Below, one piece after another: positions 1 to 64,000 of a stretch of DNA of 64,000 nucleotides. The DNA lies in IMG/VR virus record IMGVR_UViG_3300045988_103228, positions 1-64,000 of that record. One strand, given 5' to 3'. The DNA is from a virus. Each line of letters starts with the position of its first letter. Position 1 is the stretch's first letter. The notes under the pieces are model-generated. The model saw only the letters and a list, made by a program, of their open reading frames with translations. It did not search any database and had not been told where the DNA came from. The translations under genes and the position numbers were made by a program.

Positions 1-79
1 GGTAAGACCTCCTGCTTATCTTTGTGAGTTTCAAAATTAGGTATATTATACCCGATTTTCTACTTTTTTTCAAGATGGT

Positions 80-107
80 CTATGCAAATCTCTATAAGTC
101 TATATTT
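80..107. repeat. Direct repeat copy 1 (TCTATGCAAATCTCTRTAAGTCTATAT) beside integrase; candidate arm-type Int binding site or att region
   Basis: 28-nt sequence at 80-107 is repeated at 159-186 with 1-2 mismatches, directly upstream (in gene orientation) of the integrase gene. Confidence 0.5.
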
Positions 108-158
108 ATCGATATTGCGACATTATTTCGAAATCGTTTTTGCCATTCCAAAATGGAC

Positions 159-186
159 TCTATGCAAATCTCTGTAAGTCTATATA
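159..186. repeat. Direct repeat copy 2 of the integrase-proximal 28-mer
   Basis: Near-identical to 80-107. Confidence 0.5.
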
Positions 187-198
187 TCTTTTGAAGAT

Positions 199-222
199 TT
201 GGTGTCAAAATTGGTGTCAAAT
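199..222. repeat. Tandem 12-mer TTGGTGTCAAAA x2 immediately before the int start codon
   Basis: ttggtgtcaaaattggtgtcaaa read directly. Confidence 0.45.
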
Positions 223-224
223 AA

Positions 225-1391
225 TTAGGAAACAATCTTATTAAACTGTTTGATTGCCTCTGCTTCGGTCTCTTCTTTTAAGATATGAGTATACACTTTC
301 AAGGTTATATCGGGCGACGAATGTCCCATAAGGTATTGAACCGATTTAACATCCATCTTGGCTTTGACAAGCCGTGTACAATATTCGTGGCGCATACTAT
401 GGGCAGTGACTTCAGGCAATGGTTCATCATGGCAACTATTATAGGCTTTGATTAGTCCTTCAAAAATTCTAACAAGGTTTTTATTCGTATAGGGCCTTCC
501 AGTTTTTGCTATAAACAAGAAGTCGGCTTGCCCATCTATTATTCTCTCTGCTTTTACAATCGGACGTTGTTTTACCGCTTCTTCAAAAGCAATGATGGCG
601 TCTTTAGATAATGGGATAGTCCTTATCCCACTTTCTGTTTTTGTAGGTGCTAAATACAGCCCGCCGCTCTTTCCATCGTACACCATCTGATGAGATATAG
701 TAACAGTGTTGTTATCAAAATCAAATGACTTTTTTGTTAGCCCGCATAATTCTCCTGCTCGAAGTCCTGTCTCGTGCAAAAGCATCACCATGCCAACATG
801 CCTTTTATATACTCGACTAGATTTCATGAACTTGATCAGATTTTGATACTGCTCTTCTGTTAATATTTCTTTTTCTTTTGAGTCGCATTTGACAACTGTA
901 TTTAATTTAAAAACGAATGGATTTCTAGGAATTATATTCTCATCAAACATTTCTTGAAATGCCGGTCTAGCTAAAGACATGACATCTCTGATTGTTGTAT
1001 AACAATATCCTTCGTTATCCAATTCTCGTGCAAATTGTTTTACATCGCGCACTAAAATATCAGTTGCATTCATTTCCCCAATTAGATGATTCTGAAAGAT
1101 TTTCAAAGTCTGCGATTTTGTTTTATAGCTGCTTGGCCTAATAGTGAGTTTTGTTTCTTCGAGATGTCTTTTTGCTAATTGGTACACTGTGATTTTTGAA
1201 GTAAACGTTGTACCCAAATTAAGTTTTTCTTGGATTTCAGCTTCTTTTTCTCTTAATTCTTTAAGTGAAGTGGCGTATATTATTGAGCGTTTTCCAAGTT
1301 TGTTTGTCCATCTATATTGGTATCTTCCATCCTTTCTCTGGCTCTCGCCGTCTTTTAAAACTTTGCCATTATTATCTTTACGTCTTATCAT
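225..1391 (-). CDS. int: Tyrosine-type site-specific integrase
   Basis: 388 aa. C-terminal box II HSMRHEYCTRLV...LMGHSSPDITLKVYTHI carries the R..H.xR..Y signature. Terminal position next to repeats. Confidence 0.85.
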   Translation of the reverse strand: MIRRKDNNGKVLKDGESQRKDGRYQYRWTNKLGKRSIIYATSLKELREKEAEIQEKLNLGTTFTSKITVYQLAKRHLEETKLTIRPSSYKTKSQTLKIFQNHLIGEMNATDILVRDVKQFARELDNEGYCYTTIRDVMSLARPAFQEMFDENIIPRNPFVFKLNTVVKCDSKEKEILTEEQYQNLIKFMKSSRVYKRHVGMVMLLHETGLRAGELCGLTKKSFDFDNNTVTISHQMVYDGKSGGLYLAPTKTESGIRTIPLSKDAIIAFEEAVKQRPIVKAERIIDGQADFLFIAKTGRPYTNKNLVRIFEGLIKAYNSCHDEPLPEVTAHSMRHEYCTRLVKAKMDVKSVQYLMGHSSPDITLKVYTHILKEETEAEAIKQFNKIVS

Positions 1392-1464
1392 GATGCAGAA
1401 CTCCTTACGTTATATAAGAAGCTCTGGTGTGACACCATGAGTATACCACATCAGAGCCTATATT

Positions 1465-1659
1465 TCAAACAGAATACGTTTGGTCTATATATTTTTCGAG
1501 AGCCTTACGCTTGATAAGACGTTTATTCCCCACCCAAAGTACCAATGGACAGTTTTCATCATCAGTAATCGCTCTTAGTCGGCAGACCCCAATCCCCGTG
1601 TAAGCAGCTGCTTCATCTAACGTCAGGGTCGTCTTTTCCCAAATTGGGACTTCCTTCAT
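1465..1659 (-). CDS. xis: Excisionase-family HTH DNA-binding protein (Xis-like)
   Basis: 64 aa. LTLDEAAAYTGIGVCRLRAI...RLIKRKALEKYI is a typical Xis/MerR-type HTH. Directly upstream of int, with a 4-nt overlap to folD. Confidence 0.6.
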   Translation of the reverse strand: MKEVPIWEKTTLTLDEAAAYTGIGVCRLRAITDDENCPLVLWVGNKRLIKRKALEKYIDQTYSV

Positions 1660-2483
1660 TCAATCGCCTCCTCCATCTTCTCTTCCCCATACCTTGCCAC
1701 ACATACATTATAAAGTAGCATGGCACGTGTCATAAGGCCAACTCCGCCGATACGAGGGGTCACCTTGATATTTTCCATCTCATAAATATCATCGGCACAG
1801 TCGCCGTGTTGTTTTCCGTTCTCGTCATAGTTGATGCCAACATCGATGCAGACTTCAACCCGATCAAGCCCAAACGGTGTGATAAAGTTACGCTTACCCA
1901 CAGCAGAGATAATCACATCAACCATTTCAAACCCAAGAGCAGTGGCCTTCATGCGGGAGCCCGTGCTATTCACGGAGATCACGTTACAGTGCCGCTTAAT
2001 CAGCATATCGACCAACGGACGACCTACAATATCAGATTGACCGCACACAAGCACATTCTTGCCATCCAGGTCGTAACCGATGGAGCCAAAAATCTTCATA
2101 ACGCCCAGTGGAGTGCAGGGCTGAAATGGAGATGTAGTATTAAAACCATCGACATCAACTGCGTCTGGAATGTAGATATTTTGGGGATCGATATGTTTTG
2201 GCAGCGGGAGCTGAACAATAATACCGTCCACATCTTCCCAATTATAATCTTCCAGTATCCTGTTATTTAATTCATCTTCCGTAATATTTTCTGGTAGCTT
2301 GATAAGCTTTGCTTCGATTCCAACCTCTTCACAGTCACGCAATTTACCGCGAATATAAGCGTTAGACGCAGGGTTGTCCCCTACTTGATAAATATGTAAA
2401 ATAGGAGCGTAGTCATCTTCTGCGATGATATTCTTGATTTTATTTTTGATATCTTGTGCAATAGATTTGCAATCAATAATCAT
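1656..2483 (-). CDS. folD: Bifunctional methylenetetrahydrofolate dehydrogenase/cyclohydrolase FolD
   Basis: 275 aa. NAD(P) Rossmann segment LVCGQSDIVGRPL and C-terminal TPRIGGVGLMTRAML (the FolD PGGVGP motif region). Typical FolD length. Confidence 0.75.
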   Translation of the reverse strand: MIIDCKSIAQDIKNKIKNIIAEDDYAPILHIYQVGDNPASNAYIRGKLRDCEEVGIEAKLIKLPENITEDELNNRILEDYNWEDVDGIIVQLPLPKHIDPQNIYIPDAVDVDGFNTTSPFQPCTPLGVMKIFGSIGYDLDGKNVLVCGQSDIVGRPLVDMLIKRHCNVISVNSTGSRMKATALGFEMVDVIISAVGKRNFITPFGLDRVEVCIDVGINYDENGKQHGDCADDIYEMENIKVTPRIGGVGLMTRAMLLYNVCVARYGEEKMEEAIE

Positions 2484-2514
2484 TGTGGCCCTCCTTTATA
2501 TAAAAGTCTAGCTC

Positions 2515-2787
2515 TTAATCTTCTTTCCACCACATACAGATATCATCATCTCGAACCTGAAGTCCAGTACGCTTTTCAAAGAAACATTTGTTGATACTGT
2601 CCCATGCAGCTTCTATAATAGAATCATCAGTTCCGTATGGTTCGTATCCATAATATATATGGAAATTGAGAAGCAGTTTGAATGACCTTCCATCTTGTTC
2701 ATAAGTGGGAATTGGTTCATCTTCAATTTTTTTTTTCCCACATGCTACCCTCCGTAAATCATACATTTTACTCTGTGAAAACATCAC
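2515..2787 (-). CDS. Hypothetical protein
   Basis: 90-aa minus-strand ORF in the operon run. Confidence 0.4.
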   Translation of the reverse strand: MMFSQSKMYDLRRVACGKKKIEDEPIPTYEQDGRSFKLLLNFHIYYGYEPYGTDDSIIEAAWDSINKCFFEKRTGLQVRDDDICMWWKED

Positions 2788-3004
2788 TTTTGGGAACCGC
2801 TACTTCTGCACTATAAGCAATGCCAATACATTCCGGGCATCTTGTTTCATAATGAACGAGTTTAGAAATGCTCAGTCCTCCACGAATACGATATTCTTTA
2901 ACAGAATTTTGGTCTGCCCAGAATTCACATCCACAGCTACACTTAAAATGAACTGCGTATTCTACAGGTTTAACAATTCTATGCTTAATAATTTGATACG
3001 CCAT
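2768..3004 (-). CDS. Hypothetical zinc-ribbon protein
   Basis: 78 aa with CSCGC...CPEC cysteine pairs. Confidence 0.45.
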   Translation of the reverse strand: MAYQIIKHRIVKPVEYAVHFKCSCGCEFWADQNSVKEYRIRGGLSISKLVHYETRCPECIGIAYSAEVAVPKSDVFTE

Positions 3005-3014
3005 ACTATATTCC

Positions 3015-3368
3015 TCATTGCATACTCACATGACCATATACTGACCCATTCTTATCAGCTAGTAAACACTGCTCCAGATATTCTTGCTTTTTCATAAGCT
3101 TGTATTTGGTAGCGAAAATCATTCTGTTATATTCAGTTGCCGCTTCTTCATAAGTGTCTGCGAAACGATAACAATCAGGATTTGCCCCAACGCTAAAAGT
3201 CTTTGATCTAGTTTTGTTACTCAAGGTATGGAACTTAGAATAGCAACTTCTTTCTTCAAAAGTACCAAAGACAGGTTCACATTTGATGCCAGCCTTTGTA
3301 TCGTCAAATCTAAATCCAGTACACCATAGAAGAGTATCTTCTGGGACTGTTTTAATGTCGTAAACCAT
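3015..3368 (-). CDS. Hypothetical protein
   Basis: 117-aa ORF, tight spacing. Confidence 0.45.
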   Translation of the reverse strand: MVYDIKTVPEDTLLWCTGFRFDDTKAGIKCEPVFGTFEERSCYSKFHTLSNKTRSKTFSVGANPDCYRFADTYEEAATEYNRMIFATKYKLMKKQEYLEQCLLADKNGSVYGHVSMQ

Positions 3369-3378
3369 ATTTTATTCC

Positions 3379-3615
3379 TCAAATATTATTCGCCGCAAAC
3401 ACAAACGACCTATTAAAAATATCTTTGAGATTTTTTTCTTGAATCTTATTTTCTTCAGATAAAGCAACCTTGATAACCTCATCGTCAGTATGCGTCTCGT
3501 CATATTCTGCCGTGTCGCAAATCTTATACAGTTTGCCGTCTTTATTTTGAAATAGAGTTCCTTTACCAAGTTCTAATGTAGTTGTTTTCTTTTCTTCTCG
3601 AATATGTGCTTTCAT
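3379..3615 (-). CDS. Hypothetical protein
   Basis: 78-aa ORF with a 4-nt overlap to the downstream MTase start. Confidence 0.4.
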   Translation of the reverse strand: MKAHIREEKKTTTLELGKGTLFQNKDGKLYKICDTAEYDETHTDDEVIKVALSEENKIQEKNLKDIFNRSFVFAANNI

Positions 3616-4349
3616 GATACCTCGATTCTTTCTTTGGCAATCTCAAAATATTTTTGGTCAAGTTCTATACCAATATAATTTCGTTCAAGATTTTTAGCGG
3701 CAATACCACTTCCACCAACACCCATACAATTATCAAGAATGGTCTCACCCTTATTTGTGTAAGTACTGATAAGCCACTCCATCAAAGCTACCGGTTTCTC
3801 GGTTGGATGGAGCATAACGGAACTATGTGCTCTTTGAAATGTCACCAGCGATTTCGGATACTTTTTCGTGTCACCCGCTCTTTCCGCAGATGCCTGATTT
3901 GTAGAATTAAAGTTGCCGTAGTTGTTGTTTTTACGGTTTCCTTCTTTATATTTTGTGCCCATTCCGTGGAGCGGTTTACCTTCTGTGAATTGTGGATTAT
4001 ATGTAGGAAGCTTCTTATAAAAAACAACAATTTCTTCTGTACTGCGGAGTGGCATTCGTTTTGCATTCAAAAATCCAGATGAAAGAACTTTATCCCACAC
4101 GAGATTATATCGCCACATTTTGCGGTTACTTTCCATAAGATCTGCCATGAACATTCCATCAGCAAACAGACAAATCGCACCGTTATCTTTGATGATTCGA
4201 TTGTATTGTTCCCACAGCTTGTCGAAAGGAATCACAGAATCCCATTTATTGTGAGTGACACCATATGGCAAGTCACAAAGAATCATATCGATAGATTTAT
4301 CTGTGATTTGTGGCATAATTTTCAGACAATCATCATTATAAAGTTCCAT
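3612..4349 (-). CDS. DNA methyltransferase, N6-adenine/N4-cytosine (N6_N4_Mtase family, beta class)
   Basis: 245 aa. Motif IV-like LCDLPYG near the N-terminus. C-terminal AdoMet motif DNCMGVGGSGIAA...RNYIGIELDQKYFEIAKERI is typical of PF01555. No cognate restriction gene nearby. Confidence 0.75.
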   Translation of the reverse strand: MELYNDDCLKIMPQITDKSIDMILCDLPYGVTHNKWDSVIPFDKLWEQYNRIIKDNGAICLFADGMFMADLMESNRKMWRYNLVWDKVLSSGFLNAKRMPLRSTEEIVVFYKKLPTYNPQFTEGKPLHGMGTKYKEGNRKNNNYGNFNSTNQASAERAGDTKKYPKSLVTFQRAHSSVMLHPTEKPVALMEWLISTYTNKGETILDNCMGVGGSGIAAKNLERNYIGIELDQKYFEIAKERIEVS

Positions 4350-4396
4350 TCACATCCTCTTATTCCTCCCACCCACCCGTTAAGCTCAATTAACAA

Positions 4397-4870
4397 TTAC
4401 GAATGGTCCCAAGTCGAACCATAGTCAAATTCATCCAGAATTACAGTAAGGTCATATCGGCCATGACCAATTTCATAAAACCCACTAAAGTTCTTTGCGT
4501 CTTCTTTGAGTTTTGCAATATCTTCATCGTAATAATTCAGAGCACGCTGCCATGCACGATAATCTTTATCGAGTTCAGTTTCTAAATATCTTTCGTGAAG
4601 CCGTTCAAGCCACTCTTCTTTAATATCAAGAGCTGGATAGATCACAAAAACATATTCGTAATTACTCTTCAAAAGCTGTTTACGAACTGCATCATGTGAA
4701 GATACGAACACAACATGTCCCTGTCTCGATAAATCAATAGCGACATTGCAATACGATTTGACCCAATTATCATCCTTTACAAAATTACTGCTTTCAAGGT
4801 CGATTGCACGATACGGATGACCAACTGCGTATGTACTTTTACCAACACATGGATATCCAATAACAATCAT
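4397..4870 (-). CDS. P-loop NTPase, putative nucleotide/polynucleotide kinase
   Basis: 157 aa. N-terminal Walker A IGYPCVGKST. Confidence 0.5.
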   Translation of the reverse strand: MIVIGYPCVGKSTYAVGHPYRAIDLESSNFVKDDNWVKSYCNVAIDLSRQGHVVFVSSHDAVRKQLLKSNYEYVFVIYPALDIKEEWLERLHERYLETELDKDYRAWQRALNYYDEDIAKLKEDAKNFSGFYEIGHGRYDLTVILDEFDYGSTWDHS

Positions 4871-4894
4871 AAAAACCTCCGTAAAATTTACCTT

Positions 4895-5206
4895 TTAATC
4901 GAGAGTCACTGCGCCATTCGGCCAGTTACCGGTCATTTCATACCATTCCATCTGAAGTGCATTCTCCTTTTCCTTTATGCACATTTTAACAAAGTCATGG
5001 ATTTCTTCGTCCTGTGGCCTTTTAAAAGTCCATTGCTCATCCACGAATCCTATATCTTCAAGACACTTGCGGTAGCCAGCAATCTCGTTATAAAAGATAT
5101 GGTCGTATTCATCCAGAAGAGTATGCTCGTCAAACAGCTTTACTTGCCATGCAATTCCAAATGGAGCTTCTTTCTCGGCATAAGATTCAACCGTATAATA
5201 CTTCAT
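4895..5206 (-). CDS. Hypothetical protein
   Basis: 103-aa ORF. Confidence 0.45.
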   Translation of the reverse strand: MKYYTVESYAEKEAPFGIAWQVKLFDEHTLLDEYDHIFYNEIAGYRKCLEDIGFVDEQWTFKRPQDEEIHDFVKMCIKEKENALQMEWYEMTGNWPNGAVTLD

Positions 5207-5224
5207 TATGTATTCTCCTTGCGT

Positions 5225-5758
5225 TTACTGCTTTCCGGTAGAACCAAAACCGCCCGCTCCACGCTCAGTTTCGTCCAATTCGGAAACCTCTTCAAAATCA
5301 GCCTGCCAGAACGGAACAACTGCCATCTGCGCAATGCGGTCGCCATGAGTAATCATTTGAGGGATATTGGAATGATTATGTAGTGCTACGATATATTCTC
5401 CACGGTAATCCTGATCACAAATCCCTGTTTTATTCGCAGGTGCAAGCCCCTGTTTCGTTGCCATACCACTGCGAGCATAGATAGCGACATACCAACCTTC
5501 CGGCGGAGCCATCCGCAGCCCAGTGGATACCTTAACGGTTTCGCCCGGCTGAATCATGATGCAACGGTCACCATTCTTGTTTACCATCGTTGCGTCATCA
5601 AAACCGATATAGGCATACAGGTCTGCACAAGCAGCATTTTTAGAACCATAAGTCGGAAGATGAGCATCATCGTGTAGTTTATTGATTTTAATGTTTGGGC
5701 GATACGGCATTCGACTCATGCCATAGCCAAGATTAGTAGTTGCGTTTCCTAAATCCAT
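5225..5758 (-). CDS. dut: dUTP diphosphatase (trimeric dUTPase)
   Basis: C-terminal motif V RGAGGFGSTGK, plus RSGMA and GICDQDYRGE motifs. Start moved to the internal Met (MDLGNATT...) so the gene abuts the nrdG stop instead of overlapping it by 71 nt. Confidence 0.8.
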   Translation of the reverse strand: MDLGNATTNLGYGMSRMPYRPNIKINKLHDDAHLPTYGSKNAACADLYAYIGFDDATMVNKNGDRCIMIQPGETVKVSTGLRMAPPEGWYVAIYARSGMATKQGLAPANKTGICDQDYRGEYIVALHNHSNIPQMITHGDRIAQMAVVPFWQADFEEVSELDETERGAGGFGSTGKQ

Positions 5759-5759
5759 A

Positions 5760-6287
5760 TTATTTTCCTTTCTCTTCTGGAGCCCACCAAAGGGTTGGCT
5801 CTTTATATCCAAGACTCCATTTAATATCAATTACTCGTTGGTTCTTGCTTCCCATGTACGGAAGTGAAATATCTTTTTCTGCTTCAATAAAAGGACCATC
5901 TACGAGGACGTTGATGTTAGCAAGAATGTCAGCTACGAGCCCATCCTGATTCCACAATTCTTCCCACTTATATCCAGTCCAGAGCCAAACGTCTTTTTTG
6001 TCCTGAAATTCAGCCCATACACGACGGACGATTTTCTCAACAACTTCTCTGTTCTCAGGATATAGTGGATCTCCACCAGTGAGCGTAAGCCCTTGAATAT
6101 AATCAGGTCGAAGTAAATCTACAATTTTATCAAGCGTTTCATCCGTGAATGGCCGACCACCATTCGGGTCCCATGTGGTAGGATTCTGACAGCCGGGGCA
6201 GTGATGGTCACAACCCTGTACGAACAATGTGACGCGCACCCCTTCGCCATTCGCTATATCACATGGAACGATTTTAGCGTAATTCAT
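5760..6287 (-). CDS. nrdG: Anaerobic ribonucleoside-triphosphate reductase activating protein NrdG (radical SAM)
   Basis: 175 aa. CDHHCPGC is the CxxxCxxC radical-SAM cluster. N-terminal MNYAKIVPCDIANGEGVRVTLFVQGC is typical of NrdG. Confidence 0.8.
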   Translation of the reverse strand: MNYAKIVPCDIANGEGVRVTLFVQGCDHHCPGCQNPTTWDPNGGRPFTDETLDKIVDLLRPDYIQGLTLTGGDPLYPENREVVEKIVRRVWAEFQDKKDVWLWTGYKWEELWNQDGLVADILANINVLVDGPFIEAEKDISLPYMGSKNQRVIDIKWSLGYKEPTLWWAPEEKGK

Positions 6288-6445
6288 TTTGTATTACCCA
6301 TCGATTTCAAGATTTTATTTCGTTCTTCATAAAGATCTACTAATTCCTCTCCGACGATAGAAATCGGCTGACGCATCCTCATGAGTTCGTGCATATCGTA
6401 TCTTACAATCTCAATGTCGCGATCTACTTGTTCTAGTGTTCTCAT
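6284..6445 (-). CDS. Hypothetical small protein (53 aa, below the ORF-track cutoff)
   Basis: Hand-translated MRTLEQVDRDIEIVRYDMHELMRMRQPISIVGEELVDLYEERNKILKSMGNTK. ATGA overlaps with both neighbouring genes. Confidence 0.35.
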   Translation of the reverse strand: MRTLEQVDRDIEIVRYDMHELMRMRQPISIVGEELVDLYEERNKILKSMGNTK

Positions 6446-6816
6446 TCATACACCTTCTCTTCCATTTTTGCGCCACAATAAGGGCAATATTTAAAAGGCT
6501 TATATTTTTCAGAACCCAAGCAAGGCGTTTCACGCGGATAAAAGAAATCTTCGTAAAACTGTTCATTGCAATTAGAGCAGTGATATACAAAGTCTTCTTC
6601 GTCATCACACGGCCAGTGATTCCAGTGTGCAATAGCACGAACTGTATTAGATTCTGCTTTCGGAAGTCTTAGTAGGTTTTCGCGTTCTTCTGCTAGGAAA
6701 TCGGAATAATCATCTCGTTCGTCATAAAAGCGCATGTGCTTCAAGCCACTGTCAATTTCGTCTAACAAAGGAGTGATATCCGCCCATTGAGCGTTTTCAG
6801 GAATATATTTTGCCAT
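6442..6816 (-). CDS. Hypothetical zinc-ribbon protein
   Basis: 124 aa with HCSNCN...CPYCG. Confidence 0.5.
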   Translation of the reverse strand: MAKYIPENAQWADITPLLDEIDSGLKHMRFYDERDDYSDFLAEERENLLRLPKAESNTVRAIAHWNHWPCDDEEDFVYHCSNCNEQFYEDFFYPRETPCLGSEKYKPFKYCPYCGAKMEEKVYE

Positions 6817-7017
6817 TTAAACAAACCTCGCCCACATACTTGCACAAACGATAATAAAAACATTCAGCGCGACGCAACCATATATTCCGTTCTTCCTATC
6901 ACCTCGGAAAATATATGTAGTGGTGTCATACAGAATCTGCTCAGAGCGAATCACCGCTGCGGTGAAAATCAAAATAATATAAGCCTTGGTCATAAGCCAA
7001 TCAATCTCAGCCAGCAT
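6817..7017 (-). CDS. Hypothetical small membrane protein
   Basis: 66 aa, hydrophobic. Confidence 0.4.
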   Translation of the reverse strand: MLAEIDWLMTKAYIILIFTAAVIRSEQILYDTTTYIFRGDRKNGIYGCVALNVFIIVCASMWARFV

Positions 7018-7059
7018 TTACGTCACTTCCTTTCTGTTAAAGCGGAATTTTTTATTTTG

Positions 7060-7404
7060 TTATTTATGCTTCTCATCCTCGGTCATGTATCGCCAGAAGT
7101 CTGGCTTGTCGATTACATCGCAATTCAAGTCATACCACTGAGTATTCCATGCCATAAAGGCAATCTCTGCTGGACCGTCGTTACCATATCGGATATATAC
7201 ATTTTCGGAGCAGAGCTTGTTGCTGACAACCGGCTCTCTGTCTTTTACTCGAATCCATCGTGGGTCATAATCAACCTCTTTGTAAGACGAGATTTCAATA
7301 TTGTGGTAACAATTAGAAAGCTCTATACGAATATCGTCTTCGATAGACTTGATATTCTCATTGTCGATTTCATCAACCAGAAGTTCAAGAGTCACTTTCT
7401 TCAT
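7060..7404 (-). CDS. Hypothetical protein
   Basis: ORF 7060..7569 trimmed to the internal Met (MKKVTLELL...) so it does not overlap the next genes. Confidence 0.4.
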   Translation of the reverse strand: MKKVTLELLVDEIDNENIKSIEDDIRIELSNCYHNIEISSYKEVDYDPRWIRVKDREPVVSNKLCSENVYIRYGNDGPAEIAFMAWNTQWYDLNCDVIDKPDFWRYMTEDEKHK

Positions 7405-7546
7405 CGTTATCCTCCGGCCAATCAATCCGAGCGCCGCACTGGCCACAAAAGTTGTTGTGATTTCCATCTTCGTTATAAAGGTACTCACCGCTTCCGCAGC
7501 ACTGGCAAGCAATAATACCTTCTTCTGCAAAAGGATTGTTAAACAT
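7385..7546 (-). CDS. Hypothetical zinc-ribbon protein
   Basis: Internal start MFNNPF.... Contains CQCCGSG...CGQCG. Confidence 0.35.
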   Translation of the reverse strand: MFNNPFAEEGIIACQCCGSGEYLYNEDGNHNNFCGQCGARIDWPEDNDEESDS

Positions 7547-7793
7547 TTTTGGCCTCGATTTCTTTCCATCCAATGAAATCACAAATACAAAGCTTCTCCG
7601 GATCACACCGATGAAGCAGGAATTTATTCTGTCCAGAAAGCCTAGAACCGCCAGACACTTCAGCGTGTTCACAACCATCTTTAAACATTTCGGAAAGACT
7701 CCATTCCTCAACAGCAGATAAATCAACATCATTTTTAATGATATTGCGATCGCATCCACGACATTTAAAGATTTTTACGTATTTCTTTTCCAT
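7539..7793 (-). CDS. Hypothetical protein
   Basis: 84 aa with CRGCDRN cysteine motifs. Confidence 0.4.
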   Translation of the reverse strand: MEKKYVKIFKCRGCDRNIIKNDVDLSAVEEWSLSEMFKDGCEHAEVSGGSRLSGQNKFLLHRCDPEKLCICDFIGWKEIEAKNV

Positions 7794-7794
7794 A

Positions 7795-8238
7795 TCAATC
7801 TACCTTAGTATCCTTATCATCGTCAGCGTCGTTTTCTATATCATCAAAGAATGATTTGTAATCAAACCACTGATCTTTGATGATGTTACCGATGATTTTC
7901 ACATACTCTCCTCTTTTGATAGCTGCACGGATATATTTCCCTTTTAGTGATTCAAGTTCAGAACAATCAACAACATCTAAAATTCTTACGATAGCTTCAG
8001 CTCCGTCTTCATAACCTTCAAAATTTGCGGCATTCCCATCTTTAATAGACTCTCCGTTGATGTAGTATTTTCTACCAATAGAAGGACCCATGTAATTTAC
8101 TCCCCATCCATCACCTTCTAAAGTGAGTGTAAGAGAAAGCCATCCGTAATCTTTTATTCCAAAAGATACATTTTTAATGTATGCGTTTCTTAGCTCGTAT
8201 CCATTGGCTTCAAGAAGATCTTTTGTCCATTTCTTCAT
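7795..8238 (-). CDS. Hypothetical protein, tandem paralog A
   Basis: 147 aa. N-terminal M(K/N)KWTK and C-terminal K(I)IGNIIKDQWFDY(K/E)SFF are shared with 8265..8681. Confidence 0.55.
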   Translation of the reverse strand: MKKWTKDLLEANGYELRNAYIKNVSFGIKDYGWLSLTLTLEGDGWGVNYMGPSIGRKYYINGESIKDGNAANFEGYEDGAEAIVRILDVVDCSELESLKGKYIRAAIKRGEYVKIIGNIIKDQWFDYKSFFDDIENDADDDKDTKVD

Positions 8239-8264
8239 ATTTGCACCTCGCTAGAACGGCACTT

Positions 8265-8681
8265 TTATAAAGCTGGCGTTTCACTTATTTCTTGTTTTTT
8301 CTCGTAATCTTCAAAGAAAGATTCATAATCAAACCACTGGTCTTTAATTATATTGCCGATGATTTTAATGGAACTTCCCCAGCCTTTCGATGCAACGCGA
8401 ATGTACATATTCTTCATATGAGTAAATTCACTACATCCAACAACGTCCATGATTCGCATGATGGATTCCATGCCAGCGGCAGAGCCCTCAAACTTCTTAG
8501 CTCCTAGATATCCTTTTCCAAGCACATATCCACCATAACAGGCTCCCCATCCACCGCCGTCAAGAGTAAGACCAGAAGTCAAAACCCCATGGTCTTCCAT
8601 GTTAAGAGAAACATTCGTGATACGAGCGTTCTCAATTTTATATCCAGCAGCCTCAAGAGAATTTTTAGTCCACTTATTCAT
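8265..8681 (-). CDS. Hypothetical protein, tandem paralog B
   Basis: 138 aa. Diverged copy of 7795..8238 with the same C-terminal block. Confidence 0.55.
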   Translation of the reverse strand: MNKWTKNSLEAAGYKIENARITNVSLNMEDHGVLTSGLTLDGGGWGACYGGYVLGKGYLGAKKFEGSAAGMESIMRIMDVVGCSEFTHMKNMYIRVASKGWGSSIKIIGNIIKDQWFDYESFFEDYEKKQEISETPAL

Positions 8682-8891
8682 TCAGCAATCGCAGCCTCCT
8701 ACGTCTCTCACATCCTGAATCATGCAATCAGCACCGTTATGAGACTTCTCAAATCGATGCCGTGCCTTGTTCATTGCTTCATTCTGATCGTATGCTTGGA
8801 CATAATATGTATTAGTTGCCTGAATTCCATCTTCATAAAACAGGACTTCTACCGACCAATAATTCATATAGCTCCTTTCATGCCACCACAC
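8682..8891 (-). CDS. Hypothetical protein
   Basis: 69-aa ORF. Confidence 0.35.
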   Translation of the reverse strand: MWWHERSYMNYWSVEVLFYEDGIQATNTYYVQAYDQNEAMNKARHRFEKSHNGADCMIQDVRDVGGCDC

Positions 8892-8903
8892 CCACCCTAT
8901 TAT

Positions 8904-9107
8904 TTATTCTACTTCCTCGTAGGTTTCCTCAAAGATATCCGGCTTACATGGATAAATTTCTCCACTCGCGCCACGGATGATGTAATCACCATAGTTAGCG
9001 TGCATAACGCCTTCCAACGTTTCGATATCCGCATTGGTATCTGGAATATGAACAAATCCGCTACTAGACCCATGAAAAGTAACTGTTCCGTTTGTCACCT
9101 TATCCAT
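8904..9107 (-). CDS. Hypothetical protein
   Basis: 67-aa ORF. Confidence 0.35.
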   Translation of the reverse strand: MDKVTNGTVTFHGSSSGFVHIPDTNADIETLEGVMHANYGDYIIRGASGEIYPCKPDIFEETYEEVE

Positions 9108-9181
9108 AAACTAGTCAGGAATATAGTCAATTCCAAGCTGAAATGCTTCAATTACAACCGGTCTCTTACGATACTGTCCCA

Positions 9182-9376
9182 TTACTTTCGATTTCCTTTC
9201 AAGAATCCTTCAATCAAAATAAGCACCAGCCAAATGCCTGTCGCAACTTTGATATTAAAATTCAAACTGAATAGCTGATAAATAACCCAGATGAGTGCAG
9301 TGGAGATTGCCCACAACACAAAGTAGTTTGCTGCAAACACAAGGATTGCTCCTAGAATATTCTTAAATGAGTTCAA
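9182..9376 (-). CDS. Hypothetical small membrane protein (2 predicted TM helices)
   Basis: 64 aa, strongly hydrophobic. Confidence 0.4.
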   Translation of the reverse strand: MNSFKNILGAILVFAANYFVLWAISTALIWVIYQLFSLNFNIKVATGIWLVLILIEGFLKGNRK

Positions 9377-9600
9377 ACCATCACCTCCGGCTTATCCTCT
9401 TCAATATGAACATGAGCTACTTGCACAATATCATGGTCACTCATTAGATATGAGTGTCCATCTTTTAAGCAAACAGCAGTGACCCCATTTAAATCTTCGC
9501 ATGGTTGCAATTTAATAAACAGATCTCCACCCCAATAAAACGCTTCGCCAATTCCAATGCGTTTGAAGAATGTGTCACCAGAATTTTTAAGAATTTTCAT
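9373..9600 (-). CDS. Hypothetical protein
   Basis: 75 aa, 4-nt overlap with neighbours. Confidence 0.4.
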   Translation of the reverse strand: MKILKNSGDTFFKRIGIGEAFYWGGDLFIKLQPCEDLNGVTAVCLKDGHSYLMSDHDIVQVAHVHIEEDKPEVMV

Positions 9601-9601
9601 T

Positions 9602-9877
9602 TTATAGCTCCTCTTTGATGCACTGATTAGTCAGCTTTTCATATACATCCTCGTAAAGCTCCTGCTTGTCGCCGTTGTAGGTATACTCTGCATAGATGCC
9701 GTCACCGCTAATGGTGGTGGACAGCAGAGCCTTATAGTTCTGGAGAGTTTTGCAGCTCCAGACCACAAAAACGTTTTCCAGCGTAATTTCATCGGACGTA
9801 TGCTCATAGTACCACTTGACAAGAGCATTCTTACAAACACTTTCGAAGTGAGCCATACCTGTAATAATCATAATCAA
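9602..9877 (-). CDS. Hypothetical protein
   Basis: 91-aa ORF. Confidence 0.4.
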   Translation of the reverse strand: MIMIITGMAHFESVCKNALVKWYYEHTSDEITLENVFVVWSCKTLQNYKALLSTTISGDGIYAEYTYNGDKQELYEDVYEKLTNQCIKEEL

Positions 9878-10365
9878 GTCTCCTTTTTGAATATAACCGT
9901 AATCCAGTTATCTGGATAATCATCTTCTTCCTTTGTTGTTTTCACATATCCGGGCATTTCAAAATTCCACGCAAGATAATTTAGAATTTCAAGGTTGTGT
10001 AAATCGCAATAATACCCGTCCCATGGTCTACTCCATTCCGACCAATGAAGAAGATATGCATTATCACGGCAAGTAAGATAAAAACTATTGTCCAAAGTAC
10101 ACACGCTGCACACTTTTGGAAACGCATATCTTAGGATACGGTCAGTTCGCTTATCGCTCCACTTATTCAACTTCTTGCGACGGAACCTCTCTGCGACAAC
10201 AAAGAGTCTCTCAAGCCAGTAGATAATGATAAGAATCGGATACAGAAACCAATAAGGTGTTTTAATGTTCATGTCCTTGTAATGATAGTATTTTGTGACC
10301 TTGGTTTCTTTCTTCTTTTCTTCTTGCAGCTTCTTACTAAGTCTGTCCATATTTAATCCCACCAA
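9874..10365 (-). CDS. Hypothetical membrane protein
   Basis: 163 aa. TM segment YWFLYPILIIIYWL plus a Cys cluster. Confidence 0.45.
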   Translation of the reverse strand: MVGLNMDRLSKKLQEEKKKETKVTKYYHYKDMNIKTPYWFLYPILIIIYWLERLFVVAERFRRKKLNKWSDKRTDRILRYAFPKVCSVCTLDNSFYLTCRDNAYLLHWSEWSRPWDGYYCDLHNLEILNYLAWNFEMPGYVKTTKEEDDYPDNWITVIFKKET

Positions 10366-10400
10366 CCCACCCTGCTTTTATTCCATCAATAAGATGCTAC

Positions 10401-11252
10401 TTACTCACCCTTAGTTACAACGGTGTCAGCACCCTGTACAGTTACCCAGCCATGCTTCAAACGTGCCTCTGCTTCCTTCATCTGAATTAGTTCAGGAGTG
10501 ATGGACTCGGAAAGTACCTTATTTGCATCAGCCTCAGCCTGTGCCTCAATCATCTTAACGTCAGCTTCCGTCTGAGCCTTGACCTTATCAGTTTCGGCCT
10601 GAGCCAGAGCGGTCTGCTTATTCAACTCAGCAATCTCTGCGTCCTGCTTGGCCTGCTCCTTGGCACGAATCTTCTGCATCAGGGTATCATCCGGCTGTGC
10701 ATCAACAATCAGAGCGGAAGAGACATTGATACCGTATTCGGCGGTCAGCTTCTCATTCAGGTAATTGGTAATTGCAGTATTCACACCTGCTCGATCATCA
10801 GAGTAAATCTGCATGACACTAAACTGAGGAGTCACTTCCTTGACATAAGCAATAATGTCATTCTGAATCTTGCTCTCCATAAGGCTCTCGCCGTCCATGC
10901 CACCAAACTTGGTATACAGCTCAACGACATGCTCAGGCAGGAAATTATAGTTTACAGTCAGATTGATTGCAATCGTACCGCCATTTGCAGGAGCGTCAAT
11001 ATGCCAGTCTGCGTGCTCCTTTGCACCGTAATCAGATGCTGCATTAGAGAATACCACACGCTGCTGAGTGATCGGGAACTCAGACACATGCTTCAATGGG
11101 CTCATAAAGTGCCAGCCCTGAGAAATAGTCTGCTGCTCAACACCCTTAGCAGAATATACAACACCTACATAACCGGTATGTACCCGCTCAGTACACAGCA
11201 ATACACATACTGCCATAATAAACGCACCAATAATGGCTCCAAACTTTTTCAT
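10401..11252 (-). CDS. SPFH/band-7 (prohibitin/HflC-like) membrane protein
   Basis: 283 aa. N-terminal signal/TM segment, an SPFH core, and an EA-rich coiled-coil tail (AEIAELNKQTALAQAETDKVKAQTEADVKMIEAQAEADA). Confidence 0.65.
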   Translation of the reverse strand: MKKFGAIIGAFIMAVCVLLCTERVHTGYVGVVYSAKGVEQQTISQGWHFMSPLKHVSEFPITQQRVVFSNAASDYGAKEHADWHIDAPANGGTIAINLTVNYNFLPEHVVELYTKFGGMDGESLMESKIQNDIIAYVKEVTPQFSVMQIYSDDRAGVNTAITNYLNEKLTAEYGINVSSALIVDAQPDDTLMQKIRAKEQAKQDAEIAELNKQTALAQAETDKVKAQTEADVKMIEAQAEADANKVLSESITPELIQMKEAEARLKHGWVTVQGADTVVTKGE

Positions 11253-11262
11253 ATAGTTCTCC

Positions 11263-11337
11263 TTATTTAAAATTGTCTTTTAAGATGTAGTAGGAAATCG
11301 CCCACACAATCAAAAAGAAAATCACGATTTCTCGCAT
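11263..11337 (-). CDS. Putative 24-aa hydrophobic peptide upstream of the SPFH gene
   Basis: Hand-translated MREIVIFFLIVWAISYYILKDNFK. RBS-like ATAAGGAG follows for the SPFH gene. Confidence 0.2.
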   Translation of the reverse strand: MREIVIFFLIVWAISYYILKDNFK

Positions 11338-11362
11338 TTTACTATCCCGTCTTATACTTTAT

Positions 11363-13540
11363 TTAGTTGTCGCTCAGATGAACTACTCGATCTCGAATTT
11401 CCTGAGTGCGCCCCTGATTCCAAAAATTGGTTCCCAGGTAACCGCAGGTACGTCTTACGACATTCATTTTGTTCTGGTCACGATTACCACAATTCGGGCA
11501 CTCCCATACAAGCTTGTGGTTTTTCTCATCTTCTACAATTTTAATTTCGCCGTCGTAACCACAGCACTGGCAGTAGTCGGACTTGGTGTTCAGCTCCGCA
11601 TACATGATGTTGTCGTAAATGAACTGCATAACACTAAGCACCGCAGGAATGTTCTGCTGCAGATTTGGCACCTCGATATAGCTAATCGCTCCTCCGGGAG
11701 AAAGCTTCTGGAACTCGCTCTCAAACTTTAGCTTAGTGAAAGCATCGATATGTTCACGGACAACGACATGATAAGAATTTGTTACGTAGTCAGGGTCAGT
11801 AACATCTGGAATCATACCGAACCGCTTCTGCAAGCAACGTGCAAATTCATATGTAGTGGACTCCAAAGGAGTACCATACAGGGAGTAATCGATGTTTTCA
11901 GCGGCCTTCCACTCGTTACACTTATCATTCATGTGCTGCATAATTTCGAGAGCGAAAGGTTTAGCATCAGGATCGGTGTGGCTCTTGCCGGTCATATACT
12001 TCACACACTCATACAGACCGGCATAGCCCAGGCTGATGGTGGAATAGCCGCCGAAGAGCAACTTGTCGATCTTCTCGCCCTTCTTTAGACGAGCTAATGC
12101 ACCGTATTGCCACAGGATAGGGGCCATATCAGAAGGAGTGCCGAGTAGACGCTTGTGACGAATCTGTAGAGCTCGATGACACAATTCGAGTCGTTCATCG
12201 AAGATTTTCCAGAATTTATCTTTGTCCCTTTTTGAACTGCAAGCCACATCTACCAGATTGATAGTTACCACACCCTGGTTAAAGCGGCCATAATACTTAT
12301 GCCCCTTAACCCAATTCTTGGCATTAGCTACGTTCTCAGTGGTGCGGTCAGGAGTAAGGAAGGATCTACAGCCCATGCTAGGCCACACACCGCCTTTAAG
12401 CTCCTTCATAACCTTTGCGGAAATATAATCAGGAACCATTCGCTTGGCAGTACACTTAGCCGCCAGCTCAGTCAGGTAATAATACTTAGAATCAGGATGA
12501 ATGTTATCCTCATCAAGAGCATAAATGAGCTTCGGAAATGCTGGAGTAACCCATGCACCAACCTCATTCTTTACACCCTGAATACGCTGCTTTAAAACCT
12601 CTTCGATAATCATTGCAAGGTCGTCACGAGTCTGACCTTCAGGAACCTCATCCAGATACATAAACACGGTAATGAATGGAGCCTGACCGTTGGTTGTCAT
12701 CAGGGTGACCACCTGATACTGGATGGTCTGCACGCCCTTTTCGACTTCTTTATGTAAACGCTTTTTAACAATTTCGGTTTTACGTTCTGCCGAAATATTA
12801 AGCCCTTCCAGCTCTTCATCAACTTCTTTTATAATCTTCTTGCGAGAGACATCCACAAAGGGTGCCAAATGAGAAAGCGTAATGCTTTGGCCTCCAAATT
12901 GAGAAGAGGCCACCTGTGCGATGATCTGGGTCGCAATGTTGCAGGCAGTAGAGAAGCTGTGCGGCTTCTCGATATAGGTGCCGGAGATGACGGTGCCGTT
13001 CTGCAGCATATCCTCCAGATTCACCAGATCGCAGTTGTGAATATGCATCACGAAATAATCTCGATCATGCACATGAAGAATACCCTCTTTATTTGCTTCT
13101 CGAATGTCATCAGACAGAAGGAGACGGTCAGTAAGTTCCTTTGAAACCTCGCCAGCCATATAATCTCGCTGTGTACTGTTAATAGTAGGATTCTTATTGC
13201 TATTCTCTTCGTTGATTGCGTCGTTCTGTGCATCAAGGATTTCAAGGATACTTGCATTCGTCTTTTCCTTATCCCGAATCTCCTGTCGCAACTTACGCCA
13301 ATGGCTATAAGCCTCTGCCACATCTGCGAGTGGACTATTATTCAGCTGATCCACCACAATATCCTGAATCTGCTCAACAGACATCGTGTCCGGCATATCT
13401 GCAATATAGTCAGCAATCGCATTCGACACACGAGAGTCAATACCGCCGGGTGTATTGGTCATCGCCTTCTCAATTGCATTTACAATCTTTGACTTGTCAA
13501 AAGGAACTTTCGTTCCGTTTCGTTTAATCACATAATCCAT
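11363..13540 (-). CDS. nrdD: Anaerobic ribonucleoside-triphosphate reductase NrdD (class III RNR)
   Basis: 725 aa. N-terminal ATP-cone MDYVIKRNGTKVPFDKSKI. C-terminal Zn site CCGYDGE...CPNCG. Glycyl-radical motif RRTCGYLG. Confidence 0.9.
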   Translation of the reverse strand: MDYVIKRNGTKVPFDKSKIVNAIEKAMTNTPGGIDSRVSNAIADYIADMPDTMSVEQIQDIVVDQLNNSPLADVAEAYSHWRKLRQEIRDKEKTNASILEILDAQNDAINEENSNKNPTINSTQRDYMAGEVSKELTDRLLLSDDIREANKEGILHVHDRDYFVMHIHNCDLVNLEDMLQNGTVISGTYIEKPHSFSTACNIATQIIAQVASSQFGGQSITLSHLAPFVDVSRKKIIKEVDEELEGLNISAERKTEIVKKRLHKEVEKGVQTIQYQVVTLMTTNGQAPFITVFMYLDEVPEGQTRDDLAMIIEEVLKQRIQGVKNEVGAWVTPAFPKLIYALDEDNIHPDSKYYYLTELAAKCTAKRMVPDYISAKVMKELKGGVWPSMGCRSFLTPDRTTENVANAKNWVKGHKYYGRFNQGVVTINLVDVACSSKRDKDKFWKIFDERLELCHRALQIRHKRLLGTPSDMAPILWQYGALARLKKGEKIDKLLFGGYSTISLGYAGLYECVKYMTGKSHTDPDAKPFALEIMQHMNDKCNEWKAAENIDYSLYGTPLESTTYEFARCLQKRFGMIPDVTDPDYVTNSYHVVVREHIDAFTKLKFESEFQKLSPGGAISYIEVPNLQQNIPAVLSVMQFIYDNIMYAELNTKSDYCQCCGYDGEIKIVEDEKNHKLVWECPNCGNRDQNKMNVVRRTCGYLGTNFWNQGRTQEIRDRVVHLSDN

Positions 13541-13552
13541 GTGATTCCTCCT

Positions 13553-15076
13553 TTACTCAACGTTCTGTGCGTTGTTATTCTCGGAAGTGATAGTAGAATC
13601 ACTTACAAGATTTACATTCTTAGTAACCTTGGCATCGTAACTGTTGGCACGTACAATCTCTCGCATATCAATGCCAGTGGCTTCCTTAACAGCCTCAAAA
13701 GTCTGTGCCATGACCGCCGGGACATTCCCAGAAATCTCAGAAACGCCATTTGCGTTACCGCCGATAATGGAAACCTTATCAATAGATGCCAGAGGCTTTG
13801 CAACCTGTTCTGCGATACTAGGCAGAATTTTAATGATCATCTCGCCCATTGCAGCACCGTTATACTGTTTGTAAGCCTCAGCCTTCTTCAGCATAGCCTC
13901 TGCTTCGGCAATACCCTTCTGCTTGATAGCATCTGCTTCAGCAGTACCAACCATTCGGATACCTTCAGCTTCCTGCTCCTTAGCAAACTTGGCAGACTCG
14001 GCAGCACGCTCTGCCTCGTACTTCTTTGCCTCAGCTTCCTTTTGACGCTTATACAGGTCTGCATCAGCCTGTTTGCGAATTTCAGCGTCCAACTTCTGCT
14101 GACGAACCTCTGCTTCCTGAGCGGCCAGTTCAACCATCTTCTTCTGTTTTGCAATCTCTGCATCAGCCTCAGCTTCCTTGATTTCCTTGGCACGAAGATT
14201 CATCTGAATCTGACCAGCAGCTTCAGCATCAGCGGTCGCCTTGTCAGCTTTAGTCTTCAGAGCAGCCTGTGCCAGGACGAACTCATTGTTGCGTTGCGCA
14301 ATAGCAGTCTTAGATTCAATTTCCTTCTCGTTTGCTTCGCGAGTAGTATCAGCCTTAGCGCGAGCAATATCACGAGCTGCTTCAGCCTTAGCAATCTCTG
14401 CCTGCTTCTTCACCAACTCTTCCTGCTGAACACCAATTGCCTCGATGACACCATGATTATGGCCCTGAGCATCAATAGCATCCTTGATATCCTGAACATT
14501 GAAAGTAACAACTTCCAGACCCATCTTTGCCAGATCAGGACGAGCATTCTCAACAACGGAAATTGCCATCTGCTTACGATTGGTCAGGATATCGTTGACA
14601 GTCATCTCAGAAACAATCTCTCGCAGATTGCCCTGAAGGACATCGTTAATCTTCTCGTTAATGCCATCTTCACTCATGCCAAGGAAGTTGGAAATAGCAG
14701 CCTGCTGACGAGCACTAATGTAAGTCTTTGCATCCTCGCAACCGGCGCTCTTAATCTCATCATCAGTTACAGTAGAGTTTTCAGAGTAAACCTGAACAGT
14801 AACAACAGAGTCCAGCCACAGAGAAACACCCTCTTTAGTCTTGACACCGGTTTCAGGAGTCTTGACATCAATCTTGAGCAGTCGCATATTCAGACGGTCA
14901 GCTCGCTGAATAACCGGAAGGACGAACACGCCACGACCACAGATAACTTTCGGCTTAGACAGTCCAAAACCTGTTACGACAATTGCCTGAGTAGGAGGAG
15001 CCTTCTTGTAGCAAGTAAATGCAAAGGCGACCAGAAGAACAATAACGACAGGAATTGCAATAAACATCATATTCAT
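13553..15076 (-). CDS. Flotillin-like SPFH protein (FloT/YuaG homolog)
   Basis: 507 aa. N-terminal TM, an SPFH domain (VVTGFGLSKPKVICGRGVFVLPVIQRADRLNMR), a long EA/K-rich coiled coil, and the FloT-like C-terminus IIKILPSIAEQVAKPLASIDKVSIIGG. Confidence 0.75.
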   Translation of the reverse strand: MNMMFIAIPVVIVLLVAFAFTCYKKAPPTQAIVVTGFGLSKPKVICGRGVFVLPVIQRADRLNMRLLKIDVKTPETGVKTKEGVSLWLDSVVTVQVYSENSTVTDDEIKSAGCEDAKTYISARQQAAISNFLGMSEDGINEKINDVLQGNLREIVSEMTVNDILTNRKQMAISVVENARPDLAKMGLEVVTFNVQDIKDAIDAQGHNHGVIEAIGVQQEELVKKQAEIAKAEAARDIARAKADTTREANEKEIESKTAIAQRNNEFVLAQAALKTKADKATADAEAAGQIQMNLRAKEIKEAEADAEIAKQKKMVELAAQEAEVRQQKLDAEIRKQADADLYKRQKEAEAKKYEAERAAESAKFAKEQEAEGIRMVGTAEADAIKQKGIAEAEAMLKKAEAYKQYNGAAMGEMIIKILPSIAEQVAKPLASIDKVSIIGGNANGVSEISGNVPAVMAQTFEAVKEATGIDMREIVRANSYDAKVTKNVNLVSDSTITSENNNAQNVE

Positions 15077-15092
15077 GTATTTTTCTCCTTGA

Positions 15093-15182
15093 TTATCTTA
15101 AAACAAATTTGGCAAAGCCAAAAAACAACATTGTAACAAACAGGGCGAATGCCACAAATGGTTCTTCCCAGTTGTATCTCAT
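15093..15182 (-). CDS. Putative 29-aa hydrophobic peptide
   Basis: Hand-translated MRYNWEEPFVAFALFVTMLFFGFAKFVLR, between the FloT-like and DUF3310 genes. Confidence 0.2.
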   Translation of the reverse strand: MRYNWEEPFVAFALFVTMLFFGFAKFVLR

Positions 15183-15195
15183 ATATGTAAATCCT

Positions 15196-15294
15196 TTACC
15201 AATGAAAAATTCTAACCATTATCTCTACTATTGCACCAGCTATAAAGAACATCGCTGACGCTAAAAGATAATTCCAATCGTCGTTTTTTCTCAT
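15196..15294 (-). CDS. Putative 32-aa hydrophobic peptide
   Basis: Hand-translated MRKNDDWNYLLASAMFFIAGAIVEIMVRIFHW. Its ATG overlaps the stop of the upstream gene (TAATG). Confidence 0.2.
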   Translation of the reverse strand: MRKNDDWNYLLASAMFFIAGAIVEIMVRIFHW

Positions 15295-15734
15295 TAAAAC
15301 TTAACCTCATCGGCGCAATCAGGAACCACGGCAGTTTCGATGTTTGGAGCATGGATTTCTGGACGGAAAACCAAATCATCCGTATAGTCAGGCTTTGCAT
15401 GACGAGGAATGTAATCCGACATCGTAGTCAGCTCATCAGTCACCTCGTTAGGAATCTTCTTTAGCGTATCTACGACACTTTCAGCAACCTTCTGCTGTTC
15501 CTCTAAAAGCCGGATTTTATAGTCCAAATACCAACGTGCCTTCGTCAAATCTTGAAGCTGAGAATTGCCATCTTTATGCCCTGCCCTGCTTAGATACTTA
15601 CCAACATTCCAAAGATAAGCATCCTTGTCCAGCTGCCACTCACGTAGCACTTTGATGGCCTCATAGGGATTGTCTGCACCGCCGTAATGGACTGGATGGT
15701 CTACGTTCTTCTTAATTTCGTCAAGTGTTTCCAT
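15294..15734 (-). CDS. DUF3310-family phage protein
   Basis: 146 aa. HPVHYGGADNPYEAIKV...NVGKYLSRAGHK...DLTKARWYLDY matches the conserved HY...NAxKY...DLxKAxWY pattern of this phage family. Confidence 0.55.
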   Translation of the reverse strand: METLDEIKKNVDHPVHYGGADNPYEAIKVLREWQLDKDAYLWNVGKYLSRAGHKDGNSQLQDLTKARWYLDYKIRLLEEQQKVAESVVDTLKKIPNEVTDELTTMSDYIPRHAKPDYTDDLVFRPEIHAPNIETAVVPDCADEVKF

Positions 15735-16512
15735 TTAATGCCTCCTGTTTCAGTTTGTCGTATTTATCACGAATCTCGTGGAACTTACCACAAGACATCA
15801 TACCTTCAGTACAACCGTTACCACAGCAGTTGGGGCCAGCACACTTAAACAGATGAGGAGCAATCGGATAGACAAGCTTTAGCATCTCAGTTGCAAGTTC
15901 CCTGATTTCAGACTGTGCACGTTCACAGCAACGCAGATTAAAGAAATTATTCAACGAACGAGCGTTCATTGTAACAATCATCTTTGTAGAACAAGCATTT
16001 GGAAGAACAGAACGTGCATTCTCATTTGCAATCTTGGATGCTTTTGCGCGTGCTTTTTTCTCAGTCAAACGAGAATCAGCAACCATCAGTTCCTCAGTAA
16101 TCTTGTCCTCAAGAATCTGACATAGATGCTTATAGGAATATTCAGCAGTCTGAATTGCCTGTTCAAACACTTCTCGTGCTTCGCTATCATCATCAATAAC
16201 GTCAGGGACGATGATCTCTGCATTGTCCATTCGCACATAGCGCTGACTCTGCACACTGAACGATGCAATGCGATGCCTGGTAATTTGAGCAAGCAAAGAC
16301 CGGCTCACACCTTCAATTCCAAAAGTAAAAGTCACATGCTCCGTAGGACTAGCGTGACCAAGGCTAGAAAGCCGATTCAGAAACTCATCGACCTTCTCAT
16401 CGGTCAGTCCATCCATCAGATCCTGAATACTCGAATTGGAGTAACACAGTTTTGCGGCTGCAGCTACTACCTTTTCAGGGTCAGGAGTATTTGTAATCAG
16501 TTTAACTACCAT
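15721..16512 (-). CDS. thyX: Flavin-dependent thymidylate synthase ThyX
   Basis: 263 aa. ThyX signature RHRIASFSVQSQRY (RHRxxSxxxxSxRY). Confidence 0.85.
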   Translation of the reverse strand: MVVKLITNTPDPEKVVAAAAKLCYSNSSIQDLMDGLTDEKVDEFLNRLSSLGHASPTEHVTFTFGIEGVSRSLLAQITRHRIASFSVQSQRYVRMDNAEIIVPDVIDDDSEAREVFEQAIQTAEYSYKHLCQILEDKITEELMVADSRLTEKKARAKASKIANENARSVLPNACSTKMIVTMNARSLNNFFNLRCCERAQSEIRELATEMLKLVYPIAPHLFKCAGPNCCGNGCTEGMMSCGKFHEIRDKYDKLKQEALNGNT

Positions 16513-16522
16513 TCAACTCTCC

Positions 16523-16747
16523 TTAATATTCGTCCTGCCAGTTTTCAGGAATATCATTCTCATCAATTACGATACAATTCCTGGGTGCAACATTCGTTGT
16601 GTACTTTCCGTTTTGAACTTTAATCATTACATTCATAATTGAGACAACTTTATGAATGCTCCAAAGAACTCCCGTACTCTTGTATGTTCTTGCCCGAAGA
16701 ACCGTATCACCAACATGAATCTCTCTATTAAGAATATCGGTTACCAT
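16523..16747 (-). CDS. Hypothetical protein
   Basis: 74-aa ORF. Confidence 0.4.
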   Translation of the reverse strand: MVTDILNREIHVGDTVLRARTYKSTGVLWSIHKVVSIMNVMIKVQNGKYTTNVAPRNCIVIDENDIPENWQDEY

Positions 16748-16923
16748 TTAATCCTCCTTTATTTTAGAAGTGCAAATTTAAACCAATCTGGGAAGTTGGA
16801 TACTGAAATCCCATACTTGATAAGGCAAGACAGCAGCCACAACGCAATCATGATTCCGACCGCAATAAGATAATCCTTAAAAATCTTAATGAACGCGATC
16901 CACATCTTAATCCTGTCTCTCAC

Positions 16924-17208
16924 TTACCTCACCTCTTTATCCCACTCATCTCTGCGTTTTAAAGCAACAAGATAATTATGTTCAGTTGTTACAACACAAT
17001 CATCTGCTTCCCGGTAAATAAGTTCGCCACGTTGTTCAATCGGATACCATCGTTCGAAATAAACTATATCTTTTTGATGATTATCCTTTTCGATTTTTTC
17101 GACCCTTACAGCCGAAATCATTGCAAAATAAGGGAGGCCAGATGGAACCTCTGCAATCAACACATAATCTCCAACACTAAATGAATTCCCGTATTGGTCA
17201 ACTGCCAC
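16924..17208 (-). CDS. Hypothetical protein
   Basis: 94-aa ORF. Confidence 0.4.
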   Translation of the reverse strand: MAVDQYGNSFSVGDYVLIAEVPSGLPYFAMISAVRVEKIEKDNHQKDIVYFERWYPIEQRGELIYREADDCVVTTEHNYLVALKRRDEWDKEVR

Positions 17209-17395
17209 TTACCTCACCTCTTTCAATCAGTTCATCAACAGTAACATCTCCGCAGAGAACATGTCTAAGTTGCTCTTCTGACAGCTGATATGTAATCGGC
17301 TCTCCACACTCGGTAGGATATCGAGCCAAGGTTCTGTAATATTCTGCAATGGCTCGTTCTTTACGCCCCTGCTCACGATGGTCAATACCAATCAT
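17198..17395 (-). CDS. Hypothetical protein
   Basis: 65-aa ORF. Confidence 0.35.
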   Translation of the reverse strand: MIGIDHREQGRKERAIAEYYRTLARYPTECGEPITYQLSEEQLRHVLCGDVTVDELIERGEVSGS

Positions 17396-17643
17396 ATCGC
17401 CCCACCTCCTTCCTTAAATTCTTTACTCTTACCGGTCACGACATAGACGTCATCCTCAAGATCTTCTTTTAGAATCACAGTCATCTCAAACGGACGAAAT
17501 CCCTTCTTCGTACACTCTGGTATATTACAGATCAGATAACCTTCATCATAATCATCAAGCACATCATACCAATGGCCTTTCATAAGCAATGCACCAGATG
17601 GAAGAAGCGTATCTTTGTAGTCCGTCCTGAAGTACATCCTCAT
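17392..17643 (-). CDS. Hypothetical protein
   Basis: 83-aa ORF, overlapping start/stop. Confidence 0.4.
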   Translation of the reverse strand: MRMYFRTDYKDTLLPSGALLMKGHWYDVLDDYDEGYLICNIPECTKKGFRPFEMTVILKEDLEDDVYVVTGKSKEFKEGGGAI

Positions 17644-17990
17644 TAGGGCTCCTTGTAGGGTTCCATATCACCCTTCCAAATCTGGAAATAAGGATGTGCG
17701 TCAATGCCGTAAACCTGACCCTTCATTCCGGTACTGGTAATCTTGTAAGGCTTTCCATCTTCAAGGCTATTGATAAAGTCCTGATACTGAGGACTCATCT
17801 TAAAGAAATCCTTCTTTCCTTGAATCCGCTTTACCTTAATGGTGACCTCATCACCAATCTTTGGCTCCCATTCCTCTGCTGGCATTCCAGCCAGAAAGTC
17901 GGGGCCACCAGCCTTCTTAATTCGCCGGGCAAGAATTCGTGCCTTACGCTGCTCTCTGCGCCGGTCTTCTCGATTCATCGAATTACTCAT
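17643..17990 (-). CDS. Hypothetical protein with a basic N-terminus
   Basis: 115 aa, N-terminal REDRRREQRKARILARRIKK. Confidence 0.4.
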   Translation of the reverse strand: MSNSMNREDRRREQRKARILARRIKKAGGPDFLAGMPAEEWEPKIGDEVTIKVKRIQGKKDFFKMSPQYQDFINSLEDGKPYKITSTGMKGQVYGIDAHPYFQIWKGDMEPYKEP

Positions 17991-18222
17991 ATTCTGTTCC
18001 TTTCAGCTTATCAAAGTAGGGATCGCCGTCTCGCTTCTCTAATAAGTTGAGCTCCCCGGCGGAGCCTACAGAATACAAACGAAAATTTTTAAAAATCTCA
18101 GCACCTTTAATAGTGGCTAGAGATGTAATTATGTACAATATATCGTGTTCTTCTGTGCCATCAGTAAGTTGAACTTCAAGTCGTTCTTTCTTTGGGATGG
18201 CTAGTTTTCGGAAGTCGTTCAT
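17983..18222 (-). CDS. Hypothetical protein
   Basis: 79-aa ORF. Confidence 0.4.
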   Translation of the reverse strand: MNDFRKLAIPKKERLEVQLTDGTEEHDILYIITSLATIKGAEIFKNFRLYSVGSAGELNLLEKRDGDPYFDKLKGTEYE

Positions 18223-18224
18223 AG

Positions 18225-18440
18225 TTAATCCTTCGGCATAGAATACATATCCTGTCCATGTGCATATTCGTCATAAATTTCTGCAATAACATCGTAGCAT
18301 CTGCTCTCGGAGTTATAACTACCAAGAATAATTCCACGTTCACCCATGCCTTGTCGTGCATAAACATTAAGGCTTGCGGTATCAATGATTGCCATACGGT
18401 CAAGATTTATAATTTCTCCGCCTTGCGTTAAAAGTAGCAT
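18225..18440 (-). CDS. Hypothetical protein
   Basis: ORF 18225..18575 trimmed to the internal Met to avoid overlap with 18451..18723. Confidence 0.3.
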   Translation of the reverse strand: MLLLTQGGEIINLDRMAIIDTASLNVYARQGMGERGIILGSYNSESRCYDVIAEIYDEYAHGQDMYSMPKD

Positions 18441-18450
18441 TTTAAATACC

Positions 18451-18723
18451 TCACAAATCAGCAAGCTGTGCAGGAGACCAGATATCTGGAATATCCCAAT
18501 CTTCTTCCGATTTCCCATTATAAATTCCGTAAAAATATCCTTCGGACGGTACATAGACAATTCGTTGCCAGCCATTCATGCCATGTGACACCTTTGGCTC
18601 AAAATCACGAGTCAAAATTCTACGTCCACCACTGCTATAAGCAGATGCCTTTGTAGGAACTTCGACACATTTGTTATCCAGAATCCGAAGAATGTGTTTA
18701 ATAGACTTCTTAGAAAGATTCAT
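18451..18723 (-). CDS. Hypothetical protein
   Basis: 90-aa ORF. Confidence 0.4.
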   Translation of the reverse strand: MNLSKKSIKHILRILDNKCVEVPTKASAYSSGGRRILTRDFEPKVSHGMNGWQRIVYVPSEGYFYGIYNGKSEEDWDIPDIWSPAQLADL

Positions 18724-19103
18724 GCCAGCCCCTCCCGTTCAGCTTTCCACTGAGCATACTTATCATAAGCAATCTTCTGAGCAAGTTCTCTATTCTCAGC
18801 GGTCACATAAATAGTCCACACCATTCCCTTATCGTAAGGAGCCGAATCAAAATAATCAGGTTTCCACTCTTTGTCTTTAATATCTTCAACATCTCTATTA
18901 GAATGGATTACGAGCCAGTTTCCATTTTTTTCGTAGTGATAAACCTTCCAGATCCCAATCGGATTTATAATACAATCCTCGTACTCTTCGACATCACCGT
19001 CGTAGGCTGCAGCGATTCTTTCTGCTTTTTCTTTATCTTCAGTAATAGTAATAATCCGATAGTCTGAGTATTCGCCTTCGGTTACTGCATAATAAGTTTT
19101 CAT
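18720..19103 (-). CDS. Hypothetical protein
   Basis: 127-aa ORF. Confidence 0.45.
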   Translation of the reverse strand: MKTYYAVTEGEYSDYRIITITEDKEKAERIAAAYDGDVEEYEDCIINPIGIWKVYHYEKNGNWLVIHSNRDVEDIKDKEWKPDYFDSAPYDKGMVWTIYVTAENRELAQKIAYDKYAQWKAEREGLA

Positions 19104-19113
19104 AATCTTCTCC

Positions 19114-20445
19114 TTAGCCGTAGCTCACTTCGTTCTTGTCGTTTCGGAACCGCACAAAGGTCGGGAACTGCAGGGACTCAACACCAGTTTTCTTATCACA
19201 GCTGACCTCTTTGTATTTACACTCAACAATCTTGCCAATGTATTCATCAGGATTCGCCCACACAGCAGCTCTCGTAGCGTCATCAAAACCAGATCCGATT
19301 CGAAGCTCATTGCCCTTATAGTCAACAACAAGAGCGCCCATCGTGTCTGCCAGACGGTTCTGGCCTTTTTCAATCGCGGTGATTCGCAGGTCAACAGTAT
19401 AAAAACGCTTGATTTTAAGACAACCATTGTGACGAGCCCGGCGGTAAGGAACGTCCGTGTTCAACATCAAACCTTCCCATCCAATTTCGACCGCATAATC
19501 GAGCCACTTAGAAATCACACTCTGGTCAGTACCTTCATAGACCATCGGCACAATCTCAATATTTTTAAGGTGCTTGTGAGCAATCTCTGCACGAAGGCAA
19601 TTCAACCATTCACGGCGCGTCCGATACGGAACCGTGCATTTACTGCGGTCGAACTCGACAACAGGGATGATATCAAAAATAACGAACTTGATGCCAGTCT
19701 TGTCCTTACTATCCGAGTTCAATAGGCCAGTGCCATAACGAAAAGCCTCTCCGTCTGACATTCCTTCTGGATTCTTATAGATCAGCTCACCATCAAACAC
19801 CCACGCATCTCGCCTTGAGGCGTCTCCATCGTATAGAGAAAGCAGGTCATTCTTTATATGGTCGAGCCCCTTAAACTTCTGTGCTTGCCGAGAGATGATT
19901 TCACCTCTATGCATGGTGCCCCTATTGCCATTTTCTTTCTGACTAAGGCTGAACCAAGTGCCCTTCTTTAGCTTGACCTTATCAATTGGGTATCCCTGCT
20001 GAACCTCCCAGACAGGAATAATCTCTTCACCGTACACCTTATTGATGGTAGCTGCCTCAACACCAATCGGCAGATTCTTGGTGAACAGTCGCTTCAGAAA
20101 TTCTTCGTATTCAGGATTCTTATGTAAATAATTCTGGATTGTTGCGATGGATGCGTCAGAACCTGTATTGTGACCAGCACCCATAATATAAAGGTATCCG
20201 CAACTGAGATACTGAATATCGATATCAGGCTTTGCCGTTACCTTCTTGTTGATCTTTGCGTCAGACAGACCAGTAACAATTGCCGGGTCGAGCAGGAATC
20301 GGAAAAACGCCATCAGTTCATCAGCTTCATCTCCAAAATCCTTACGTGCATCTAGCAAAATGCGGGTCTTGTCCGTCTTCTTCTTTGCTTTCTGCAATGC
20401 ATTAACCATTGCATCAAGCTTACCTATGAGTTCTTTATCTGTCAT
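19114..20445 (-). CDS. ATP-dependent DNA ligase
   Basis: 443 aa. Motif I KENGNR (KxNGxR variant), motif III VFDGELIY, motif IV EGLMLN, motif V CLKIKR. Confidence 0.8.
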   Translation of the reverse strand: MTDKELIGKLDAMVNALQKAKKKTDKTRILLDARKDFGDEADELMAFFRFLLDPAIVTGLSDAKINKKVTAKPDIDIQYLSCGYLYIMGAGHNTGSDASIATIQNYLHKNPEYEEFLKRLFTKNLPIGVEAATINKVYGEEIIPVWEVQQGYPIDKVKLKKGTWFSLSQKENGNRGTMHRGEIISRQAQKFKGLDHIKNDLLSLYDGDASRRDAWVFDGELIYKNPEGMSDGEAFRYGTGLLNSDSKDKTGIKFVIFDIIPVVEFDRSKCTVPYRTRREWLNCLRAEIAHKHLKNIEIVPMVYEGTDQSVISKWLDYAVEIGWEGLMLNTDVPYRRARHNGCLKIKRFYTVDLRITAIEKGQNRLADTMGALVVDYKGNELRIGSGFDDATRAAVWANPDEYIGKIVECKYKEVSCDKKTGVESLQFPTFVRFRNDKNEVSYG

Positions 20446-20459
20446 AAAGCCTCCTTTTA

Positions 20460-20480
20460 GTATCCTGTGTTACTTAGCTA
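20460..20480 (+). repeat. Conserved intergenic 21-nt motif, copy 1
   Basis: gtatcctgtgttacttagcta, ending 4 nt from the ligase RBS AAAGGAGG. Confidence 0.7.
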
Positions 20481-20484
20481 TATC

Positions 20485-20518
20485 TAATAAAGAAAGGCTT
20501 GTCGTTATGAGCAAGCCG
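20485..20518 (-). terminator. Rho-independent terminator-like hairpin downstream of the helicase gene
   Basis: Stem ggcttg/caagcc with a T-run on the minus strand (tttctttatt). Confidence 0.45.
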
Positions 20519-20528
20519 TCTTTTTATT

Positions 20529-20549
20529 GTATCCTGTGTCACGTAGCTA
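20529..20549 (+). repeat. Conserved intergenic 21-nt motif, copy 2
   Basis: gtatcctgtgtcacgtagcta. With copy 3 it forms an inverted pair (~20-bp stem). Confidence 0.7.
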
Positions 20550-20587
20550 TAGGGAAAATTTTAAGCCTCTGGGATAGAGACTTCTTA

Positions 20588-20608
20588 TAGCTACATTATA
20601 CAGGATAC
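20588..20608 (-). repeat. Conserved intergenic 21-nt motif, copy 3 (inverted)
   Basis: tagctacattatacaggatac is the reverse complement of the motif. Confidence 0.7.
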
Positions 20609-20619
20609 CATTTGTTTTG

Positions 20620-22950
20620 TCAATGCTTTTCTGAAAATTCTTTCCGTAAAAATTCCTTCAGGAACGTCTGCTTATATGGCACTCTCGAAGTCTTTACAGC
20701 CCGATCAAGAGCATGAGTTTCGGCGCAAATTACGCAATACTTCTTGGCACGAGTAATGGCCGTATAGAGCCATTCTCTCGTCAACATCAGATACGCAGAG
20801 TTGTCCATGCCAACAATCACATACGGAGCCTCACTGCCCTGCAGTTTATGACAACTCAGAGCATAAGCAAGTTCAAGCGTTGCCCAGATGTTATTCCCAC
20901 CAAAGTAATGTGGAATGAAGATCGTTCCCCACTGGTCAAAATCAACCAGAATAAAACTACTCTCAATCTTTCGGATAATGCCACGGTTCCCGTTGAACAC
21001 AGGGCACTTCTTTTCCTTTTTCTTTGTCTTGAGATTGTATGTGTGAAGCTCATAGTTGTTCTTGTTGATAATGACCTGATCGCCCTCACGCAGAGTATAC
21101 GCTCTATCCTTGCCATCACCATAGATTGTGACCTTTGCTTCTGCTTGACCACGACTCGGATTCACAATTTCCTGAATAGCATTATTGACTTCATAGGTGC
21201 AGATACTGCCACGCAGCTTCTGTGGAAGTACAATCTGAATCTTCGCACTATCATTCCCTACCTTATTATATAAGGTACGATATTGATTGATGATGTGGTT
21301 GAATGACTCACTTGCGTCCTTATAGATATCCAACTCCAAATCACGAAGTTCACCACGAATCTCACTACCAGCCCAGCCATAAGGCACCAACTGCGTAGCG
21401 TTACGAACCTTAATGCTCTCCGTGATAATTGCAGACTTGGCTGCCTGACGATGGATCTTAGTCAAACGAGCCACAGGAACAACCTTAGATGCAAGCATAT
21501 CCTTGAAAATATTACACATACCGATGCTCTCAAGCTGTCCGTCATCACCAATCATGATGAATCGCTTTCCGGTCTCGATAGCTTGAATCAAGTCATAGAA
21601 CAACTGAGCTCCGACCATAGAGGTCTCATCCAGAATGATAATGTCTTCTTCAAGAGGATTGTCCTTGTCATGGATGAAACCACCATTCTCAATATCATAA
21701 CCAAGAAGACGATGAATGGTCTTACCGTCCTGACCAGTAATCTCCTGCATACGAGCTGCGGCACGACCAGAAAGCGCAGTCTGAGCGAAAGACTTACCAC
21801 GAAGAACCTTTAGAACACCAGCGACAACGGTACTTTTACCAGTTCCGCCGTAGCCTGTTAAGATACAGACGTTGCTAGAGCATACCTTTTTAATAGCATC
21901 TCTCTGCTCTTCTGTATACTCGATGCCAAGTGCATCTTCTGCCTCATTAATTGCTACATCCATGTTTCGACCAATCGGCTCAATAGGTGCATCCGCCAGT
22001 CGCTTGATCTCTTTTGCAATTTCATCTTCAAGATTCCACACTCTAGTTAAAGCAAATTCCTGACGGTCATCACTCCACCAAAGTGTTTTACGGACATCAT
22101 GCAGATGGAAAAGTGCCATTTTGATGACTTCTTGGTCACCCTCGTTCAAATCAAGTTCCTTAATACAGCTATTGATTGTCTGGTTTGCCGGGATAATAGA
22201 GTTACCTTCTTCGGCACGGGCGGCAAGAAAATGCATGACATAAGCTTCGATTCTGAATTGCGAATTGTGCTTTAAGCCCATATTCAAAGCAAGAGCGTCA
22301 GCTTTTTTCCAGCCGATGCCATACGCATCATCGATCAGAACATAAGGATTCTCTTCAATCTTTCTCACTAGAGTGTCTGCACCATGATATTGACGGACAA
22401 GCTTTTCAATAGCACTAGAAGTCAAGCCATACTCAATCAGCTTTGTATATGCTTCACTGTTATCAATGTTGTTTTCATAGGCATCAATGATTTTCTTGGC
22501 TCGACCTTCCGTAATACCACTAACAGTACAAAGAGACTTGATATCACCATTCTTGATAATCTCATACGGATTGTCGAATGCTTCATAGAGCATCTCAAAC
22601 TGATGGTCGGTCAAGATAAAACGGAGAAAGCTTTTTTGTTCTTCCGGGTCAGTAATCTCTTGAAACTCATTCATGTAGATAATTTTATACTGATCACCGA
22701 ACTTTTCATGATGAACGTACTCACCACAGAACGAATAAGTTTTATTCATATCGAGACTAGGAACGTTTCCTTTTAGCCGGAGGTCGCTGTATCGGCTCAT
22801 GATAGGATTTCCCTGCTTGACTTTTACCACCTCGGCAGAGAAAGTGGCAAAGCCGCCGGGCTCCACCTCCCTCCCATCTTTCGGATAAAAGACTCGTTTT
22901 ATCCTGATGTAACAACGGATCATATTTTCATTAAATTTCTTATCTGCCAC
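20620..22950 (-). CDS. RecD-like SF1 DNA helicase (AAA_30/UvrD_C_2 type)
   Basis: 776 aa. Walker A GYGGTGKST, Walker B IILDETSMV, C-terminal HKLQGSEAPYVIVGMD. Confidence 0.75.
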   Translation of the reverse strand: MADKKFNENMIRCYIRIKRVFYPKDGREVEPGGFATFSAEVVKVKQGNPIMSRYSDLRLKGNVPSLDMNKTYSFCGEYVHHEKFGDQYKIIYMNEFQEITDPEEQKSFLRFILTDHQFEMLYEAFDNPYEIIKNGDIKSLCTVSGITEGRAKKIIDAYENNIDNSEAYTKLIEYGLTSSAIEKLVRQYHGADTLVRKIEENPYVLIDDAYGIGWKKADALALNMGLKHNSQFRIEAYVMHFLAARAEEGNSIIPANQTINSCIKELDLNEGDQEVIKMALFHLHDVRKTLWWSDDRQEFALTRVWNLEDEIAKEIKRLADAPIEPIGRNMDVAINEAEDALGIEYTEEQRDAIKKVCSSNVCILTGYGGTGKSTVVAGVLKVLRGKSFAQTALSGRAAARMQEITGQDGKTIHRLLGYDIENGGFIHDKDNPLEEDIIILDETSMVGAQLFYDLIQAIETGKRFIMIGDDGQLESIGMCNIFKDMLASKVVPVARLTKIHRQAAKSAIITESIKVRNATQLVPYGWAGSEIRGELRDLELDIYKDASESFNHIINQYRTLYNKVGNDSAKIQIVLPQKLRGSICTYEVNNAIQEIVNPSRGQAEAKVTIYGDGKDRAYTLREGDQVIINKNNYELHTYNLKTKKKEKKCPVFNGNRGIIRKIESSFILVDFDQWGTIFIPHYFGGNNIWATLELAYALSCHKLQGSEAPYVIVGMDNSAYLMLTREWLYTAITRAKKYCVICAETHALDRAVKTSRVPYKQTFLKEFLRKEFSEKH

Positions 22951-22962
22951 CTTACAACCCTC

Positions 22963-25900
22963 TTACCTTATCTCTCTATCATGCAGCCATTGCTTGTAAG
23001 GCTTGAAGTCATTCGCAATAACGTGCGAATCATCTTCCTTCTTGCCAAGCACAGCTACCTGACTTCCCTTAACAATCAAATCCTGATAATCAGAAAGGAT
23101 TCTCGGCCACACAGTTAGCTCAATGATACCATCACCAGAGTACAGATTTACAAACGCAAACTGCATACCAGTCTTTGTTTTCTTCTTCTGAATCTTTGCG
23201 ATAATACCAACCAGCATACAAGAGTCACCACTCTCAACCTCTGAGAAATCCTGAATGTACTCGTATGCCTTTTCAAACGGATTCTTATCGATGATGAACG
23301 CCTGTAATGTCTGGAATTCCCAGAATTGCTCGTCCTTCAAATATTTCTCTGATTGCTCAGTCATATATGCTTCTTTTTTCTTGAACTTTTCAGTTTCATG
23401 TACGACACGGCGTTTTTCGTTATAGATTCGTAAGACAGTTTCTTTATCAACCTTCTTACCAACCTTATAGTGCTCCGTGTCAATGTCCCACTTACTCAGC
23501 AAGACAGCTTTTGTCGGAAGCGTGCTTACTGGCTTGAACTCAGATTGCTCCAAACCACTCGCAATGTACTTTTCCAAGAATGCTCGTTTATTCTTTGTAG
23601 GAATGGCACCAGACTTAACCAGTGCGATGATCTGCGCCTTTGTTGCACGGACACGGCTCGTGAAGTCATCAAGACCCTTGAACTTTCCATTCTTATCTCT
23701 TTCGGCAATAATAGCATCGGCAAGCGTATCACCAATACCACCGATTGCGGATAGACCAAATAGAATTTTCCCATTTGATACAGTAAAATCCATGCCAGAA
23801 CGATTGATACTCGGAGGAAGAACCTGAATGCCAAAACTTCTTGCATCCACCATAATCTTGTTGACCTTGCCAACCTTTGCTTTATTTAGGTTCAGCATAG
23901 CCTTAAAGAATGCAAGCGGATGGTGTGTTTTTAAGTATGCTGTTTGAAGGCAGATAACGGCATACGCCTGAGAATGTGACTTGTTAAATCCGTAGCCGCC
24001 CTTCGTTGACAGTTCATCGCAAATATATTCGGCGGTTGCTTTATCGTATCCGTTTGCAAGAATCTCATCGTAAAGAAGCTCGACCTCTTCCTTGACTTTC
24101 TCAGGCTTTTTCTTTGCCAAGCATTTACGCATTCTATCAGCTCCGGCATCGTTTCGACCGCCAAAGACCTTCGTGAGCTTCATACTCTGTTCCTGATAGA
24201 TATTCACACCATAGGTGCTGCGAAAAATTGGTTCCATGTCAGGATGGAAGTAGTGAATGTGTTCAGGGTGGTACTTGCAATCAACGTATGTAGGAATGGA
24301 CGGCATCGCATCAGGACGATAAAGTGCAATCAAAGCGGATAGTTCTTCAATCGACCTCGGCTGAAGCTGTGCAACCAGATCCTTCATGCCTGAAGACTCA
24401 ATCTGGAATAGATTGTCTGTCCGCCCGGAACAAATCAAATCGTAAGTTGCCTTATCGTTCTCGAAATCTGGATTGTTGATATCAATTTCCCAGTCTGGAA
24501 TATTATCCTCACGCTTCGCTTCATCAATAGCGACCAGTGATGCAACACCAAGAATATCAAACTTAACAAGTCCAATCTTCTCGTCCATCACCTTATCAAC
24601 AGAGATAACATGCTCTCCGTCAGTACCATGCCGGATACCGATATATTCATAGTAAGGATGTCGGCAGACGATAACACCACCAGCATGGATACCGTATCCT
24701 CGTGGACGACCATTGATGTGACTTGCGATGTCAAGTAATTCCTGATACTTCGGATTTTTTGCAACTTCTGGGTTGGCTTCAAGGCAATCTTTCCATGTCT
24801 TTTGAACGAACTTCTCGCTGATTTTTCTTATCTCGGCATACGGGAAACCGAGCACCTTACCAACATCCTGAATTGAAGTAACCGGAGTAGTGTACACGAT
24901 ATTCATAACCTGAACTACTCGATCTTCACCGTACTTCCGTGTCAGATACTCAACAACCTTGGCACGGTCACTGACATCAACATCAACGTCAGGAAGGTCT
25001 TTTCTCTCAATGGTAAGGAATCGTCCGAAGTCAAGTTCATACTTGATGGAATCAAGCTGCGTAATGCCAATCAGGTAACATACAAGCGAGCCAGCGGCAG
25101 AGCCACGGCCAGGGCCAACAATAACATCATTTTTCTTACACCAGTTGATGTAATCAACCAGAATCAAAAAGTAATCACAGAAGTCTTTCTTCTCAATGAC
25201 AAATAACTCGTCATCAACACGCTTACGATAGATTTTCTGTTTTTCTACATCAAACTTGTCAATACCGCGTTTCTTCCATCCCTCTTTTACAAGGTCTTTC
25301 AAGTAAGCTGCTGAGTTAGAATACTGTGGGGGAATCTCGATTTTAGGAAGTTCAGGTTCGTGCCAAGGCATATCCACATAGTCACATAAGTCAGCAACCT
25401 CATCAGTGTTGTTGATACACCATTCTGCTGCATCATATCCAATCTGGCCGTCAAGAACTTCATGTTGCTCTTCACGAGACATGAAATAACATCCTTCATA
25501 GATCTCTGCGGCAGTTTCCGTATCATGTGCGATACGAAGGAAGTAATCTTGATAATAAAGATCCTCTTTGGTAGCAGCATGAACATCGTTTGTGACAACT
25601 ACTTTTGTGTGAGTATCGTTTGCCAACCGCATGATTTTCTGATTGTATTTTGCCTGTTCACTGTTTGCATGAGCCTGAACCTCAAGATAATAATGAGGAA
25701 ATAAGCTCTTATACTCTTGGACCAGCTTGACACAAGTGTCATAATCATCCGTTCTGGACAGCCTACTCGCCAAACAAGCAGACAGGATAATCAAATTATT
25801 CGTATCTTCCTTAGCGATATCATCTTTTGTGATACGAGGACGGCTGTAAAAGCCATGAAGATGACCGAGTGTAGACAAGCGATTGACTGCCTGACGACCA

Positions 25901-26178
25901 GCTTCGTTTTTTGCAATGATGATCAAGTGCCAGTATTTACTGTTCTTATCCTTAACTTCCCTGTCCTCACACTCATATGCCTCAATACCATAAAGAAGTT
26001 TTACATCAGGATACTTGTCTTTTAGTTCTGAGTAGTACGGCCAGCTTGTCACCTCACCATGCTCCGTAATAGCAACGGCCTTTAAACCGAGTTCAGATGC
26101 TCTTTTTAGATTTTCTTCAGGAGAAGAGTACCCATCTAGCAGACTGTAATTCGAGTGCGTGTGTAAACTACTTGACAT
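22963..26178 (-). CDS. dnaE: DNA polymerase III alpha subunit (DnaE-type, PHP domain)
   Basis: 1071 aa. N-terminal PHP motif HTHSNYSLLDG...ITEHG, polymerase core, C-terminal OB region. Confidence 0.85.
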   Translation of the reverse strand: MSSSLHTHSNYSLLDGYSSPEENLKRASELGLKAVAITEHGEVTSWPYYSELKDKYPDVKLLYGIEAYECEDREVKDKNSKYWHLIIIAKNEAGRQAVNRLSTLGHLHGFYSRPRITKDDIAKEDTNNLIILSACLASRLSRTDDYDTCVKLVQEYKSLFPHYYLEVQAHANSEQAKYNQKIMRLANDTHTKVVVTNDVHAATKEDLYYQDYFLRIAHDTETAAEIYEGCYFMSREEQHEVLDGQIGYDAAEWCINNTDEVADLCDYVDMPWHEPELPKIEIPPQYSNSAAYLKDLVKEGWKKRGIDKFDVEKQKIYRKRVDDELFVIEKKDFCDYFLILVDYINWCKKNDVIVGPGRGSAAGSLVCYLIGITQLDSIKYELDFGRFLTIERKDLPDVDVDVSDRAKVVEYLTRKYGEDRVVQVMNIVYTTPVTSIQDVGKVLGFPYAEIRKISEKFVQKTWKDCLEANPEVAKNPKYQELLDIASHINGRPRGYGIHAGGVIVCRHPYYEYIGIRHGTDGEHVISVDKVMDEKIGLVKFDILGVASLVAIDEAKREDNIPDWEIDINNPDFENDKATYDLICSGRTDNLFQIESSGMKDLVAQLQPRSIEELSALIALYRPDAMPSIPTYVDCKYHPEHIHYFHPDMEPIFRSTYGVNIYQEQSMKLTKVFGGRNDAGADRMRKCLAKKKPEKVKEEVELLYDEILANGYDKATAEYICDELSTKGGYGFNKSHSQAYAVICLQTAYLKTHHPLAFFKAMLNLNKAKVGKVNKIMVDARSFGIQVLPPSINRSGMDFTVSNGKILFGLSAIGGIGDTLADAIIAERDKNGKFKGLDDFTSRVRATKAQIIALVKSGAIPTKNKRAFLEKYIASGLEQSEFKPVSTLPTKAVLLSKWDIDTEHYKVGKKVDKETVLRIYNEKRRVVHETEKFKKKEAYMTEQSEKYLKDEQFWEFQTLQAFIIDKNPFEKAYEYIQDFSEVESGDSCMLVGIIAKIQKKKTKTGMQFAFVNLYSGDGIIELTVWPRILSDYQDLIVKGSQVAVLGKKEDDSHVIANDFKPYKQWLHDREIR

Positions 26179-26180
26179 CC

Positions 26181-26939
26181 TTACTCCTTCCTCTTATCTC
26201 CAAACTTAATAATATCATCAAAAAGCATTACATAGTCATCGGTATACTTGTTGCCATGAAAATGGCCGAAGTACCAGAATGGTTTACGATCGTTAGGATA
26301 GCATTCGTATATATTATCAAAGAATATTTCAGTTGACTGATCCACTGTGTTTTGATCAATACCACCGACAAACAATTCAGTTGGAATGAACCGGAATGGA
26401 CAGGTATGCGTGAGCATAACATCAATATCATTGATTTTAGGGTCATGTGTAATATTCCAAATCTTTTTCTTAGTCTTCTCATTAGGCTGTTCATCCGGCC
26501 ACCAATTCCATCCATGATCTAACCGATAATATTTATCTACAGAATAGGCTCCGCCACAGACAAGACAGTTTAAAATTTCCCTATCAGCAAGAATCTGGTA
26601 AACCTCGCCATCAATAGCAAAATACTGATTAGGATAATGTGGGTCATACCACACTTTACCGCAAATATCTCCACTGATTTCCTTTATTTTATAGCCACCT
26701 TTACGAGATGGGCGGCGTTCATGATTTCCATGAATACAAAACAGATTCGCAGGAATATATGCTGCAGTAGTCTTAATACTCCATTCACGAGGGTCGTCTT
26801 TGCCGTAGTAGTTCAAACCGACATCGCCAAGGCAAATGATCCAGTCATTCTTTCCAAGATTATGTTTATGGCAGAATTTCTCTAATTTAAAAAAACGGTA
26901 AAATTCGCCATGAATATCACCTGTAATGTAAACAGCCAT
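26181..26939 (-). CDS. Calcineurin-like metallophosphoesterase (PP-lambda-like Ser/Thr phosphatase)
   Basis: 252 aa. GDIHG, GDVGLNYYG and GNHE metallophosphatase motifs. Confidence 0.65.
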   Translation of the reverse strand: MAVYITGDIHGEFYRFFKLEKFCHKHNLGKNDWIICLGDVGLNYYGKDDPREWSIKTTAAYIPANLFCIHGNHERRPSRKGGYKIKEISGDICGKVWYDPHYPNQYFAIDGEVYQILADREILNCLVCGGAYSVDKYYRLDHGWNWWPDEQPNEKTKKKIWNITHDPKINDIDVMLTHTCPFRFIPTELFVGGIDQNTVDQSTEIFFDNIYECYPNDRKPFWYFGHFHGNKYTDDYVMLFDDIIKFGDKRKE

Positions 26940-27281
26940 TTAATCCACCTCAACAAGACAACCATTCTTTACAACCTTGGCCTTATCATCCCAATACTCA
27001 TCCGCACCAATCTTTCGAGGTGAAGTTCCAAAACGTTCTTTCCATTCAGGAAGGCTCTCGTTGATGGCATCAAACTGAATACCCCAATCAAAACAAGCCT
27101 CCATCGCATCGTACAGAAGCTTTCCTTCCCGGCAAGTCCAAAGAATCAAGCCAGCACCATGCTTCTGTTCCTGAATTGCCTGATAGATGACATTCCAATT
27201 CGGCTCACCAATATCAGGATATTCATTCTCGCAGAGCGTACCATCAAAGTCGATGGCAATAGCACGTTTCCAATTTCCCAT
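26940..27281 (-). CDS. HAD-superfamily-like small hydrolase
   Basis: 113 aa. DFDGTL is the HAD motif I DxDGT. Confidence 0.45.
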   Translation of the reverse strand: MGNWKRAIAIDFDGTLCENEYPDIGEPNWNVIYQAIQEQKHGAGLILWTCREGKLLYDAMEACFDWGIQFDAINESLPEWKERFGTSPRKIGADEYWDDKAKVVKNGCLVEVD

Positions 27282-27282
27282 A

Positions 27283-29025
27283 TCAAATCACCTCAAAATC
27301 CACAATCTGTGCCTGCGGTGTGACCTTGTTCCCATACTGATTTAGAGACAACCGACATACCGCATTGATGTATTTCTCTTCCTGACCACCATAGAAGTCA
27401 TTATTGATCCAACCAATCATCCGGCCATTGTCATTAAAACACACAAAATCAATGCCTTTTTCTTCGTCAGAATACTTCCACATATTGCCGTTCTTGCCCA
27501 TCGGAGCACATCCACTATGAATCAGCGGAATATTTTTAATGTAGAAATACGGCTCGGAAATTCCTTGTGCCCAGATTTTATGCATTTCATACATGGTCTT
27601 CGGCAATGCAACAGTCAACCTACTATAGTCAAAATCAAAATCAACTACGATTGCCTTACTCATCGTGACATCTTTAAGCAGCTCATTGCAATCTGCAATC
27701 GCCTTTGGCACATTTTCTTTCTTGATTTTCACACCAGCAGCATTATCATGACCAAGAACGGACTCAAAATCTCCGGTACTCATTAAGAACTCCTTTAAAC
27801 TTTCAATCGGAGAGCCGTCAGGATTTCTCATTGAACCACCAAAATACTCTTGATTCTCGTCTGGTTCTTCAGGGCAGGCCATCTCTCGAAGTAGTACGCA
27901 AGGTTTACCATACATTTCAGCCAGCTTAATTGCTACAACGCCAGTCAAATTACTGTCAAGAATGCCAGTGGAATTACAAAACAAAACTTTACTTCTGTCC
28001 GCTCCATACTTAGAAATCCAGTTTTGAAGTTCTACAACAGCTTTGTCCTTAGTCTTGTTTTGCTGATACTTGCAAGACGAACACTCACGAGCTACATGCT
28101 GCGCCAGGGTCTCATCAATCGTAATGCCGGCATTCTTGCCACGAGTCGGAGTATACTGGAACGTCTGTTCCTCACCGACCATTGCACGGAACATCCGCTT
28201 CTTTTGCTCAAATGAGCCAACACGAATCAGTGCGTTCATCATCGGAACGATATAGAACTGAACATCATTGATAGTCGGGTCACCCTTGATGTTGAAGCTA
28301 TTCGCCTCAATCAAAGCACAAATCATCGGATTTACAATTCGTGCCAGACCTTTCGTGCAAAGGCGCTTTGTTTCATGCGAGTGCATATCCATGACATCAC
28401 CGATGTTTCCAACAGCCACCAAATCAAGATATCGGTCTGCAACATTAGTCCAATTATCTTCATCAACAGCCTGAAGGAATTTATGCACCACGCCAGCGCC
28501 AGAAAGTTCCTTGTTAGGATATGTACCATTCTGATTGTTGACGATTACTGCGTAAGGATTCTCTCTGTCGCAGATGTGATGGTCAAGAATCAGAATATCG
28601 ATGCCCTTATCACGAAGTTCCTTGCATTGCTCAACATCGTTACTGCCAGCGTCAGGAATAATCAGCAGAGTGGTTTCAGGTGGAACCTCAATTTCTTTAG
28701 AGAGTCCATGCTCCTTGCCACTATGATGCAGAACATTGATTTTTCCAAAATAACCAATCGTCTTCAAATATTGAAACATCATTGAGGCACTTGTGAAACC
28801 ATCCACATCACAGTCTACAAGGATAGAGATAATAGACTTATTCCAGATGTGTTTGTTCAACAGCCTGACAGCATCTTCCATGTTGTCCAGTTCCCACGGA
28901 GAATTTAAGCAAGAATCATCCAGATTCATGTAGGTCTTATAATCCTCAATCCCTCTATTCTCCATAATCGTTCCAATCGGGTCTGATAGGTCGTTCCTAC
29001 TCCCATTCCAGAGTTTTACATTCAT
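27283..29025 (-). CDS. DHH-family phosphoesterase, RecJ-like ssDNA exonuclease
   Basis: 580 aa. DCDVDG, DAGSND and ILDHH motifs of the DHH domain, with a C-terminal DHHA1-like region. Confidence 0.7.
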   Translation of the reverse strand: MNVKLWNGSRNDLSDPIGTIMENRGIEDYKTYMNLDDSCLNSPWELDNMEDAVRLLNKHIWNKSIISILVDCDVDGFTSASMMFQYLKTIGYFGKINVLHHSGKEHGLSKEIEVPPETTLLIIPDAGSNDVEQCKELRDKGIDILILDHHICDRENPYAVIVNNQNGTYPNKELSGAGVVHKFLQAVDEDNWTNVADRYLDLVAVGNIGDVMDMHSHETKRLCTKGLARIVNPMICALIEANSFNIKGDPTINDVQFYIVPMMNALIRVGSFEQKKRMFRAMVGEEQTFQYTPTRGKNAGITIDETLAQHVARECSSCKYQQNKTKDKAVVELQNWISKYGADRSKVLFCNSTGILDSNLTGVVAIKLAEMYGKPCVLLREMACPEEPDENQEYFGGSMRNPDGSPIESLKEFLMSTGDFESVLGHDNAAGVKIKKENVPKAIADCNELLKDVTMSKAIVVDFDFDYSRLTVALPKTMYEMHKIWAQGISEPYFYIKNIPLIHSGCAPMGKNGNMWKYSDEEKGIDFVCFNDNGRMIGWINNDFYGGQEEKYINAVCRLSLNQYGNKVTPQAQIVDFEVI

Positions 29026-30044
29026 TTAATTCTCCTAACACAGTTCTCGATCAATGCCTTAAATTTTTCAGGATTATCAGTCGGGGCTTCCTTTTCATCC
29101 AGAATCCCTTTATCATCTACTACAGCATACACACTTACGCCATCAACGAATCGATTGGCGAGAACCATAAGCTCACTAAGCTGAACGTCTTTATCAAAGA
29201 CAAAACAAATATCAACGCAAAGACGTGTCAAAATTTCAATTTGATTTTGTGAAACCTTCTTACCGCCAGTCGCCACACAGTTGCAGACATCCATGTTCCA
29301 CATCTGCATGACAGACTTTTCAGCTTCACCAACATATACCAGACCTTCATTCTTGATATAAGGCTCTGTTTTGTACAGGCCATACAGAATACGGTTTCTG
29401 GCACACGGTTCAATATACTTGTACTTCATCTCGCCTTCAGGCGGCTTGCCAAAGTATCTTCCCTTTACACCAACCAGAGTACCAATTTCATCTCTGATTG
29501 GAATCGTGATTCTATTTGTCAGTTCATCAAAGCCAATCTCAAACTCCTGCTGTGTCTCATAAGATATCCCATCGTCAGCAAAAATCTGGTTCACATAAGG
29601 TTTGTAATAACCGAGGATGGCTTCGGAGATTGGGATTATCGGACGGTCATCCTCGTGTTCTTCACCTTCATTTTGCATGGCAATGAGCTCTTTTAGAATC
29701 AACATACTTTTAGGAAGGTCTTCCTCAAAGTTGTGATAGTAGTCAAGACCAACCCATTCGCAGATTTGCTTAATGGCTTTTGGGAAAGACAGTTCCAGAA
29801 AGAACTGGACGACAGAAATCAAATCATAACTGGTCTTTCCATTAGCAATATCTCGTGTGTAATCTACCGCAGTAAGATTTTCATTCTCGTAAATACAGAG
29901 TGCCGTTCTATTGTCACCATCTGGGTTTGCACACTGGTAATAACCAGCTTTATGACTGATATGATGGCAACCAAGTTCCTCTAAAATCGGTTCAATCTGC
30001 TGTTCTTCAAGAATGTAATTTTTCAGATCTGCGATATTTACCAT
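29022..30044 (-). CDS. DNA primase (TOPRIM domain)
   Basis: 340 aa. N-terminal Cys/His cluster CHHISHK...CANPDG. TOPRIM segment YVGEAEKSVMQ...FVFDKDV. Confidence 0.55.
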   Translation of the reverse strand: MVNIADLKNYILEEQQIEPILEELGCHHISHKAGYYQCANPDGDNRTALCIYENENLTAVDYTRDIANGKTSYDLISVVQFFLELSFPKAIKQICEWVGLDYYHNFEEDLPKSMLILKELIAMQNEGEEHEDDRPIIPISEAILGYYKPYVNQIFADDGISYETQQEFEIGFDELTNRITIPIRDEIGTLVGVKGRYFGKPPEGEMKYKYIEPCARNRILYGLYKTEPYIKNEGLVYVGEAEKSVMQMWNMDVCNCVATGGKKVSQNQIEILTRLCVDICFVFDKDVQLSELMVLANRFVDGVSVYAVVDDKGILDEKEAPTDNPEKFKALIENCVRRIK

Positions 30045-30349
30045 ATTTTAGCCATCCACTCATCAATACACGTATTGATATCTCTCATCAAACAGACGTA
30101 TCGAATACTATCGAGTCGAATAATTACATGACCATCTGGATCGTCAGGATAGAAACTTTTTAATGAAACATAGTTTTCATCCAGCCAAGCAACCTTACCT
30201 TCCCAGCAAGCACCATTCTCGCAACAGATATCGGTCACAATAGTGTCATTACTCTTCTTATTTACGGCTTGCCGTTTTAGATTTCGGAGAATTGTTTCCT
30301 TATCCTGTTTGAAATTCCCTTCTGTAACTTTTATATAATGGCAATCCAT
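30038..30349 (-). CDS. Hypothetical protein
   Basis: 103-aa ORF. Confidence 0.4.
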   Translation of the reverse strand: MDCHYIKVTEGNFKQDKETILRNLKRQAVNKKSNDTIVTDICCENGACWEGKVAWLDENYVSLKSFYPDDPDGHVIIRLDSIRYVCLMRDINTCIDEWMAKIW

Positions 30350-30361
30350 CAGGCCACCTCC

Positions 30362-31885
30362 TTACTTTCTGGTGCAGACACCGACCTCTTTCCAGACATT
30401 CTGGTTCAAATTCACTTCAAACATGATTTTCTTTTTCTCACCAAAACGGTTCTTGTCGATGTTTCCAACGTAATACCGCTTATCTGGGTTCAGCCGATGG
30501 GCACAGTCACCGCCCCACTCAGGGTCATGAGAAATGTATTGATATTTCACAAACTTGTCTTTTGGAATCTCCTTGAACAGAACCATCGTCCAAGCAACAT
30601 GCTTAATCATTTTTGACTCAGCAATATTGTTTGAATTCAGCTCATCAGGAAGATATTCATGGGCATTTTCAGCCAACTGGATACTACCGTAGATAAAGAT
30701 CTTTAGATTTTTCGCAATCTCTTCAAGCTCGGTGGCCGTGACCTTGAATGCCGCCCATTCACCAATAGATGCAATATCGTTCTTTAGAGTATCATAGAAC
30801 ACATACTTAACTCCCTGAGTGAGAGCTGCCTTCTGGATTTCAAATCGTAGGGACTTGTCACTATAATCAGCAGAGACATCCTTTGCGATAATCAAGCCTT
30901 GTGATTCGCTCTCGATCCACTGGCAGACATCAAGTACATTGCGATACTCCTCGCTTTCCTCGTAGACACGAGCGGTGAACTCATCAATGCTTTCTATGTA
31001 TTCCCCGTCTTCGTTTTGCTTTCGGAAGATGAAGTTTCCATTTGCATCCCGGTACATTCCAAGAGTGATCTCTCGCTCATCCTTATGGAAACGATGACCA
31101 TGCAACTCTTGGAATTCGGGATTATTGATAGCGGTGACCAGTAAGCAATACCTGACTGACTCAAGATCCATCTCATTCAAAAGCAGAAGGGCTTTCTGCT
31201 TTTGAACCAATGTGACGTATGCAACAATCGCCATCATGTATCTAGTCTTACCAGCGTTAGATGGCATACCATTGAACATCACAGTGCCCAGCTTCAATCC
31301 TCGAAACAAATCATTCATGATAGGATACTGGAACGGCAAACCCATATCAGGAACACTCAGACGTTCATTGACCATTGGCAGCAGACCATTATTCAAAATC
31401 TCAGCATCATCGTTTGTGATGATAACCGTATTGATCTTGTCGGCCTTGCCACGAATCAATTTGTAAATGTCCTGAGCGCCAAACATTTCAAACTGTCGAT
31501 GCTTCAAGATTCCTTCAATGTTAAAACCGTTTCTCTGATACTCACGAAGTAGCGAATATTTCTTCAGGATATTGAAGTATCCCTTGATATCATCGTCATT
31601 CGCAAGGCTCATGTAGTATTCAATGGTTGACCAGCCCTTCAGCCGCTTGTATTGTGACAATCTGGACTCGTCTTCAGCCATAAACGTTAAAACAGACGTT
31701 TTATTGAATTCTTGAGTCCGAGTTTCGTAAATAATTAACGCTGCGCCGTAGAAAAATTTTGTTGCTTCATCGGCAAAATCGTACTTGCTCTTGACATAAT
31801 GCCCATACTCGACCAAATAGTCAGGATGCTTGTAAATTGCGCCGACAAATAAAATTTCGTTCGGGATATTTGAAATGAGTTCCAC
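30362..31885 (-). CDS. Replicative DNA helicase (DnaB family)
   Basis: 507 aa. Walker A GMPSNAGKT in the C-terminal RecA-like domain. Sits next to the primase. Confidence 0.65.
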   Translation of the reverse strand: MELISNIPNEILFVGAIYKHPDYLVEYGHYVKSKYDFADEATKFFYGAALIIYETRTQEFNKTSVLTFMAEDESRLSQYKRLKGWSTIEYYMSLANDDDIKGYFNILKKYSLLREYQRNGFNIEGILKHRQFEMFGAQDIYKLIRGKADKINTVIITNDDAEILNNGLLPMVNERLSVPDMGLPFQYPIMNDLFRGLKLGTVMFNGMPSNAGKTRYMMAIVAYVTLVQKQKALLLLNEMDLESVRYCLLVTAINNPEFQELHGHRFHKDEREITLGMYRDANGNFIFRKQNEDGEYIESIDEFTARVYEESEEYRNVLDVCQWIESESQGLIIAKDVSADYSDKSLRFEIQKAALTQGVKYVFYDTLKNDIASIGEWAAFKVTATELEEIAKNLKIFIYGSIQLAENAHEYLPDELNSNNIAESKMIKHVAWTMVLFKEIPKDKFVKYQYISHDPEWGGDCAHRLNPDKRYYVGNIDKNRFGEKKKIMFEVNLNQNVWKEVGVCTRK

Positions 31886-31906
31886 TCATCCACCTCCCTC
31901 GTGCTT

Positions 31907-32599
31907 TTATATCTCATCGAGAATTGCATTTATATCAATTTCATTCTCGTTTTTGCTCTGTTTTGGTACTGTTTTCATCCGTTTCAGTACCGTTTCCGTC
32001 AGATTTTCCTTTGTTTTACCTTCGCATTCACTACGAATCGAAGCTTGCCTTTCTTTTTGTTCGAGATAACTCGGATATTGTGCCAGTAAAACAGCCAAGT
32101 CATAATTCCATCGCTGACTCATATCAAAACCTTTTGCTTCTTTCTCGGCAATTATTTTATCTAGTCGGGGTTTCGCTAGAACCCACATATCGTAAAGTTC
32201 TAGCGGAGGAATCGAACCTCTATATTTGTAATAATTACCGGAAATCAACTGCGTAAGTTTCGAGTAGAAGCTACCCGGAACAACCGCCGGGGCGTATGTA
32301 TCTCGAATATGGTCGAAAAGAATCTTTTTTTCTTCCTGTTTGATATGTGCAAGCTCACGATTGTGGTCTTGTTCTCTCTTTTTGGAAAGAAGATCATCGA
32401 CCTTTTTATCCGTAGCGGGTTTCGCTTTGTCAAAAAATGCCCTTAGCAGGTCATCTGTCCAAGGGCGTTTTTGATTTTTCTTTTTTTCTACAAAACAATC
32501 CTTATGATAAAAACCAGTCTTGTCGTAGAAAAACGTGCTACGGTCTCGCTCGATGAAAATGTTCTTCCCGCAAATCTTGCATTTACGGGTTAGTTCCAT
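31907..32599 (-). CDS. Hypothetical protein (possible replication accessory or helicase loader)
   Basis: 230 aa. N-terminal CKICG Zn-finger-like motif. Lies between the dnaB-like and AAA_24 genes. Confidence 0.4.
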   Translation of the reverse strand: MELTRKCKICGKNIFIERDRSTFFYDKTGFYHKDCFVEKKKNQKRPWTDDLLRAFFDKAKPATDKKVDDLLSKKREQDHNRELAHIKQEEKKILFDHIRDTYAPAVVPGSFYSKLTQLISGNYYKYRGSIPPLELYDMWVLAKPRLDKIIAEKEAKGFDMSQRWNYDLAVLLAQYPSYLEQKERQASIRSECEGKTKENLTETVLKRMKTVPKQSKNENEIDINAILDEI

Positions 32600-33759
32600 T
32601 AAGCCAGTTCCTTCTCCATGACTGCGGCAACCTTCTTCAGTTCCTCAATATCAGTCATAGAACGGAATGCGGTAGACAGGCCAGCCGCCTTAACAGCCTT
32701 CTGTGCGGCACTCTTCTTCACAGGAGAAGCGGAAGCAATCAGATCATTCAGCTTTGCCTTAATGTCATCCAGAGAAGGCTCCTTGGATTCGGAGGTGTTC
32801 TCTGCAGGAGCATCATCACTGATATCATTGTCATCAAGACCAAGTTCACGAGCACGAAGCTTCATCTCGGTCTTAACTGCATCGTTCAGACCATTCTTGA
32901 TAATGACCTCACGATTCTTTGCGGAACGGTCGAGATATTCCTGATACTCAAGCAGAGTCAAATCTTCTACAACCTCACCGCCATTATGAACACCGGTACG
33001 ATCCTTATCAAAGTAAGCAAAGTTGATAGACTTATCATCGCTGGGATGATACATACGGAACTCAGTACCGACATTGTACTCCTGACCCTTGAAGCCATCA
33101 GGAATCTTGCGGCCAGTAGAAACGCTCACAGAAGAACCATTCACCAGCTTGGTTTCAGTCTCATCCTTCTCACGGCAAATGACGATGTAGCTCACGCCAG
33201 TTGCATTCAAATCCAGGATCAGGGACTGACCCTTAAAGTTCAGCTGCTGATAATCCTTCAACTCCATACCAGCACCCTCGATCTTCACCGACTTCTCATC
33301 ACCGGTCAGACCCTGTGCTGCAGCCTTAACTTTTGCACGCTTCTGCGAGAAATTAGTCAAGCCCTGTTTCGTAGTCAGATTAAGGATGGTTGCGGAATCA
33401 ACAACAATAGCGTCAGCACGGAAAGGCTTACCGTCAGCATCCAGCCAAACATTACCATCCTCATCCTCGAAGTCCTCATTGTCAGCAACGGTATGGATGA
33501 AATCCTGTACCTCTGCGAGAGACTGAGTGTAAACAATACGGAGATTCATCGGGTCGAGCCCATTATCCATCAGTTCCTCACGATAATCGTCGATAGAACC
33601 AGACTCAGTATCCAGATACAGAACACGGAACGGACGACCTTCAGGAGTCTTCATGTAGCAGAACTGCATAGCAAATCGAGACTTACCAGTTCCCTGCTCG
33701 CCATACACAAGCATACGAAGCTTCTTACGAATAGCAGATGCATCACAAACAATAGCCAT
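32599..33759 (-). CDS. AAA_24/Sak4-like RecA-fold ATPase (recombination/annealing)
   Basis: 386 aa. N-terminal Walker A LVYGEQGTGKSRFAMQF, acidic C-terminal extension. Confidence 0.55.
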   Translation of the reverse strand: MAIVCDASAIRKKLRMLVYGEQGTGKSRFAMQFCYMKTPEGRPFRVLYLDTESGSIDDYREELMDNGLDPMNLRIVYTQSLAEVQDFIHTVADNEDFEDEDGNVWLDADGKPFRADAIVVDSATILNLTTKQGLTNFSQKRAKVKAAAQGLTGDEKSVKIEGAGMELKDYQQLNFKGQSLILDLNATGVSYIVICREKDETETKLVNGSSVSVSTGRKIPDGFKGQEYNVGTEFRMYHPSDDKSINFAYFDKDRTGVHNGGEVVEDLTLLEYQEYLDRSAKNREVIIKNGLNDAVKTEMKLRARELGLDDNDISDDAPAENTSESKEPSLDDIKAKLNDLIASASPVKKSAAQKAVKAAGLSTAFRSMTDIEELKKVAAVMEKELA

Positions 33760-33795
33760 ATATGTAAATTCCTCTCTAAATCTTTTCTTTTATTT

Positions 33796-33818
33796 GTATC
33801 CTGTGTCACTTAGCTAAG
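33796..33818 (+). repeat. Conserved intergenic 21-nt motif, copy 4
   Basis: gtatcctgtgtcacttagctaag. Contains the perfect palindrome CTTAGCTAAG. Confidence 0.7.
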
Positions 33819-33826
33819 ACTAAAAA

Positions 33827-34930
33827 TTACACTCCCCAGTCATCCTCTTCCTCGTTTACAGGAGTTGCAGTAGACTTGTTAGAACCACCCCACCAAGAAG
33901 TGTCGTTCTCAGCAGCCTTACCGTCAAAGTCCTTCTTGGCCTGAGCATTGGCGGCAATTTTTGCCCGTGCCTCAGAGATATTGTCCTCAGTGTAAGTGGA
34001 CTCCGCATCCTTATCACCAGGATTCGGATCAAAGGAATCAGGGTTAACACCCTCAATATACAGCTTGCGAACCGCCGGAGTGCTCTGGCGCTTCATCTTG
34101 TTGGGGCCACCCCAGATATTCTCGGTCTCAACTTCCTCAACCTTCTGCTGATTAACGATAGGGCCAAAGCACTCAAAACTGGTATAGGGCTTCAGACGCT
34201 TACGAATAGAGTCTGCCAGAACCTTATTCTGAGTATTTGCCTTGTAATCAATGAAGAACTCCGCATCCTCAATGGTGCTGTAGTTCACGATCTTTGCATC
34301 GACAACTACCTCATCGCCCTCATCACTCTTGCGGCAACCAGTGTAAACAATGGTCTGAGTAAACAGAGCCAGCTCCTCGAAACCCTCTGCATCGAAGTCA
34401 ATTTCCTTAGAACTCAGAGACACCTGAGTAGGAACAAAACGAATCTGGTGCTTATCATTGTAAGTGCTGTACTCGATGTTACCACGAACATACACATTAT
34501 CGCCATCATGCAGGTTCTCAGAAATCTCCTTAGCTGCATCGAAATCGGTCAGAGTCTTGTTATCATTGATAACCTTACCGGACTCATTCGTCTTCTTGGT
34601 AACACCGACCTTAACGCCAATCATGTCATAACCTTCCGGTGCAACATAGGTCATGCGATCCTTCCAAGCGACTTCCTTCTTGTCCTTCTCAATGCCCTTG
34701 TCCTTATCGGCACGGCGGAAGAAGTAAACCTTATCACGAGGCATACCAGCCAGATCAACATAGAAAGTATTTTCGTTGGAAGTCTGAACGCCAAAGCTCA
34801 GGACACGGCGCATAGCACCACTCTTGGTCTCCTTCTCGTTATAGAAGTTGCTACGCTGGGTGCCGGTGACCTTACCAGCCATCTCAAAAGAACCACGGGT
34901 CTGAGGAAGATTAAAAATTCTATCTGCCAT
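33827..34930 (-). CDS. Putative ssDNA-binding protein (phage SSB-like, acidic tail)
   Basis: 367 aa. Directly upstream of the AAA_24 gene (the usual Sak4-SSB pairing). Acidic C-terminus EEEDDWGV. Family not confirmed. Confidence 0.35.
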   Translation of the reverse strand: MADRIFNLPQTRGSFEMAGKVTGTQRSNFYNEKETKSGAMRRVLSFGVQTSNENTFYVDLAGMPRDKVYFFRRADKDKGIEKDKKEVAWKDRMTYVAPEGYDMIGVKVGVTKKTNESGKVINDNKTLTDFDAAKEISENLHDGDNVYVRGNIEYSTYNDKHQIRFVPTQVSLSSKEIDFDAEGFEELALFTQTIVYTGCRKSDEGDEVVVDAKIVNYSTIEDAEFFIDYKANTQNKVLADSIRKRLKPYTSFECFGPIVNQQKVEEVETENIWGGPNKMKRQSTPAVRKLYIEGVNPDSFDPNPGDKDAESTYTEDNISEARAKIAANAQAKKDFDGKAAENDTSWWGGSNKSTATPVNEEEDDWGV

Positions 34931-35075
34931 ATCAAGTCTCCTTTATGTAATTTTGTTTCACTGATAATCACTTATGTTTCTTTCTGCTGTCTTAAATCAA
35001 TTCATGCACTGTTCATTCTATATATTGTCCTCCGTTTGGCTTATTGATGGCTTATATCTCATACGGCTTTTGCCG

Positions 35076-35288
35076 TTAGAAATCGTCCTTTAAGGGATTA
35101 TGTAAAAACATCGCACCGAGCACTACTGGGAGCCGTTCTGAACATTCAGGACACAGATCAAAACTCAAACATGAACCATCAAGTTGGCTACCGTAAGAGT
35201 ATTGATGTTCAAAACTGATTCCCTGCTCGCTGCCTATCGGCTTGATTTCACGACCACACCAGTTACATATTTTCTTACATGTGTTCAT
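35076..35288 (-). CDS. Hypothetical zinc-ribbon protein
   Basis: 70 aa with CNWCG...CPEC. Confidence 0.4.
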   Translation of the reverse strand: MNTCKKICNWCGREIKPIGSEQGISFEHQYSYGSQLDGSCLSFDLCPECSERLPVVLGAMFLHNPLKDDF

Positions 35289-35304
35289 ACGGCATCACCC
35301 CATT

Positions 35305-35583
35305 TTAATATTCCCTATCACGGAACATCTTAGATTGAGCACGAGTCAATCTGTTGTTCCGGCCATACTTAGGTCTGAATGCGGACTGTAGCTTGTTGTT
35401 TGCATATTCGAGGTCACTCTCCAGAATCTTCGCAGCTTCTTCAATGTAATCTCGAATGGCGCAATACTGGTCGTTGTTGATGTAGTGCGTCTTTAGGTAA
35501 TCAAGCATATCGACTGCCTGATTTTTCAAAAGAAGCGTATCTTCAAGCTGTGTCTTGCGCCGTTGGAAGAAATCTATATTCAA
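35305..35583 (-). CDS. Hypothetical protein
   Basis: 92-aa ORF. Confidence 0.4.
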   Translation of the reverse strand: MNIDFFQRRKTQLEDTLLLKNQAVDMLDYLKTHYINNDQYCAIRDYIEEAAKILESDLEYANNKLQSAFRPKYGRNNRLTRAQSKMFRDREY

Positions 35584-35786
35584 CTAAACATCTCCTCCTT
35601 CTTTTCAGTAAACCTGCTCCAATCCATCTTGCGATGACAATCAGAACATTCACACTCGAACTTTTCCAGCTTCGTCACACAAAACGGACAGAGATACGTG
35701 TTCTTCTCCTTCTGAAAGATAGGACTTGCCGGAAGGCTCAAGGAACCGTGGTCGATAGTTACATTGATAGGAATTTTGCTGTTCAT
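35580..35786 (-). CDS. Hypothetical zinc-finger protein
   Basis: 68 aa with CPFC...CECSDCH. Confidence 0.4.
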   Translation of the reverse strand: MNSKIPINVTIDHGSLSLPASPIFQKEKNTYLCPFCVTKLEKFECECSDCHRKMDWSRFTEKKEEMFS

Positions 35787-35814
35787 TAGGTCACCTATTA
35801 TTTGAATTAGCCTT

Positions 35815-36360
35815 TTATGAGATTTTTTTATCGAGTTTCCGTAACTCTAACTTACTTGGAAGAAAATTTCTACAGAAGTACGCACTTCCAAACGACACTC
35901 CCTCAACAGGGCTGTCAGTATGTTCAGGGTCCATAAATCCGATTCGAGAATCAAAACACAGCATCTGTACATCATTTTTGAAGATGTCAAATCGTGTCTT
36001 ACCCTGAATACTATTTGCAGGAAGTAGTAGAGCAAACGGCTTTTCAAGCTCATAGGCTCTACGCAATACTTCATCCTTCCTACTAAAAGGAGGATTTGAA
36101 ATCATAACATCCCAACGCTCTGGTTCATATGTAAAGAAATCTTGCCCGTTATCAATGTGGCTACATTCTACCTTGTACCCAGCATCTCTGAATACCTTCA
36201 CAAAGGAAGACCATTCTTTATCAAACGGACACCAAATCACAGCTTTACTCGACGGGGGGGTGAACTCAAGCAGTGGAACAACCGCATAAACCGGTGTATA
36301 TCGCTCATCACCTGATACAGATCGGTCAGCTGTAAGATATCCTTTGTTTTCTGGCATCAA
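35815..36360 (-). CDS. Putative DNA N6-adenine methyltransferase (NPPF motif)
   Basis: 181 aa. Catalytic motif IV ISNPPFS. Confidence 0.5.
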   Translation of the reverse strand: MMPENKGYLTADRSVSGDERYTPVYAVVPLLEFTPPSSKAVIWCPFDKEWSSFVKVFRDAGYKVECSHIDNGQDFFTYEPERWDVMISNPPFSRKDEVLRRAYELEKPFALLLPANSIQGKTRFDIFKNDVQMLCFDSRIGFMDPEHTDSPVEGVSFGSAYFCRNFLPSKLELRKLDKKIS

Positions 36361-36989
36361 TTCACCTCATTTTCAATGTACTCTGAAAATTGTTCTGCGA
36401 TAGCACGAGCAATCCCATGGAAGGTCTTAGCTCTATTCTTTGCATCCTCACCACGTTTAGCTGCGCCACGATTTCTTACATTGCCTTTATTGGCCGAAGT
36501 TCCACAAGGGCAATACGGACCCTTCGGTTCAACCGCTTCAACCGGAACCAGATTAGGAAGACCTTTCAGCCATAAACAGGTCTTCTTTGTCCATGGATGG
36601 TCCTTACCATAAAATTCATATGGCTGAATCATCTGCGATGGTTTTGGCATTTCATAAACAGCACTCGGAATTGGATTCTCAACACAAATGTGTTTGATCG
36701 GTGCGTTGTAAAACGCCATAAAGAATTCCTTAGCTTCTAATCCCTGTTGATACCGTTCTTGATTCAATTTGTGCCCAGCCCACAACCATCGTGCGCCAGC
36801 GTTTGATAAATATGTACACGGAGGATGTGCAATCAATAGATCCCACTGCTTAACATAGTGTTGTGTGCCGTCCATTGTGACTATCTGCCCACCCTGTAAA
36901 GCTGCCAGTGCATTACCCAAAATATGCCACTCTGGGTGACCACCGGACGGAGGTTGAATATCACAAGAATACGCTTCATGACCAAGCAA
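36357..36989 (-). CDS. DNA C5-cytosine methyltransferase (short; degenerate motif I)
   Basis: Motif IV HPPCTYLS (PC catalytic Cys), motif VI ICVENP (ENV), C-terminal motif X-like FHGIARAIAEQF. The called start is a TTG with no RBS. The in-frame upstream extension ...SYIIQDTKGGVVILRVLIACEESQE covers a degenerate motif I region and has no ATG/GTG. Confidence 0.55.
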   Translation of the reverse strand: MLGHEAYSCDIQPPSGGHPEWHILGNALAALQGGQIVTMDGTQHYVKQWDLLIAHPPCTYLSNAGARWLWAGHKLNQERYQQGLEAKEFFMAFYNAPIKHICVENPIPSAVYEMPKPSQMIQPYEFYGKDHPWTKKTCLWLKGLPNLVPVEAVEPKGPYCPCGTSANKGNVRNRGAAKRGEDAKNRAKTFHGIARAIAEQFSEYIENEVN

Positions 36990-37062
36990 TCGAAATGCTT
37001 TACAAACTTCCTGTGATTCCTCACAGGCAATTAGAACTCGTAAGATTACAACCCCTCCTTTT

Positions 37063-37083
37063 GTATCCTGTATTATATAGCTA
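37063..37083 (+). repeat. Conserved intergenic 21-nt motif, copy 5
   Basis: gtatcctgtattatatagcta. On the gene strand it is followed directly by AAAAGGAGGGG. Confidence 0.7.
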
Positions 37084-37189
37084 AAACTTTAAAAATGAGC
37101 AAAAAATAATAGACGTATTAACGTCATATTATTCATTCGCTTATAAAACAAAAGTTCTAGCGGGGTTTATGTATGCCCTTTCAGGCTGG

Positions 37190-37263
37190 TGGGACAGGAG
37201 AGATTTGAACTCCCGACCAAGCGGTTATGAGCCGCCAGCTCTGACCAACTGAGCTACTATCCC
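37190..37263 (-). tRNA. tRNA-Met(CAT): tRNA-Met/fMet (anticodon CAT)
   Basis: Hand-folded GGGATAG/CTGTCCC acceptor, D-arm GCTCAGTTGGTCAGAGC, anticodon loop CTCATAA, T-arm GGGAGTTCAAATCTCTC, CCA encoded. Confidence 0.7.
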
Positions 37264-37292
37264 ATGCAAACGCCGACTTTCATCGGCGTGAT

Positions 37293-37360
37293 GCCAGTGA
37301 AGGAATCGAACCTTATCTCTCGGTGTTTCCGAGCGCTTTTACCATTAAGCTATCCAGCCG
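37293..37360 (-). ncRNA. Degenerate tRNA-like element (possible pseudo-tRNA)
   Basis: Canonical D-arm TAGCTTAATGGTAAAAGC and T-arm AAGGTTCGATTCCTT. The anticodon arm CTCGG-AAACA-CCGAG has only a 5-nt loop, and the 5' and 3' acceptor strands do not pair. Confidence 0.3.
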
Positions 37361-37493
37361 TATACCTCAGAATTTAATTCTCACTATCCAAGCTATGTCG
37401 CGTTCCAATATGATCACTCTTGACAACCATGTCGTAACATATAGGTTTCTTTCGGCTCTGAGTAACCGGTGCAGCGTAAGGGGCTGCGTGTGG

Positions 37494-37566
37494 AGCGACT
37501 GACGGGGTATGATCCCGCAACATTCAGATTGGAAATCTGACGCTCTGCCAATTGAACTACAGTCGC
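37494..37566 (-). tRNA. tRNA-Gly(TCC): tRNA-Gly (anticodon TCC)
   Basis: Acceptor GCGACTG/CAGTCGC, anticodon arm TCAGA-TTTCCAA-TCTGA, unusual T-loop ATCATAC, CCA encoded. Confidence 0.6.
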
Positions 37567-37675
37567 ATAATCACCCAGCTTGCAAAGCACTACTGCACCA
37601 TCACTGGCGAGCTGGGAATAATAGTGGTAATCAAAGGAGATCAACAAACGGTACGCAACCATAAGTTGATAATGG

Positions 37676-37761
37676 TGGACACGACCCGATTTGAACGGGC
37701 ACACCGCTGTTAACGGCAAAAGAGCCTAAATCTTTCATGTCTGCGATTCCATCACGTGTCC
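37676..37761 (-). tRNA. tRNA-Leu(TAG): tRNA-Leu (anticodon TAG), class II
   Basis: Acceptor GGACACG/CGTGTCC, anticodon arm AAAGA-TTTAGGC-TCTTT, long variable arm, T-arm GCCCGTTCAAATCGGGT, CCA encoded. Confidence 0.6.
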
Positions 37762-37766
37762 ATAAA

Positions 37767-37856
37767 TTGAGGGTGTCGGGATCGAACCGACGATCGGCTA
37801 TAAAGCACGCTGTCTGGGTCAAAGCCAGATGCCATTTACCACTTGGTGAACCCTCA
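37767..37856 (-). tRNA. tRNA with anticodon TTG (nominally Gln) but a class-II-like 21-nt variable region; identity uncertain
   Basis: Perfect 7-bp acceptor TGAGGGT/ACCCTCA. Anticodon arm TCTGG-CTTTGAC-CCAGA. T-arm GTCGGTTCGATCCCGAC. Discriminator A, no encoded CCA. Confidence 0.45.
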
Positions 37857-37955
37857 TTATGTAACTTGGCTTGCTGCGTCCTACTGCTCCGTTTTTTTGG
37901 AGAGCCAAGAATAATAGGAAGGTATTCATGAAAAGCAAGTGGAATACTCCACTGG

Positions 37956-38026
37956 TCCAAAATGTCGAATTCGAATCGCTCTTCTGCGTCCCAAACGCAG
38001 CGTGCTGCCATTACACTACATTTTGG
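37956..38026 (-). tRNA. tRNA-Pro(TGG): tRNA-Pro (anticodon TGG)
   Basis: Anticodon arm CTGCG-TTTGGGA-CGCAG. 8-bp complementarity at the termini CCAAAATG/CATTTTGG. Weak T-stem around TTCGAAT. CCA encoded. Confidence 0.5.
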
Positions 38027-38032
38027 ATATGG

Positions 38033-38117
38033 TGCCGCAGGTGGGATTCAAACCCACGATCCGTGTTTCAGGCGTCCCGGTTTAAGCGGGAAATGTATGT
38101 CACTCCATCACTGCGGC
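38033..38117 (-). tRNA. tRNA-Leu(TAA): tRNA-Leu (anticodon TAA), class II
   Basis: Acceptor GCCGCAG/CTGCGGC, anticodon arm TCCCG-CTTAAAC-CGGGA, T-arm GTGGGTTTGAATCCCAC, CCA encoded. Confidence 0.65.
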
Positions 38118-38159
38118 ATATACAGAAGCTGTATAAAATACAGCTTCATTCTTTTGAAA

Positions 38160-38756
38160 TTATTCTTTGCTAGTATTGTTTATATCGGATCTTCTATAAG
38201 GCAGTCCATAGTATTTACACCACTTACGAATAGAAGTTCCTGTTACACCATACTTTTCTCCAACTTTAGAAAATGACATAACACGGATATCTTTTTCAAG
38301 CTGACTTCTTTCTGGCAACCCTTTAGATCTTCTGTATGGAAGACTATAAAGACATTCTTTGCATAGTGTCCCTTTTGTTCTTGGACTCAATTCTTTCCAA
38401 CATTTTGCGCAAGATTTTGTCTCGCGCTTTTTGCGTTCGTTCTTTCCTTTTTGTATTGTTTCTTTCTTCGGGAACTTGATTTCATTTTCAAGCATAAGTT
38501 CTCGTGCTTTTTCATACCAGCTTTTAGCTATGTAATTTATTCCCACTTTTCCTAACGCCTCACCAATAGACTTCGATGTTTTAAGCGCCTTTACAAACTC
38601 TTCATCGGATACAGCTCTATGTCTCTTAATATTTCTCCCGCAATAATTTTCTGTTTGTGAATGACAATTAGGACACAGTAGCTTGAGATTTGATAACTCA
38701 TTATTCAGCCTATCTCCATCAATATGATGAACTTCTAACGAAATTTCCTTTCCCAT
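38160..38756 (-). CDS. HNH homing endonuclease with a C-terminal HTH DNA-binding region
   Basis: 198 aa. N-terminal HNH motif LEVHHIDGDRLNN...NLKLLCPNCH. C-terminal HTH-like KVGEKYGVTGTSIRKWCKYYGL. Adjacent to the tRNA cluster, as with seg/HNH genes in T4-like tRNA regions. Confidence 0.75.
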   Translation of the reverse strand: MGKEISLEVHHIDGDRLNNELSNLKLLCPNCHSQTENYCGRNIKRHRAVSDEEFVKALKTSKSIGEALGKVGINYIAKSWYEKARELMLENEIKFPKKETIQKGKNERKKRETKSCAKCWKELSPRTKGTLCKECLYSLPYRRSKGLPERSQLEKDIRVMSFSKVGEKYGVTGTSIRKWCKYYGLPYRRSDINNTSKE

Positions 38757-38873
38757 CTATTCCTTGTTTCCACAGCATTCACATTTATGTTCTCTTATGA
38801 GTAAGAGCGATTCTCTTAACCCTTTGAATGGAACGCCCTGTTTAAATCTTGTCAAATCAATATTACCTTTATT

Positions 38874-39056
38874 CTAACCTTGTCCCGTAAAATAAGAAGT
38901 GTCAATATTATTTTCGTCTGCATATGTTTGGATTACATCCCTAGAGCTTCCTCCGAATTTGCTGTAACCAAGTTTCTCAGCCACAGTAGCCCAGTTGTTG
39001 CTCTCTTTAAAAATCTGCTCGATCTCTTCTTTTGAAAATTTTTCAATTCTTTTCAT
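38874..39056 (-). CDS. Small HTH-like protein (possible homing-endonuclease DNA-binding-domain remnant)
   Basis: 60 aa. SNNWATVAEKLGYSKFGGSSRDVI resembles NUMOD/HTH modules of homing endonucleases. Confidence 0.3.
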   Translation of the reverse strand: MKRIEKFSKEEIEQIFKESNNWATVAEKLGYSKFGGSSRDVIQTYADENNIDTSYFTGQG

Positions 39057-39090
39057 GAACTTGCCTCCAGTATTTAATAGGTGAATATTC

Positions 39091-39177
39091 GGACTCTGGT
39101 GCCCAAGGCGGTATTCGAAACCGCACGCGATATCTCACGCAAAGCTGTTTGGGAGCTTCATGTCTACCTCATTCCAT
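39091..39177 (-). tRNA. tRNA-Leu(CAA): tRNA-Leu (anticodon CAA), class II, with C at position 33
   Basis: Acceptor GCCCAAG/CTTGGGC. Anticodon arm AAGCT-CCCAAAC-AGCTT. Canonical T-arm GCGGTTTCGAATACCGC. CCA encoded. Lies inside the spurious plus-strand ORF 39081..39299. Confidence 0.55.
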
Positions 39178-39187
39178 CACTTGGGCA

Positions 39188-39236
39188 TATAATTGCCGGT
39201 CTTTCCCGGCTGTCAGCCCCGCGCAGGGCATTTTCG
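39188..39236 (-). terminator. Tandem hairpins downstream of the Pnkp-like gene (putative terminator or processing site ahead of the tRNA)
   Basis: gccggtctttcccggc and gccccgcgcagggc stem-loops, read on both strands. Confidence 0.3.
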
Positions 39237-39255
39237 GAGGAAGAAAATATCTTAG

Positions 39256-41466
39256 TTATTCGTGCCGATTCTCATAGAATTCATTCCGTAACTGAATAAT
39301 ACCCTTCTTGCAAAAAGATTCCTGGTCTTTCTCTCGTTGCTCACGCATCCAACCATAGAACAGGTTATCCTCAGCAGTAAACAACTTTGCGGTATTTTCA
39401 TAATAGCCACGCTTTTGAACGCTCTGCATAACACTACGCAAAAACTTCCAGTGTTTGTAGTAAGGAAGCTTCAGCTTGAACATAAAGTTCGTGCTATCCA
39501 GAAGGACAAACCCTTCAATATGTTCAAAGCCATGATGCAGATAGTTCTCGTTCATGACTCCCTCGTACCAAGGATAGAATTCACTCCAGCTCTCAAAGAT
39601 TTTAACCTTCTCCTTAATCTGCAAATGACACTTTTCAGCAGCACGCTTCAGATCATCGTAATCCATCACACTGAAGTTCATATCATTCGCAACAATATCC
39701 AGCAAAACAATGTGCGGTTTCTTGTATTCGATGATATGAGCATCATTTACAGGATCAATCACCTCAAAAATGATGGAACCATTCTCTTTTGCAACTTCCT
39801 TCAGATTCTTACGGTCTTCATCAGAAGTCGTATCCATGAGAATCTTTCGGAACATATCTGCAAAAGGCCCTTCAGGAGTGGATTTACTTGCAATGAACAG
39901 ACCATCCTGTTCTGCATCATACGAGACAATGCCAAGAAATCCGTTTTCCTTCAGATATGCAGTCACCGGGAACTTCAAAGTGTTCTGTAGGTTTCCAATT
40001 CTCGTTTCATTCCGCTCATCGACCGCAAAGAACTTATCATAGCTTCGAGCTACAATCTTATTCGTCTTTGTGTTAATGAACAATCCCCTTGCTTTGGTAG
40101 AAACCTCATCCCAGTGCTTCTTATAAAATGCTTCACGAGAGAAGTTGAAAGAAGAAATATCTCCGAATCGCTTCTCAAACACATATTTGCTTTGACGCAT
40201 CTTACTGACAAGTTCTGCGTTATCGAACTCAGTTTTCATTTCAACGGTAGTTTCAGTCTTTGACTCCTCTTTTCGGAACACATCATTCTTTGTTTCTACA
40301 CATTTGATTGACTGACCGTGTTCAAGTTCCACGCAACGGAGATATCCACCAAACTCGATTTTTCCTTCGAGGTTGTAGCACCGATGCCCCATATCAATAG
40401 GAACATCCTGCACATTTCGATGACCGAATATCTGAATGTAGCTATCCGGCATCGATTTTTCCCAAGACTCAGCCACGGTTAGCATATCAGGATAGCGACC
40501 AACACCCTTTACCATCTGGTCAGTAGACACGAATGGTAGAAATTCAGGCAAATAACTCAAACCACCATGGCTAACGAAGTATCTTTTCTCGTCGTAATCA
40601 AAATAGGAGCACTGTCCTACTCTCGAATAAACCTTACGAGCCGTATTATGGTCAATCCCTGCTTTGAAAAGCTGCGGACGAGTGTAGTTTGCGAACTCCT
40701 CGCTCTGAACCGGTTCATCATGGCCCCACTTGTTCAGCCACCGTTCGTGATTTCCTTCAAGGAGAATTACATTCTTCCGATTATTGTCTACAACATCACA
40801 AAGGAACTTGAACATCTCTACATTCTCAATACCGCGATCCAGATAATCACCAACAAAAATGTACAGTTCATCATCCTTCAGGTCACCAAGGTACTCTTTC
40901 AAGCAACTGTAACATCCATGTACATCACCGATGATATGAATTTTGTTCCAGTTGTTAAAGTCCTGCGGAACATAGTTCAATTTCTCAAGGACATTTATAT
41001 CTGACGAAAGTACAGTCACACCAGACGGAATCTTCTGTGTAGCAAATCGCGCATACATCTTATCAATAGCAGCATCTGGAACTCGCTTCAGAGGAGCACG
41101 AAGCGCATTACGCCGTTTACACTCATCAATCGGCAAATCAGTCATGTCGATGATGTACATTCTGTATCTGTACTGCTTTGCAAGATTCTTATAGCGATTG
41201 ATTTCAACAGTTTTAGAGTTCGTTGCATCAATCACGGTAAATTCACCGTGAGACATCCGAACCTCCAACAGTTTAAAGAGCATATCCCAGACAACATCAT
41301 CGTTCTGGGGAGAGATTTCCATTGTGCCAGCCGGGGTTTCCTGACCACCCTGACACATAAGGCGAATCGTATCGGCACTAAGCGTATACTTTTCCAGATC
41401 ATGCTCTTTAATATAGGTGGACTTCCCGCATCCTGGTGCTCCACGGAAAAGAAGCAAAGTTCTCAT
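39256..41466 (-). CDS. Polynucleotide kinase-phosphatase-ligase (bacterial Pnkp-like RNA repair enzyme)
   Basis: 736 aa with three domains. N-terminal P-loop kinase GAPGCGKST. Central calcineurin-like phosphatase GDVHG, GDYLDRG, GNHE. C-terminal ~350-aa nucleotidyltransferase/ligase-like domain with STKARGLFIN. Confidence 0.7.
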   Translation of the reverse strand: MRTLLLFRGAPGCGKSTYIKEHDLEKYTLSADTIRLMCQGGQETPAGTMEISPQNDDVVWDMLFKLLEVRMSHGEFTVIDATNSKTVEINRYKNLAKQYRYRMYIIDMTDLPIDECKRRNALRAPLKRVPDAAIDKMYARFATQKIPSGVTVLSSDINVLEKLNYVPQDFNNWNKIHIIGDVHGCYSCLKEYLGDLKDDELYIFVGDYLDRGIENVEMFKFLCDVVDNNRKNVILLEGNHERWLNKWGHDEPVQSEEFANYTRPQLFKAGIDHNTARKVYSRVGQCSYFDYDEKRYFVSHGGLSYLPEFLPFVSTDQMVKGVGRYPDMLTVAESWEKSMPDSYIQIFGHRNVQDVPIDMGHRCYNLEGKIEFGGYLRCVELEHGQSIKCVETKNDVFRKEESKTETTVEMKTEFDNAELVSKMRQSKYVFEKRFGDISSFNFSREAFYKKHWDEVSTKARGLFINTKTNKIVARSYDKFFAVDERNETRIGNLQNTLKFPVTAYLKENGFLGIVSYDAEQDGLFIASKSTPEGPFADMFRKILMDTTSDEDRKNLKEVAKENGSIIFEVIDPVNDAHIIEYKKPHIVLLDIVANDMNFSVMDYDDLKRAAEKCHLQIKEKVKIFESWSEFYPWYEGVMNENYLHHGFEHIEGFVLLDSTNFMFKLKLPYYKHWKFLRSVMQSVQKRGYYENTAKLFTAEDNLFYGWMREQREKDQESFCKKGIIQLRNEFYENRHE

Positions 41467-41544
41467 CGTTTTCTCTCCTTTTTATCAACGTATTATCGCT
41501 ATTTATTTATTTCCAATTCTTCATAAAATGTCTATTTTAGTTTA

Positions 41545-41565
41545 GTATCCTGTGTCATATAGTTA
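41545..41565 (+). repeat. Conserved intergenic 21-nt motif, copy 6
   Basis: gtatcctgtgtcatatagtta, ~75 nt upstream of the Pnkp RBS. Confidence 0.65.
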
Positions 41566-41577
41566 TGATGTTAAAAT

Positions 41578-41600
41578 CAAGGGGCCGAAGCCCCCTGTTT
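41578..41600 (-). terminator. Rho-independent terminator after the integrase-like gene
   Basis: ggggccgaagcccc stem with T-runs on both strands (bidirectional shape). Confidence 0.55.
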
Positions 41601-42527
41601 TTAATTTTTGTGGAAGTATTCGACCCAGCCCTTGTATCCCTGCCGGAAACTAATGTAAGCTACCTTGCTACACTTTCTTCCAATAATGTCTGCAAGAGGT
41701 TTTTTACCATTTCCGAAACTAAGCTCCGCAAGGTTGAACTCTGAATTACTCTTACAGTAATCGTAGACCTTCACATACTCACCATTTCTGGTCAGATGTC
41801 TTCGATCTAAAATCTTTGTATGATGTCTTTTTTCGAGAATGTCATTCAGCCTCACAAAATAACTATGGATTGTATTTACAGACATCTTCGGGTCGCTGTC
41901 TACACCAGTTCTATCCTCTGTTTTACGAAGAATGTAATCACCATTTATGACATAAAATGTTCTGTATCCTCCCATATTGGGCGCATCATACTGTTTCATT
42001 TCATAACACTGCTTGATGATATCCATCAACCTTGCGTCAACATCAGTCCTATCGAGGACAGTACGAGATTCAAAGTCTACATCGTTAATTGTTAGATTAG
42101 AAACCTCACTAGAAGTAAGACCGATCCAGTACAAAACAGCAATCACATTCATACGAATCTGATACGCTTCTTCATACTTGTTTAAGAAACCAACAAACTC
42201 ATCAACCGATGCAAAATACTTATCCTCGTACATATTGTCTGAACTCACATCGCTCTCTGAGAATTCAGCCAAATCATACATGCTTGTACGATTTTCGTTC
42301 TTGATATAACCAGTGATTATCGATTTCACATTTCTGAATGAACGACTTGAGTTTACCCAATTGTATTTGGCAAACATCTTTACAAAATCATCTTTTGTGA
42401 AGTCGAATAGCTCATACCCGCACTCCGCTTCGTAGTCCATAACATGGTTAAGTGTCGATATAACAAACTCGCCGCTTCTATCAGAATACTTTTCAGCAAA
42501 AGCGTTGATCTTTTCTTCAGTAAGCAT
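41601..42527 (-). CDS. Hypothetical protein with divergent tyrosine-recombinase-like features
   Basis: 308 aa. IAVLYWIGLTSSEVSNLTINDVDFESRTV resembles the integrase box I region. HSYFVRL and a C-terminal VAYISFRQGY are weak matches to box II and the catalytic Tyr. Confidence 0.3.
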   Translation of the reverse strand: MLTEEKINAFAEKYSDRSGEFVISTLNHVMDYEAECGYELFDFTKDDFVKMFAKYNWVNSSRSFRNVKSIITGYIKNENRTSMYDLAEFSESDVSSDNMYEDKYFASVDEFVGFLNKYEEAYQIRMNVIAVLYWIGLTSSEVSNLTINDVDFESRTVLDRTDVDARLMDIIKQCYEMKQYDAPNMGGYRTFYVINGDYILRKTEDRTGVDSDPKMSVNTIHSYFVRLNDILEKRHHTKILDRRHLTRNGEYVKVYDYCKSNSEFNLAELSFGNGKKPLADIIGRKCSKVAYISFRQGYKGWVEYFHKN

Positions 42528-42580
42528 AATGGCACACTCCTTCTTATTATATGTAGTGTACCATTAACCCTTATAAAAAA

Positions 42581-43000
42581 TCAAGCAAATGCGGCAAAAT
42601 TCTGAAATTCCATAGTATGTTGTACGCCGCTCACGAACGCCGAGATCAAAAACGGTTCATCCTTGCATCTGGCCATTGCGATCATATTCATATGACGCTC
42701 AGACAAGACACCAAGCTTTTTGATAAACTGCCCTTTGTTAAGTGTGTCAGTCTCTTCACAGAGAACGATACTGTCAACCTCTAGGAAATCGCAATCTTCC
42801 TTTGAGAGCAGGACATGAACCGGAGAACGCTTGTATGTTCTGGAAGACAACGGATTCCCTTTGATTGTGGGACTGAAGAAGTTGCGCTTATTGTTACTCG
42901 TCACAACGAACGGTCGAATACCGCGCTGCTGATGACCTGTCGCATTGGATAGATCAACCAACCAAACCTCTCCGACCTTTGGGTCAATATTGTTGTCCAT
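42581..43000 (-). CDS. MazF/PemK-family endoribonuclease toxin-like protein
   Basis: 139 aa. GEVWLVDLSNATGHQQRGIRPFVVTS aligns to the MazF N-terminal motif (GDIVWVDFDPTVGHEQAGKRPAVVLS). Further similarity across the MazF fold. No MazE-like partner adjacent. Confidence 0.6.
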   Translation of the reverse strand: MDNNIDPKVGEVWLVDLSNATGHQQRGIRPFVVTSNNKRNFFSPTIKGNPLSSRTYKRSPVHVLLSKEDCDFLEVDSIVLCEETDTLNKGQFIKKLGVLSERHMNMIAMARCKDEPFLISAFVSGVQHTMEFQNFAAFA

Positions 43001-43036
43001 AGTCTTTCTCCTCTATAATAGTGTAGCTCCGTTCCA

Positions 43037-43057
43037 TAGCTATATTATACAGGATAC
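43037..43057 (-). repeat. Conserved intergenic 21-nt motif, copy 7 (inverted)
   Basis: tagctatattatacaggatac, just upstream of the mazF-like RBS. Confidence 0.65.
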
Positions 43058-43091
43058 CTTTACAGAAGTCAATAGGTTTTCGAAAATATTT

Positions 43092-43418
43092 TTAGTGCCC
43101 GTACAACTCTGGATTCTCTGATACGAACACGCTGGTGTTATCGAAGATCATCTCATACGCTTTCTCTTTATCGCCCGGCCTAAACTCAACCCTCCTTACT
43201 TCGTAGCATTCTTGCCGCAGCTCAACATGACTTTCGTTTCCAAAAAATCCAATGCCTTTGACAATCCCATGTGTCTCTACACCAATATCGTTCATCTTCT
43301 TGCAGATCATGTGAACATCCACACCATTACAAATAAAGCAGACCCACACTCGCTTTTTTCTTATGTACTTCAAAAAGTTTTCAACCTGTATAATTTCCAA
43401 AACCTTTTTCTCACTCAT
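43092..43418 (-). CDS. Hypothetical protein
   Basis: 108-aa ORF. Confidence 0.45.
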   Translation of the reverse strand: MSEKKVLEIIQVENFLKYIRKKRVWVCFICNGVDVHMICKKMNDIGVETHGIVKGIGFFGNESHVELRQECYEVRRVEFRPGDKEKAYEMIFDNTSVFVSENPELYGH

Positions 43419-43456
43419 TGAAATACCGCCTTCCGCTCACATAAACAACTTTCAAG

Positions 43457-43509
43457 ATATATTATACACATCTTTTTGTTTTCGTCAATATATTACACAT
43501 CTTTTTGTT
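43457..43509. repeat. Direct repeat pair ATATATTA(T)ACACATCTTTTTGTT (2 copies, ~30 bp apart) upstream of 43092..43418
   Basis: Copy 1 at 43457-43480 and copy 2 at 43488-43509, read directly. Confidence 0.5.
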
Positions 43510-43541
43510 GTATTATTTATCGAAATTTTAGATGATGCCAT

Positions 43542-44168
43542 TTACTCAGCATCATCCACAACCAGCTTCGCGTCATAATAAAACCTGTGTGCGCCAAATT
43601 GTCCAGCAAATGTTGCTCCTCGCTCGTGCCAACTGCCGGGAGCTGCCGCCGGGGTTACAAACCATTGAATAGGTTTGTCCGAAATCTTAGCGCCGTAGTC
43701 AAACACCATAGATACGGCCAGCTCGTTCTCTGCCGTCACATTCCTATTATATAAGGTACTATACCCATACTTCTTAAAGACTTCCTGTATTGTAATCCCA
43801 TCAATCACAGCAGAATCATAAAGACATTGAGCCACAGCCATCTGACCTTCTAAGCTATCAGCACCTGCTTCACAAGCAACGATCTGCTCTGCAAGAGCAC
43901 GCTCGTCATCGGTGAGTTCGCATTTCCCCTGGCTAAAGTTCACCACTTTCGTCTCAACAACAGTCTCTACAATGACTTCTGGCTCCTTTTCCTCTTGCTG
44001 CACAGTACTCACTGCCGGAGGACTACTATTATAAAGGTACGAATTGCTCTGATTCTGAATCACCGGGCTGATCTTCGATACCAGATTCCCTGCCAGCAGG
44101 CACATTATACATATAATAGCAATACTTTGCTCACGATTTATTAACAAATTAGGGTTAATAAGAATCAC
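43542..44168 (-). CDS. Cell-wall hydrolase, SleB-like (Hydrolase_2 family) with N-terminal TM/signal anchor
   Basis: 208 aa. ALAEQIVACEAGADSLEGQMAVAQCLYDS matches the Hydrolase_2 core. Hydrophobic N-terminus. Confidence 0.6.
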   Translation of the reverse strand: MILINPNLLINREQSIAIICIMCLLAGNLVSKISPVIQNQSNSYLYNSSPPAVSTVQQEEKEPEVIVETVVETKVVNFSQGKCELTDDERALAEQIVACEAGADSLEGQMAVAQCLYDSAVIDGITIQEVFKKYGYSTLYNRNVTAENELAVSMVFDYGAKISDKPIQWFVTPAAAPGSWHERGATFAGQFGAHRFYYDAKLVVDDAE

Positions 44169-44189
44169 TTCCTTTCAAAAATATTGGTT

Positions 44190-44501
44190 TTATAAGTCAT
44201 GCTCTGCAATGTATGGCCCATACAGACATCTTTTTACATCGTTGTTGAATAGCATACAAGCCACTTTTCCAAATGTTTGATATGCAGCCTCTACGACTTC
44301 AAATTGAAGTGCCTCTGGAACATCTTGCAACTGCAGCAAGTTAAGCGTTCTGCTGTACACTCCATCGTTTTTATCTTTCTTGAGACATATAACATCAAAC
44401 ATATCATCACAAAGCGCAAGAAGTTCAGTAGGGCCAAGATTGTTGTTAATGTATCGTCGAGCAGATTCTCGTTTGGAATCTGGAATCACTATAAGTTTCA
44501 T
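44190..44501 (-). CDS. Hypothetical protein
   Basis: 103-aa ORF. Confidence 0.45.
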   Translation of the reverse strand: MKLIVIPDSKRESARRYINNNLGPTELLALCDDMFDVICLKKDKNDGVYSRTLNLLQLQDVPEALQFEVVEAAYQTFGKVACMLFNNDVKRCLYGPYIAEHDL

Positions 44502-44526
44502 AAGACTGCCTCCTATAAAAGATTAG

Positions 44527-44696
44527 TTTTACTCTACGCTTTGTTCGTCTTTGCAATTTGCGTCCAACACTCGGAATCCATCTTCCCAGTCGAATTCTTC
44601 TTGCTTCATCTCTCTTGCAATTCTACAAGCATCCCACGCATCGACAGAATCGATTTCAACGTATCCGTGTTTTGTGATTGACACAATATACTTCAT
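44527..44696 (-). CDS. Hypothetical small protein (55 aa, hand-translated)
   Basis: MKYIVSITKHGYVEIDSVDAWDACRIAREMKQEEFDWEDGFRVLDANCKDEQSVE. Fills a gap the >=60-aa track leaves empty. Confidence 0.3.
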
Positions 44697-44717
44697 AGTG
44701 TAACCTCTCCTTAAATC

Positions 44718-44891
44718 TCAGCTCTTATCAGAATTTTTAAAACGGCATGATAATGGCGCACACATATCAATCTGTTCAAGTCTTACCAATTTTTCATTTC
44801 CTTTTACTTTGACAAAAACAATTGCTCCACAATCCAAAAATTTATTTACAGTATCAATAGCTCTTGCAAATTCCTTCGTATTATCTTCCAT
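44718..44891 (-). CDS. Hypothetical small protein (57 aa, hand-translated)
   Basis: MEDNTKEFARAIDTVNKFLDCGAIVFVKVKGNEKLVRLEQIDMCAPLSCRFKNSDKS with upstream RBS GGAGG. Confidence 0.3.
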   Translation of the reverse strand: MEDNTKEFARAIDTVNKFLDCGAIVFVKVKGNEKLVRLEQIDMCAPLSCRFKNSDKS

Positions 44892-44924
44892 AACACATCC
44901 TCCTAAATCTTAACTTTTATCACA

Positions 44925-45224
44925 TCAACTACGTTCTTTAATCAAACCATTAGCCGATGCCTCTGCTCTTAATTTTATGAGTTCTTTCTTTGTTTCAAAA
45001 TTTTTCTCATATCTTTCCATAAAAGCCCGAACGTTCATGTTCTTCTGGTTATTCGGAAAGATAAATTCATCTAAAATACCATCTTTTGTTACCGTATAAA
45101 TATCCTTTGATGTATACTGTTTTTTCAATTTCACCTCAAAGCCATATTTTAATAGCCAAGAGATAGCTAGTTCCTCTTGTTTATTAAAGTCCCATTTTTT
45201 ATTTTCAAGTCCTTGTAAATTCAT
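44925..45224 (-). CDS. Hypothetical protein
   Basis: 99-aa ORF. Confidence 0.45.
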   Translation of the reverse strand: MNLQGLENKKWDFNKQEELAISWLLKYGFEVKLKKQYTSKDIYTVTKDGILDEFIFPNNQKNMNVRAFMERYEKNFETKKELIKLRAEASANGLIKERS

Positions 45225-45329
45225 AAGTCCACCTCATTCCATGCTTGCGCATTCTGTGATTATGCAAAGTTTAACAGCATAACCAGTTATCGTCAAGCTT
45301 TTTACAGCAATCTCATAAGAACCCGGATT

Positions 45330-45545
45330 TTATCGACCATTGTGCATTGCATCTTCGATCTTGCCATTGATAGAATCGATTTCACGCATCAGCTTACAGC
45401 GGTAGTTGCCGTTCTTGTCAAGTCTAAAACATAAATCATTATCGTCACTCTTGTAACCAATGTAGCATCCAGACCGACACAGACTCGTTACATCAAGCGC
45501 ATCTTGTATAACTCGTGCTTCATTGAGAGTCAAATCAATTTTCAT
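45330..45545 (-). CDS. Hypothetical protein
   Basis: 71-aa ORF. Confidence 0.4.
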   Translation of the reverse strand: MKIDLTLNEARVIQDALDVTSLCRSGCYIGYKSDDNDLCFRLDKNGNYRCKLMREIDSINGKIEDAMHNGR

Positions 45546-45560
45546 CGTTGTTCACCACCT

Positions 45561-45785
45561 TTACTCTTCTGCCTTTCCTCCGATACCACAGATAAATACC
45601 TTATGCTTTCCAATCTCGTTACGCTGCCAGTCACCGCCGAGCACTTCAACAGCTTTTAAAAGCCCTTCGTAATACATTTCGTCTGGATTACGATTAAATC
45701 CTCTTGCAAGAATATATCGCTCATCCAGATAACCAGCTAATCTTAGAACGCCAGCCCGCAGTTCTTTTTCTTTCATGTTTGTCAT
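45561..45785 (-). CDS. Hypothetical protein
   Basis: 74-aa ORF. Confidence 0.4.
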   Translation of the reverse strand: MTNMKEKELRAGVLRLAGYLDERYILARGFNRNPDEMYYEGLLKAVEVLGGDWQRNEIGKHKVFICGIGGKAEE

Positions 45786-45805
45786 TTTATTTTACTCCTT
45801 ATTTT

Positions 45806-46330
45806 TTACATATCCTGATTAACAACATTCCATACCTCGGTCGAAATACTGTCGTTCTCATCAGACAAGCGATCAATCCAAGCGTTCAACACTTCACGGT
45901 ACACTGTCATATTCGGACAAAAATGACTGTTGGTGAATACCGGCATATCGTCATTGCACAAGATTCTCATGATGGCAGCACACACAGCGGCAGATCTCGA
46001 TACGCCAGCAGCACAATTCACGCAGAACCAATCGGTCTTATCTTCCTCGTGATTATCAAGAACAAACTTCACAATATTCTTGGCCTGAACATCCGTAATG
46101 CAGGTGCCTTCCAAATCAGTAGTGCAATCATCAAACTTCAGCGGAAGGAAAGTAATATTCCCCTCACATTTATGAAAATCAATATGATAACCATTAGCTT
46201 CAGTAATTGAGATAAACCGAATCCGTTCAAAATGCGGCTGTCGGATAAAGTCTTCTGCATCTTCTGCACTCATCACCGAAAACTTCCATTTTCTTCGATA
46301 CATAGTAATAATCATTTCATTTTCCTCCAA
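45806..46330 (-). CDS. Dual-specificity/protein-tyrosine phosphatase (CX5R active site)
   Basis: 174 aa. CVNCAAGVSRSAAV is the HCxxGxxRS(T) P-loop. Confidence 0.7.
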   Translation of the reverse strand: MEENEMIITMYRRKWKFSVMSAEDAEDFIRQPHFERIRFISITEANGYHIDFHKCEGNITFLPLKFDDCTTDLEGTCITDVQAKNIVKFVLDNHEEDKTDWFCVNCAAGVSRSAAVCAAIMRILCNDDMPVFTNSHFCPNMTVYREVLNAWIDRLSDENDSISTEVWNVVNQDM

Positions 46331-46335
46331 AGAAT

Positions 46336-46578
46336 TTAGGTTTTATATGGGTCTACGTCAAAAGCTTCTTTGATATATTCTGCCTTAACCCTTTCGAGCA
46401 CTTCATCGACGATGTTAATAGCAATTTCTAACCCATGCACTTTACCATGTAGATATATTCTGCCACCATTCTTTTTCATATCGAGAGCAGACTCAAAATG
46501 CTCTCGTCTAGCGTTAATGTATTCATCATATAATCGATTGTAAATTTCTTCCAGTTCTTTCATATCCACACCTCTCAA
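46336..46578 (-). CDS. Hypothetical protein
   Basis: 80-aa ORF. Confidence 0.4.
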   Translation of the reverse strand: MRGVDMKELEEIYNRLYDEYINARREHFESALDMKKNGGRIYLHGKVHGLEIAINIVDEVLERVKAEYIKEAFDVDPYKT

Positions 46579-46664
46579 TCAAAACGCAAACGGACTATTG
46601 TTCACTACTATTATCAGTGCCATATTCAGAGTAAACATTACAAACGCGGTCATTCTTTATCACC

Positions 46665-46853
46665 TCAGTCTCTAAATTCAATATCTACAACAATATTCTC
46701 AGGCTCTGTCATGTACCTTCGTGCCAGCAGTTCTACCATACGTTCCTTATCCCCAAGATTGCTATTACGCAAAAGATACGAATAAACTTGTTTGCCTCTG
46801 TACAAGAACACAGCCCATGCGTTTCTCCTCAATGGGTTTGTTGTGTTAATCAT
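46665..46853 (-). CDS. Hypothetical protein
   Basis: 62-aa ORF. Confidence 0.35.
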   Translation of the reverse strand: MINTTNPLRRNAWAVFLYRGKQVYSYLLRNSNLGDKERMVELLARRYMTEPENIVVDIEFRD

Positions 46854-47194
46854 TCCATCGCTTCCTCCAGAGATGTGGTCACATCACCAAAGTCAAAATC
46901 CAGAGCACTAATCATATCATCTAGAGCATCCATAGCATCGGACAGTTTTGTACAAGCCTCGTCTGCCTTGTCATACCGCTCACTCCCCTGCAGATTCTCC
47001 GGCATGTTATCACGATACTCTTCTTCTTCCCACTGGATATACTCAACATCGGATCTTACACTTTCGACCTCAGACACAAGCTCGTCCAGCTTCTTACGGA
47101 TGGAATCAAAACGGTCAATGGTCTGCTTAATATCTTTTCTACGAGTGTTATTCATTTTCAAATCTCCTCTCAATCCACAATACCAAGCTTGCAA
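46850..47194 (-). CDS. Hypothetical coiled-coil protein
   Basis: 114-aa ORF. Confidence 0.4.
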   Translation of the reverse strand: MQAWYCGLRGDLKMNNTRRKDIKQTIDRFDSIRKKLDELVSEVESVRSDVEYIQWEEEEYRDNMPENLQGSERYDKADEACTKLSDAMDALDDMISALDFDFGDVTTSLEEAME

Positions 47195-47571
47195 ATATTT
47201 TTCGGATCAGTGATATAACCAAACGTCAACGTGTTTCGCAGATACCCTTTGTACTCAAACCCACGGTCACGAGCTGCCAGACGACACACATCTCGAATCG
47301 CGGATTCTCTCGGCCAAGATATGCCAGCCAGCTGATACTTCCATTGAAGATCTCTCAGCTTCTGCCACTCAATCACAGGCTTCTTCTCATCCTCGAAACA
47401 CAAACCATTCTGTACGGCATATTTCAAAGCATCACACCGCTTATTTTCTTCCGATGTACAAGTACCCCATTCATTTTCGAGACGGCGATATGCTCTATCA
47501 AACGGTGCTTGTTTTACCGCATCAATACCAAACGCTGCACCAAGCAAGCCTAAACCAAGTAACAATCCCAT
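47170..47571 (-). CDS. Hypothetical secreted/membrane-anchored protein
   Basis: 133 aa. N-terminal signal-like MGLLLGLGLLGAAFG. Confidence 0.45.
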   Translation of the reverse strand: MGLLLGLGLLGAAFGIDAVKQAPFDRAYRRLENEWGTCTSEENKRCDALKYAVQNGLCFEDEKKPVIEWQKLRDLQWKYQLAGISWPRESAIRDVCRLAARDRGFEYKGYLRNTLTFGYITDPKNICKLGIVD

Positions 47572-47574
47572 AAT

Positions 47575-48282
47575 TCAAACCTCCATTCGTGCTGTTTCTA
47601 GCTCTCTTTTAACTAGTGAACGACGTTTCGTCGCATTTTTTAACCAATCATTCCCACTAGGAGCTTGTCTATCAACTCTCGTGTTGCGGCCACTCCCTAT
47701 CGGACATGCCCGGCGGTAATCATCAGCAGTCTTACAACCAAGTGATTCAGCTTCGTCCAGTGCTTTTCGCACATAAGCCCATGTACTACCACCTAGATCA
47801 GAACACTTTCCAATCACAGCAAGTACAAGTTCATCGCCCATGCGCTCAACATATTCTGCTAAAGCTTTCCGCCCAGTAGCGCCAAGCTTTCCGATATTCT
47901 CTCGAAAAACATCCTCAATAGGTTTCGTCGTTGTCGTCGTTTCATCACAAGACGAAGACGATATCTTATCTTTTTCTTTCTCTTTTTCTTTCTCTAGCTT
48001 GGCTTTGCTTGCGTTTGCTTCGTTTTGCTTGCGCTTGCTTTCACCGCCAGCCTTTCCAGAAATGCGCTTACCTTCGATGTATTCGGCATCTTTAATTAAA
48101 TCTCTCTTGATAGCAGGCCACACATACCGCTCATTTCCGTTGAGCTCAGGCTCCGTTCCAGACGATTTGTATTTCATCATCGCCAGTACCAGACGCCCCA
48201 CCTCAGCAGCACTAAGGGGTTCGAAGTAGCTATCATAAGTATCCCAGATTTTAATATAAGTATCAGCCATAACACACCTCAA
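47575..48282 (-). CDS. Hypothetical protein with a KE-rich low-complexity linker
   Basis: 235 aa. 4-nt overlap with the upstream integrase (operon). Confidence 0.45.
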   Translation of the reverse strand: MRCVMADTYIKIWDTYDSYFEPLSAAEVGRLVLAMMKYKSSGTEPELNGNERYVWPAIKRDLIKDAEYIEGKRISGKAGGESKRKQNEANASKAKLEKEKEKEKDKISSSSCDETTTTTKPIEDVFRENIGKLGATGRKALAEYVERMGDELVLAVIGKCSDLGGSTWAYVRKALDEAESLGCKTADDYRRACPIGSGRNTRVDRQAPSGNDWLKNATKRRSLVKRELETARMEV

Positions 48283-49148
48283 GAGTTTTCATGGCAGTCC
48301 ACGCCATAATCAATCCCAGAGTAGTATTCATCATCCACTTCTTCATCCAGACCAATATAGCGAAGCGTAATTGCCTGGCTACTATGATTAAGACTATGCT
48401 GTAACCAAGCTAAGGCTTTTACATCATTTGGATGAGATGCAATAAACTGATATCCGAAGGTTTTACGACAACTATGAGAACCAAGCTGGACGGGAAGATT
48501 TAATTCCTTACCGACTTGACGCATAATCCTACCAAAAGAATCCACATCAAGCGGATCTCTCGTCTCTTTTGGATTAGCATCATACTTACGGAACACATCA
48601 GACTTGCTTACGCTCGTTCCACCGTTTGTTCTCATAGAGCTTTTCCAACTACCTTGCCGAGACGGGAAAAGCCAATCGTCATAAGACAATTCATCAATAT
48701 TGATATAAGTTTGAATACACTTTAGTGCCGGGGCCGGAACTTTAAGAATGCGATACTTATTTGTTTTCTTTTCCTTAACACGAAGTTTTGCGTTGAAATT
48801 CACCACAACCTTTCCATTCATATCTGTAGCTGCTACATCAGAAACCTTCAAACGAAGCAAATCACTTGCTCTGAATCCTGTGCAACATCCTACATTAAAC
48901 AAGCACCAGTTGCGGTACTGACGTTTAATCCAGAAATATTCTGAAATACGTTTGATATCCTCTTTGTCTTTAATTGGCTGAACTGACCCATGATTTGCTT
49001 CCATACGAGTCAGGCTATAGTTCTTTTTAACTACTTTCTGACGTTTTTCTTTGTTAGAAGAATCATAGTCAGAAAAATCAAGAGCAACAGTATTTTCGAT
49101 TTTCTTTTCGTTTTCAAGCGCACTCATCACATTCACCTCAAATTCCAT
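48279..49148 (-). CDS. Tyrosine-type site-specific recombinase/integrase (second copy in window)
   Basis: 289 aa. Box I TGFRASDLLRLKVSDV. Box II HSCRKTFGY...LQHSLNHSSQAITLRYI (R..HxxR..Y). Confidence 0.75.
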   Translation of the reverse strand: MEFEVNVMSALENEKKIENTVALDFSDYDSSNKEKRQKVVKKNYSLTRMEANHGSVQPIKDKEDIKRISEYFWIKRQYRNWCLFNVGCCTGFRASDLLRLKVSDVAATDMNGKVVVNFNAKLRVKEKKTNKYRILKVPAPALKCIQTYINIDELSYDDWLFPSRQGSWKSSMRTNGGTSVSKSDVFRKYDANPKETRDPLDVDSFGRIMRQVGKELNLPVQLGSHSCRKTFGYQFIASHPNDVKALAWLQHSLNHSSQAITLRYIGLDEEVDDEYYSGIDYGVDCHENS

Positions 49149-49362
49149 ACTTCAAGCAATACTTACCGTAAGATAATCCTTCAGCGTCTGCCATTCTTGC
49201 AATCTCAACAAATGTTGGTTTATGTTTCTTTTTATTCTTGCATCGAATGGACGCCTCATTTCTTATTATCTTACGACATTTATCACAATAGAGCTTTCCA
49301 CATTTAGGGCCATACCATGTAATGCCACAGCGATTACACGTTATGTTTCCATATACCATCAT
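49138..49362 (-). CDS. Hypothetical zinc-ribbon protein
   Basis: 74 aa with CNRCG...CGKLYCDKC. Confidence 0.4.
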   Translation of the reverse strand: MMVYGNITCNRCGITWYGPKCGKLYCDKCRKIIRNEASIRCKNKKKHKPTFVEIARMADAEGLSYGKYCLKYGI

Positions 49363-49365
49363 AAT

Positions 49366-49635
49366 TTACACCTCAAACTTGTCAATTTTCCAATGATGTC
49401 GATAGTAATTTCCAGAGTTCCAACTAACAACGGACGCTTCACATGAATCACACCACGTTTCGTCCTGGCTCACGCTATTTCCTTCCGAGTCCCGGCAATC
49501 CTTATAAAGCAAGAACATCTTTTCGGACAACTTCTCTTTATCTTTGTTAATGGTAATAATATTACCTTCCGCATAAAAATCGCTAGAGTCGATACATTCG
49601 TGTAAAATATGAATCGTCATTTTTATGTACCTCAA
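49366..49635 (-). CDS. Hypothetical protein
   Basis: 89-aa ORF. Confidence 0.4.
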   Translation of the reverse strand: MRYIKMTIHILHECIDSSDFYAEGNIITINKDKEKLSEKMFLLYKDCRDSEGNSVSQDETWCDSCEASVVSWNSGNYYRHHWKIDKFEV

Positions 49636-50252
49636 TTCTTTTCAAACAGATCGTTACGAACTTTCGGAGTGAACTGACGAGCGCCAAGCTGCTCAATAGC
49701 AGTTTCCAGCTTGCCATCTCCCCACTCTCTGGTTTTTGTGTTCATAACAATTTCAAGCAAAAGCTTTGCATCCTTAGCTTCTCTACGCTTCCGGCGAGCT
49801 CTTTTAAGTTCTGCCATAAGCTGATAACCTTGTGCTGCGTTCACAGTCTTGAACTCAATAGCGTGTTCAATATCAGCAATCTCATCGCTGGCCGCAGTTA
49901 AATCGCCGTAGACTTTGGTGTATAAATCATTGAGACTGCCCATCGTTTTGTCTGTAATCTCAAGATTTTTCTTCAACTCGGTCAGCCATTCAGAATCTTC
50001 CATGTGAAACGCATATGTATTTTGCTTTACAGCTTGAGCCGTTATATTCGGACTCTTACCTGCGATGGTAGCTTCATCCATAGACTTCGGCGCGTAGTGC
50101 CCGTTCTTATACCCGGCGGGAAGCTTGTTGATTTCACAAATCGCCAGTCCCTTAGATTCAAACTGTAATGCCAAATTGATATCACAGGTAGCGCAGATTC
50201 GACCTCCCTTCCGTTTCATAATATAATTATGACCATTCGATATTACGTACAT
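49632..50252 (-). CDS. Hypothetical protein
   Basis: 206-aa ORF. Confidence 0.45.
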   Translation of the reverse strand: MYVISNGHNYIMKRKGGRICATCDINLALQFESKGLAICEINKLPAGYKNGHYAPKSMDEATIAGKSPNITAQAVKQNTYAFHMEDSEWLTELKKNLEITDKTMGSLNDLYTKVYGDLTAASDEIADIEHAIEFKTVNAAQGYQLMAELKRARRKRREAKDAKLLLEIVMNTKTREWGDGKLETAIEQLGARQFTPKVRNDLFEKN

Positions 50253-51557
50253 TTACTTGTTCTCCTGTTCTTTCATCAGCTCTTTAACCGCTTTCTTGAA
50301 CATCCGCATAGCTTTGTCATTCTCAAGGAACACTTTTGTCTTAGGACTCGGAATCCGACCATGAACACGCTTATACTGTTTCATCATGTTTTCCATCTTA
50401 GTGAATCCAATTTTGTTGTAAACCATACGATAAGTCTTGTGATAATGAATTGTATTGTCTCCAATTTTCTTTGCCAGAGGTTCAACAACTGGAACCAGTT
50501 TTAATGCTGTTTCACTCTGCTTCTTAGGCTTCTCATTAACAACTTCCTTGGCTTCCACCTCAACTACGGGAGCATCGTTCACATTTACTTCAGGAATTGC
50601 TTCAATGGTCTTCAAAGCAGGACGAAGTTCACTCTGGTTCTGATGCAGACGTTCAATAGATGCTGCGTACATATCTGCAACAACAGCACCCATAATGGAT
50701 TTCCAAGTGGAGTCCTCTTCGATAATATCAATCGTAGAGATTTTTCCACTACGATTCGTTCTCTTAATATACTTTGCACGAGCATCTTCCAAAACGAAAC
50801 CATAATTACGATTCAGATATTCATAGATCTTGTGAATCGTCTCTTTATTTGTGTAACCTTTAGTATTTGCAATCACACCAATCTTGCTATACAAATCTTT
50901 ACGCCATTCACTCATTTCGTTCTGAAAAACATTGCGAGGAGTGTAGCTCTTAGCACGAATCGCATCATCCATCTGCTTGTCCTTAATCTGATGGACACAC
51001 TGAGATACGCTGCTAATCACATTCAGCGCTTCATTGCTGGTGGCGCGAGCTTCCTCAATCTGTTCACTGAGATTCTTACGGGTGGAATCAAGTTCACTCT
51101 GAAGATTCTTCATACTATCAAACAGAGCGTGAAGTCTTACATCAATGAATTCCTTGCTCAGTGCTGCATCCATATTAGGAGTAGCCAAAACGGAATCACC
51201 ACGCATCAAAGATTCCATAATGTCCCAGCAGAAATCCATGAACGCATCAGCCTTCGGCTGACGAGACAGACGGCAGATTTCCATAACACCGCGCAAACTG
51301 TATACAATATATTCACGTTCCTTCGTAATTCCGCCCTCAACATTCCTCAGTTTGAGGAATGTTGAAAGAGGGTCAAGACGATCCGTATTCTTAACATGGA
51401 TGTTTTGAATCGCCTTATTAGGATTATTGTATTCAAGCGCCGTACCAATTTGTTCACGGGTCATGTAATACTGATGATTGTTGTCCTCGTATACATTCAT
51501 ACTCAATGCGCCGAAGGGCTTAGAGGTTATTACAGTCATAGGATTATTAGTAGTCAT
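50253..51557 (-). CDS. Phage antirepressor-like protein (Bro-N/ORF6N-type N-terminal domain)
   Basis: 434 aa. N-terminal FGALSMNVYEDNNHQYYMTREQIGTALEYNNPNKAI resembles Bro-N/antirepressor domains. Long coiled-coil C-terminus. Confidence 0.45.
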   Translation of the reverse strand: MTTNNPMTVITSKPFGALSMNVYEDNNHQYYMTREQIGTALEYNNPNKAIQNIHVKNTDRLDPLSTFLKLRNVEGGITKEREYIVYSLRGVMEICRLSRQPKADAFMDFCWDIMESLMRGDSVLATPNMDAALSKEFIDVRLHALFDSMKNLQSELDSTRKNLSEQIEEARATSNEALNVISSVSQCVHQIKDKQMDDAIRAKSYTPRNVFQNEMSEWRKDLYSKIGVIANTKGYTNKETIHKIYEYLNRNYGFVLEDARAKYIKRTNRSGKISTIDIIEEDSTWKSIMGAVVADMYAASIERLHQNQSELRPALKTIEAIPEVNVNDAPVVEVEAKEVVNEKPKKQSETALKLVPVVEPLAKKIGDNTIHYHKTYRMVYNKIGFTKMENMMKQYKRVHGRIPSPKTKVFLENDKAMRMFKKAVKELMKEQENK

Positions 51558-51576
51558 TTTTGTTTACTCCCTCCAC

Positions 51577-51828
51577 TCACTCTTTAATCATAAGTTGTTC
51601 TTTAGTCCAGCGCATTATATTGGTGCATTCATCCGTAGACGTATTTTCCCAGATAAAGACTCTGCCTTCGCCAGTTTCTTTATCAATTTCCGTACAAGAC
51701 AAATCAATTTGAACGCCATCTTCTCTCTGAAGATAAATGTAAATTCCTGGATAATCCTTATAATCTCCATCAGCTTCAGCAACCAGTTTTCCAATAGGCG
51801 TGTCAATTTCAAATCTCTTTTCATTCAT
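51577..51828 (-). CDS. Hypothetical protein
   Basis: 83-aa ORF. Confidence 0.4.
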   Translation of the reverse strand: MNEKRFEIDTPIGKLVAEADGDYKDYPGIYIYLQREDGVQIDLSCTEIDKETGEGRVFIWENTSTDECTNIMRWTKEQLMIKE

Positions 51829-51857
51829 ATTACTATCTCCTTAGAAGAACTGTTTTA

Positions 51858-52067
51858 TCAAAACTGGTATTTCCAGAACAGTCGCGCATTGCCTGTGATA
51901 TCTTGCAAGCAAGAAATGTACTCCCGGAACGAAATCAGCCCTTGCATCTTCATAACCCATGCTCGCTTTGCACGAACCGCAATCGCTGGATCGTATTTCA
52001 CCGCATCGTCAAATGCACTGTCGGTCATCTTGCGTTCAAAGTAACGAATTTCATTGACATTCATCAC
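51858..52067 (-). CDS. Hypothetical protein
   Basis: 69-aa ORF. Confidence 0.35.
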   Translation of the reverse strand: MMNVNEIRYFERKMTDSAFDDAVKYDPAIAVRAKRAWVMKMQGLISFREYISCLQDITGNARLFWKYQF

Positions 52068-52321
52068 AATTTATACTCCTTTTTAGCTCTCTTATATTCT
52101 TTCGTATTACGAAACGCAACCTTCGGATGAGAACCATCTGGATTTAATTCTGTGACCCCGCAAACTAAATAACCAGCATTTTCGAGGTCAACAATTCGTT
52201 TACACAAATAATAAAGAACTACGTTCTTGCTTGTAAAATCTTCATCGAAAACAACAATCTTTTTGCTTGCTTCTGTCGCAATACAAAATACATTATTCAT
52301 ATCAAATAAATAACTTTTCAT
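52064..52321 (-). CDS. Hypothetical protein
   Basis: 85-aa ORF. Confidence 0.4.
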   Translation of the reverse strand: MKSYLFDMNNVFCIATEASKKIVVFDEDFTSKNVVLYYLCKRIVDLENAGYLVCGVTELNPDGSHPKVAFRNTKEYKRAKKEYKL

Positions 52322-52337
52322 ATCTAAAACCTCGATT

Positions 52338-52661
52338 TTATTTAATTTTAATATTTATTTTGTTAAATAAATGTTTAACAGATTCTTCAATTGCATCAAT
52401 AGACCAAACATTAGGATTACATACACCAAGAATTTTATCGCCAGAAGCATTATCACGCGCATCACAAAAATGCCACCAGCTATTATCGCCAGCATCATAT
52501 TCATAATAAACATCCACATCAATTTCAGGGTGACCATCTACATGATATCTAATCTGATCTTTATCATTAAATGTATCCGGTTTGTATCCACGTCCATTCC
52601 ATCTACATGGATTCATCTTAGAAATAAAATCTCTTGCGATCTCTCGTGCCGTCATATTCAT
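52338..52661 (-). CDS. Hypothetical protein
   Basis: 107-aa ORF. Confidence 0.4.
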   Translation of the reverse strand: MNMTAREIARDFISKMNPCRWNGRGYKPDTFNDKDQIRYHVDGHPEIDVDVYYEYDAGDNSWWHFCDARDNASGDKILGVCNPNVWSIDAIEESVKHLFNKINIKIK

Positions 52662-52666
52662 TCTCC

Positions 52667-52993
52667 TTATTCTGAAATTTCATCAATATTATGACGATAA
52701 CAATATTCGACTTTCTTCATCATATAAACAGGATCAATACTACAAAGAATAGTGTCACATCGCAGTTCGCTCCAATGTGTATTCAAAGGAAGTTTTTCTT
52801 TGCGACGATATTTATTATTCTTTGTTTTGTTATGAATCATTTTATCACGGGACATCCCCATCCAAATATCAGGTTCCCATTTGTTTTGCCAGACACAAAG
52901 ATAGTCTTTTCCAATATAAACATCGTAATATTTTTGATGTTCGTTTTCCCCGTATTTCCAGCTATATTTCAAATTACTCATATCTATTTCCAT
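52667..52993 (-). CDS. Hypothetical protein
   Basis: 108-aa ORF. Confidence 0.4.
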   Translation of the reverse strand: MEIDMSNLKYSWKYGENEHQKYYDVYIGKDYLCVWQNKWEPDIWMGMSRDKMIHNKTKNNKYRRKEKLPLNTHWSELRCDTILCSIDPVYMMKKVEYCYRHNIDEISE

Positions 52994-53188
52994 TCATATC
53001 ATTATCTTATCTTCACTAAGCGTTTCGGTTTTCATACGTTGTATAGACAAGCTCTGTCGGCTTACTATAACACGTTTTCATCCAGTTAAGTTCTGCATCA
53101 CGCAGCTCTTTTGTTGGATAGATTTCATGCCCTTTGTATGTATCGCCGTACATAAAATGCCTGACAGAATATTCAAGATGGTAATACA

Positions 53189-53374
53189 TTATCGTTTTTC
53201 CAACTCCTCACACACTTTTACAATGATAGCCAAACCTGTACGCCGAAAATCTGCATTGTAAGGATTTTGTGCTTGAACATCTAAATGGTACAGCAATTTT
53301 TCCAAATCAGAGCTATATTCAACGCCTGCTGTTTTACAAAGGACCTCGGCCATCGCTTGAGTGTCATATTTCAT
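53189..53374 (-). CDS. Hypothetical protein
   Basis: 61-aa ORF. Confidence 0.35.
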   Translation of the reverse strand: MKYDTQAMAEVLCKTAGVEYSSDLEKLLYHLDVQAQNPYNADFRRTGLAIIVKVCEELEKR

Positions 53375-53389
53375 AATAAAACTCTCCTT

Positions 53390-53626
53390 TTACATCAATT
53401 TATTAGAAATATCAAATGCTTTCCATCTAAAACCAAATTCATCCGTCCAAACCTGTGCTTCGAGTTCGTCATTGTCATGATAAGCCAGAACATTAGGAAG
53501 GTCAGAATACATTGCATAGCATTTTTTCGAATCATCCACGATATATTTCATAGCTTCTTTTTCGTTTTGAAAAAACTCAGGCTCAAAAATTTCACCTTTG
53601 GAACCGCATTCGATAACACACCACAT
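53390..53626 (-). CDS. Hypothetical protein
   Basis: 78-aa ORF. Confidence 0.4.
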   Translation of the reverse strand: MWCVIECGSKGEIFEPEFFQNEKEAMKYIVDDSKKCYAMYSDLPNVLAYHDNDELEAQVWTDEFGFRWKAFDISNKLM

Positions 53627-53629
53627 ATT

Positions 53630-54124
53630 TTACACCTCATTAAAATCTGCATTAAAAAGAATCTCATTACCATATTCAGTAAGAGTATCCTTGAACCACT
53701 TTTCGTTCTTCTGCCACCACAGTTCAGCCTGCTTCGGAGTCAACACAATTCCTTTCTGTTTTGCTGCATCGATAACATCATCAGTACACCAACACGTTGG
53801 TGCAAACCAATATTGATCTACACCATCATCTTTTTCCTGTTCGTCTTCAATGTAGTTAGGGCAATAGTTGGTATAGAAAACCACATCAAAAAGTGTGATA
53901 GTCATATCATTGCCGCTTAATTCACGTTCAACGTCAGCTACTTCTTCTCTGAGATACAGCTCAGACATAATACCGTCTTCATGTTCCTGAATCCATTTCT
54001 CTGTAATATTGAACTTTTTCGCCAGTTCATCTACCTCAAACACCCATGTGCCATAATTCGTATTTTCAGTACCATGTTTCACCATATAATCAGCAATCTG
54101 ACGTTCCATCATGTTGTCATCCAT
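53630..54124 (-). CDS. Hypothetical protein
   Basis: 164-aa ORF. Confidence 0.45.
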   Translation of the reverse strand: MDDNMMERQIADYMVKHGTENTNYGTWVFEVDELAKKFNITEKWIQEHEDGIMSELYLREEVADVERELSGNDMTITLFDVVFYTNYCPNYIEDEQEKDDGVDQYWFAPTCWCTDDVIDAAKQKGIVLTPKQAELWWQKNEKWFKDTLTEYGNEILFNADFNEV

Positions 54125-54143
54125 GATATCTTCCTCCTAAAAT

Positions 54144-55001
54144 TCAACATTTATCAAAACTGTAAGTAACGGTCACAATCTTCTCTGCATCACCAATACG
54201 GCACCGATCTTCCTTTAATGCTATTTCGAGACCGTAACCAATACTGTACACAATACCGTTTTCAAACACGTCAGAACCGATAAATCCGAATGCTCTGTCA
54301 ATTTCCTTCCATTCTCCGTGTTCTTCTCGATAAACCGTATAGCCGTAGTTCTCACCGGAAATATAATCGCTATAAGTCTTTACCTCATCACGCATGATTC
54401 GTTCTGCTTCATTTTTGGTATTATCCGAACTATCCGTAACAGCGGTCACAATCCAACCAACATTGCTATCGTCCCACGAACTTTTGAATCGTGTATCACA
54501 ATCCATAGACAAACCAGAATGGTCACGCAACCAAAGAGGAAGCCATGCAATATGCTTATCCAGAAGAATCTGACAATCACGAATAGAAAAATTGCCACGA
54601 GCATACACCGCAATTTCATTGTATTTCAAATTGGTGTACCAAGGATTGTCTTGATCTTCACGACAACAAATCGCATAACGAGTTTCTTCAATACTACTAT
54701 TATCGTTGTCAATAACCACACATACCTCTTCCAGTTTTATACACGTTAAAGCATCCACAATCTCTTCATCAGAGCAATACTTGTAAACAAGATTGTTCCA
54801 AAACTCTTCTGCCGTACTCGCATCAATCTTATCACCAAGACAATAACGAGAATGAAAACAGGCCATTACGGAATCATGGTCGTCCCACCAACGAGGATTA
54901 TTGTCTGCTACATCGTCGTGCTGAATATGTAAGCAGTATAGATTACCGCAGGAAGATATCCACTTTATAATTTCGTTGTCATAACAATACAGAGCAGTCA
55001 T
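54144..55001 (-). CDS. Hypothetical protein
   Basis: 285-aa ORF. Confidence 0.45.
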   Translation of the reverse strand: MTALYCYDNEIIKWISSCGNLYCLHIQHDDVADNNPRWWDDHDSVMACFHSRYCLGDKIDASTAEEFWNNLVYKYCSDEEIVDALTCIKLEEVCVVIDNDNSSIEETRYAICCREDQDNPWYTNLKYNEIAVYARGNFSIRDCQILLDKHIAWLPLWLRDHSGLSMDCDTRFKSSWDDSNVGWIVTAVTDSSDNTKNEAERIMRDEVKTYSDYISGENYGYTVYREEHGEWKEIDRAFGFIGSDVFENGIVYSIGYGLEIALKEDRCRIGDAEKIVTVTYSFDKC

Positions 55002-55019
55002 GTTTATTCTCCTTGAAGT

Positions 55020-55538
55020 TTATTCATACCAGTAAGTTTCTTTATCGTCTTCATCGATGTCATCATGATTTGCAGCTGAATAATCTACGCCATCAATAGT
55101 GACATATTCTTCGTCGAGTTCATTCACGGCATCTGCAGTAGATTCCGACACTTCGATATCAAAGATCTCTTTTGTTTCCGTATTCACCTTGCATTTCGTA
55201 GTGACTTCAAAGCCACCGTCCCAAACAGAAGTAAACATGGCATCTTTAATATTTTCAGGGTATTTCGTATCAGCCACTTCGCAAATTGCAAAATCCCAGT
55301 TTCCATCGCCAAGCTCAAAATGAGCGTCCGTCACATAGGCACTGTCATTGTTGATTTCAAAATCAACCTCTGTTTTTCCGCCAGATTGACTCACGATTTG
55401 CTCAACACGTTTTCTCATCTCTGCTTGCGCCTCATCAAAAGTTTCAAAATAGTTAGGCTCAAAAATTTTACGTTCGTTGACGGTAATCAAAATATATTTA
55501 CTCATATCTAAAATCTCCCTTTTATAAAATGATTCCAT
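55020..55538 (-). CDS. Hypothetical acidic protein
   Basis: 172-aa ORF. Confidence 0.45.
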   Translation of the reverse strand: MESFYKREILDMSKYILITVNERKIFEPNYFETFDEAQAEMRKRVEQIVSQSGGKTEVDFEINNDSAYVTDAHFELGDGNWDFAICEVADTKYPENIKDAMFTSVWDGGFEVTTKCKVNTETKEIFDIEVSESTADAVNELDEEYVTIDGVDYSAANHDDIDEDDKETYWYE

Positions 55539-55707
55539 AATTCTTCATTTTTTCGATTGTTTCAATAGACTTTTTAATTCCGGTTGCTTTGCCATAATAC
55601 CATGTCATTTTCTCTTCATCGCCTTCTTTTTGTGCAATGTAAGCAATATCTTGGCAATAAGAATATTCGTCCTTCAAGGCATTGATAATCTTTTCAACAT
55701 CATTCAT
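55522..55707 (-). CDS. Hypothetical protein
   Basis: 61-aa ORF. Confidence 0.35.
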   Translation of the reverse strand: MNDVEKIINALKDEYSYCQDIAYIAQKEGDEEKMTWYYGKATGIKKSIETIEKMKNYGIIL

Positions 55708-55720
55708 ATTCCATCACCTC

Positions 55721-55993
55721 TTATGCACTAGCCTTTTCTTCAAAAGCATACCAATTAGACCAGATCTTATCGACTTCGCCATTCTTAAAACCGTTCTTGT
55801 AATCGGTAAACTCAACATAATAGTTGCTTGTCCACTCATTTAGGTAATGTTCATAGATAGCTGCAACTCCACGCTTTGTTTCAACGACAAAACTATCAAC
55901 CAGAACACCCTCAACGTAAGCACCAGTATGTTGTGCTTTATTCTGGTGCATCCAGCAGCCAAGAGCGCCTGCGTTAAGATAAAACCGTGTCAT
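55721..55993 (-). CDS. Hypothetical protein
   Basis: 90-aa ORF. Confidence 0.4.
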   Translation of the reverse strand: MTRFYLNAGALGCWMHQNKAQHTGAYVEGVLVDSFVVETKRGVAAIYEHYLNEWTSNYYVEFTDYKNGFKNGEVDKIWSNWYAFEEKASA

Positions 55994-56009
55994 AGTTCAT
56001 TCTCCTTTA

Positions 56010-56261
56010 CTCTTACTCTGCCAAAATCATAGCGAGAACCGGTTCACCGGAGTCTTTCAGCTGAAGCTCCAGAATATCACCGTCATCCACGATTTCACAC
56101 TTACTTAGATAATCCTGAAGGAAGAACATCTAACATTCCTGCCAGAAGATTTCTTTCGGATCTTCATTCTCACCTACGAACACATTCTTGTGATGAAAAG
56201 ATTCATTCCAAACCCAGCCATCACCATCAAAACAAGCGTGAACTTCCCTTAGATCCCACAT
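56010..56261 (-). pseudogene. Fourth MWDL-family paralog, interrupted by an in-frame TAG (amber) codon
   Basis: Hand translation: MWDLREVHACFDGDGWVWNESFHHKNVFVGENEDPKEIFWQEC*MFFLQDYLSKCEIVDDGDILELQLKDSGEPVLAMILAE. Same MWDL N-terminus as the three downstream paralogs. TAG at 56129..56131. Confidence 0.4.
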
Positions 56262-56490
56262 AATCTTCACTCCTTAAAACTCCATTGTTTCTCAGTTCTG
56301 CTACAAGTGCTTCTTCGATTCGTATTTTTTCATTCTCTGAAATATTAAGAGAATAAAAAGTACAAATCGAATTGTATAACGGCCCACACACGTACATAAC
56401 ATCAAGATAATACCTATCACTTGTGTTGAACATTAAGGCATAACCTGTTCCATCTTCTTCGTGGTAAATATTTGCAATTAAATCCCACAT
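56227..56490 (-). CDS. Hypothetical protein, MWDL-family tandem paralog
   Basis: 87 aa, N-terminal MWDLIANIYHEEDGTGYALMF. Confidence 0.5.
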   Translation of the reverse strand: MWDLIANIYHEEDGTGYALMFNTSDRYYLDVMYVCGPLYNSICTFYSLNISENEKIRIEEALVAELRNNGVLRSEDYVGSKGSSRLF

Positions 56491-56492
56491 AA

Positions 56493-56729
56493 TCAGTCCT
56501 CCCCAAAAATATGACGCTTGCTAAGGTCATCATAAATAATATCCTCAATTTTATTTTTGGTATTATCATCGAGTTCTCCGTAAGGAGCATCATCAAGATA
56601 ATAGAAGTAAATTTCATTTCCAAGGTTCTTGTACATGACACTTACATAAAACCCAGCTGAAATTCCATTCAGTAAAGCATATCCAATACCGTACACTTCT
56701 GAATAATTGTTATCCATTAAATCCCACAT
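56493..56729 (-). CDS. Hypothetical protein, MWDL-family tandem paralog
   Basis: 78 aa, N-terminal MWDLMDNNYSEVYGIGYALL. Confidence 0.5.
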   Translation of the reverse strand: MWDLMDNNYSEVYGIGYALLNGISAGFYVSVMYKNLGNEIYFYYLDDAPYGELDDNTKNKIEDIIYDDLSKRHIFGED

Positions 56730-56731
56730 AG

Positions 56732-56983
56732 TTAATCCTCTACAAAAATCCCTTTCTCTTTCAAATAGGCTTTTAAGATATTCTCACACGTTTTCTTTTC
56801 TAGCAGAGTGCTCATTTCTAATAGACAATAAAAGAACTCAATAGAATTTGTATCTTCATATATTTTGAACATAAGTGTTACACACCCAAGTTTATCAATA
56901 TCGTAAAATACAGCATATCCAATCTTGTTATCATCTGAATATTGACATTTAGCTAAAACCCACATTTTATCACTCCTCCGCAT
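56732..56983 (-). CDS. Hypothetical protein, MWDL-family tandem paralog (diverged)
   Basis: 83 aa, MWVLAKCQYSDDNKIGYAVFY shares the GYA core. Confidence 0.45.
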   Translation of the reverse strand: MRRSDKMWVLAKCQYSDDNKIGYAVFYDIDKLGCVTLMFKIYEDTNSIEFFYCLLEMSTLLEKKTCENILKAYLKEKGIFVED

Positions 56984-57167
56984 TCCTTACCGTAACATAA
57001 TCAATATCTATCGGATTCGGATTGTCAGGTTCGATTTCTCCGGCAATAAACCTATCTTTTGCAATCTCATAAGCATCATCTTTATTGTCTGCTTTAACAA
57101 ACGTTGTGTAAGTAACGCTTGTTTCAATAGTAACGTAATAGCCGTTCATTTTATACTCCTCCAACAT
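56970..57167 (-). CDS. Hypothetical protein
   Basis: 65-aa ORF. Confidence 0.35.
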   Translation of the reverse strand: MLEEYKMNGYYVTIETSVTYTTFVKADNKDDAYEIAKDRFIAGEIEPDNPNPIDIDYVTVRNAEE

Positions 57168-57387
57168 TCTTGAATCCGTAAAGGCTATAACCTTTACATT
57201 TAAAGTACCGCATCGCTTTGTTAATCTGGGAAGAACTTGCTGTCGAATGACTTTTTAGGTATGTATTCTTGTATTCGCACAGCTTCTTATACTCATCACT
57301 TTCACGATGGGCTTTCAGCTTTTCACAATGGTCGTGGCAACCAGGATAACGCTCCGGTGCTACACAATAACGGCAAGGGTCAGTCAT
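57151..57387 (-). CDS. Hypothetical Cys-rich protein
   Basis: 78 aa with CRYCVAPERYPGCHDHC. Confidence 0.4.
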   Translation of the reverse strand: MTDPCRYCVAPERYPGCHDHCEKLKAHRESDEYKKLCEYKNTYLKSHSTASSSQINKAMRYFKCKGYSLYGFKNVGGV

Positions 57388-57575
57388 ATTGCAAACTCCT
57401 TTTCTCTCGTAAACTTAATCACCAGCGCATTCACGTTGGCTGCTTCCATCGTGCTCGCTTTCGCATCTTCATGGTTTCCTGCTCTAAGGAACACAACAGA
57501 CTGGTCAATCAGTTTTCTGCGGTAGAAACTAAGTGCTGTGAGAATCACTTTCATATCTTTGTTGGTCATACTCAA
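57384..57575 (-). CDS. Hypothetical protein
   Basis: 63-aa ORF. Confidence 0.35.
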   Translation of the reverse strand: MSMTNKDMKVILTALSFYRRKLIDQSVVFLRAGNHEDAKASTMEAANVNALVIKFTREKEFAI

Positions 57576-57793
57576 ATCTCCTTATCGTATTCGTACCCAC
57601 CACCACAACGATTCTGAAGATACCAAAGAGCATCGTTTTGCGTTTCGTGACACGACACATGATAATTGAATCCGTAAGAATCATAGATAGCCAACTGATA
57701 TCCACGTTGCACTGGAGCACCGTAATAAGGATGCATCATAACTTCACTAATATAAGCCGTATTCTTCGATTCCTTGCTCTTATAAACTTTCAT
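57572..57793 (-). CDS. Hypothetical protein
   Basis: 73-aa ORF. Confidence 0.4.
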   Translation of the reverse strand: MKVYKSKESKNTAYISEVMMHPYYGAPVQRGYQLAIYDSYGFNYHVSCHETQNDALWYLQNRCGGGYEYDKEI

Positions 57794-57807
57794 AGTGTAA
57801 TCTCCTT

Positions 57808-58239
57808 TTACATCATTTCGTAATAGTTATTGTAATATTTGAAAGATTTATCTGTTCTTTTATCTTCGTTGCATACAATCTTTAACGGAACCCACTTCAA
57901 AACAGTTGGTTTTCTTCTGTACACTTCACGTAAAGATAAGGTTCTACAAACATCAATGCGATCAAAATACCATTGATTGTCTTGATAGCTGTAATAACAT
58001 GAAAGGTCAACATACGTTCCGTATTCTGTACCATCACTCATAAAAACAATACACGGAACGGAAAGATATTTTGATTCTCCTAAAATCCCAAAATCAAGTT
58101 TTGGTGGAAGTTCGCTTTCTGCATCATGAATATATTTCGTTGGAATCATAGAAAATTGTCTTTCTACTCTTTCGACGATATCCAAATAGTATGGATCGGA
58201 AAATAACGGACGATTCTTTTTATACTGTTCAAATGTCAT
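57808..58239 (-). CDS. Hypothetical protein
   Basis: 143-aa ORF. Confidence 0.45.
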   Translation of the reverse strand: MTFEQYKKNRPLFSDPYYLDIVERVERQFSMIPTKYIHDAESELPPKLDFGILGESKYLSVPCIVFMSDGTEYGTYVDLSCYYSYQDNQWYFDRIDVCRTLSLREVYRRKPTVLKWVPLKIVCNEDKRTDKSFKYYNNYYEMM

Positions 58240-58251
58240 AATGTAACCTCC

Positions 58252-58473
58252 TTAGTCATTGTAAAAGTCATTAAGAAATTCTAAACGACACTCTTGTTCT
58301 TCCTCCTCTAACAGATCATAATATCGGTCCAAATAATCCTGTTCGTAATCTCTGATTTCTTCTTCGAGTTTTTGCTTTTCTTCTTCGAGTCTTTGTTTTT
58401 CTTCAAAGAAAGCATCTATTCCTTCTTCGATAGGATTATCTCTTAATGGTTTCATTAGAATCTCCCTAGTCAT
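58252..58473 (-). CDS. Hypothetical acidic coiled-coil protein
   Basis: 73 aa, E-rich. Confidence 0.35.
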   Translation of the reverse strand: MTREILMKPLRDNPIEEGIDAFFEEKQRLEEEKQKLEEEIRDYEQDYLDRYYDLLEEEEQECRLEFLNDFYND

Positions 58474-58492
58474 TGTAAAAGCATGATTTTAG

Positions 58493-58699
58493 TTAATCCA
58501 TATCTTCAAACTCACAGTTCTCTTCATCTAACACGTCACTATCAGGAACCCATTCAAGACCTTCAGGAATAGGAACATCGGAAAGATGTTCTTTTGCATA
58601 TTTAATAGCTTCATCAATATCCATATTATCGGGGACATCAATAAAGCTATTGTAAACCGCCATACAGTTCACAGTTATATCCAATCTTTTCATAAACAA
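58493..58699 (-). CDS. Hypothetical acidic protein
   Basis: 68-aa ORF. Confidence 0.35.
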   Translation of the reverse strand: MFMKRLDITVNCMAVYNSFIDVPDNMDIDEAIKYAKEHLSDVPIPEGLEWVPDSDVLDEENCEFEDMD

Positions 58700-58715
58700 A
58701 CACTCCTTTTAATAT

Positions 58716-58973
58716 TTAGATATTCCAAGCATCACAAAGATCTTTAGGCTTATCATTCGGCATCCATACTTTTACGTTATCATTAAGGAAGTAACAGCAA
58801 CCAAAAAATCCCATAGGAGAATCACAAAGATTCTGTTCACCATCTTTAACACCAACTTGATAAACAACATAGATAAACTCAGCAAGTTCATGCTTGTCCA
58901 TTCGCTTGATGCGGTCGTACATTGTTTCCATATCAATCGCTCCTTTTCTTTTTATATTTTTATGCTTTTGCAT
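58716..58973 (-). CDS. Hypothetical protein
   Basis: 85-aa ORF. Confidence 0.4.
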   Translation of the reverse strand: MQKHKNIKRKGAIDMETMYDRIKRMDKHELAEFIYVVYQVGVKDGEQNLCDSPMGFFGCCYFLNDNVKVWMPNDKPKDLCDAWNI

Positions 58974-59025
58974 TGGTAGCGGTTATGTCTGCCCTAGTAC
59001 CGCTAATCACCTAGCATTTGTTCGT

Positions 59026-59265
59026 TCACACTACCCAGACCTGACTTCTTATGTAACTTTCAATGTCTGCCGGGTAACCATTGCGCCGGATATACTGACA
59101 CAGAACACGCTGCACATCTCTGTTGTCGCCATAATCCATAGCGATTGAAATATCTTCACCGTGAGTACCTACACCCAGACGCTCATAATCTCTGATATCG
59201 TTGTAAAATTCGTGAGCGTTGTAAGGATAGCCATTCCGGCGATCAAGAATTGAATCAATAATCAT
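59026..59265 (-). CDS. Hypothetical protein
   Basis: 79-aa ORF. Confidence 0.4.
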   Translation of the reverse strand: MIIDSILDRRNGYPYNAHEFYNDIRDYERLGVGTHGEDISIAMDYGDNRDVQRVLCQYIRRNGYPADIESYIRSQVWVV

Positions 59266-59296
59266 CTTTTCACCTCATTACAACAACAACTTATAA

Positions 59297-60019
59297 TCAC
59301 ACCCACGCAGGCTTGACAGGTGTGTCAGGCAGTGCAAACAGCCAGTCGATCACTTCCTGCGGAACTTCTTCTGTCTGCCATGCGTGGCCATACTGGTAGC
59401 CGCAGACCGGGCAGGGCTTGCCAAGGATGCCATCGGGGCAGAGCCAGCCGAGGGTCTTCGTTTCGGTCGCGCCGGTCATTCCGGGATAGAGCGATTTCTG
59501 CGGCTCATAGTACAGAGCTGCATCACCAGAGATTTCGTGCGGTAGGGTGATGCTGTACGGCAGTTTGGCAACCTTAATCTGGTCATCGCTAAGAGCTGCG
59601 GTCATGCCATCGCAGAGCATCTTCCACGAGCTTTTCTTCATGGATTCCTGCCGCCGGAGGGTTTTGCTGTTCAGCCGATAGTGGTACAGGGTGACAGGCG
59701 TGACGGCCAGCTTGTCCCAGCCAAGCTCCTTCTGGTGCTTGCAGTACGGACGCATATCGTTCAAATGCCACTCGTCCCAGATGGAGCAGAACTTGTCGAG
59801 CATTTCCTGCGTCCACTCATCGCAGGGGCGGCCTTCGCGGATTTCATCAACGCACTGGCCAGCACCGCCACGGCAGTTTCCGCTCGGCATAGGGCCGATA
59901 ACGCCGGTGATGCTGAGTCTGCCATTCTCAAAGCAGATTTCGCAGAACGCCCGCGCGGTAACTTCATTGCCGCTGCGGGTGTAGACCTTACAGAAACACG
60001 GACTGACGACCTTTTTCAT
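59297..60019 (-). CDS. Hypothetical Cys-rich protein encoded by a GC-rich (~60% GC) island; probable recent horizontal acquisition
   Basis: 240-aa ORF. Its base composition is visibly different from the ~38% GC flanks, and the GC richness spawns multiple overlapping artefact ORFs on the plus strand. Cys motifs SPCFC...CEIC and CPVCG. Confidence 0.55.
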   Translation of the reverse strand: MKKVVSPCFCKVYTRSGNEVTARAFCEICFENGRLSITGVIGPMPSGNCRGGAGQCVDEIREGRPCDEWTQEMLDKFCSIWDEWHLNDMRPYCKHQKELGWDKLAVTPVTLYHYRLNSKTLRRQESMKKSSWKMLCDGMTAALSDDQIKVAKLPYSITLPHEISGDAALYYEPQKSLYPGMTGATETKTLGWLCPDGILGKPCPVCGYQYGHAWQTEEVPQEVIDWLFALPDTPVKPAWV

Positions 60020-60027
60020 ATCATTCT

Positions 60028-60048
60028 CTCTCCTTTTGTATCCTATAT
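60028..60048 (+). repeat. Conserved intergenic 21-nt motif, copy 8 (variant CCTAT)
   Basis: gtatcctatattatgtagtta, directly upstream of the GC-rich gene's RBS. Confidence 0.6.
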
Positions 60049-60089
60049 TATGTAGTTATGTAGCAAAAATTTTGATGTATCGGCGTGTC

Positions 60090-60350
60090 TTAAACTCTTC
60101 CTGCTATCTCACACCAGTATGGGTCGTATTGAAAAGCGCAGTCATACATCACGCTTCCTGTAACCTGATCCACGAATTTGGGGCAGTGCCAATCCATTGT
60201 GTATTTGTTTTCATTACACCATTCAGAAATAATTTTTGTGGTCAAAGGTGTAACGTAAACATACAAATCACTATTATGGTGATCCATATCCTCTTTTGGA
60301 TAACCAGCATCCATCAAACGCTGCATCAAACTCTTACTCATACAAATCAC
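60090..60350 (-). CDS. Hypothetical protein
   Basis: 86-aa ORF. Confidence 0.4.
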   Translation of the reverse strand: MICMSKSLMQRLMDAGYPKEDMDHHNSDLYVYVTPLTTKIISEWCNENKYTMDWHCPKFVDQVTGSVMYDCAFQYDPYWCEIAGRV

Positions 60351-60676
60351 TCCTCACGAGAAACATCATTTTCAAAGTAATATAATTCCATGTCCGCAGC
60401 TACAGTGAAACGACACTGAACATCAAACACACGATTGAATTCAATTCCGGCACTGCCAAACTTCTTGTGATACCTCTTTGCTTCTTCCGTTGCAATCTGG
60501 AAATAATAATCAATTGCTTTTTCTTTGTCGTACTTCCCCGCCTTGTACTTCTTTTTCAGCTTGTCAATAAATGGGAAAATCATCTGACGATACAAATCGC
60601 CGTCATTGATGGTAGTGATATAGAGATCTTCACTTTCGTAAGTCTCACGATAAACCATAGATTTTGTGCGTTTCAT
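60347..60676 (-). CDS. Hypothetical protein
   Basis: 109-aa ORF. Confidence 0.45.
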   Translation of the reverse strand: MKRTKSMVYRETYESEDLYITTINDGDLYRQMIFPFIDKLKKKYKAGKYDKEKAIDYYFQIATEEAKRYHKKFGSAGIEFNRVFDVQCRFTVAADMELYYFENDVSREE

Positions 60677-60697
60677 GTTTGATTCTCCTTTTCTTTC

Positions 60698-60718
60698 GTA
60701 TCCTGTATTATATAGCTG
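60698..60718 (+). repeat. Conserved intergenic 21-nt motif, copy 9
   Basis: gtatcctgtattatatagctg. With copy 10 it forms a ~21-bp inverted repeat around a 39-nt loop. Confidence 0.7.
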
Positions 60719-60757
60719 AACGGTAAAAATAAAAGTCCTCTAACGGACTGCCTTTCT

Positions 60758-60778
60758 TAGCTACATAATACAGGATAC
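60758..60778 (-). repeat. Conserved intergenic 21-nt motif, copy 10 (inverted)
   Basis: tagctacataatacaggatac. Confidence 0.7.
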
Positions 60779-60793
60779 CTGCAAAAATGTCAA

Positions 60794-60833
60794 GCACTAA
60801 AATGTAGATTTTATTAACGTCAAATTTTAGTGC
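60794..60833. promoter_or_regulatory. Perfect 10-bp inverted repeat GCACTAAAAT-N20-ATTTTAGTGC (candidate operator or protein-binding palindrome)
   Basis: Read directly. Lies between gene 60876..61199 and the motif hairpin. Confidence 0.5.
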
Positions 60834-60875
60834 GTTGATACGTTGTTTATTCGTGACTGTTTTGTGAACGTCCGG

Positions 60876-61199
60876 TCAAGCCATACCAAACAGATTCTTG
60901 CCAGCAATACCCATATCTGCCGGGTAAAGGATGATTTCTTTGTTGTCGAAAAACTCTGCAATCAAGTCATCCTGACTGCTGATTTCATTGTAAACAGAAT
61001 CCATATCCATGCCGGAAAATTCTGCCGGATTGAAATCATCCGATTCATAGCACCCATGCAGGCACTGGTCAATGAATTCTGCCGTAGAAATCATTTCATG
61101 GCAAAAACCAGGAACGACATTTTCCAGACCGTTCCGACCAAAGACGGCAACAAAGATACCGCCTGCGTTGTTTTCATAAACTTCAACAGTAGCACGCAT
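60876..61199 (-). CDS. Hypothetical protein
   Basis: 107-aa ORF. Confidence 0.45.
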   Translation of the reverse strand: MRATVEVYENNAGGIFVAVFGRNGLENVVPGFCHEMISTAEFIDQCLHGCYESDDFNPAEFSGMDMDSVYNEISSQDDLIAEFFDNKEIILYPADMGIAGKNLFGMA

Positions 61200-61219
61200 T
61201 TTTGTATTCTCCTTTTCTT

Positions 61220-61360
61220 ATCAATGACCCCAACGGCATACCACAACGCCGTTGATCCAGATGGAAATGTTTGCACCCTGCCGATACCACTCGACAGCTT
61301 CCCGATGAATGTTGGTGATAACACCGGTCTCATCATTCATGAACCATTGACCTTTTTTCA
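61220..61360 (-). CDS. Hypothetical small protein (46 aa, hand-translated)
   Basis: MKKGQWFMNDETGVITNIHREAVEWYRQGANISIWINGVVVCRWGH, with RBS AAGGAGAA. Preferred over the overlapping track ORF 61091..61336. Confidence 0.3.
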
Positions 61361-61374
61361 TATTGTATTCTCCT

Positions 61375-61641
61375 TTACACTCTCATGCACTCATCAAGAT
61401 AAATTCGTTTACCGAAACACTTGACGTATGCTCTGCCAGACGGTGCATAGATGATCTTTAAATGGTGATAGCTATGATATTTTTCATCACTGTACAACAC
61501 ACCAGATACACCATAAATGTAATCGTCAATGCCGTATTCGATATCGCCGTGAATCTGAAATCCACCACATTTGCCGTAATGGCCATCATAAGCGGTTACA
61601 GGATGGTTTTTACAATACTCTTTTGCGTTCATAGTTTTCAC
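61375..61641 (-). CDS. Hypothetical protein
   Basis: 88-aa ORF. Confidence 0.4.
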   Translation of the reverse strand: MKTMNAKEYCKNHPVTAYDGHYGKCGGFQIHGDIEYGIDDYIYGVSGVLYSDEKYHSYHHLKIIYAPSGRAYVKCFGKRIYLDECMRV

Positions 61642-61670
61642 TCCTTAAAACATATCTTTTATGTAATAAA

Positions 61671-62576
61671 TCACTCTACGTTCTTAGCGATAGCCGGGAC
61701 TTTGATACCCATGCCTGCAATCTTTTCGAGGAATTTCATTCTGGTATCACGATTGCTTGCAATCATGTTGGTGTAAAGCTGATACATAGCAAGAAAACCC
61801 TGCTTGTTGCTCTTAGCAAACACCAGTTCCGACACGTTACGGAGCGTATCAGGACGGTTTGCCGACATGATAGGAACCAGAACATTCTCGATTCTATCCA
61901 TTTTGTTGAAGTCCTTATTATACAGCTCATGCAAGCTCTTGAGCGTGGTACGGCTGAAGCAGTTGTGCTGACCATACCACTCAGTGCGGACGATCAGACC
62001 GATAAGCCAATCAATTTCCGTGGGATTCTTAGCAGAAATCTCCATAGCCGTTCCGATACCGTTCACCTCTTTCATGTCGATACCGTACTTAGCAAGCGTA
62101 TTCACAAGGGTAATGCAATCCTTGTGCTCTGCGATAACACCGGCCTTGCACTTGTCGTGCATAGAAATTTTGGTCATATTATCATCCTGGGTTAAGAATG
62201 CTTCTGCTTCATCCTTCAGTTCGAGGTTTTGAAGAATCTGACAAGTGATAGTTTTCAGCCCTGCTTTCTGAGCGGCCACAAAACGTCCCTGACCATCGAG
62301 GACAAAGAAGAACTGCGTATCAGTACGGTAACTGACCAACACAGAATTTGCCTTGCTTGCGTCCCAACCTGCGGCCATCGCATTGATACGCGGCCACCGT
62401 GCGCCACCGATTTCACGCTGATAAGCCACATCAACACGGATGAGGTCAAGAGGAATCTCTGCGTACAAGCAATCGTTCAGGGTTACACCATTGCTTATAA
62501 CCTTCTGACAAGCAATCTGACGAGCAGAAATTGCGGCTGCGGTGGTAGCAACGGAAGCAGTAGTATTCTTTTTCAT
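61671..62576 (-). CDS. ParB-like nuclease domain (ParB/Srx) protein
   Basis: 301 aa. LDLIRVDVAYQREI...FVLDGQGRFVAAQKAGLKTITCQI matches the ParBc N-terminal domain. Confidence 0.55.
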   Translation of the reverse strand: MKKNTTASVATTAAAISARQIACQKVISNGVTLNDCLYAEIPLDLIRVDVAYQREIGGARWPRINAMAAGWDASKANSVLVSYRTDTQFFFVLDGQGRFVAAQKAGLKTITCQILQNLELKDEAEAFLTQDDNMTKISMHDKCKAGVIAEHKDCITLVNTLAKYGIDMKEVNGIGTAMEISAKNPTEIDWLIGLIVRTEWYGQHNCFSRTTLKSLHELYNKDFNKMDRIENVLVPIMSANRPDTLRNVSELVFAKSNKQGFLAMYQLYTNMIASNRDTRMKFLEKIAGMGIKVPAIAKNVE

Positions 62577-62632
62577 GGTTGATTCTCCTTTGATTATGTA
62601 AATATTTTTGAATTGACGGTCACAAAACGGGT

Positions 62633-62809
62633 TTACTTTACGATAATTTCCGCATCAGGATAGTACATTTTTGCACACTCCACGGCCTCTCCCGCATCTG
62701 CCACAATGAGGGTACAACACTTATTCGCATCCATGATATATGCGCTGTAGTTCTCGTAAGTGGTCATCTTCCACCCACCAAAGTGGTTAAAAACAACGAT
62801 CTTTTTCAT
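62633..62809 (-). CDS. Hypothetical protein
   Basis: Track ORF 62633..62890 trimmed to the internal start MKKIVVFNH. The upstream part overlaps a better small ORF. Confidence 0.35.
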   Translation of the reverse strand: MKKIVVFNHFGGWKMTTYENYSAYIMDANKCCTLIVADAGEAVECAKMYYPDAEIIVK

Positions 62810-62811
62810 TA

Positions 62812-62937
62812 GTTCAACCACCCTTTCCATTCTGCCACACCCATAGCGACAGCACCAACAACGAAAACCCACATCATGGGAGCAATACACCCAGCCTGAT
62901 ATGCCGAATAACCAAAGAACATCAACAAAGTTTTCAT
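62812..62937 (-). CDS. Putative 41-aa membrane peptide
   Basis: Hand-translated MKTLLMFFGYSAYQAGCIAPMMWVFVVGAVAMGVAEWKGWL. Confidence 0.25.
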
Positions 62938-62952
62938 TTCAATCTTCCTTTC

Positions 62953-63090
62953 TTATTCCATCCAGCTTTTCGCCGTACTGACATAATCAACACCAGCGTC
63001 TGCCAGGGCTTCCTGATAGATTTTCACAAGCTCTGTGTCACCAAACGTTATGGCAACATCAAGAGCCGATTCAATAGCCAAAATTGCCAT
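62953..63090 (-). CDS. Hypothetical small protein (45 aa, hand-translated)
   Basis: MAILAIESALDVAITFGDTELVKIYQEALADAGVDYVSTAKSWME with RBS GAGGAG. Confidence 0.3.
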   Translation of the reverse strand: MAILAIESALDVAITFGDTELVKIYQEALADAGVDYVSTAKSWME

Positions 63091-63235
63091 GGTAGAACTC
63101 CTCTTTTATGTGATTTCTGACGTGTTTTCATTTTGAATATTCTGTATAATATTTGCATAATTATACAATTTTGAGCATAAAGAAAACGCCTTGCGATAAA
63201 TTCACAAGACGTTTGTTGCTAGAGTTATGGGGTTC

Positions 63236-63559
63236 TTAGTTGGATTCTGACGGCTCTGCCTGAGAAACAATCAATTCACCATGAACGATTTTTTTCAAAA
63301 GCTGAGAAACATTATCGCATTCAAATTTTGCAAGAAAGTTATTTTCAAGCGTTTCGCCTTCTTGCAAAGTAAGAGTGCAAGTCTTTTTCCACTGATAAGA
63401 GGCGTTTTTTTTCTGCCGTTCACGCATTGCTGCAAGAATTTCTTCTTTGCTCATATTATCATATTTGCTAGGTCTGCCCATAATCGCACCACCTTTGTTT
63501 TTCATTGATGGTACAATTATAGCATGGTTCTGCCGTTCTGACAAGGGATTCATAGCCAT
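63236..63559 (-). CDS. HTH DNA-binding protein (GRPSKY motif; possible terminase small subunit or regulator)
   Basis: 107 aa. MGRPSKYDNMSKEEILAAMRE is an N-terminal HTH of the type seen in phage small terminase subunits. Confidence 0.35.
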   Translation of the reverse strand: MAMNPLSERQNHAIIVPSMKNKGGAIMGRPSKYDNMSKEEILAAMRERQKKNASYQWKKTCTLTLQEGETLENNFLAKFECDNVSQLLKKIVHGELIVSQAEPSESN

Positions 63560-63563
63560 ACTA

Positions 63564-63992
63564 TCACCTTGCCTTTTTGCCGGATTTCAAAGGCATTTGC
63601 GGATTCAAAGGACGCATATCACCACGAAATTTTCCTAATCCGCTGCCGTCCATGTATTCTGCCGTTCTATTCCGGCAACGTCTGACCGTTCCATTCATAT
63701 CAATGGATTCACCATAGATACGTTTAGAAAGATCGTTATATTCTGCCGTATAAAAATTAGGCTTTGCCCGCATTGCCTTTGTGTGCTTGCTAGGTTTATG
63801 CCCAGCTGAATCACGGTTTTTCTGTGCGGATCGAATTTCTTTCCATTCTTTGCGCTCTGATTTACGCTTGTTTTCACGTTCTACAATGCGCATTTCTGCC
63901 CTTTGTTCTGCCTTATGATTCCAGTATGTGAGCGTGATTTTTCCGTCATTTGCAAGGCTTTTCACGCTCTGAGAAATAGCAGATTCAAGCAT
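63564..63992 (-). CDS. Hypothetical basic protein
   Basis: 142-aa ORF, Lys/Arg-rich. Confidence 0.4.
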   Translation of the reverse strand: MLESAISQSVKSLANDGKITLTYWNHKAEQRAEMRIVERENKRKSERKEWKEIRSAQKNRDSAGHKPSKHTKAMRAKPNFYTAEYNDLSKRIYGESIDMNGTVRRCRNRTAEYMDGSGLGKFRGDMRPLNPQMPLKSGKKAR

Positions 63993-64000
63993 AGCCGAAT

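Follow-up and report, generated by a model that had tools for sequence, protein, structure and literature searches.

Organization of the locus

The window analyzed in this study, 64,000 nucleotides of viral DNA, derives from a large gut phage of the SPbeta-like lineage (GC content 41%). Its genome is a mosaic, with 98% identity to the relative in which the suppressor tRNA described below was found. The locus holds three separable things: an RNA-repair enzyme, a tRNA array and an independent HNH gene. A block of seven tRNA genes and one degenerate tRNA-like element (37187-39186, minus strand) lies 70 nt downstream of the gene for a 736-amino acid kinase/metallophosphoesterase/RNA ligase (39256-41466, minus strand). 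ARAGORN called seven tRNAs, all on the minus strand, and Rfam added the marginal tRNA-like element, which bears out the initial annotation's placement of tRNA or tRNA-like genes beside the 736-amino acid protein. That annotation also had the cluster bracketed by an HNH endonuclease, which proved incorrect, as the HNH gene, a mobile element, sits within the array between the Leu-CAA and Leu-TAA genes. Upstream of the enzyme, and outside the module, lies a gene for an MrpR/YopR-like (SPbeta master-repressor-like) protein of the tyrosine recombinase fold (41601..42527, minus strand; phrog_5830), whose match to Pfam MrpR_N_CB falls below the cut-off (21.9 versus 27 bits) and whose MrpR_C_cat match is marked weak. 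Next, two genes upstream of the enzyme gene, is a MazF/PemK-like endoribonuclease toxin gene (42581..43000, minus strand; Pfam PemK_toxin, E 4.5e-19; phrog_1936). The order of a PemK gene, a 311-320-amino acid gene with no Pfam match and, three genes on, the ligase recurs in 51%-identical relatives, which are prophages of Flintibacter and its relatives.

The tRNA gene nearest the enzyme is tRNA-Leu(CAA) (39097-39186, minus strand), predicted by ARAGORN 70 nt past the ligase stop codon. Its anticodon loop, CCCAAAC, has C33 in place of the universal U33, and it was not found in the Rfam search even at E<=1; of 79 relatives, 13 share the C33 allele and the rest have U33. The remaining genes, all on the minus strand and called by ARAGORN, are tRNA-Leu(TAA) (38030-38117; Rfam 47.0 bits), tRNA-Pro(TGG) (37953-38026; 47.1 bits), tRNA-Gln(TTG) (37767-37856; 44.8 bits), tRNA-Leu(TAG) (37673-37761; 44.1 bits), tRNA-Gly(TCC) (37491-37566; 61 bits) and a tRNA with anticodon CAT (37187-37263; 66.7 bits). 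The TTG tRNA, listed earlier by anticodon alone, is a tRNA-Gln with a U1-A72 pair and an unusual 21-nt variable region that brings it to 90 nt (71-74 nt in most relatives, 88-90 nt in eight), while the Leu-TAG tRNA reads CUA/CUN and is not a suppressor. The CAT tRNA, previously given as Met, has a G1-C72 pair and is therefore not an initiator; it is probably tRNA-Ile2, since four relatives carry a TAT-anticodon allele in the same slot (loop CTTATAA versus CTCATAA). The degenerate element (37292-37358, minus strand) scored 30.1 bits against an Rfam gathering score of 29 and was not called by ARAGORN; in relatives this slot is filled by an additional Gly-TCC tRNA or by an unusual 'His-ATG' one. 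Both this element and the Leu-CAA tRNA of the window, with its C33, look defective.

A three-domain enzyme predicted to repair RNA

By homology, the 736-amino acid protein (39256..41466, minus strand) is predicted to be a complete RNA end-healing and sealing enzyme. It matches phrog_8238 over its whole length (E 2e-223), has 4198 homologues at E<=1e-10 and yields an AF2 model with a pLDDT of 90.1. Three Pfam matches were found, AAA_33 (residues 4-142), Metallophos (175-353) and RNA_lig_T4_1 (458-670, E 2.5e-38), and the catalytic residues of all three domains are invariant in 33 of 33 family members (49-62% identity), with residue roles taken from PMC3675462, PMC6379707 and PMC1920235. The first domain (approximately residues 1-165; 40972..41466, minus strand) is a P-loop polynucleotide 5'-kinase of the bacterial Pnkp (CthPnk) type, similar to CthPnk structures 4gp7/4jst (phmmer E 4e-6; Foldseek TMt 0.71-0.76) and invariant at G9, G12, G14, K15, D32, R35, R119 and R123. 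The second (approximately residues 170-400; 40267..40959, minus strand) is a binuclear metallophosphoesterase, presumed to be a 2',3'-cyclic phosphodiesterase/3'-phosphatase. Its invariant residues, in GDxHG (D181, H183), GDxxDRG (D207, R211) and GNHE (N239, H240) together with H300 and H349, correspond to essential residues of CthPnkp (PMC3675462), and its Foldseek matches include lambda phosphatase (1g5b, TMt 0.71) and the CthPnkp phosphatase (4j6o, TMt 0.66). After a disordered linker (residues 401-413), the third domain (approximately residues 414-736; 39259..40227, minus strand) is an ATP-dependent RNA ligase of the Rnl1/Trl1 (Rnl6-like) type, scoring 132.6 bits against PF09511. None of the 33 members departs from ligase motifs I, III, IV and V (K506-x-N508-G509, E568, E651-G652 and K664-x-K666).

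The initial annotation was thus right that kinase, phosphatase and ligase-like domains are joined in one protein and that the C-terminal domain has a nucleotidyltransferase fold. From the intact motifs and folds, the kinase module would phosphorylate 5'-OH ends, the Mn-type phosphoesterase would open and remove 2',3'-cyclic or 3' phosphates, and the ligase would become adenylylated at K506 and seal 3'-OH to 5'-PO4. Because the enzyme keeps H183, which corresponds to His189 of CthPnkp, healing is predicted to leave 2',3'-OH ends; it is possible that the Trl1-like C-domain might require a 2'-PO4, which this predicted chemistry does not leave.

Bacterial Pnkp is itself a single polypeptide with the same order of kinase, metallophosphoesterase and ligase domains. 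The earlier view of the gene as the bacterial Pnkp (Pnkp/Hen1) architecture fused into one phage gene did not hold. The protein scored 73.6 bits on TIGR04075, the Pnkp equivalog model, against a cut-off of 750, with a match confined to residues 4-304, and it is approximately 130 residues shorter than bacterial Pnkp. While the kinase and phosphatase modules are homologous to those of Pnkp and keep all of their essential residues (PMC3675462), the phage ligase domain, being of the Rnl1/Trl1 type, is unrelated in sequence to the Pnkp (Rnl4) ligase, with no similarity between the two even at E<=10. Moreover, Pnkp is encoded in a cellular pnkp-hen1 operon, whereas the phage enzyme is encoded by phages and prophages, and no Hen1 gene adjoins it.

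The best sequence and fold match to residues ~430-735, including the C-terminal helical module, is the LIG domain of the fungal tRNA ligase Trl1 (Rnl6 clade). The only sequence matches of the ligase domain in the PDB were Trl1-LIG (5e-16 to 5e-8) and T4 Rnl1, and in Foldseek Trl1-LIG (9qw7/6n0t/6n67/8rbj; TMt 0.64-0.69 over ~360 columns) ranked ahead of T4 Rnl1. Trl1 is likewise a trifunctional heal-and-seal polypeptide, but its order is LIG-KIN-CPD, the reverse of the kinase-phosphatase-ligase order seen here, and its 3' healing is carried out by a 2H cyclic phosphodiesterase rather than a metallophosphoesterase. The RxxR site by which Trl1 recognizes the 2'-PO4 (PMC6379707) is only partly kept in the phage enzyme, as KxxK, with K674 and R677 invariant. 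The T4 Pnk and Rnl1 pair has the same chemistry (5' kinase, 3' phosphatase and a PF09511-family ATP-dependent RNA ligase) and is also phage-encoded, but it consists of two proteins and its phosphatase is a DxDxT (HAD) enzyme (PMC3592404). In addition, the tRNA-specific C-domain of T4 Rnl1 is unmatched in the phage enzyme, as alignments stop near residue 680 (TMt 0.55).

The target of the enzyme is suggested to be RNA rather than DNA, since the ligase domain falls in RNA-specific clades and RNA-repair genes (RlaP and Thg1, or Macro and RLIG1) adjoin the family gene in relatives. The same evidence, together with a kinase nearest to the RNA-repair kinase CthPnk, makes it highly improbable that the protein is a PNKP-like DNA end-repair enzyme or carries a lambda-type protein phosphatase domain that has no role in RNA, despite a Ser/Thr phosphatase annotation in some phage records, a match of residues 3-403 to the NinI-like phosphatase family phrog_246 and the presence of eukaryotic protein phosphatases among the fold matches. 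The phrog_8238 family is large, already catalogued and uncharacterized, with full-text literature searches finding no biochemical characterization of any member. It occurs in phages and prophages, including Twort-like and SPbeta-like phages and prophages of Clostridia.

An HNH endonuclease with in-frame TAG codons

The HNH homing endonuclease gene (38160..39056, minus strand) spans 298 codons in a single frame interrupted by two in-frame TAGs (38874-38876 and 38757-38759), and two pieces of this frame match phrog_10822 at positions 2-60 and 113-240. Only some relatives have the gene, and among them it is inserted at two distinct sites; in T5-like, Gordonia, Rhodococcus and Salmonella jumbo phages, too, its homologues are found next to tRNA genes. 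This distribution points to an independent, mobile and selfish homing endonuclease of a family resident in phage tRNA clusters. All TAG positions of the HNH family are tryptophan in standard-code homologues, the two in the window aligning to invariant tryptophans, and a third TAG in some homologues is TGG in the window. A second, unrelated endonuclease family also has a TAG at an invariant tryptophan.

In relatives, a second cluster of tRNA genes encodes an amber suppressor tRNA(CUA) derived from tRNA-Trp. This cluster lies beyond the window, at a distance of ~41-45 kb in the nearest relatives with complete genomes. The CUA tRNAs fold into a cloverleaf with 13 of 21 pairs covarying, G1-U72 and G73, and the Rfam tRNA model gives 40 bits for the one from the closest complete relative. 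The suppressor and a Trp(CCA) paralogue are alleles of one another, the former occurring at 39 loci, the latter at 11 and the two together at none, and the suppressor was found in all eight genomes with TAG-containing endonuclease genes, compared with 53% of genomes overall. None of the 64 genes in the window uses TAG as a terminator. The TAGs of the HNH gene would thus be read as tryptophan by the phage-encoded suppressor known from relatives, although an amino acid other than tryptophan could be loaded onto this tRNA-Trp(CUA). The endonuclease would then be made only when the suppressor tRNA is expressed, an arrangement that looks like TAG-to-Trp gating of selfish endonucleases.

It is also possible, but quite unlikely, that the HNH gene is a decaying pseudogene in which TGG codons have simply mutated to the nonsense codon TAG, with the CUA tRNA serving some other purpose. 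TGG becomes TAG by a single transition, the suppressor was seen in relatives and in a cluster beyond the window, a further stop interrupts one near-identical copy (L003), and no more than a 188-nt remnant persists in L019. However, homologues with 65-74% nucleotide identity retain the TAGs, which stand at identical positions in four lineages with saturated dS. All three segments, before and after the stops, have a dN/dS of 0.11-0.25, with no frameshifts over ~295 codons. In addition, four of four TAG sites in two unrelated endonuclease families are tryptophan sites. As tryptophan makes up ~9% of codons one step from TAG (from window codon counts), this would arise by chance with a probability of ~6e-5 by simple arithmetic. 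The co-occurrence of the suppressor with TAG-containing genes in eight of eight genomes and the avoidance of TAG as a terminator also argue against decay.

[quoted passage not shown] Common to both are a phage-encoded suppressor tRNA, in-frame stops in a gene that would be harmful if expressed at the wrong time and avoidance of the recoded codon as a terminator. In contrast to the glutamine of known TAG recoding, TAG here would specify tryptophan, through a suppressor derived from tRNA-Trp; no published report of TAG-as-tryptophan decoding in phages was found. So far, recoding is seen only in homing endonuclease genes, while the terminase and neighboring late genes use the standard code, with no in-frame TAG in TerL and ~10 kb of late genes.

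Linkage of the enzyme and the tRNA array

The tRNA order directly 3' of the enzyme gene is identical in ~79 relatives (ligase identity 90-100%), running on the same strand as Leu-CAA, Leu-UAA, Pro-UGG, Gln-UUG, Leu-UAG, Gly-UCC and Ile2/Met-CAU. The tRNA alleles that fill a given slot vary greatly, whereas anticodons, gene order and the neighboring ligase are conserved. In two genome loci of ~48% identity, the gene is directly flanked by a similar set (Leu-TAG, Pro-TGG, Gln-TTG and Leu-CAA). Members of the family in Staphylococcus Twort-like, Kayvirus, SPbeta-like, Brochothrix, Alicyclobacillus and Lactobacillus phages (the phrog_8238 'RNA ligase'; 37-45% identity across 99% of the protein) differ from the window in having no adjoining tRNA cluster. 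No tRNA was found within 6-8 kb of the gene in SPbetaL2, Alicyclobacillus KKP_3916 or Brochothrix ADU4, and Twort has one tRNA-Met, ~5.8 kb away. Among 80 genome loci, nine have a tRNA within 3 kb of the family gene, which by a rough estimate is about the chance level for large tRNA-bearing phages. Adjacency to tRNAs is fixed in this SPbeta-like gut lineage and is not a family trait. Overall, the healing-and-sealing enzyme of the initial interpretation is supported by homology, while Pnkp identity, bracketing by HNH and a conserved tRNA-plus-ligase module do not.

That the enzyme and the array are coincidental neighbors, the array supplying codons for a phage whose codon usage differs from its host's and the enzyme an unrelated accessory gene, is unlikely but has an appreciable chance of being correct. 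Most family members are not beside tRNAs, the second tRNA cluster of the phage is far from the ligase, and the array tRNAs all read A-ending or rare codons (TTA, CTA, CCA, CAA, GGA, ATA and TTG). Yet these are minor codons in the phage genes of the window as well (TTA 9%, CTA 7%, ATA 7%, CAA 26%), although this usage by itself speaks neither for nor against simple codon supply. Further against coincidence, adjacency, strand and order are fixed in the ~79 relatives despite heavy mosaicism elsewhere, the similar tRNA set recurs in the two ~48%-identity loci, and the anticodons are fixed under rapid turnover of tRNA alleles.

Possible roles of the enzyme and the array

[quoted passage not shown] The main target of the enzyme could thus be mRNA or rRNA cut by MazF-type, other toxin-antitoxin or abortive-infection endoribonucleases, possibly including the phage's own MazF-like toxin, rather than tRNA cut by anticodon nucleases. 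The PemK/MazF-like gene two genes upstream, the recurrence of the PemK-to-ligase order in the 51%-identical prophages of Flintibacter and relatives, and a C-domain that is Trl1-like, unlike the tRNA-specific C-domain of T4 Rnl1, are consistent with such a target. However, a MazF homologue lies near the ligase in only three of 80 genome loci (by a tblastn search of low sensitivity) and no antitoxin partner was identified, and we regard this alternative as rather improbable.

A role against anticodon nucleases, as a shield from host defense, is plausible by analogy. T4 Pnk and Rnl1 reverse the cleavage of tRNA-Lys by PrrC, a functional analogy for the role proposed here (PMC6379707, PMC7824862), and such a role has already been proposed generally for phage sets of RNA ligase, kinase and phosphatase with tRNAs (PMC7824862). 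As adjacency to tRNAs is not a family trait, counter-defense is no more than a candidate role, one that fits published comparative genomics. Taken together, the locus is somewhat more probably than otherwise read as an RNA-repair enzyme and a tRNA-pool array joined by an independent homing HNH gene gated by a TAG-to-Trp suppressor. Most likely, the enzyme and the array would together keep the tRNA pool working during infection. [quoted passage not shown]

Domain organization of the repair enzyme

The 736-aa protein encoded at 39256-41466 (minus strand) contains the Pfam domains AAA_33, Metallophos and RNA_lig_T4_1 (E 2.5e-38), and it matches the phrog_8238 ('RNA ligase') profile over its full length (E 2.1e-223; residues 1-733 against profile positions 1-732 of 737). 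The C-terminal ligase-like nucleotidyltransferase domain reported in the initial annotation is confirmed by PF09511 (RNA_lig_T4_1; 132.6 bits against a gathering score of 28.3) and by the invariance of K506-x-N508-G509 (motif I), E568 (motif III), E651-G652 (motif IV) and K664-x-K666 (motif V) in an alignment of 33 family members with 49-62% identity. The same alignment shows invariant kinase residues (G9, G12, G14, K15, D32, R35) and phosphoesterase residues (D181, H183, D207, R211, N239, H240, H300, H349), the counterparts of the latter being essential residues of CthPnkp (PMC3675462). Mutation of the CthPnkp histidine matching H183 switches the product from 2'-OH to 2'-PO4 (PMC1920235); since H183 is kept, healing by the 736-aa protein is predicted to give 2',3'-OH ends.

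The AlphaFold model of the protein (pLDDT 90.1) has a single disordered linker, residues 401-413, preceding the ligase domain. The kinase domain is related to 4gp7/4jst by phmmer (E 4e-6) and, in Foldseek comparisons against the PDB, to the C. thermocellum Pnk (TMt 0.71-0.76), while the phosphatase domain matched lambda phosphatase (TMt 0.71) and the CthPnkp phosphatase 4j6o (TMt 0.66). For the ligase domain, Foldseek against the PDB returned fungal Trl1-LIG structures (9qw7, 6n0t, 6n67, 8rbj; TMt 0.64-0.69, 355-373 columns, targets of 372-395 residues), with T4 Rnl1 as the second match (TMt 0.55, rmsd 8-10 A). Judging from motifs and folds, the earlier reading of the protein as a healing and sealing enzyme appears largely right, although the family assignment has to be corrected to a Trl1/Rnl1-type ligase.

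Comparison with known RNA repair enzymes

The architecture had originally been equated with that of bacterial Pnkp (Pnkp/Hen1), which holds for the two healing modules: the protein shares with bacterial Pnkp an N-terminal CthPnk-type P-loop polynucleotide 5'-kinase and a central binuclear metallophosphoesterase with the essential Asp/His/Asn/Arg set. The correspondence does not extend to the type of ligase. The NCBIfam equivalog for bacterial Pnkp, TIGR04075, scored 73.6 bits against a cut-off of 750 and aligned only to residues 4-304. A search of PDB sequences with the ligase domain alone, even at E<=10, matched only Trl1-LIG and T4 Rnl1, with no match to the Pnkp (Rnl4) ligase or to the Rnl of the Pnkp1-Rnl-Hen1 complex, and the Pnkp ligase was absent from the top 50 Foldseek matches of this domain against the PDB. 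In addition, the adjacent genes include no hen1 (RNA 2'-O-methyltransferase) partner: upstream lies an MrpR-like gene, and downstream lie tRNAs, the HNH gene and DNA methyltransferases (phrog_757, phrog_799). By these comparisons the kinase and phosphatase modules are Pnkp-type, yet the protein itself is not a bacterial Pnkp.

The protein can also be distinguished from the two ligases that it resembles. T4 Rnl1 has a C-terminal domain for tRNA anticodon-loop specificity, whereas alignments of the 736-aa protein to 2c5u/5tt6 end near residue 680. For the Trl1-type (Rnl6) ligase, both the core and the C-terminal helical module were matched, with a phmmer alignment that runs to residue 732 and includes the ...IIxLRNEF segment. 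Because the Trl1 resemblance extends through this helical module, the criterion of PMC6379707 places the ligase domain, as predicted from its sequence, nearer to the Rnl6 clade than to Rnl1 proper. The RxxR motif of Trl1-type ligases is a proposed 2'-PO4 binder (PMC6379707); its counterpart lies in YKHWKFLR, which aligns to Y-R-Q-W-R and gives K671-x-x-K674; here K674, like R677, is invariant, and position 671 is variable. Compared to the Trl1 holoenzyme, which has the order LIG-KIN-CPD and a 2H cyclic phosphodiesterase, the 736-aa protein has the order kinase-phosphatase-ligase and a calcineurin-like phosphoesterase. The protein is thus best described, from its sequence relationships, as a chimeric arrangement of Pnkp-type healing and Trl1/Rnl1-type sealing. 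Full-text searches found no paper on the biochemical characterisation of the phrog_8238 family, which had already been catalogued; the novelty of the enzyme lies in its domain composition, the kind of system being known and the family catalogued.

Distribution and gene neighbours of the repair enzyme

Full-length relatives of the 736-aa protein were found by tblastn in 113 phage records. Identity to the protein is 45% in SPbeta-like Bacillus phages and ~37% in Staphylococcus Twort-like phages and Kayvirus, where the relatives are annotated as RNA ligase, tRNA ligase, polynucleotide kinase or Ser/Thr phosphatase; an Alicyclobacillus phage, Brochothrix phages and Lactobacillus phages have relatives too. 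In a large protein database, 4198 homologues were counted at E<=1e-10, the majority likewise having all three Pfam domains. Among species-representative genomes, an alignment-based scan recovered copies with 43-52% identity in Lachnospiraceae and Oscillospiraceae (Acetatifactor, Coprococcus, Hungatella, Flintibacter and Flavonifractor); a scan with the single protein gave no close relative. These copies are probably prophage-borne, because phage-type genes were present in two sampled contexts. A search for the host likewise returned family-level relatives only, in Lachnospiraceae and Oscillospiraceae genomes.

In one contig of a distant relative, RlaP lies directly 3' of the three-domain gene with Thg1 close by, and in another a Macro domain lies upstream and an RLIG1-family ligase downstream. 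These neighbours (L327 10216-11280 and 18121-18226; L328 6878-7312 and 10630-11226) support an RNA-repair role for the 736-aa enzyme. In the window, a MazF/PemK-like toxin gene (42581-43000) is located two genes upstream of the 736-aa gene and adjoins the MrpR-like repressor gene; it is preceded by a 108-aa ORF (43092-43418) with no family match, a possible antitoxin. The order of PemK, an unannotated 311-320-aa gene and then, three genes on, the ligase recurs in 51%-identical Flintibacter-type prophages, an arrangement compatible with the less probable alternative that the enzyme handles toxin-type RNA cleavage instead of anticodon-nuclease cuts. A MazF homologue was detected near the ligase in 3 of 80 genome loci, by a tblastn search too insensitive for synteny.

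Downstream of the tRNA array are two DNA methyltransferase-like ORFs, 35815-36360 (phrog_799) and 36357-36989 (phrog_757), which overlap by 4 nt and are replaced in a near-identical contig (L003) by one 475-aa DNA_methylase gene.

Lineage and pairing of the tRNA array with the enzyme

The window has 99.9% identity over 20 kb to an ENA metagenome contig and, as a mosaic, shares 89-98% identity with related IMG/VR genomes of 125-138 kb. There were no close DNA relatives among cultured and GenBank phages, for which megablast of 36000-44000 gave only three short tRNA-sized matches. The lineage is considered SPbeta-like because of an MrpR/YopR-like gene (41601-42527; weak Pfam matches), a YorF-like gene (33827-34930) and best ligase matches in SPbeta-like phages. 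In approximately nine relatives (L469-L477), the terminase large-subunit gene is 98-100% identical to a 553-aa query over a match length of 2054 nt versus 1659 nt, and the ~395 extra bases suggest a small intron or other insertion.

The tRNA genes that had been noted immediately beside the three-domain protein were recovered by ARAGORN as seven minus-strand tRNAs at 37187-39186 (Met-CAT, Gly-TCC, Leu-TAG, Gln-TTG, Pro-TGG, Leu-TAA and Leu-CAA), together with a marginal tRNA-like element identified by Rfam (37292-37358, 30.1 bits), and the array begins 70 nt past the stop codon of the 736-aa ORF. The same tRNA order follows the 736-aa gene in ~79 relatives with 90-100% identical ligase, so that the array and the enzyme form a module within the SPbeta-like gut-phage lineage, but not across the family as a whole. 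No tRNA was found within 6-8 kb of the homologue in SPbetaL2, Alicyclobacillus KKP_3916 or Brochothrix ADU4, and Twort has a single tRNA-Met ~5.8 kb away. Of the 80 genome loci of the family, 21 have any tRNA within 8 kb and 9 within 3 kb. Clusters of at least three tRNAs occur at five genome loci, and at two of these (L383 and L384) the homologue is directly preceded by Leu-TAG, Pro-TGG, Gln-TTG and Leu-CAA. The idea that phage RNA ligases, kinases and phosphoesterases act with phage tRNAs against tRNA-targeting RNases is already present in comparative genomics (PMC7824862), and a counter-defence role would be a reasonable, if already anticipated, interpretation of the array and enzyme.

Content and variation of the tRNA array

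Two of the tRNAs require a change in identity. The tRNA previously listed only as TTG is a tRNA-Gln(UUG) (37767-37856, minus strand; 90 nt in all) with a variable region expanded to 21 nt, and the tRNA called Met does have a CAT anticodon but is probably tRNA-Ile2, because a TAT allele occupies the same slot in four relatives. Other relatives have a different, 88-nt long-arm allele of tRNA-Gln(UUG), and long-arm alleles of the CAT tRNA measure 81 and 92 nt; it is unusual for Gln and Ile2/Met tRNAs to have class-II-like arms. The possibility that the expanded tRNA-Gln and tRNA-Met are intron-containing tRNAs needing the ligase was rejected, as the extra nucleotides lie in the variable region, away from the anticodon. 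The tRNA-Leu(CAA) (39097-39186, minus strand), which is below Rfam detection, has the loop CCCAAAC with C33 replacing the universal U33; this allele is common to 13 of 79 relatives and may reflect either a copy that is defective or a modified anticodon loop.

The slot between Leu-TAG and Gly-TCC, which in the window holds a degenerate element with a 5-nt loop (37292-37358), is occupied in relatives by a 74-nt tRNA-like gene (loop TGATGAA, G33, 'His-ATG') or by a second Gly-TCC (variants in L004 13898-13971, L026 and L049). Throughout the arrays of relatives (L008-L087), the tRNA sequences in each slot are very diverse, with stems that differ throughout, while anticodons and order are constant and the ligase beside them is 90-100% identical. 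This pattern suggests cassette-like replacement or rapid diversification of the array. In the phage genes of the window, the codons served by the array are minority choices (for Leu, TTA 9%, TTG 17% and CTA 7%; for Ile, ATA 7%; for Gln, CAA 26%), a usage that is neutral on whether the array serves codon supply.

A homing endonuclease gene with conserved in-frame TAG codons

An HNH endonuclease had been thought to bracket the tRNA cluster, but the gene (38160-39056, minus strand) sits inside the array, between Leu-CAA and Leu-TAA. A single HNH family, phrog_10822, is matched in its N-terminal part by the ORF 38874-39056 and in its C-terminal part by the ORF 38160-38756; the two ORFs share one frame, the codons between them including two TAGs (38874-38876 and 38757-38759); the catalytic motif is EVHHIDGD...N...N...CPNCH (phrog_10822; PF13392/PF01844). 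Only a subset of relatives has the gene, which occupies two alternative insertion points (the other array site in one relative), and homologues from T5-like, Gordonia, Rhodococcus and Salmonella jumbo phages adjoin tRNA genes, often tRNA-Leu. This patchy presence, shifting site and association of homologues with tRNAs argue that the HNH gene is a mobile homing endonuclease of tRNA clusters and no part of the repair function.

Under the standard code, the HNH reading frame is interrupted by the two in-frame TAGs, or by three in some homologues. The same two TAG codons are kept in homologues from six other genomes (65-74% nucleotide identity), three of which have a third TAG where the window has TGG. 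Synonymous sites are saturated among the copies, with dN/dS of 0.11-0.25 before, between and after the stops, and the TAG positions correspond to Trp in standard-code homologues, the second being invariant (alignment A1 of HNH homologues). Conservation of the TAGs, constraint at saturated synonymous divergence and the Trp correspondence together argue against decay as the source of the stops. In one relative (L073 12447-13130), the same site, immediately 3' of the ligase, is occupied by an endonuclease of an unrelated family, which has one in-frame TAG where all three standard-code homologues have Trp. Since Trp represents only ~9% of codons one mutation from TAG (window codon counts), the finding of Trp at four of four TAG sites is unlikely by chance (~6e-5).

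The 64 non-overlapping window genes of at least 90 codons, all intact under the standard code, end in TAA (38) or TGA (26) and never in TAG; because TAG makes up 12% of stop-type trinucleotides on the coding (minus) strand, the chance of zero in 64 is ~3e-4. Such an absence of TAG terminators is consistent with a lineage in which an amber suppressor is frequent. Genome-wide TAG recoding was rejected, because coding length hardly grows when TAG is treated as sense, and the HNH gene alone benefits. When all loci were screened blindly for ORFs containing TAG, antisense ORFs dominated the output, and the only convincing cases were the HNH family and the further endonuclease in L073.

A probable tryptophan-derived amber suppressor in related genomes

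No CTA anticodon was found in the window, either among the seven tRNAs or in a whole-window Rfam scan. Two candidates for a suppressor were rejected: 'Leu-TAG' is a normal CUN reader, and the loop of the relatives' 'His-ATG' elements is TGATGAA, not CTA. In the IMG/VR relatives, ~41-45 kb separate the ligase from a second tRNA cluster (L122-L201; L314 5437-5508, minus strand; L202-L320), the content of which varies, with different combinations of Thr, Thr, Ser, Asn, Lys, Tyr and Met tRNAs. Many of these clusters hold a tRNA with anticodon CTA, known from the genomes of relatives of the mosaic window, whose own second cluster lies beyond its ends. The 21 sequence variants recovered form a cloverleaf in which 13 of 21 pairs show compensatory changes; they have G1-U72 and discriminator G73, and they share the acceptor stem and loop context of a tRNA-Trp(CCA) found in the same slot elsewhere (CTCTAAA vs CTCCAAA). 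Of the 74 full-length second-cluster loci, 39 contain the suppressor, 11 contain Trp(CCA), 24 contain neither and none contains both. A pattern scan identified the suppressor in at least 119 IMG/VR contigs, and it is present in all eight genomes with TAG-containing endonuclease genes. In the closest complete relative (contig 119437), it scores 40.0 bits on the Rfam tRNA model and is missed by ARAGORN. Recoding appears restricted to endonucleases, because there is no in-frame TAG in TerL and the next ~10 kb of late genes of contig 119437, a scan outside which ~38 kb of that relative's genome lies.

We lean modestly towards the view that the SPbeta-like gut lineage has a private partial code change, in which TAG would be read as Trp by a suppressor that arose from its own tRNA-Trp as an allelic CCA to CUA change, and which is used in selfish homing endonuclease genes of at least two unrelated families and not in structural genes. 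Tryptophan is the amino acid presumed to be carried by the tRNA(CUA). Gating would come from expression of the phage tRNA cluster, such that the endonucleases would be silent in a lysogen or in suppressor-free cells and switched on only when the cluster is expressed, and the genome-wide avoidance of TAG terminators would be an accommodation that lets the phage tolerate TAG as Trp.

Phages recoded with code 15 or code 4 carry a suppressor tRNA for the recoded stop, of which the tRNA(CUA) in relatives of the window phage is the counterpart. However, the stops of recoded phages are spread in late, structural or lysis genes with TAG as Gln, whereas the four TAG sites here correspond to Trp and occur in endonucleases only. 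Surveys of phages report only TAG-to-Gln and TGA-to-Trp, and in Agate phages one intron homing endonuclease is preferentially recoded with TGA (bioRxiv 10.1101/2021.08.26.457843; PMC11210395). The phage phAss-1 was rejected as a member of the same lineage, as it belongs to a separate TAG-to-Gln group (PMC10607447). No report of natural TAG-to-Trp decoding in phages was found.

Implications

The 736-aa enzyme joins bacterial Pnkp-type healing and eukaryote-like Trl1-type sealing in one chain and is very common: homologues occur in the therapeutic, Twort-like phages of Staphylococcus, in SPbeta-like phages and in many prophages of Clostridia. If it truly repairs RNA breaks inflicted by defence systems, it would count as an anti-defence factor widespread among Firmicutes phages, and such repair would also make it a compact heal-and-seal reagent and a test case for the 2'-PO4 need of Trl1-like ligases. 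The putative amber-gated homing endonuclease and its Trp-derived suppressor are the most unexpected element of the interval and, if the interpretation is true, would be a clean natural case of amber-gating of a toxic selfish gene. Confirmation would warn annotators that such TAG-containing genes are not pseudogenes, would add TAG to Trp to the natural codon reassignments and would indicate that recoding can serve the control of selfish genes instead of late genes.

What the first reader, a model, noticed from the sequence alone, without database searches (positions are those of the whole stretch)
37293..39177. Several phage tRNAs have non-canonical architecture (long-arm tRNA with Gln anticodon, C33 Leu-CAA, 8-bp-terminus Pro, degenerate pseudo-tRNA)
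Hand folding gives four oddities.
(i) 37767-37856: a perfect 7-bp acceptor, anticodon loop CTTTGAC (UUG, nominally Gln) and a ~21-nt variable region with discriminator A. That is class-II (Leu/Tyr-like) architecture carrying a Gln anticodon, a possible identity-switched or recoding tRNA.
(ii) 39091-39177: a Leu(CAA)-like tRNA with C instead of the near-universal U33.
(iii) 37956-38026: a Pro(TGG) with 8 complementary terminal base pairs and a weak T-stem.
(iv) 37293-37360: intact D- and T-arms, but a 5-nt anticodon loop and an unpaired acceptor.
These could be decoys for host anticodon nucleases, tRNA-derived regulatory RNAs, or degenerating genes.
Basis: seen in the sequence. Interest (0 to 1): 0.6.

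Follow-up and report, generated by a model that had tools for sequence, protein, structure and literature searches.

The report
Odd-shaped but conserved phage tRNAs
A human-gut phage carries a fast-changing set of seven tRNA genes beside an RNA-repair gene; several have rule-breaking shapes that are kept across related phages, so they are probably working tRNAs rather than decaying or code-switching ones, and the same phages appear to read the stop codon TAG as tryptophan.

Summary
All four oddities are real, on the minus strand.

- **(i) 37767-37856:** a 90-nt tRNA with anticodon UUG and a 21-nt extra arm. It is not Leu/Tyr-derived. In about 110 related gut-phage contigs the same slot holds ordinary 71-77-nt tRNA-Gln genes with the same U1-A72, A73, D-arm, anticodon loop and missing CCA. 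So (i) is a tRNA-Gln that gained an arm. CAA codons still align with Gln.
- **(ii) 39097-39186:** tRNA-Leu(CAA) with C33. The loop CCCAAAC is kept in two alleles whose stems differ at every pair.
- **(iii) 37953-38026:** a tRNA-Pro with an 8-bp acceptor and a 4-layer T stem ("8/4"), supported by covariation.
- **(iv) 37292-37358:** a tRNA relic.

The array has a fixed order and fixed anticodons, but its tRNA genes diverge more than the neighbouring gene and one conserved spacer. It lies directly downstream of a kinase-phosphatase-RNA-ligase gene. My best reading, which is inferred, is that these are working replacement tRNAs diversifying under host tRNA-targeting defence.

Unexpectedly, TAG never ends a gene here. 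In-frame TAGs sit on conserved Trp sites of homing-endonuclease genes, and relatives encode a tRNA-Trp-like CUA suppressor. That points to TAG=Trp rather than the published TAG=Gln.

The parts
39256..41466 (-). 736-aa fused polynucleotide kinase / metallophosphatase / T4 Rnl1-type RNA ligase (a tRNA-repair-type enzyme), immediately upstream of the tRNA array
   Evidence: Pfam: AAA_33 4e-21, Metallophos 1e-15, RNA_lig_T4_1 2.5e-38. 90-100% identical in 110 IMG/VR contigs, always followed by the array.
39189..39216 (-). Promoter-like site CTGACA-16-AATTAT just upstream of the first tRNA
   Evidence: Consensus scan. This is only a pattern match.
39097..39186 (-). tRNA-Leu(CAA), 90 nt with CCA, anticodon loop CCCAAAC (C33), long D loop, 5-bp variable arm (finding ii)
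   Evidence: ARAGORN. The minimum-energy fold is a cloverleaf, z = -3.3. The same loop occurs in a second allele whose stem differs at every pair. Not reported by Rfam RF00005.
38160..39056 (-). HNH homing-endonuclease gene inserted between two tRNA genes. It has two in-frame TAG codons (38876-38874 and 38759-38757) on conserved Trp positions.
   Evidence: Pfam HNH/HNH_3. The TAGs are kept in homologues only 66-73% identical in DNA. The aligned residue in 120 database homologues is W in 87 and 111 of 120.
38030..38117 (-). tRNA-Leu(UAA), class II, canonical
   Evidence: ARAGORN; Rfam 47.0 bits.
37953..38026 (-). tRNA-Pro(UGG), 74 nt with CCA: 8-bp acceptor stem, 4-nt variable loop, T stem of an invariant G.A plus 3 Watson-Crick pairs ('8/4'; finding iii)
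   Evidence: ARAGORN and Rfam disagree by one base in register. In 8 distinct alleles the structure is 94.6% paired, against at most 48% when the partners are slid. Acceptor pairs 2-69 and 7-64 and T-stem pairs 50-60 and 51-59 covary. Sister phages have 7/5 alleles of 76 nt in the same slot.
37857..37952 (-). Spacer with a terminator-like hairpin directly after tRNA-Pro, then the motif CTATTATTC plus a hairpin containing GCAGTAG
   Evidence: Terminator-like site 37953..37938. 87-100% identical in 25 loci. The motif is shared with spacer 37567-37672 (read).
37767..37856 (-). tRNA-Gln(UUG) with a 21-nt extra (variable) arm, U1-A72, A73, no encoded CCA (finding i)
   Evidence: ARAGORN; Rfam 44.8 bits. 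Alignment with the canonical 71-77-nt Gln alleles of the same slot shows a 16-17-nt insertion. Long-arm alleles occur in 17 family contigs (12 with the 90-nt form, 2 with 87 nt, 3 with 88 nt) and in three other contigs.
37673..37761 (-). tRNA-Leu(UAG), class II, 5 nt downstream of tRNA-Gln
   Evidence: ARAGORN; Rfam 44.1 bits.
37567..37672 (-). Spacer that is better conserved than the tRNA genes on either side of it
   Evidence: Found in 89 loci. Median pairwise identity is 83%, against 65-73% for the adjacent tRNA genes.
37491..37566 (-). tRNA-Gly(UCC) with T loop AUCAUAC (A54/U58 instead of U54/A58)
   Evidence: ARAGORN; Rfam 61 bits.
37292..37358 (-). tRNA-derived relic: D and T arms, anticodon stem closed by a 5-nt loop, defective acceptor (finding iv)
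   Evidence: Rfam 30.1 bits, threshold 29. Fold z = +0.16. In 40 loci there is one compensatory change in the T stem, while acceptor positions vary without compensation.
37187..37263 (-). tRNA-Met(CAU), canonical, last gene of the array, followed by a terminator-like hairpin at 37125..37112
   Evidence: ARAGORN; Rfam 66.7 bits. Terminator scan.
8904..9209 (-). Small ORF with an in-frame TAG (9113-9111) where three relatives have TGG (Trp)

Best explanation
The region is a seven-slot tRNA array of a roughly 125-140-kb human-gut phage. The host is probably a Firmicute. The slot order is Leu-CAA, Leu-UAA, Pro-UGG, Gln-UUG, Leu-UAG, Gly-UCC, Met-CAU.

**Shown:**
- Slot order and anticodons are fixed across the family.
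- Each slot is filled by very different alleles.
- The window carries one haplotype block (Leu-UAA 88 nt, Pro 74 nt, Gln 90 nt, Leu-UAG 89 nt) made largely of non-canonical alleles.

**Inferred with good support:**
- (i) is a true tRNA-Gln that acquired a hairpin in its variable region.
- (ii) is a tRNA-Leu whose C33 loop is under purifying selection.
- (iii) is a tRNA-Pro that moved one base pair from the T stem to the acceptor stem. The 12-layer acceptor/T helix is kept.
- All three are transcribed, processed, charged with the amino acid their anticodon implies, and used in translation.
- (iv) is a dead remnant inside a conserved spacer.

**Inferred from context only:**
- The tRNA genes diverge faster than their flanks because host defences that cut or disable tRNAs select for phage tRNAs the defences no longer recognise. 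The altered features would be the anticodon loop, the extra arm, the 8/4 helix and the swapped T-loop bases.
- The adjacent kinase-phosphatase-ligase would repair what is still cut.
For: - **Structure.** ARAGORN and Rfam call (i) and (iii); ARAGORN alone calls (ii). Minimum-energy folds are cloverleaves.
- **Orthology of (i) with tRNA-Gln.**
  - It sits in the same slot as canonical tRNA-Gln in all loci that carry the array.
  - It shares U1-A72, A73, the missing CCA, the D-arm motif CCAAGYGGUAA and the loop CUUUGAC.
  - Its 5' half is 58-71% identical to Gln alleles, against 46-53% for Leu, Tyr and Ser tRNAs.
- **The extra arm.** Its base (A-U, G.R, C-G, G-C) is kept in four diverged long alleles while the tip varies. 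G10-C25 in the 90-nt allele matches A10-U25 in the 87-nt allele.
- **No reassignment.** CAA aligns with Gln in 936 of 989 cases.
- **(ii).** The loop CCCAAAC is identical in two alleles whose five stem pairs all differ.
- **(iii).** 8/4 pairing is 94.6% with 8 covarying pairs; no shuffle and no slid version reaches this.
- **Divergence pattern.** Median pairwise identity is 64-73% for six of the seven tRNA slots (Met 95%), 84-91% for the neighbouring gene and 83% for one spacer.
- **Context.** An RNA_lig_T4_1 + kinase + phosphatase gene abuts the array.
- **Literature.** Phage tRNAs with altered anticodon loops are predicted to be nuclease-insensitive (PMC10264068). Phage tRNAs rescue infection from tRNA-cleaving defence systems (PMC11555353, PMC11464382). 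8/4 tRNAs function in translation (PMC5389517).
Against: - There are no expression, processing or charging data.
- The host and its tRNAs are unknown, so 'different from host' cannot be shown.
- No tRNA-targeting defence has been identified.
- The fold of (i) is only modestly better than shuffled sequence (z = -1.7), and the window copy has an A.C mismatch in the D stem.
- Rfam's tRNA model fails on (ii).
- The high allele divergence could come from recombination with other phages rather than from selection.
- Codons read by the array are minor ones in the window genes (CAA 26% of Gln, CUA 7% of Leu). That fits simple supply of rare tRNAs equally well.
Confidence: 0.6

Rival explanations
1. 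Tolerated drift. The tRNAs only top up rare host tRNAs. Phage tRNAs are under relaxed constraint, so insertions in the variable loop, C33 and an 8/4 helix are near-neutral oddities. The allele diversity reflects frequent exchange with other phages.
For: - The array reads minor codons of the window genes.
- The alleles form mosaic blocks, suggesting recombination.
- The variable region faces solvent in complexes with class I synthetases (general knowledge), so an arm could be harmless.
Against: - The odd features are conserved, not scattered: the identical C33 loop sits over different stems, the 8/4 helix covaries, and the base of the extra arm is kept.
- Six of the seven tRNA slots are more divergent than the neighbouring gene and one spacer, the reverse of what relaxed drift predicts.
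Confidence: 0.25
2. Identity switch or mistranslation. The long arm and A73 make tRNA (i) a substrate for LeuRS, TyrRS or SerRS, so CAA/CAG codons are read as another amino acid. This would resemble the nematode nev-tRNAs.
For: - The architecture is class II-like with discriminator A73.
- nev-tRNAs with Gly or Ile anticodons are charged with Leu (PMC3333845, PMC4300185).
- Bacterial LeuRS and SerRS do not read the anticodon (general knowledge).
Against: - The body is Gln-type, not Leu, Tyr or Ser-type.
- Sister phages with near-identical proteins use an ordinary tRNA-Gln in the same slot.
- CAA aligns with Gln 936 of 989 times and with Leu once.
- The discriminator is not the G73 that SerRS recognises (PMC7609411).
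Confidence: 0.05
3. Non-translating RNAs. Some or all of the odd genes are decoys or sponges for tRNA nucleases or tRNA-modifying toxins, or they yield regulatory tRNA fragments.
For: - tRNA-like genes whose anticodon stem is closed by a 5-nt loop, and so cannot decode, recur in this family:
  - (iv);
  - a 74-nt 'His-atg' gene with a full acceptor stem in 18 loci;
  - a Lys-like gene in L162.
- Mukai et al. found irregular tRNAs that are charged but not used in translation (PMC5389517).
Against: - (i)-(iii) keep everything a decoding tRNA needs: a 7-nt loop, A37, G18G19, a T loop and a 12-layer acceptor/T helix.
- The anticodon set is strictly conserved across very different bodies, which points to selection on decoding.
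- (iv) has no maintained acceptor stem and no special stability.
Confidence: 0.1
4. Decaying pseudogenes: (i)-(iii) are broken copies on their way out.
For: - The window copy of (i) has an A10.C25 mismatch.
- Rfam misses (ii).
- The T stem of (iii) is weak.
Against: - The same alleles recur nearly unchanged in many contigs.
- No slot holds a second, canonical copy with the same anticodon (Gly-UCC is doubled in some relatives).
- Compensatory changes maintain the helices.
Confidence: 0.04

Closest known systems
8/4 and 9/3 tRNAs, including allo-tRNAs (Mukai et al. 2017, PMC5389517)
   Same: (iii) keeps a 12-layer acceptor/T helix split 8+4 instead of 7+5. 8/4 tRNAs have been found in phage tRNA clusters and work in E. 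coli translation.
   Different: The paper reports 8/4 for Ser, His, Cys and Sec tRNAs and does not mention Pro. (iii) has no long arm, no long D stem and no 6-bp anticodon stem, so it is not an allo-tRNA. Its fourth T-stem layer is an invariant G.A.
Nematode nev-tRNAs (Hamashima et al., PMC3333845, PMC4300185)
   Same: A long variable arm combined with an anticodon that does not belong to Leu, Ser or Tyr.
   Different: nev-tRNAs have Leu-type bodies and are charged with Leu. (i) has a Gln-type body and sits in a tRNA-Gln slot, and nothing suggests CAA is read differently.
Nuclease-insensitive phage tRNAs (van den Berg et al. 2023, PMC10264068; Azam et al. 2024, PMC11555353; Burman et al. 2024, PMC11464382)
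   Same: A phage tRNA array with altered anticodon loops (C33 next to the 33/34 bond that PrrC-type nucleases cut), and a T4-like repair enzyme alongside.
   Different: Here the changes go beyond loop point mutations to whole-architecture changes: an extra arm, an 8/4 helix, loss of the Leu arm in relatives. The host nuclease is unknown and nothing has been tested.
T4 Pnkp + Rnl1 tRNA repair, and bacterial Pnkp (kinase-phosphatase-ligase)
   Same: The gene next to the array combines an AAA_33 kinase, a calcineurin-like phosphatase and a T4 Rnl1-family ligase domain.
   Different: All three activities are fused in one 736-aa protein. No Hen1 partner was seen. Activity is untested.
Stop-codon-recoded gut phages, code 15 TAG=Gln and code 4 TGA=Trp (Borges et al. 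preprint 10.1101/2021.08.26.457843; Peters et al. PMC9523058; phAss-1 PMC10607447)
   Same: TAG is avoided as a stop, the phage encodes a CUA suppressor tRNA, and in-frame stops are concentrated in particular genes. In Agate phages an intron endonuclease prefers TGA for Trp.
   Different: TAG aligns with Trp, not Gln, and the suppressor resembles tRNA-Trp. Borges et al. state that they saw only TAG to Gln and TGA to Trp. In the parts of the genome I could see, TAG is used sparingly, mainly in homing-endonuclease genes.

Membership tests
tRNA-Gln (for finding i) | Anticodon UUG or CUG in a 7-nt loop with U33 and a purine at position 37 | tested here: met
   Loop CUUUGAC.
tRNA-Gln (for finding i) | U1-A72 first pair (typical of bacterial tRNA-Gln; from general knowledge) | tested here: met
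   U1-A72 in (i) and in most canonical alleles of the slot.
tRNA-Gln (for finding i) | Homology and synteny with undisputed tRNA-Gln genes | tested here: met
   Same slot in every locus that carries the array. Alignment A1. The 5' half is 58-71% identical to Gln alleles against 46-53% for Leu, Tyr and Ser.
tRNA-Gln (for finding i) | Class I architecture (4-5-nt variable loop) | tested here: not met
   The variable region is 21 nt with a hairpin.
tRNA-Gln (for finding i) | Charged with Gln (directly, or via Glu plus amidotransferase) | not testable with these tools
   Indirect only: CAA aligns with Gln in 936 of 989 cases.
Class II tRNA Leu/Ser/Tyr (for finding i) | Long variable arm with a stem | tested here: met
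   The stem is A-U, G.A, C-G, G-C, a bulge, then 3 bp and the loop UUAU.
Class II tRNA Leu/Ser/Tyr (for finding i) | A Leu, Ser or Tyr anticodon and a body related to those tRNAs | tested here: not met
   The anticodon is UUG. The body is closer to Gln alleles than to the family's own Leu, Tyr and Ser tRNAs.
8/4 tRNA (Mukai 2017) (for finding iii) | 8-bp acceptor stem plus 4-bp T stem, 12 layers in total, with the normal 2-nt linker to the D stem | tested here: met
   The acceptor is 100% paired in 8 alleles, and pairs 2-69 and 7-64 covary. The T stem is G.A plus 3 Watson-Crick pairs, 2 of which covary. The linker is U plus A or G. Caveats: the eighth pair, G-C, never varies, and RNAfold prefers a 9/3 drawing.
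allo-tRNA (Mukai 2017) (for finding iii) | Long variable arm, long D stem with a tetraloop, longer anticodon stem | tested here: not met
   4-nt variable loop, 4-bp D stem with a 7-nt loop, 5-bp anticodon stem.
tRNA-Pro (for finding iii) | Anticodon NGG; C1-G72 and A73 (E. coli identity set; from general knowledge) | tested here: met
   UGG, C1-G72 and A73 followed by CCA in ARAGORN's register. The canonical 76-nt alleles share them.
Canonical tRNA anticodon loop (for finding ii) | U at position 33 | tested here: not met
   C33 in two alleles. The other allele types of the slot have U33.
Nuclease-resistant phage tRNA (van den Berg 2023) | The anticodon loop differs from the host tRNA at or near a nuclease cleavage site | not testable with these tools
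   The host is unknown. A genome scan with the neighbouring protein found nothing. Only conservation of the variant loop is shown.
Functional tRNA (for finding iv) | Paired 7-bp acceptor stem and a 7-nt anticodon loop | tested here: not met
   5-nt loop. The acceptor has 5 of 7 pairs, and its positions vary without compensation.
Code 15 (TAG=Gln) recoded phage | TAG is not used as a terminator, and a CUA tRNA is present | tested here: met
   0 of 71 coding-strand ORFs of at least 100 aa end in TAG. In unrelated phages the figure is 118 of 817. CUA tRNAs are present in L162, L163-L165 and L169.
Code 15 (TAG=Gln) recoded phage | In-frame TAG aligns with Gln in homologues | tested here: not met
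   The aligned residue is Trp: 87/120, 111/120, 120/120 and 3/3. The few Q residues come from the nearest relatives and are probably TAG translated with code 15.
T4-type tRNA repair enzyme | 5'-kinase, 3'-phosphatase and Rnl1-type ligase domains | tested here: met
   Pfam AAA_33, Metallophos and RNA_lig_T4_1 in one ORF. Activity is not testable.

The most novel reading that the evidence does not exclude
This gut-phage lineage runs a partly private translation system, with two parts.

1. It reads TAG as tryptophan through a tRNA-Trp-derived CUA suppressor. That assignment was not reported for phages in the literature I could search. TAG is used chiefly to gate selfish homing-endonuclease genes.
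2. Its tRNA genes swap architectural class freely:
   - Gln, Thr and Met tRNAs gain a long arm;
   - Leu tRNAs lose theirs;
   - Pro becomes 8/4;
   - the T-loop pair 54/58 is swapped.

   These changes would be a deliberate way to make phage tRNAs unrecognisable to host tRNA-targeting defences while they stay usable by the synthetases and the ribosome.
Probability: 0.4. Interest if true: 0.85.

Novelty: new variant of a known kind. Interest (0 to 1): 0.68.

Why it matters
**tRNA shape.** tRNA architecture is among the most conserved features in biology. The split into short-arm (class I) and long-arm (class II) tRNAs is usually treated as fixed for each amino acid in bacteria. Here one phage lineage shows natural, conserved exceptions in both directions:
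- tRNA-Gln, tRNA-Thr and tRNA-Met with an extra arm;
- tRNA-Leu without its arm;
- an 8/4 tRNA-Pro;
- a C33 tRNA-Leu.

Canonical versions occupy the same genomic slots in sister phages. This is a ready-made natural experiment on what synthetases, RNase P, EF-Tu and the ribosome tolerate.

**Phage-host conflict.** If the arms-race reading is right, the set also shows which tRNA features host antiviral nucleases recognise. It makes the idea that phage tRNAs exist to escape tRNA-cutting defences directly testable with matched allele pairs.

**Engineering.** Such tRNAs are candidate orthogonal scaffolds for genetic-code engineering.

**Genetic code.** The side finding, TAG placed on invariant Trp sites together with a tRNA-Trp-like amber suppressor, would add a new stop-codon reassignment to phages. 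It would also affect how such genomes should be annotated.

Tried and rejected
- **Close relatives in GenBank phages.** A megablast of the array found only three short tRNA-Met matches. By DNA polymerase the nearest cultured phages are Firmicutes phages at 35% identity or less. The family is therefore not the published phAss-1 group, despite its similar size.
- **Host identification.** A scan of 185,579 species genomes with the repair protein found nothing. An exact-protein look-up of a window-edge gene also found nothing.
- **A CUA-anticodon tRNA inside the window.** ARAGORN and Rfam found none. A hairpin scan for NN-CTA-NN loops gave only scattered hits of the kind expected by chance.
- **The 10 kb beyond the window's 64,000 end.** No tRNAs. 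The suppressor turned up only one step further along the genome.
- **(i) derived from Leu, Tyr or Ser tRNAs.** Rejected by sequence comparison and synteny.
- **CAA reassignment.** Rejected.
- **The HNH gene as a pseudogene.** Rejected. The reading frame and both TAGs persist through 27-34% DNA divergence with no frameshift or other stop.
- **TAG=Gln.** Rejected as the best fit.
- **Rfam on tRNA-Leu(CAA).** No tRNA hit even in a 171-nt search. I could not find out why, and I rely on ARAGORN, folding and conservation instead.
- **(iv) as a selected structure.** The whole spacer around it is equally conserved, so conservation says nothing specific about it.
- **Genome-wide pattern scan for long-arm tRNA-Gln.** Only 1 of 120 matches was a real tRNA, so how widely these occur in bacteria remains open.

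Full report
**What is in the sequence**

All tRNA genes of the region lie on the minus strand. ARAGORN finds seven:

| Gene | Coordinates |
|---|---|
| Leu-CAA | 39097-39186 |
| Leu-UAA | 38030-38117 |
| Pro-UGG | 37953-38026 |
| Gln-UUG | 37767-37856 |
| Leu-UAG | 37673-37761 |
| Gly-UCC | 37491-37566 |
| Met-CAU | 37187-37263 |

Rfam's tRNA model finds six of these, scoring 44-67 bits. It also finds a weak eighth element at 37292-37358 (30.1 bits, threshold 29). It never reports Leu-CAA, even in a 171-nt search at E<=10.

The four oddities check out as follows.
- **(i)** is a 90-nt gene with a perfect 7-bp acceptor (U1-A72), loop CUUUGAC, a 21-nt variable region that forms a hairpin, and A73. 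Unlike the other six genes, it has no encoded CCA.
- **(ii)** has the stem AAGCU/AGCUU closing the loop CCCAAAC, which gives C33. Its lowest-energy fold is a clean cloverleaf (z = -3.3).
- **(iii)** has eight complementary terminal pairs. ARAGORN and Rfam place the acceptor one base apart, and Rfam must delete a T-stem pair.
- **(iv)** has good D and T arms and a 5-nt anticodon loop. Its acceptor could form 5 of 7 pairs. It folds no better than shuffled sequence.

**The neighbourhood**

- Directly upstream of the array is a 736-aa protein that joins an AAA_33 kinase, a calcineurin-type phosphatase and a T4 Rnl1-type RNA ligase. These are the activities phage T4 uses to repair tRNA cut by the host.
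- Upstream of that, beyond a recombinase-like ORF, is a MazF/PemK-like gene.
- A promoter-like site precedes Leu-CAA. Terminator-like hairpins follow Pro and Met.
- An HNH homing-endonuclease gene is inserted between Leu-CAA and Leu-UAA.
- The rest of the window is a replication module: DnaE-like polymerase, helicases, primase, RecJ, ligase and NrdD. An integrase gene lies at the end.

**Relatives**

The repair protein retrieves 110 IMG/VR contigs, mostly 110-140 kb and largely from one human-gut data set, at 90-100% identity. GenBank phages hold nothing close.

In every locus that carries the array, the slot order and the anticodons are the same. The genes filling the slots are strikingly different.

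| Region (400 random locus pairs) | Median pairwise identity |
|---|---|
| Repair gene DNA | 84-91% |
| Spacer between Leu-UAG and Gly | 83% |
| tRNA-Gln and tRNA-Leu-UAG | 72-73% |
| tRNA-Pro | 71% |
| tRNA-Leu-UAA | 68% |
| tRNA-Gly | 65% |
| tRNA-Leu-CAA | 64% |
| tRNA-Met | 95% |

Most pairs are below 70% for Leu-CAA (74% of pairs), Leu-UAA (60%) and Gly (55%). tRNA genes are normally the best-conserved DNA in a genome. Here six of the seven slots are the most divergent parts of the locus, while the anticodons never change.

**Finding (i)**

The Gln slot mostly holds ordinary 71-77-nt tRNA-Gln genes. These share with (i) the U1-A72 pair, A73, the missing CCA, the D-arm motif, the loop CUUUGAC and the 5-nt gap to Leu-UAG. 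Against them, (i) simply has a 16-17-nt insertion in the variable region.

Long-arm versions occur as three diverged alleles in the family:
- 90 nt in 12 contigs;
- 87 nt in 2 contigs;
- 88 nt in 3 contigs.

They also occur in three other contigs: an 82-kb viral contig, a 66-kb viral contig, and a contig binned with a Ruminococcus genome.

The base of the arm (A-U, G.purine, C-G, G-C) is kept in the three family alleles and the 66-kb contig. The tip varies.

The 5' half of (i) resembles Gln alleles (58-71% identity) more than the family's Leu, Tyr or Ser tRNAs (46-53%).

Twenty CAA codons in ten window genes align with Gln in 936 of 989 residues from 69 sister loci that carry a normal tRNA-Gln.

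So (i) is a tRNA-Gln with an added arm, not an identity-switched class II tRNA. This differs from the nematode nev-tRNAs, which have Leu-type bodies (PMC3333845).

**Finding (ii)**

Two Leu-CAA alleles, 90 nt and 85 nt, carry the loop CCCAAAC. Their anticodon stems differ at all five pairs (AAGCU/AGCUU against GCGAG/CUCGC). The other allele types have U33. A loop held constant while the stem turns over indicates selection for that loop. Position 33 borders the bond cut by PrrC-type anticodon nucleases (general knowledge). Phage tRNAs with changed anticodon loops have been proposed to escape such enzymes (PMC10264068).

**Finding (iii)**

Compared with the 76-nt canonical Pro alleles of the same slot, the 74-nt alleles differ in three ways:
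- one extra base on the 5' acceptor strand;
- one base fewer in the variable loop;
- one T-stem pair fewer.

On eight distinct 74-nt alleles the 8/4 structure is 94.6% paired, against at most 48% when the partners are slid. Eight pairs show changes on both sides. The acceptor helix is 100% paired, and the fourth T-stem layer is always G.A.

The eighth acceptor pair never varies, so it is not itself proven. RNAfold even draws a 9/3 form.

8/4 tRNAs are known for Ser, His, Cys and Sec, including in phages, and they translate in E. coli (PMC5389517). Pro is not mentioned there.

**Finding (iv)**

The whole 227-nt Gly-to-Met spacer that contains (iv) is 94-99% identical in 40 loci. Within (iv) there is one compensatory T-stem change, and the acceptor positions vary without compensation. 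It is best read as a tRNA relic.

Two other tRNA-like genes with 5-nt anticodon loops exist in the family: a 74-nt 'His-atg' gene in 18 loci, and a Lys-like gene in L162. A non-decoding role therefore cannot be excluded.

**How it most likely works**

Shown:
- a fixed anticodon set;
- conserved odd alleles;
- tRNA genes that diverge faster than their flanks;
- an adjacent repair-type enzyme.

Inferred:
- The odd tRNAs are made, charged according to their anticodon, and used.
- Their diversity reflects selection by host systems that cut or disable tRNAs, with the ligase fusion as a second line of defence.

The main alternative is neutral tolerance combined with supply of rare tRNAs. The array reads minor codons of the window genes, for example CAA at 26% of Gln codons and CUA at 7% of Leu codons. 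No expression data, host identity or nuclease is available to decide between the two.

**An unexpected second result: TAG**

- On the coding strand of the window, none of the 71 ORFs of at least 100 aa ends in TAG (TAA 40, TGA 31).
- In relatives, TAG is almost absent as a terminator. Unrelated phages fetched in the same session use it for 14% of long ORFs.
- The HNH gene has two in-frame TAGs. Both are kept in homologues only 66-73% identical in DNA, with no frameshift.

| TAG site | Aligned residue in homologues |
|---|---|
| HNH site 1 | Trp in 87 of 120 |
| HNH site 2 | Trp in 111 of 120 |
| Third HNH TAG, present in some relatives | Trp in the window; Tyr, Phe or Trp elsewhere |
| Small ORF 8904-9209 | TGG (Trp) in three relatives |
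| A different endonuclease family (L066) | Trp in 120 of 120 |

Walking into the unseen left half of the genome revealed a second tRNA array holding a CUA-anticodon tRNA (L163-L165, L169). A diverged copy lies in L162, on the same contig that carries a TAG-containing HNH gene.

This suppressor aligns with a tRNA-Trp(CCA) that occupies the same array in more distant relatives. The two share the acceptor stem and G73, and the loops are CUCUAAA and CUCCAAA.

Together this suggests TAG=Trp. Published recoded phages use TAG=Gln or TGA=Trp (10.1101/2021.08.26.457843; PMC9523058). One caveat: the E. coli amber suppressor made from tRNA-Trp is charged mainly with Gln (textbook knowledge). Proteomics is therefore needed.

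**Verdict**

The 'recoding tRNA' and 'degenerating gene' readings are not supported for (i)-(iii). (iv) is a relic. The set is a new variant of known kinds: phage tRNA arrays, non-canonical 8/4 tRNAs, and nuclease-evading loop variants. It has features I did not find described, namely class I tRNAs with extra arms and Leu tRNAs without theirs. It also gives a strong lead to a new stop-codon assignment.

Noticed in passing
window, minus strand overall; in-frame TAGs at 38876-38874, 38759-38757 (HNH gene) and 9113-9111 (ORF 8904-9209): TAG never terminates a coding-strand ORF of at least 100 aa (0 of 71). The few in-frame TAGs sit on conserved tryptophan positions: W in 87/120, 111/120, 120/120 and 3/3 aligned homologues. 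This points to TAG=Trp, not the published TAG=Gln.
   Followed up: yes
L162 19423-19497; L163/L164/L165 19164-19239; L169 19122-19197 (related contigs, left half of the genome, outside the window): A tRNA with anticodon CUA (amber suppressor). It is clearly homologous to a tRNA-Trp(CCA) in the same array of L172/L173 (same acceptor, G73, loop CUCUAAA versus CUCCAAA). ARAGORN misses the L162 copy, whose T loop is CUCGAAA.
   Followed up: yes
L162 18662-18749 and relatives; Met slot of L001 (81 nt) and L002 (92 nt): Other class I tRNAs of the family also carry long variable regions: tRNA-Thr(UGU) of 88 nt, and tRNA-Met(CAU) alleles of 81 and 92 nt. The Thr and Gln arms share a CUUUAU-type loop.
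   Followed up: partly
Leu-CAA slot of about 20 relatives (e.g. L005 6631-6709); L273 5425-5501: The reverse case: tRNA-Leu(CAA) alleles of 79 nt, and a 77-nt tRNA-Leu(UAA) in another phage-like contig, have only a short variable loop. They are class I-like Leu tRNAs that fold as clean cloverleaves.
   Followed up: partly
window 37567-37672 and 37857-37952: Spacer 37567-37672 is better conserved than the tRNA genes it separates. Both spacers share the motif CTATTATTC followed by a hairpin containing GCAGTAG. This could be a promoter plus a leader or processing element, or a recombination arm for swapping tRNA cassettes.
   Followed up: partly
window 37491-37566 (tRNA-Gly); several Pro and Leu alleles in relatives: The T loops read AUCAUAC or AUCAUGA instead of UUCRANN. 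The usual U54-A58 pair appears swapped to A54-U58.
   Followed up: no
18 related loci between Leu-UAG and Gly (e.g. L005 7309-7382): A 74-nt tRNA-like gene that ARAGORN calls 'His(atg)'. It has U1-A72, A73 and no CCA, like the Gln genes, with loop UGAUGAA (G33). RNAfold closes it to a 6-bp stem with a 5-nt loop, so it is possibly non-decoding.
   Followed up: partly
L162 19343-19417: A homologue of the family's tRNA-Lys(UUU) that has lost 2 nt of the anticodon loop (CTCGA TTTAA TCGAG). If the last stem pair opens, the loop reads AUUUAAU with anticodon UUA (ochre-reading). It is seen in one contig only.
   Followed up: no
window 42581-43000 (minus): A phage-encoded MazF/PemK-like endoribonuclease toxin gene (Pfam 4.5e-19), upstream of the tRNA-repair gene with a recombinase-like ORF between them. 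No obvious antitoxin was examined.
   Followed up: no
window 225-1391 (minus); L093-L120: The integrase gene lies within about 300 bp of the contig end in 27 of 28 related contigs. The window is therefore the right-hand roughly 64 kb of the genome, and the phage is probably temperate or was excised as a provirus.
   Followed up: partly
tRNA arrays of relatives L058 8894-9646, L066 8429-9130, L034 8736-9746: At least three different homing-endonuclease families have inserted into the tRNA array at different slots. Each has in-frame TAG at a Trp site, as if TAG gates their expression.
   Followed up: partly
L273 (contig CALGTV010000065.1, binned as Ruminococcus sp.): A 14-tRNA phage-like array with a long-arm tRNA-Gln, a short-arm tRNA-Leu and a CUA suppressor. 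The suppressor's body is Gln-like (U1-A72, A73) while its anticodon arm is Trp-like.
   Followed up: no
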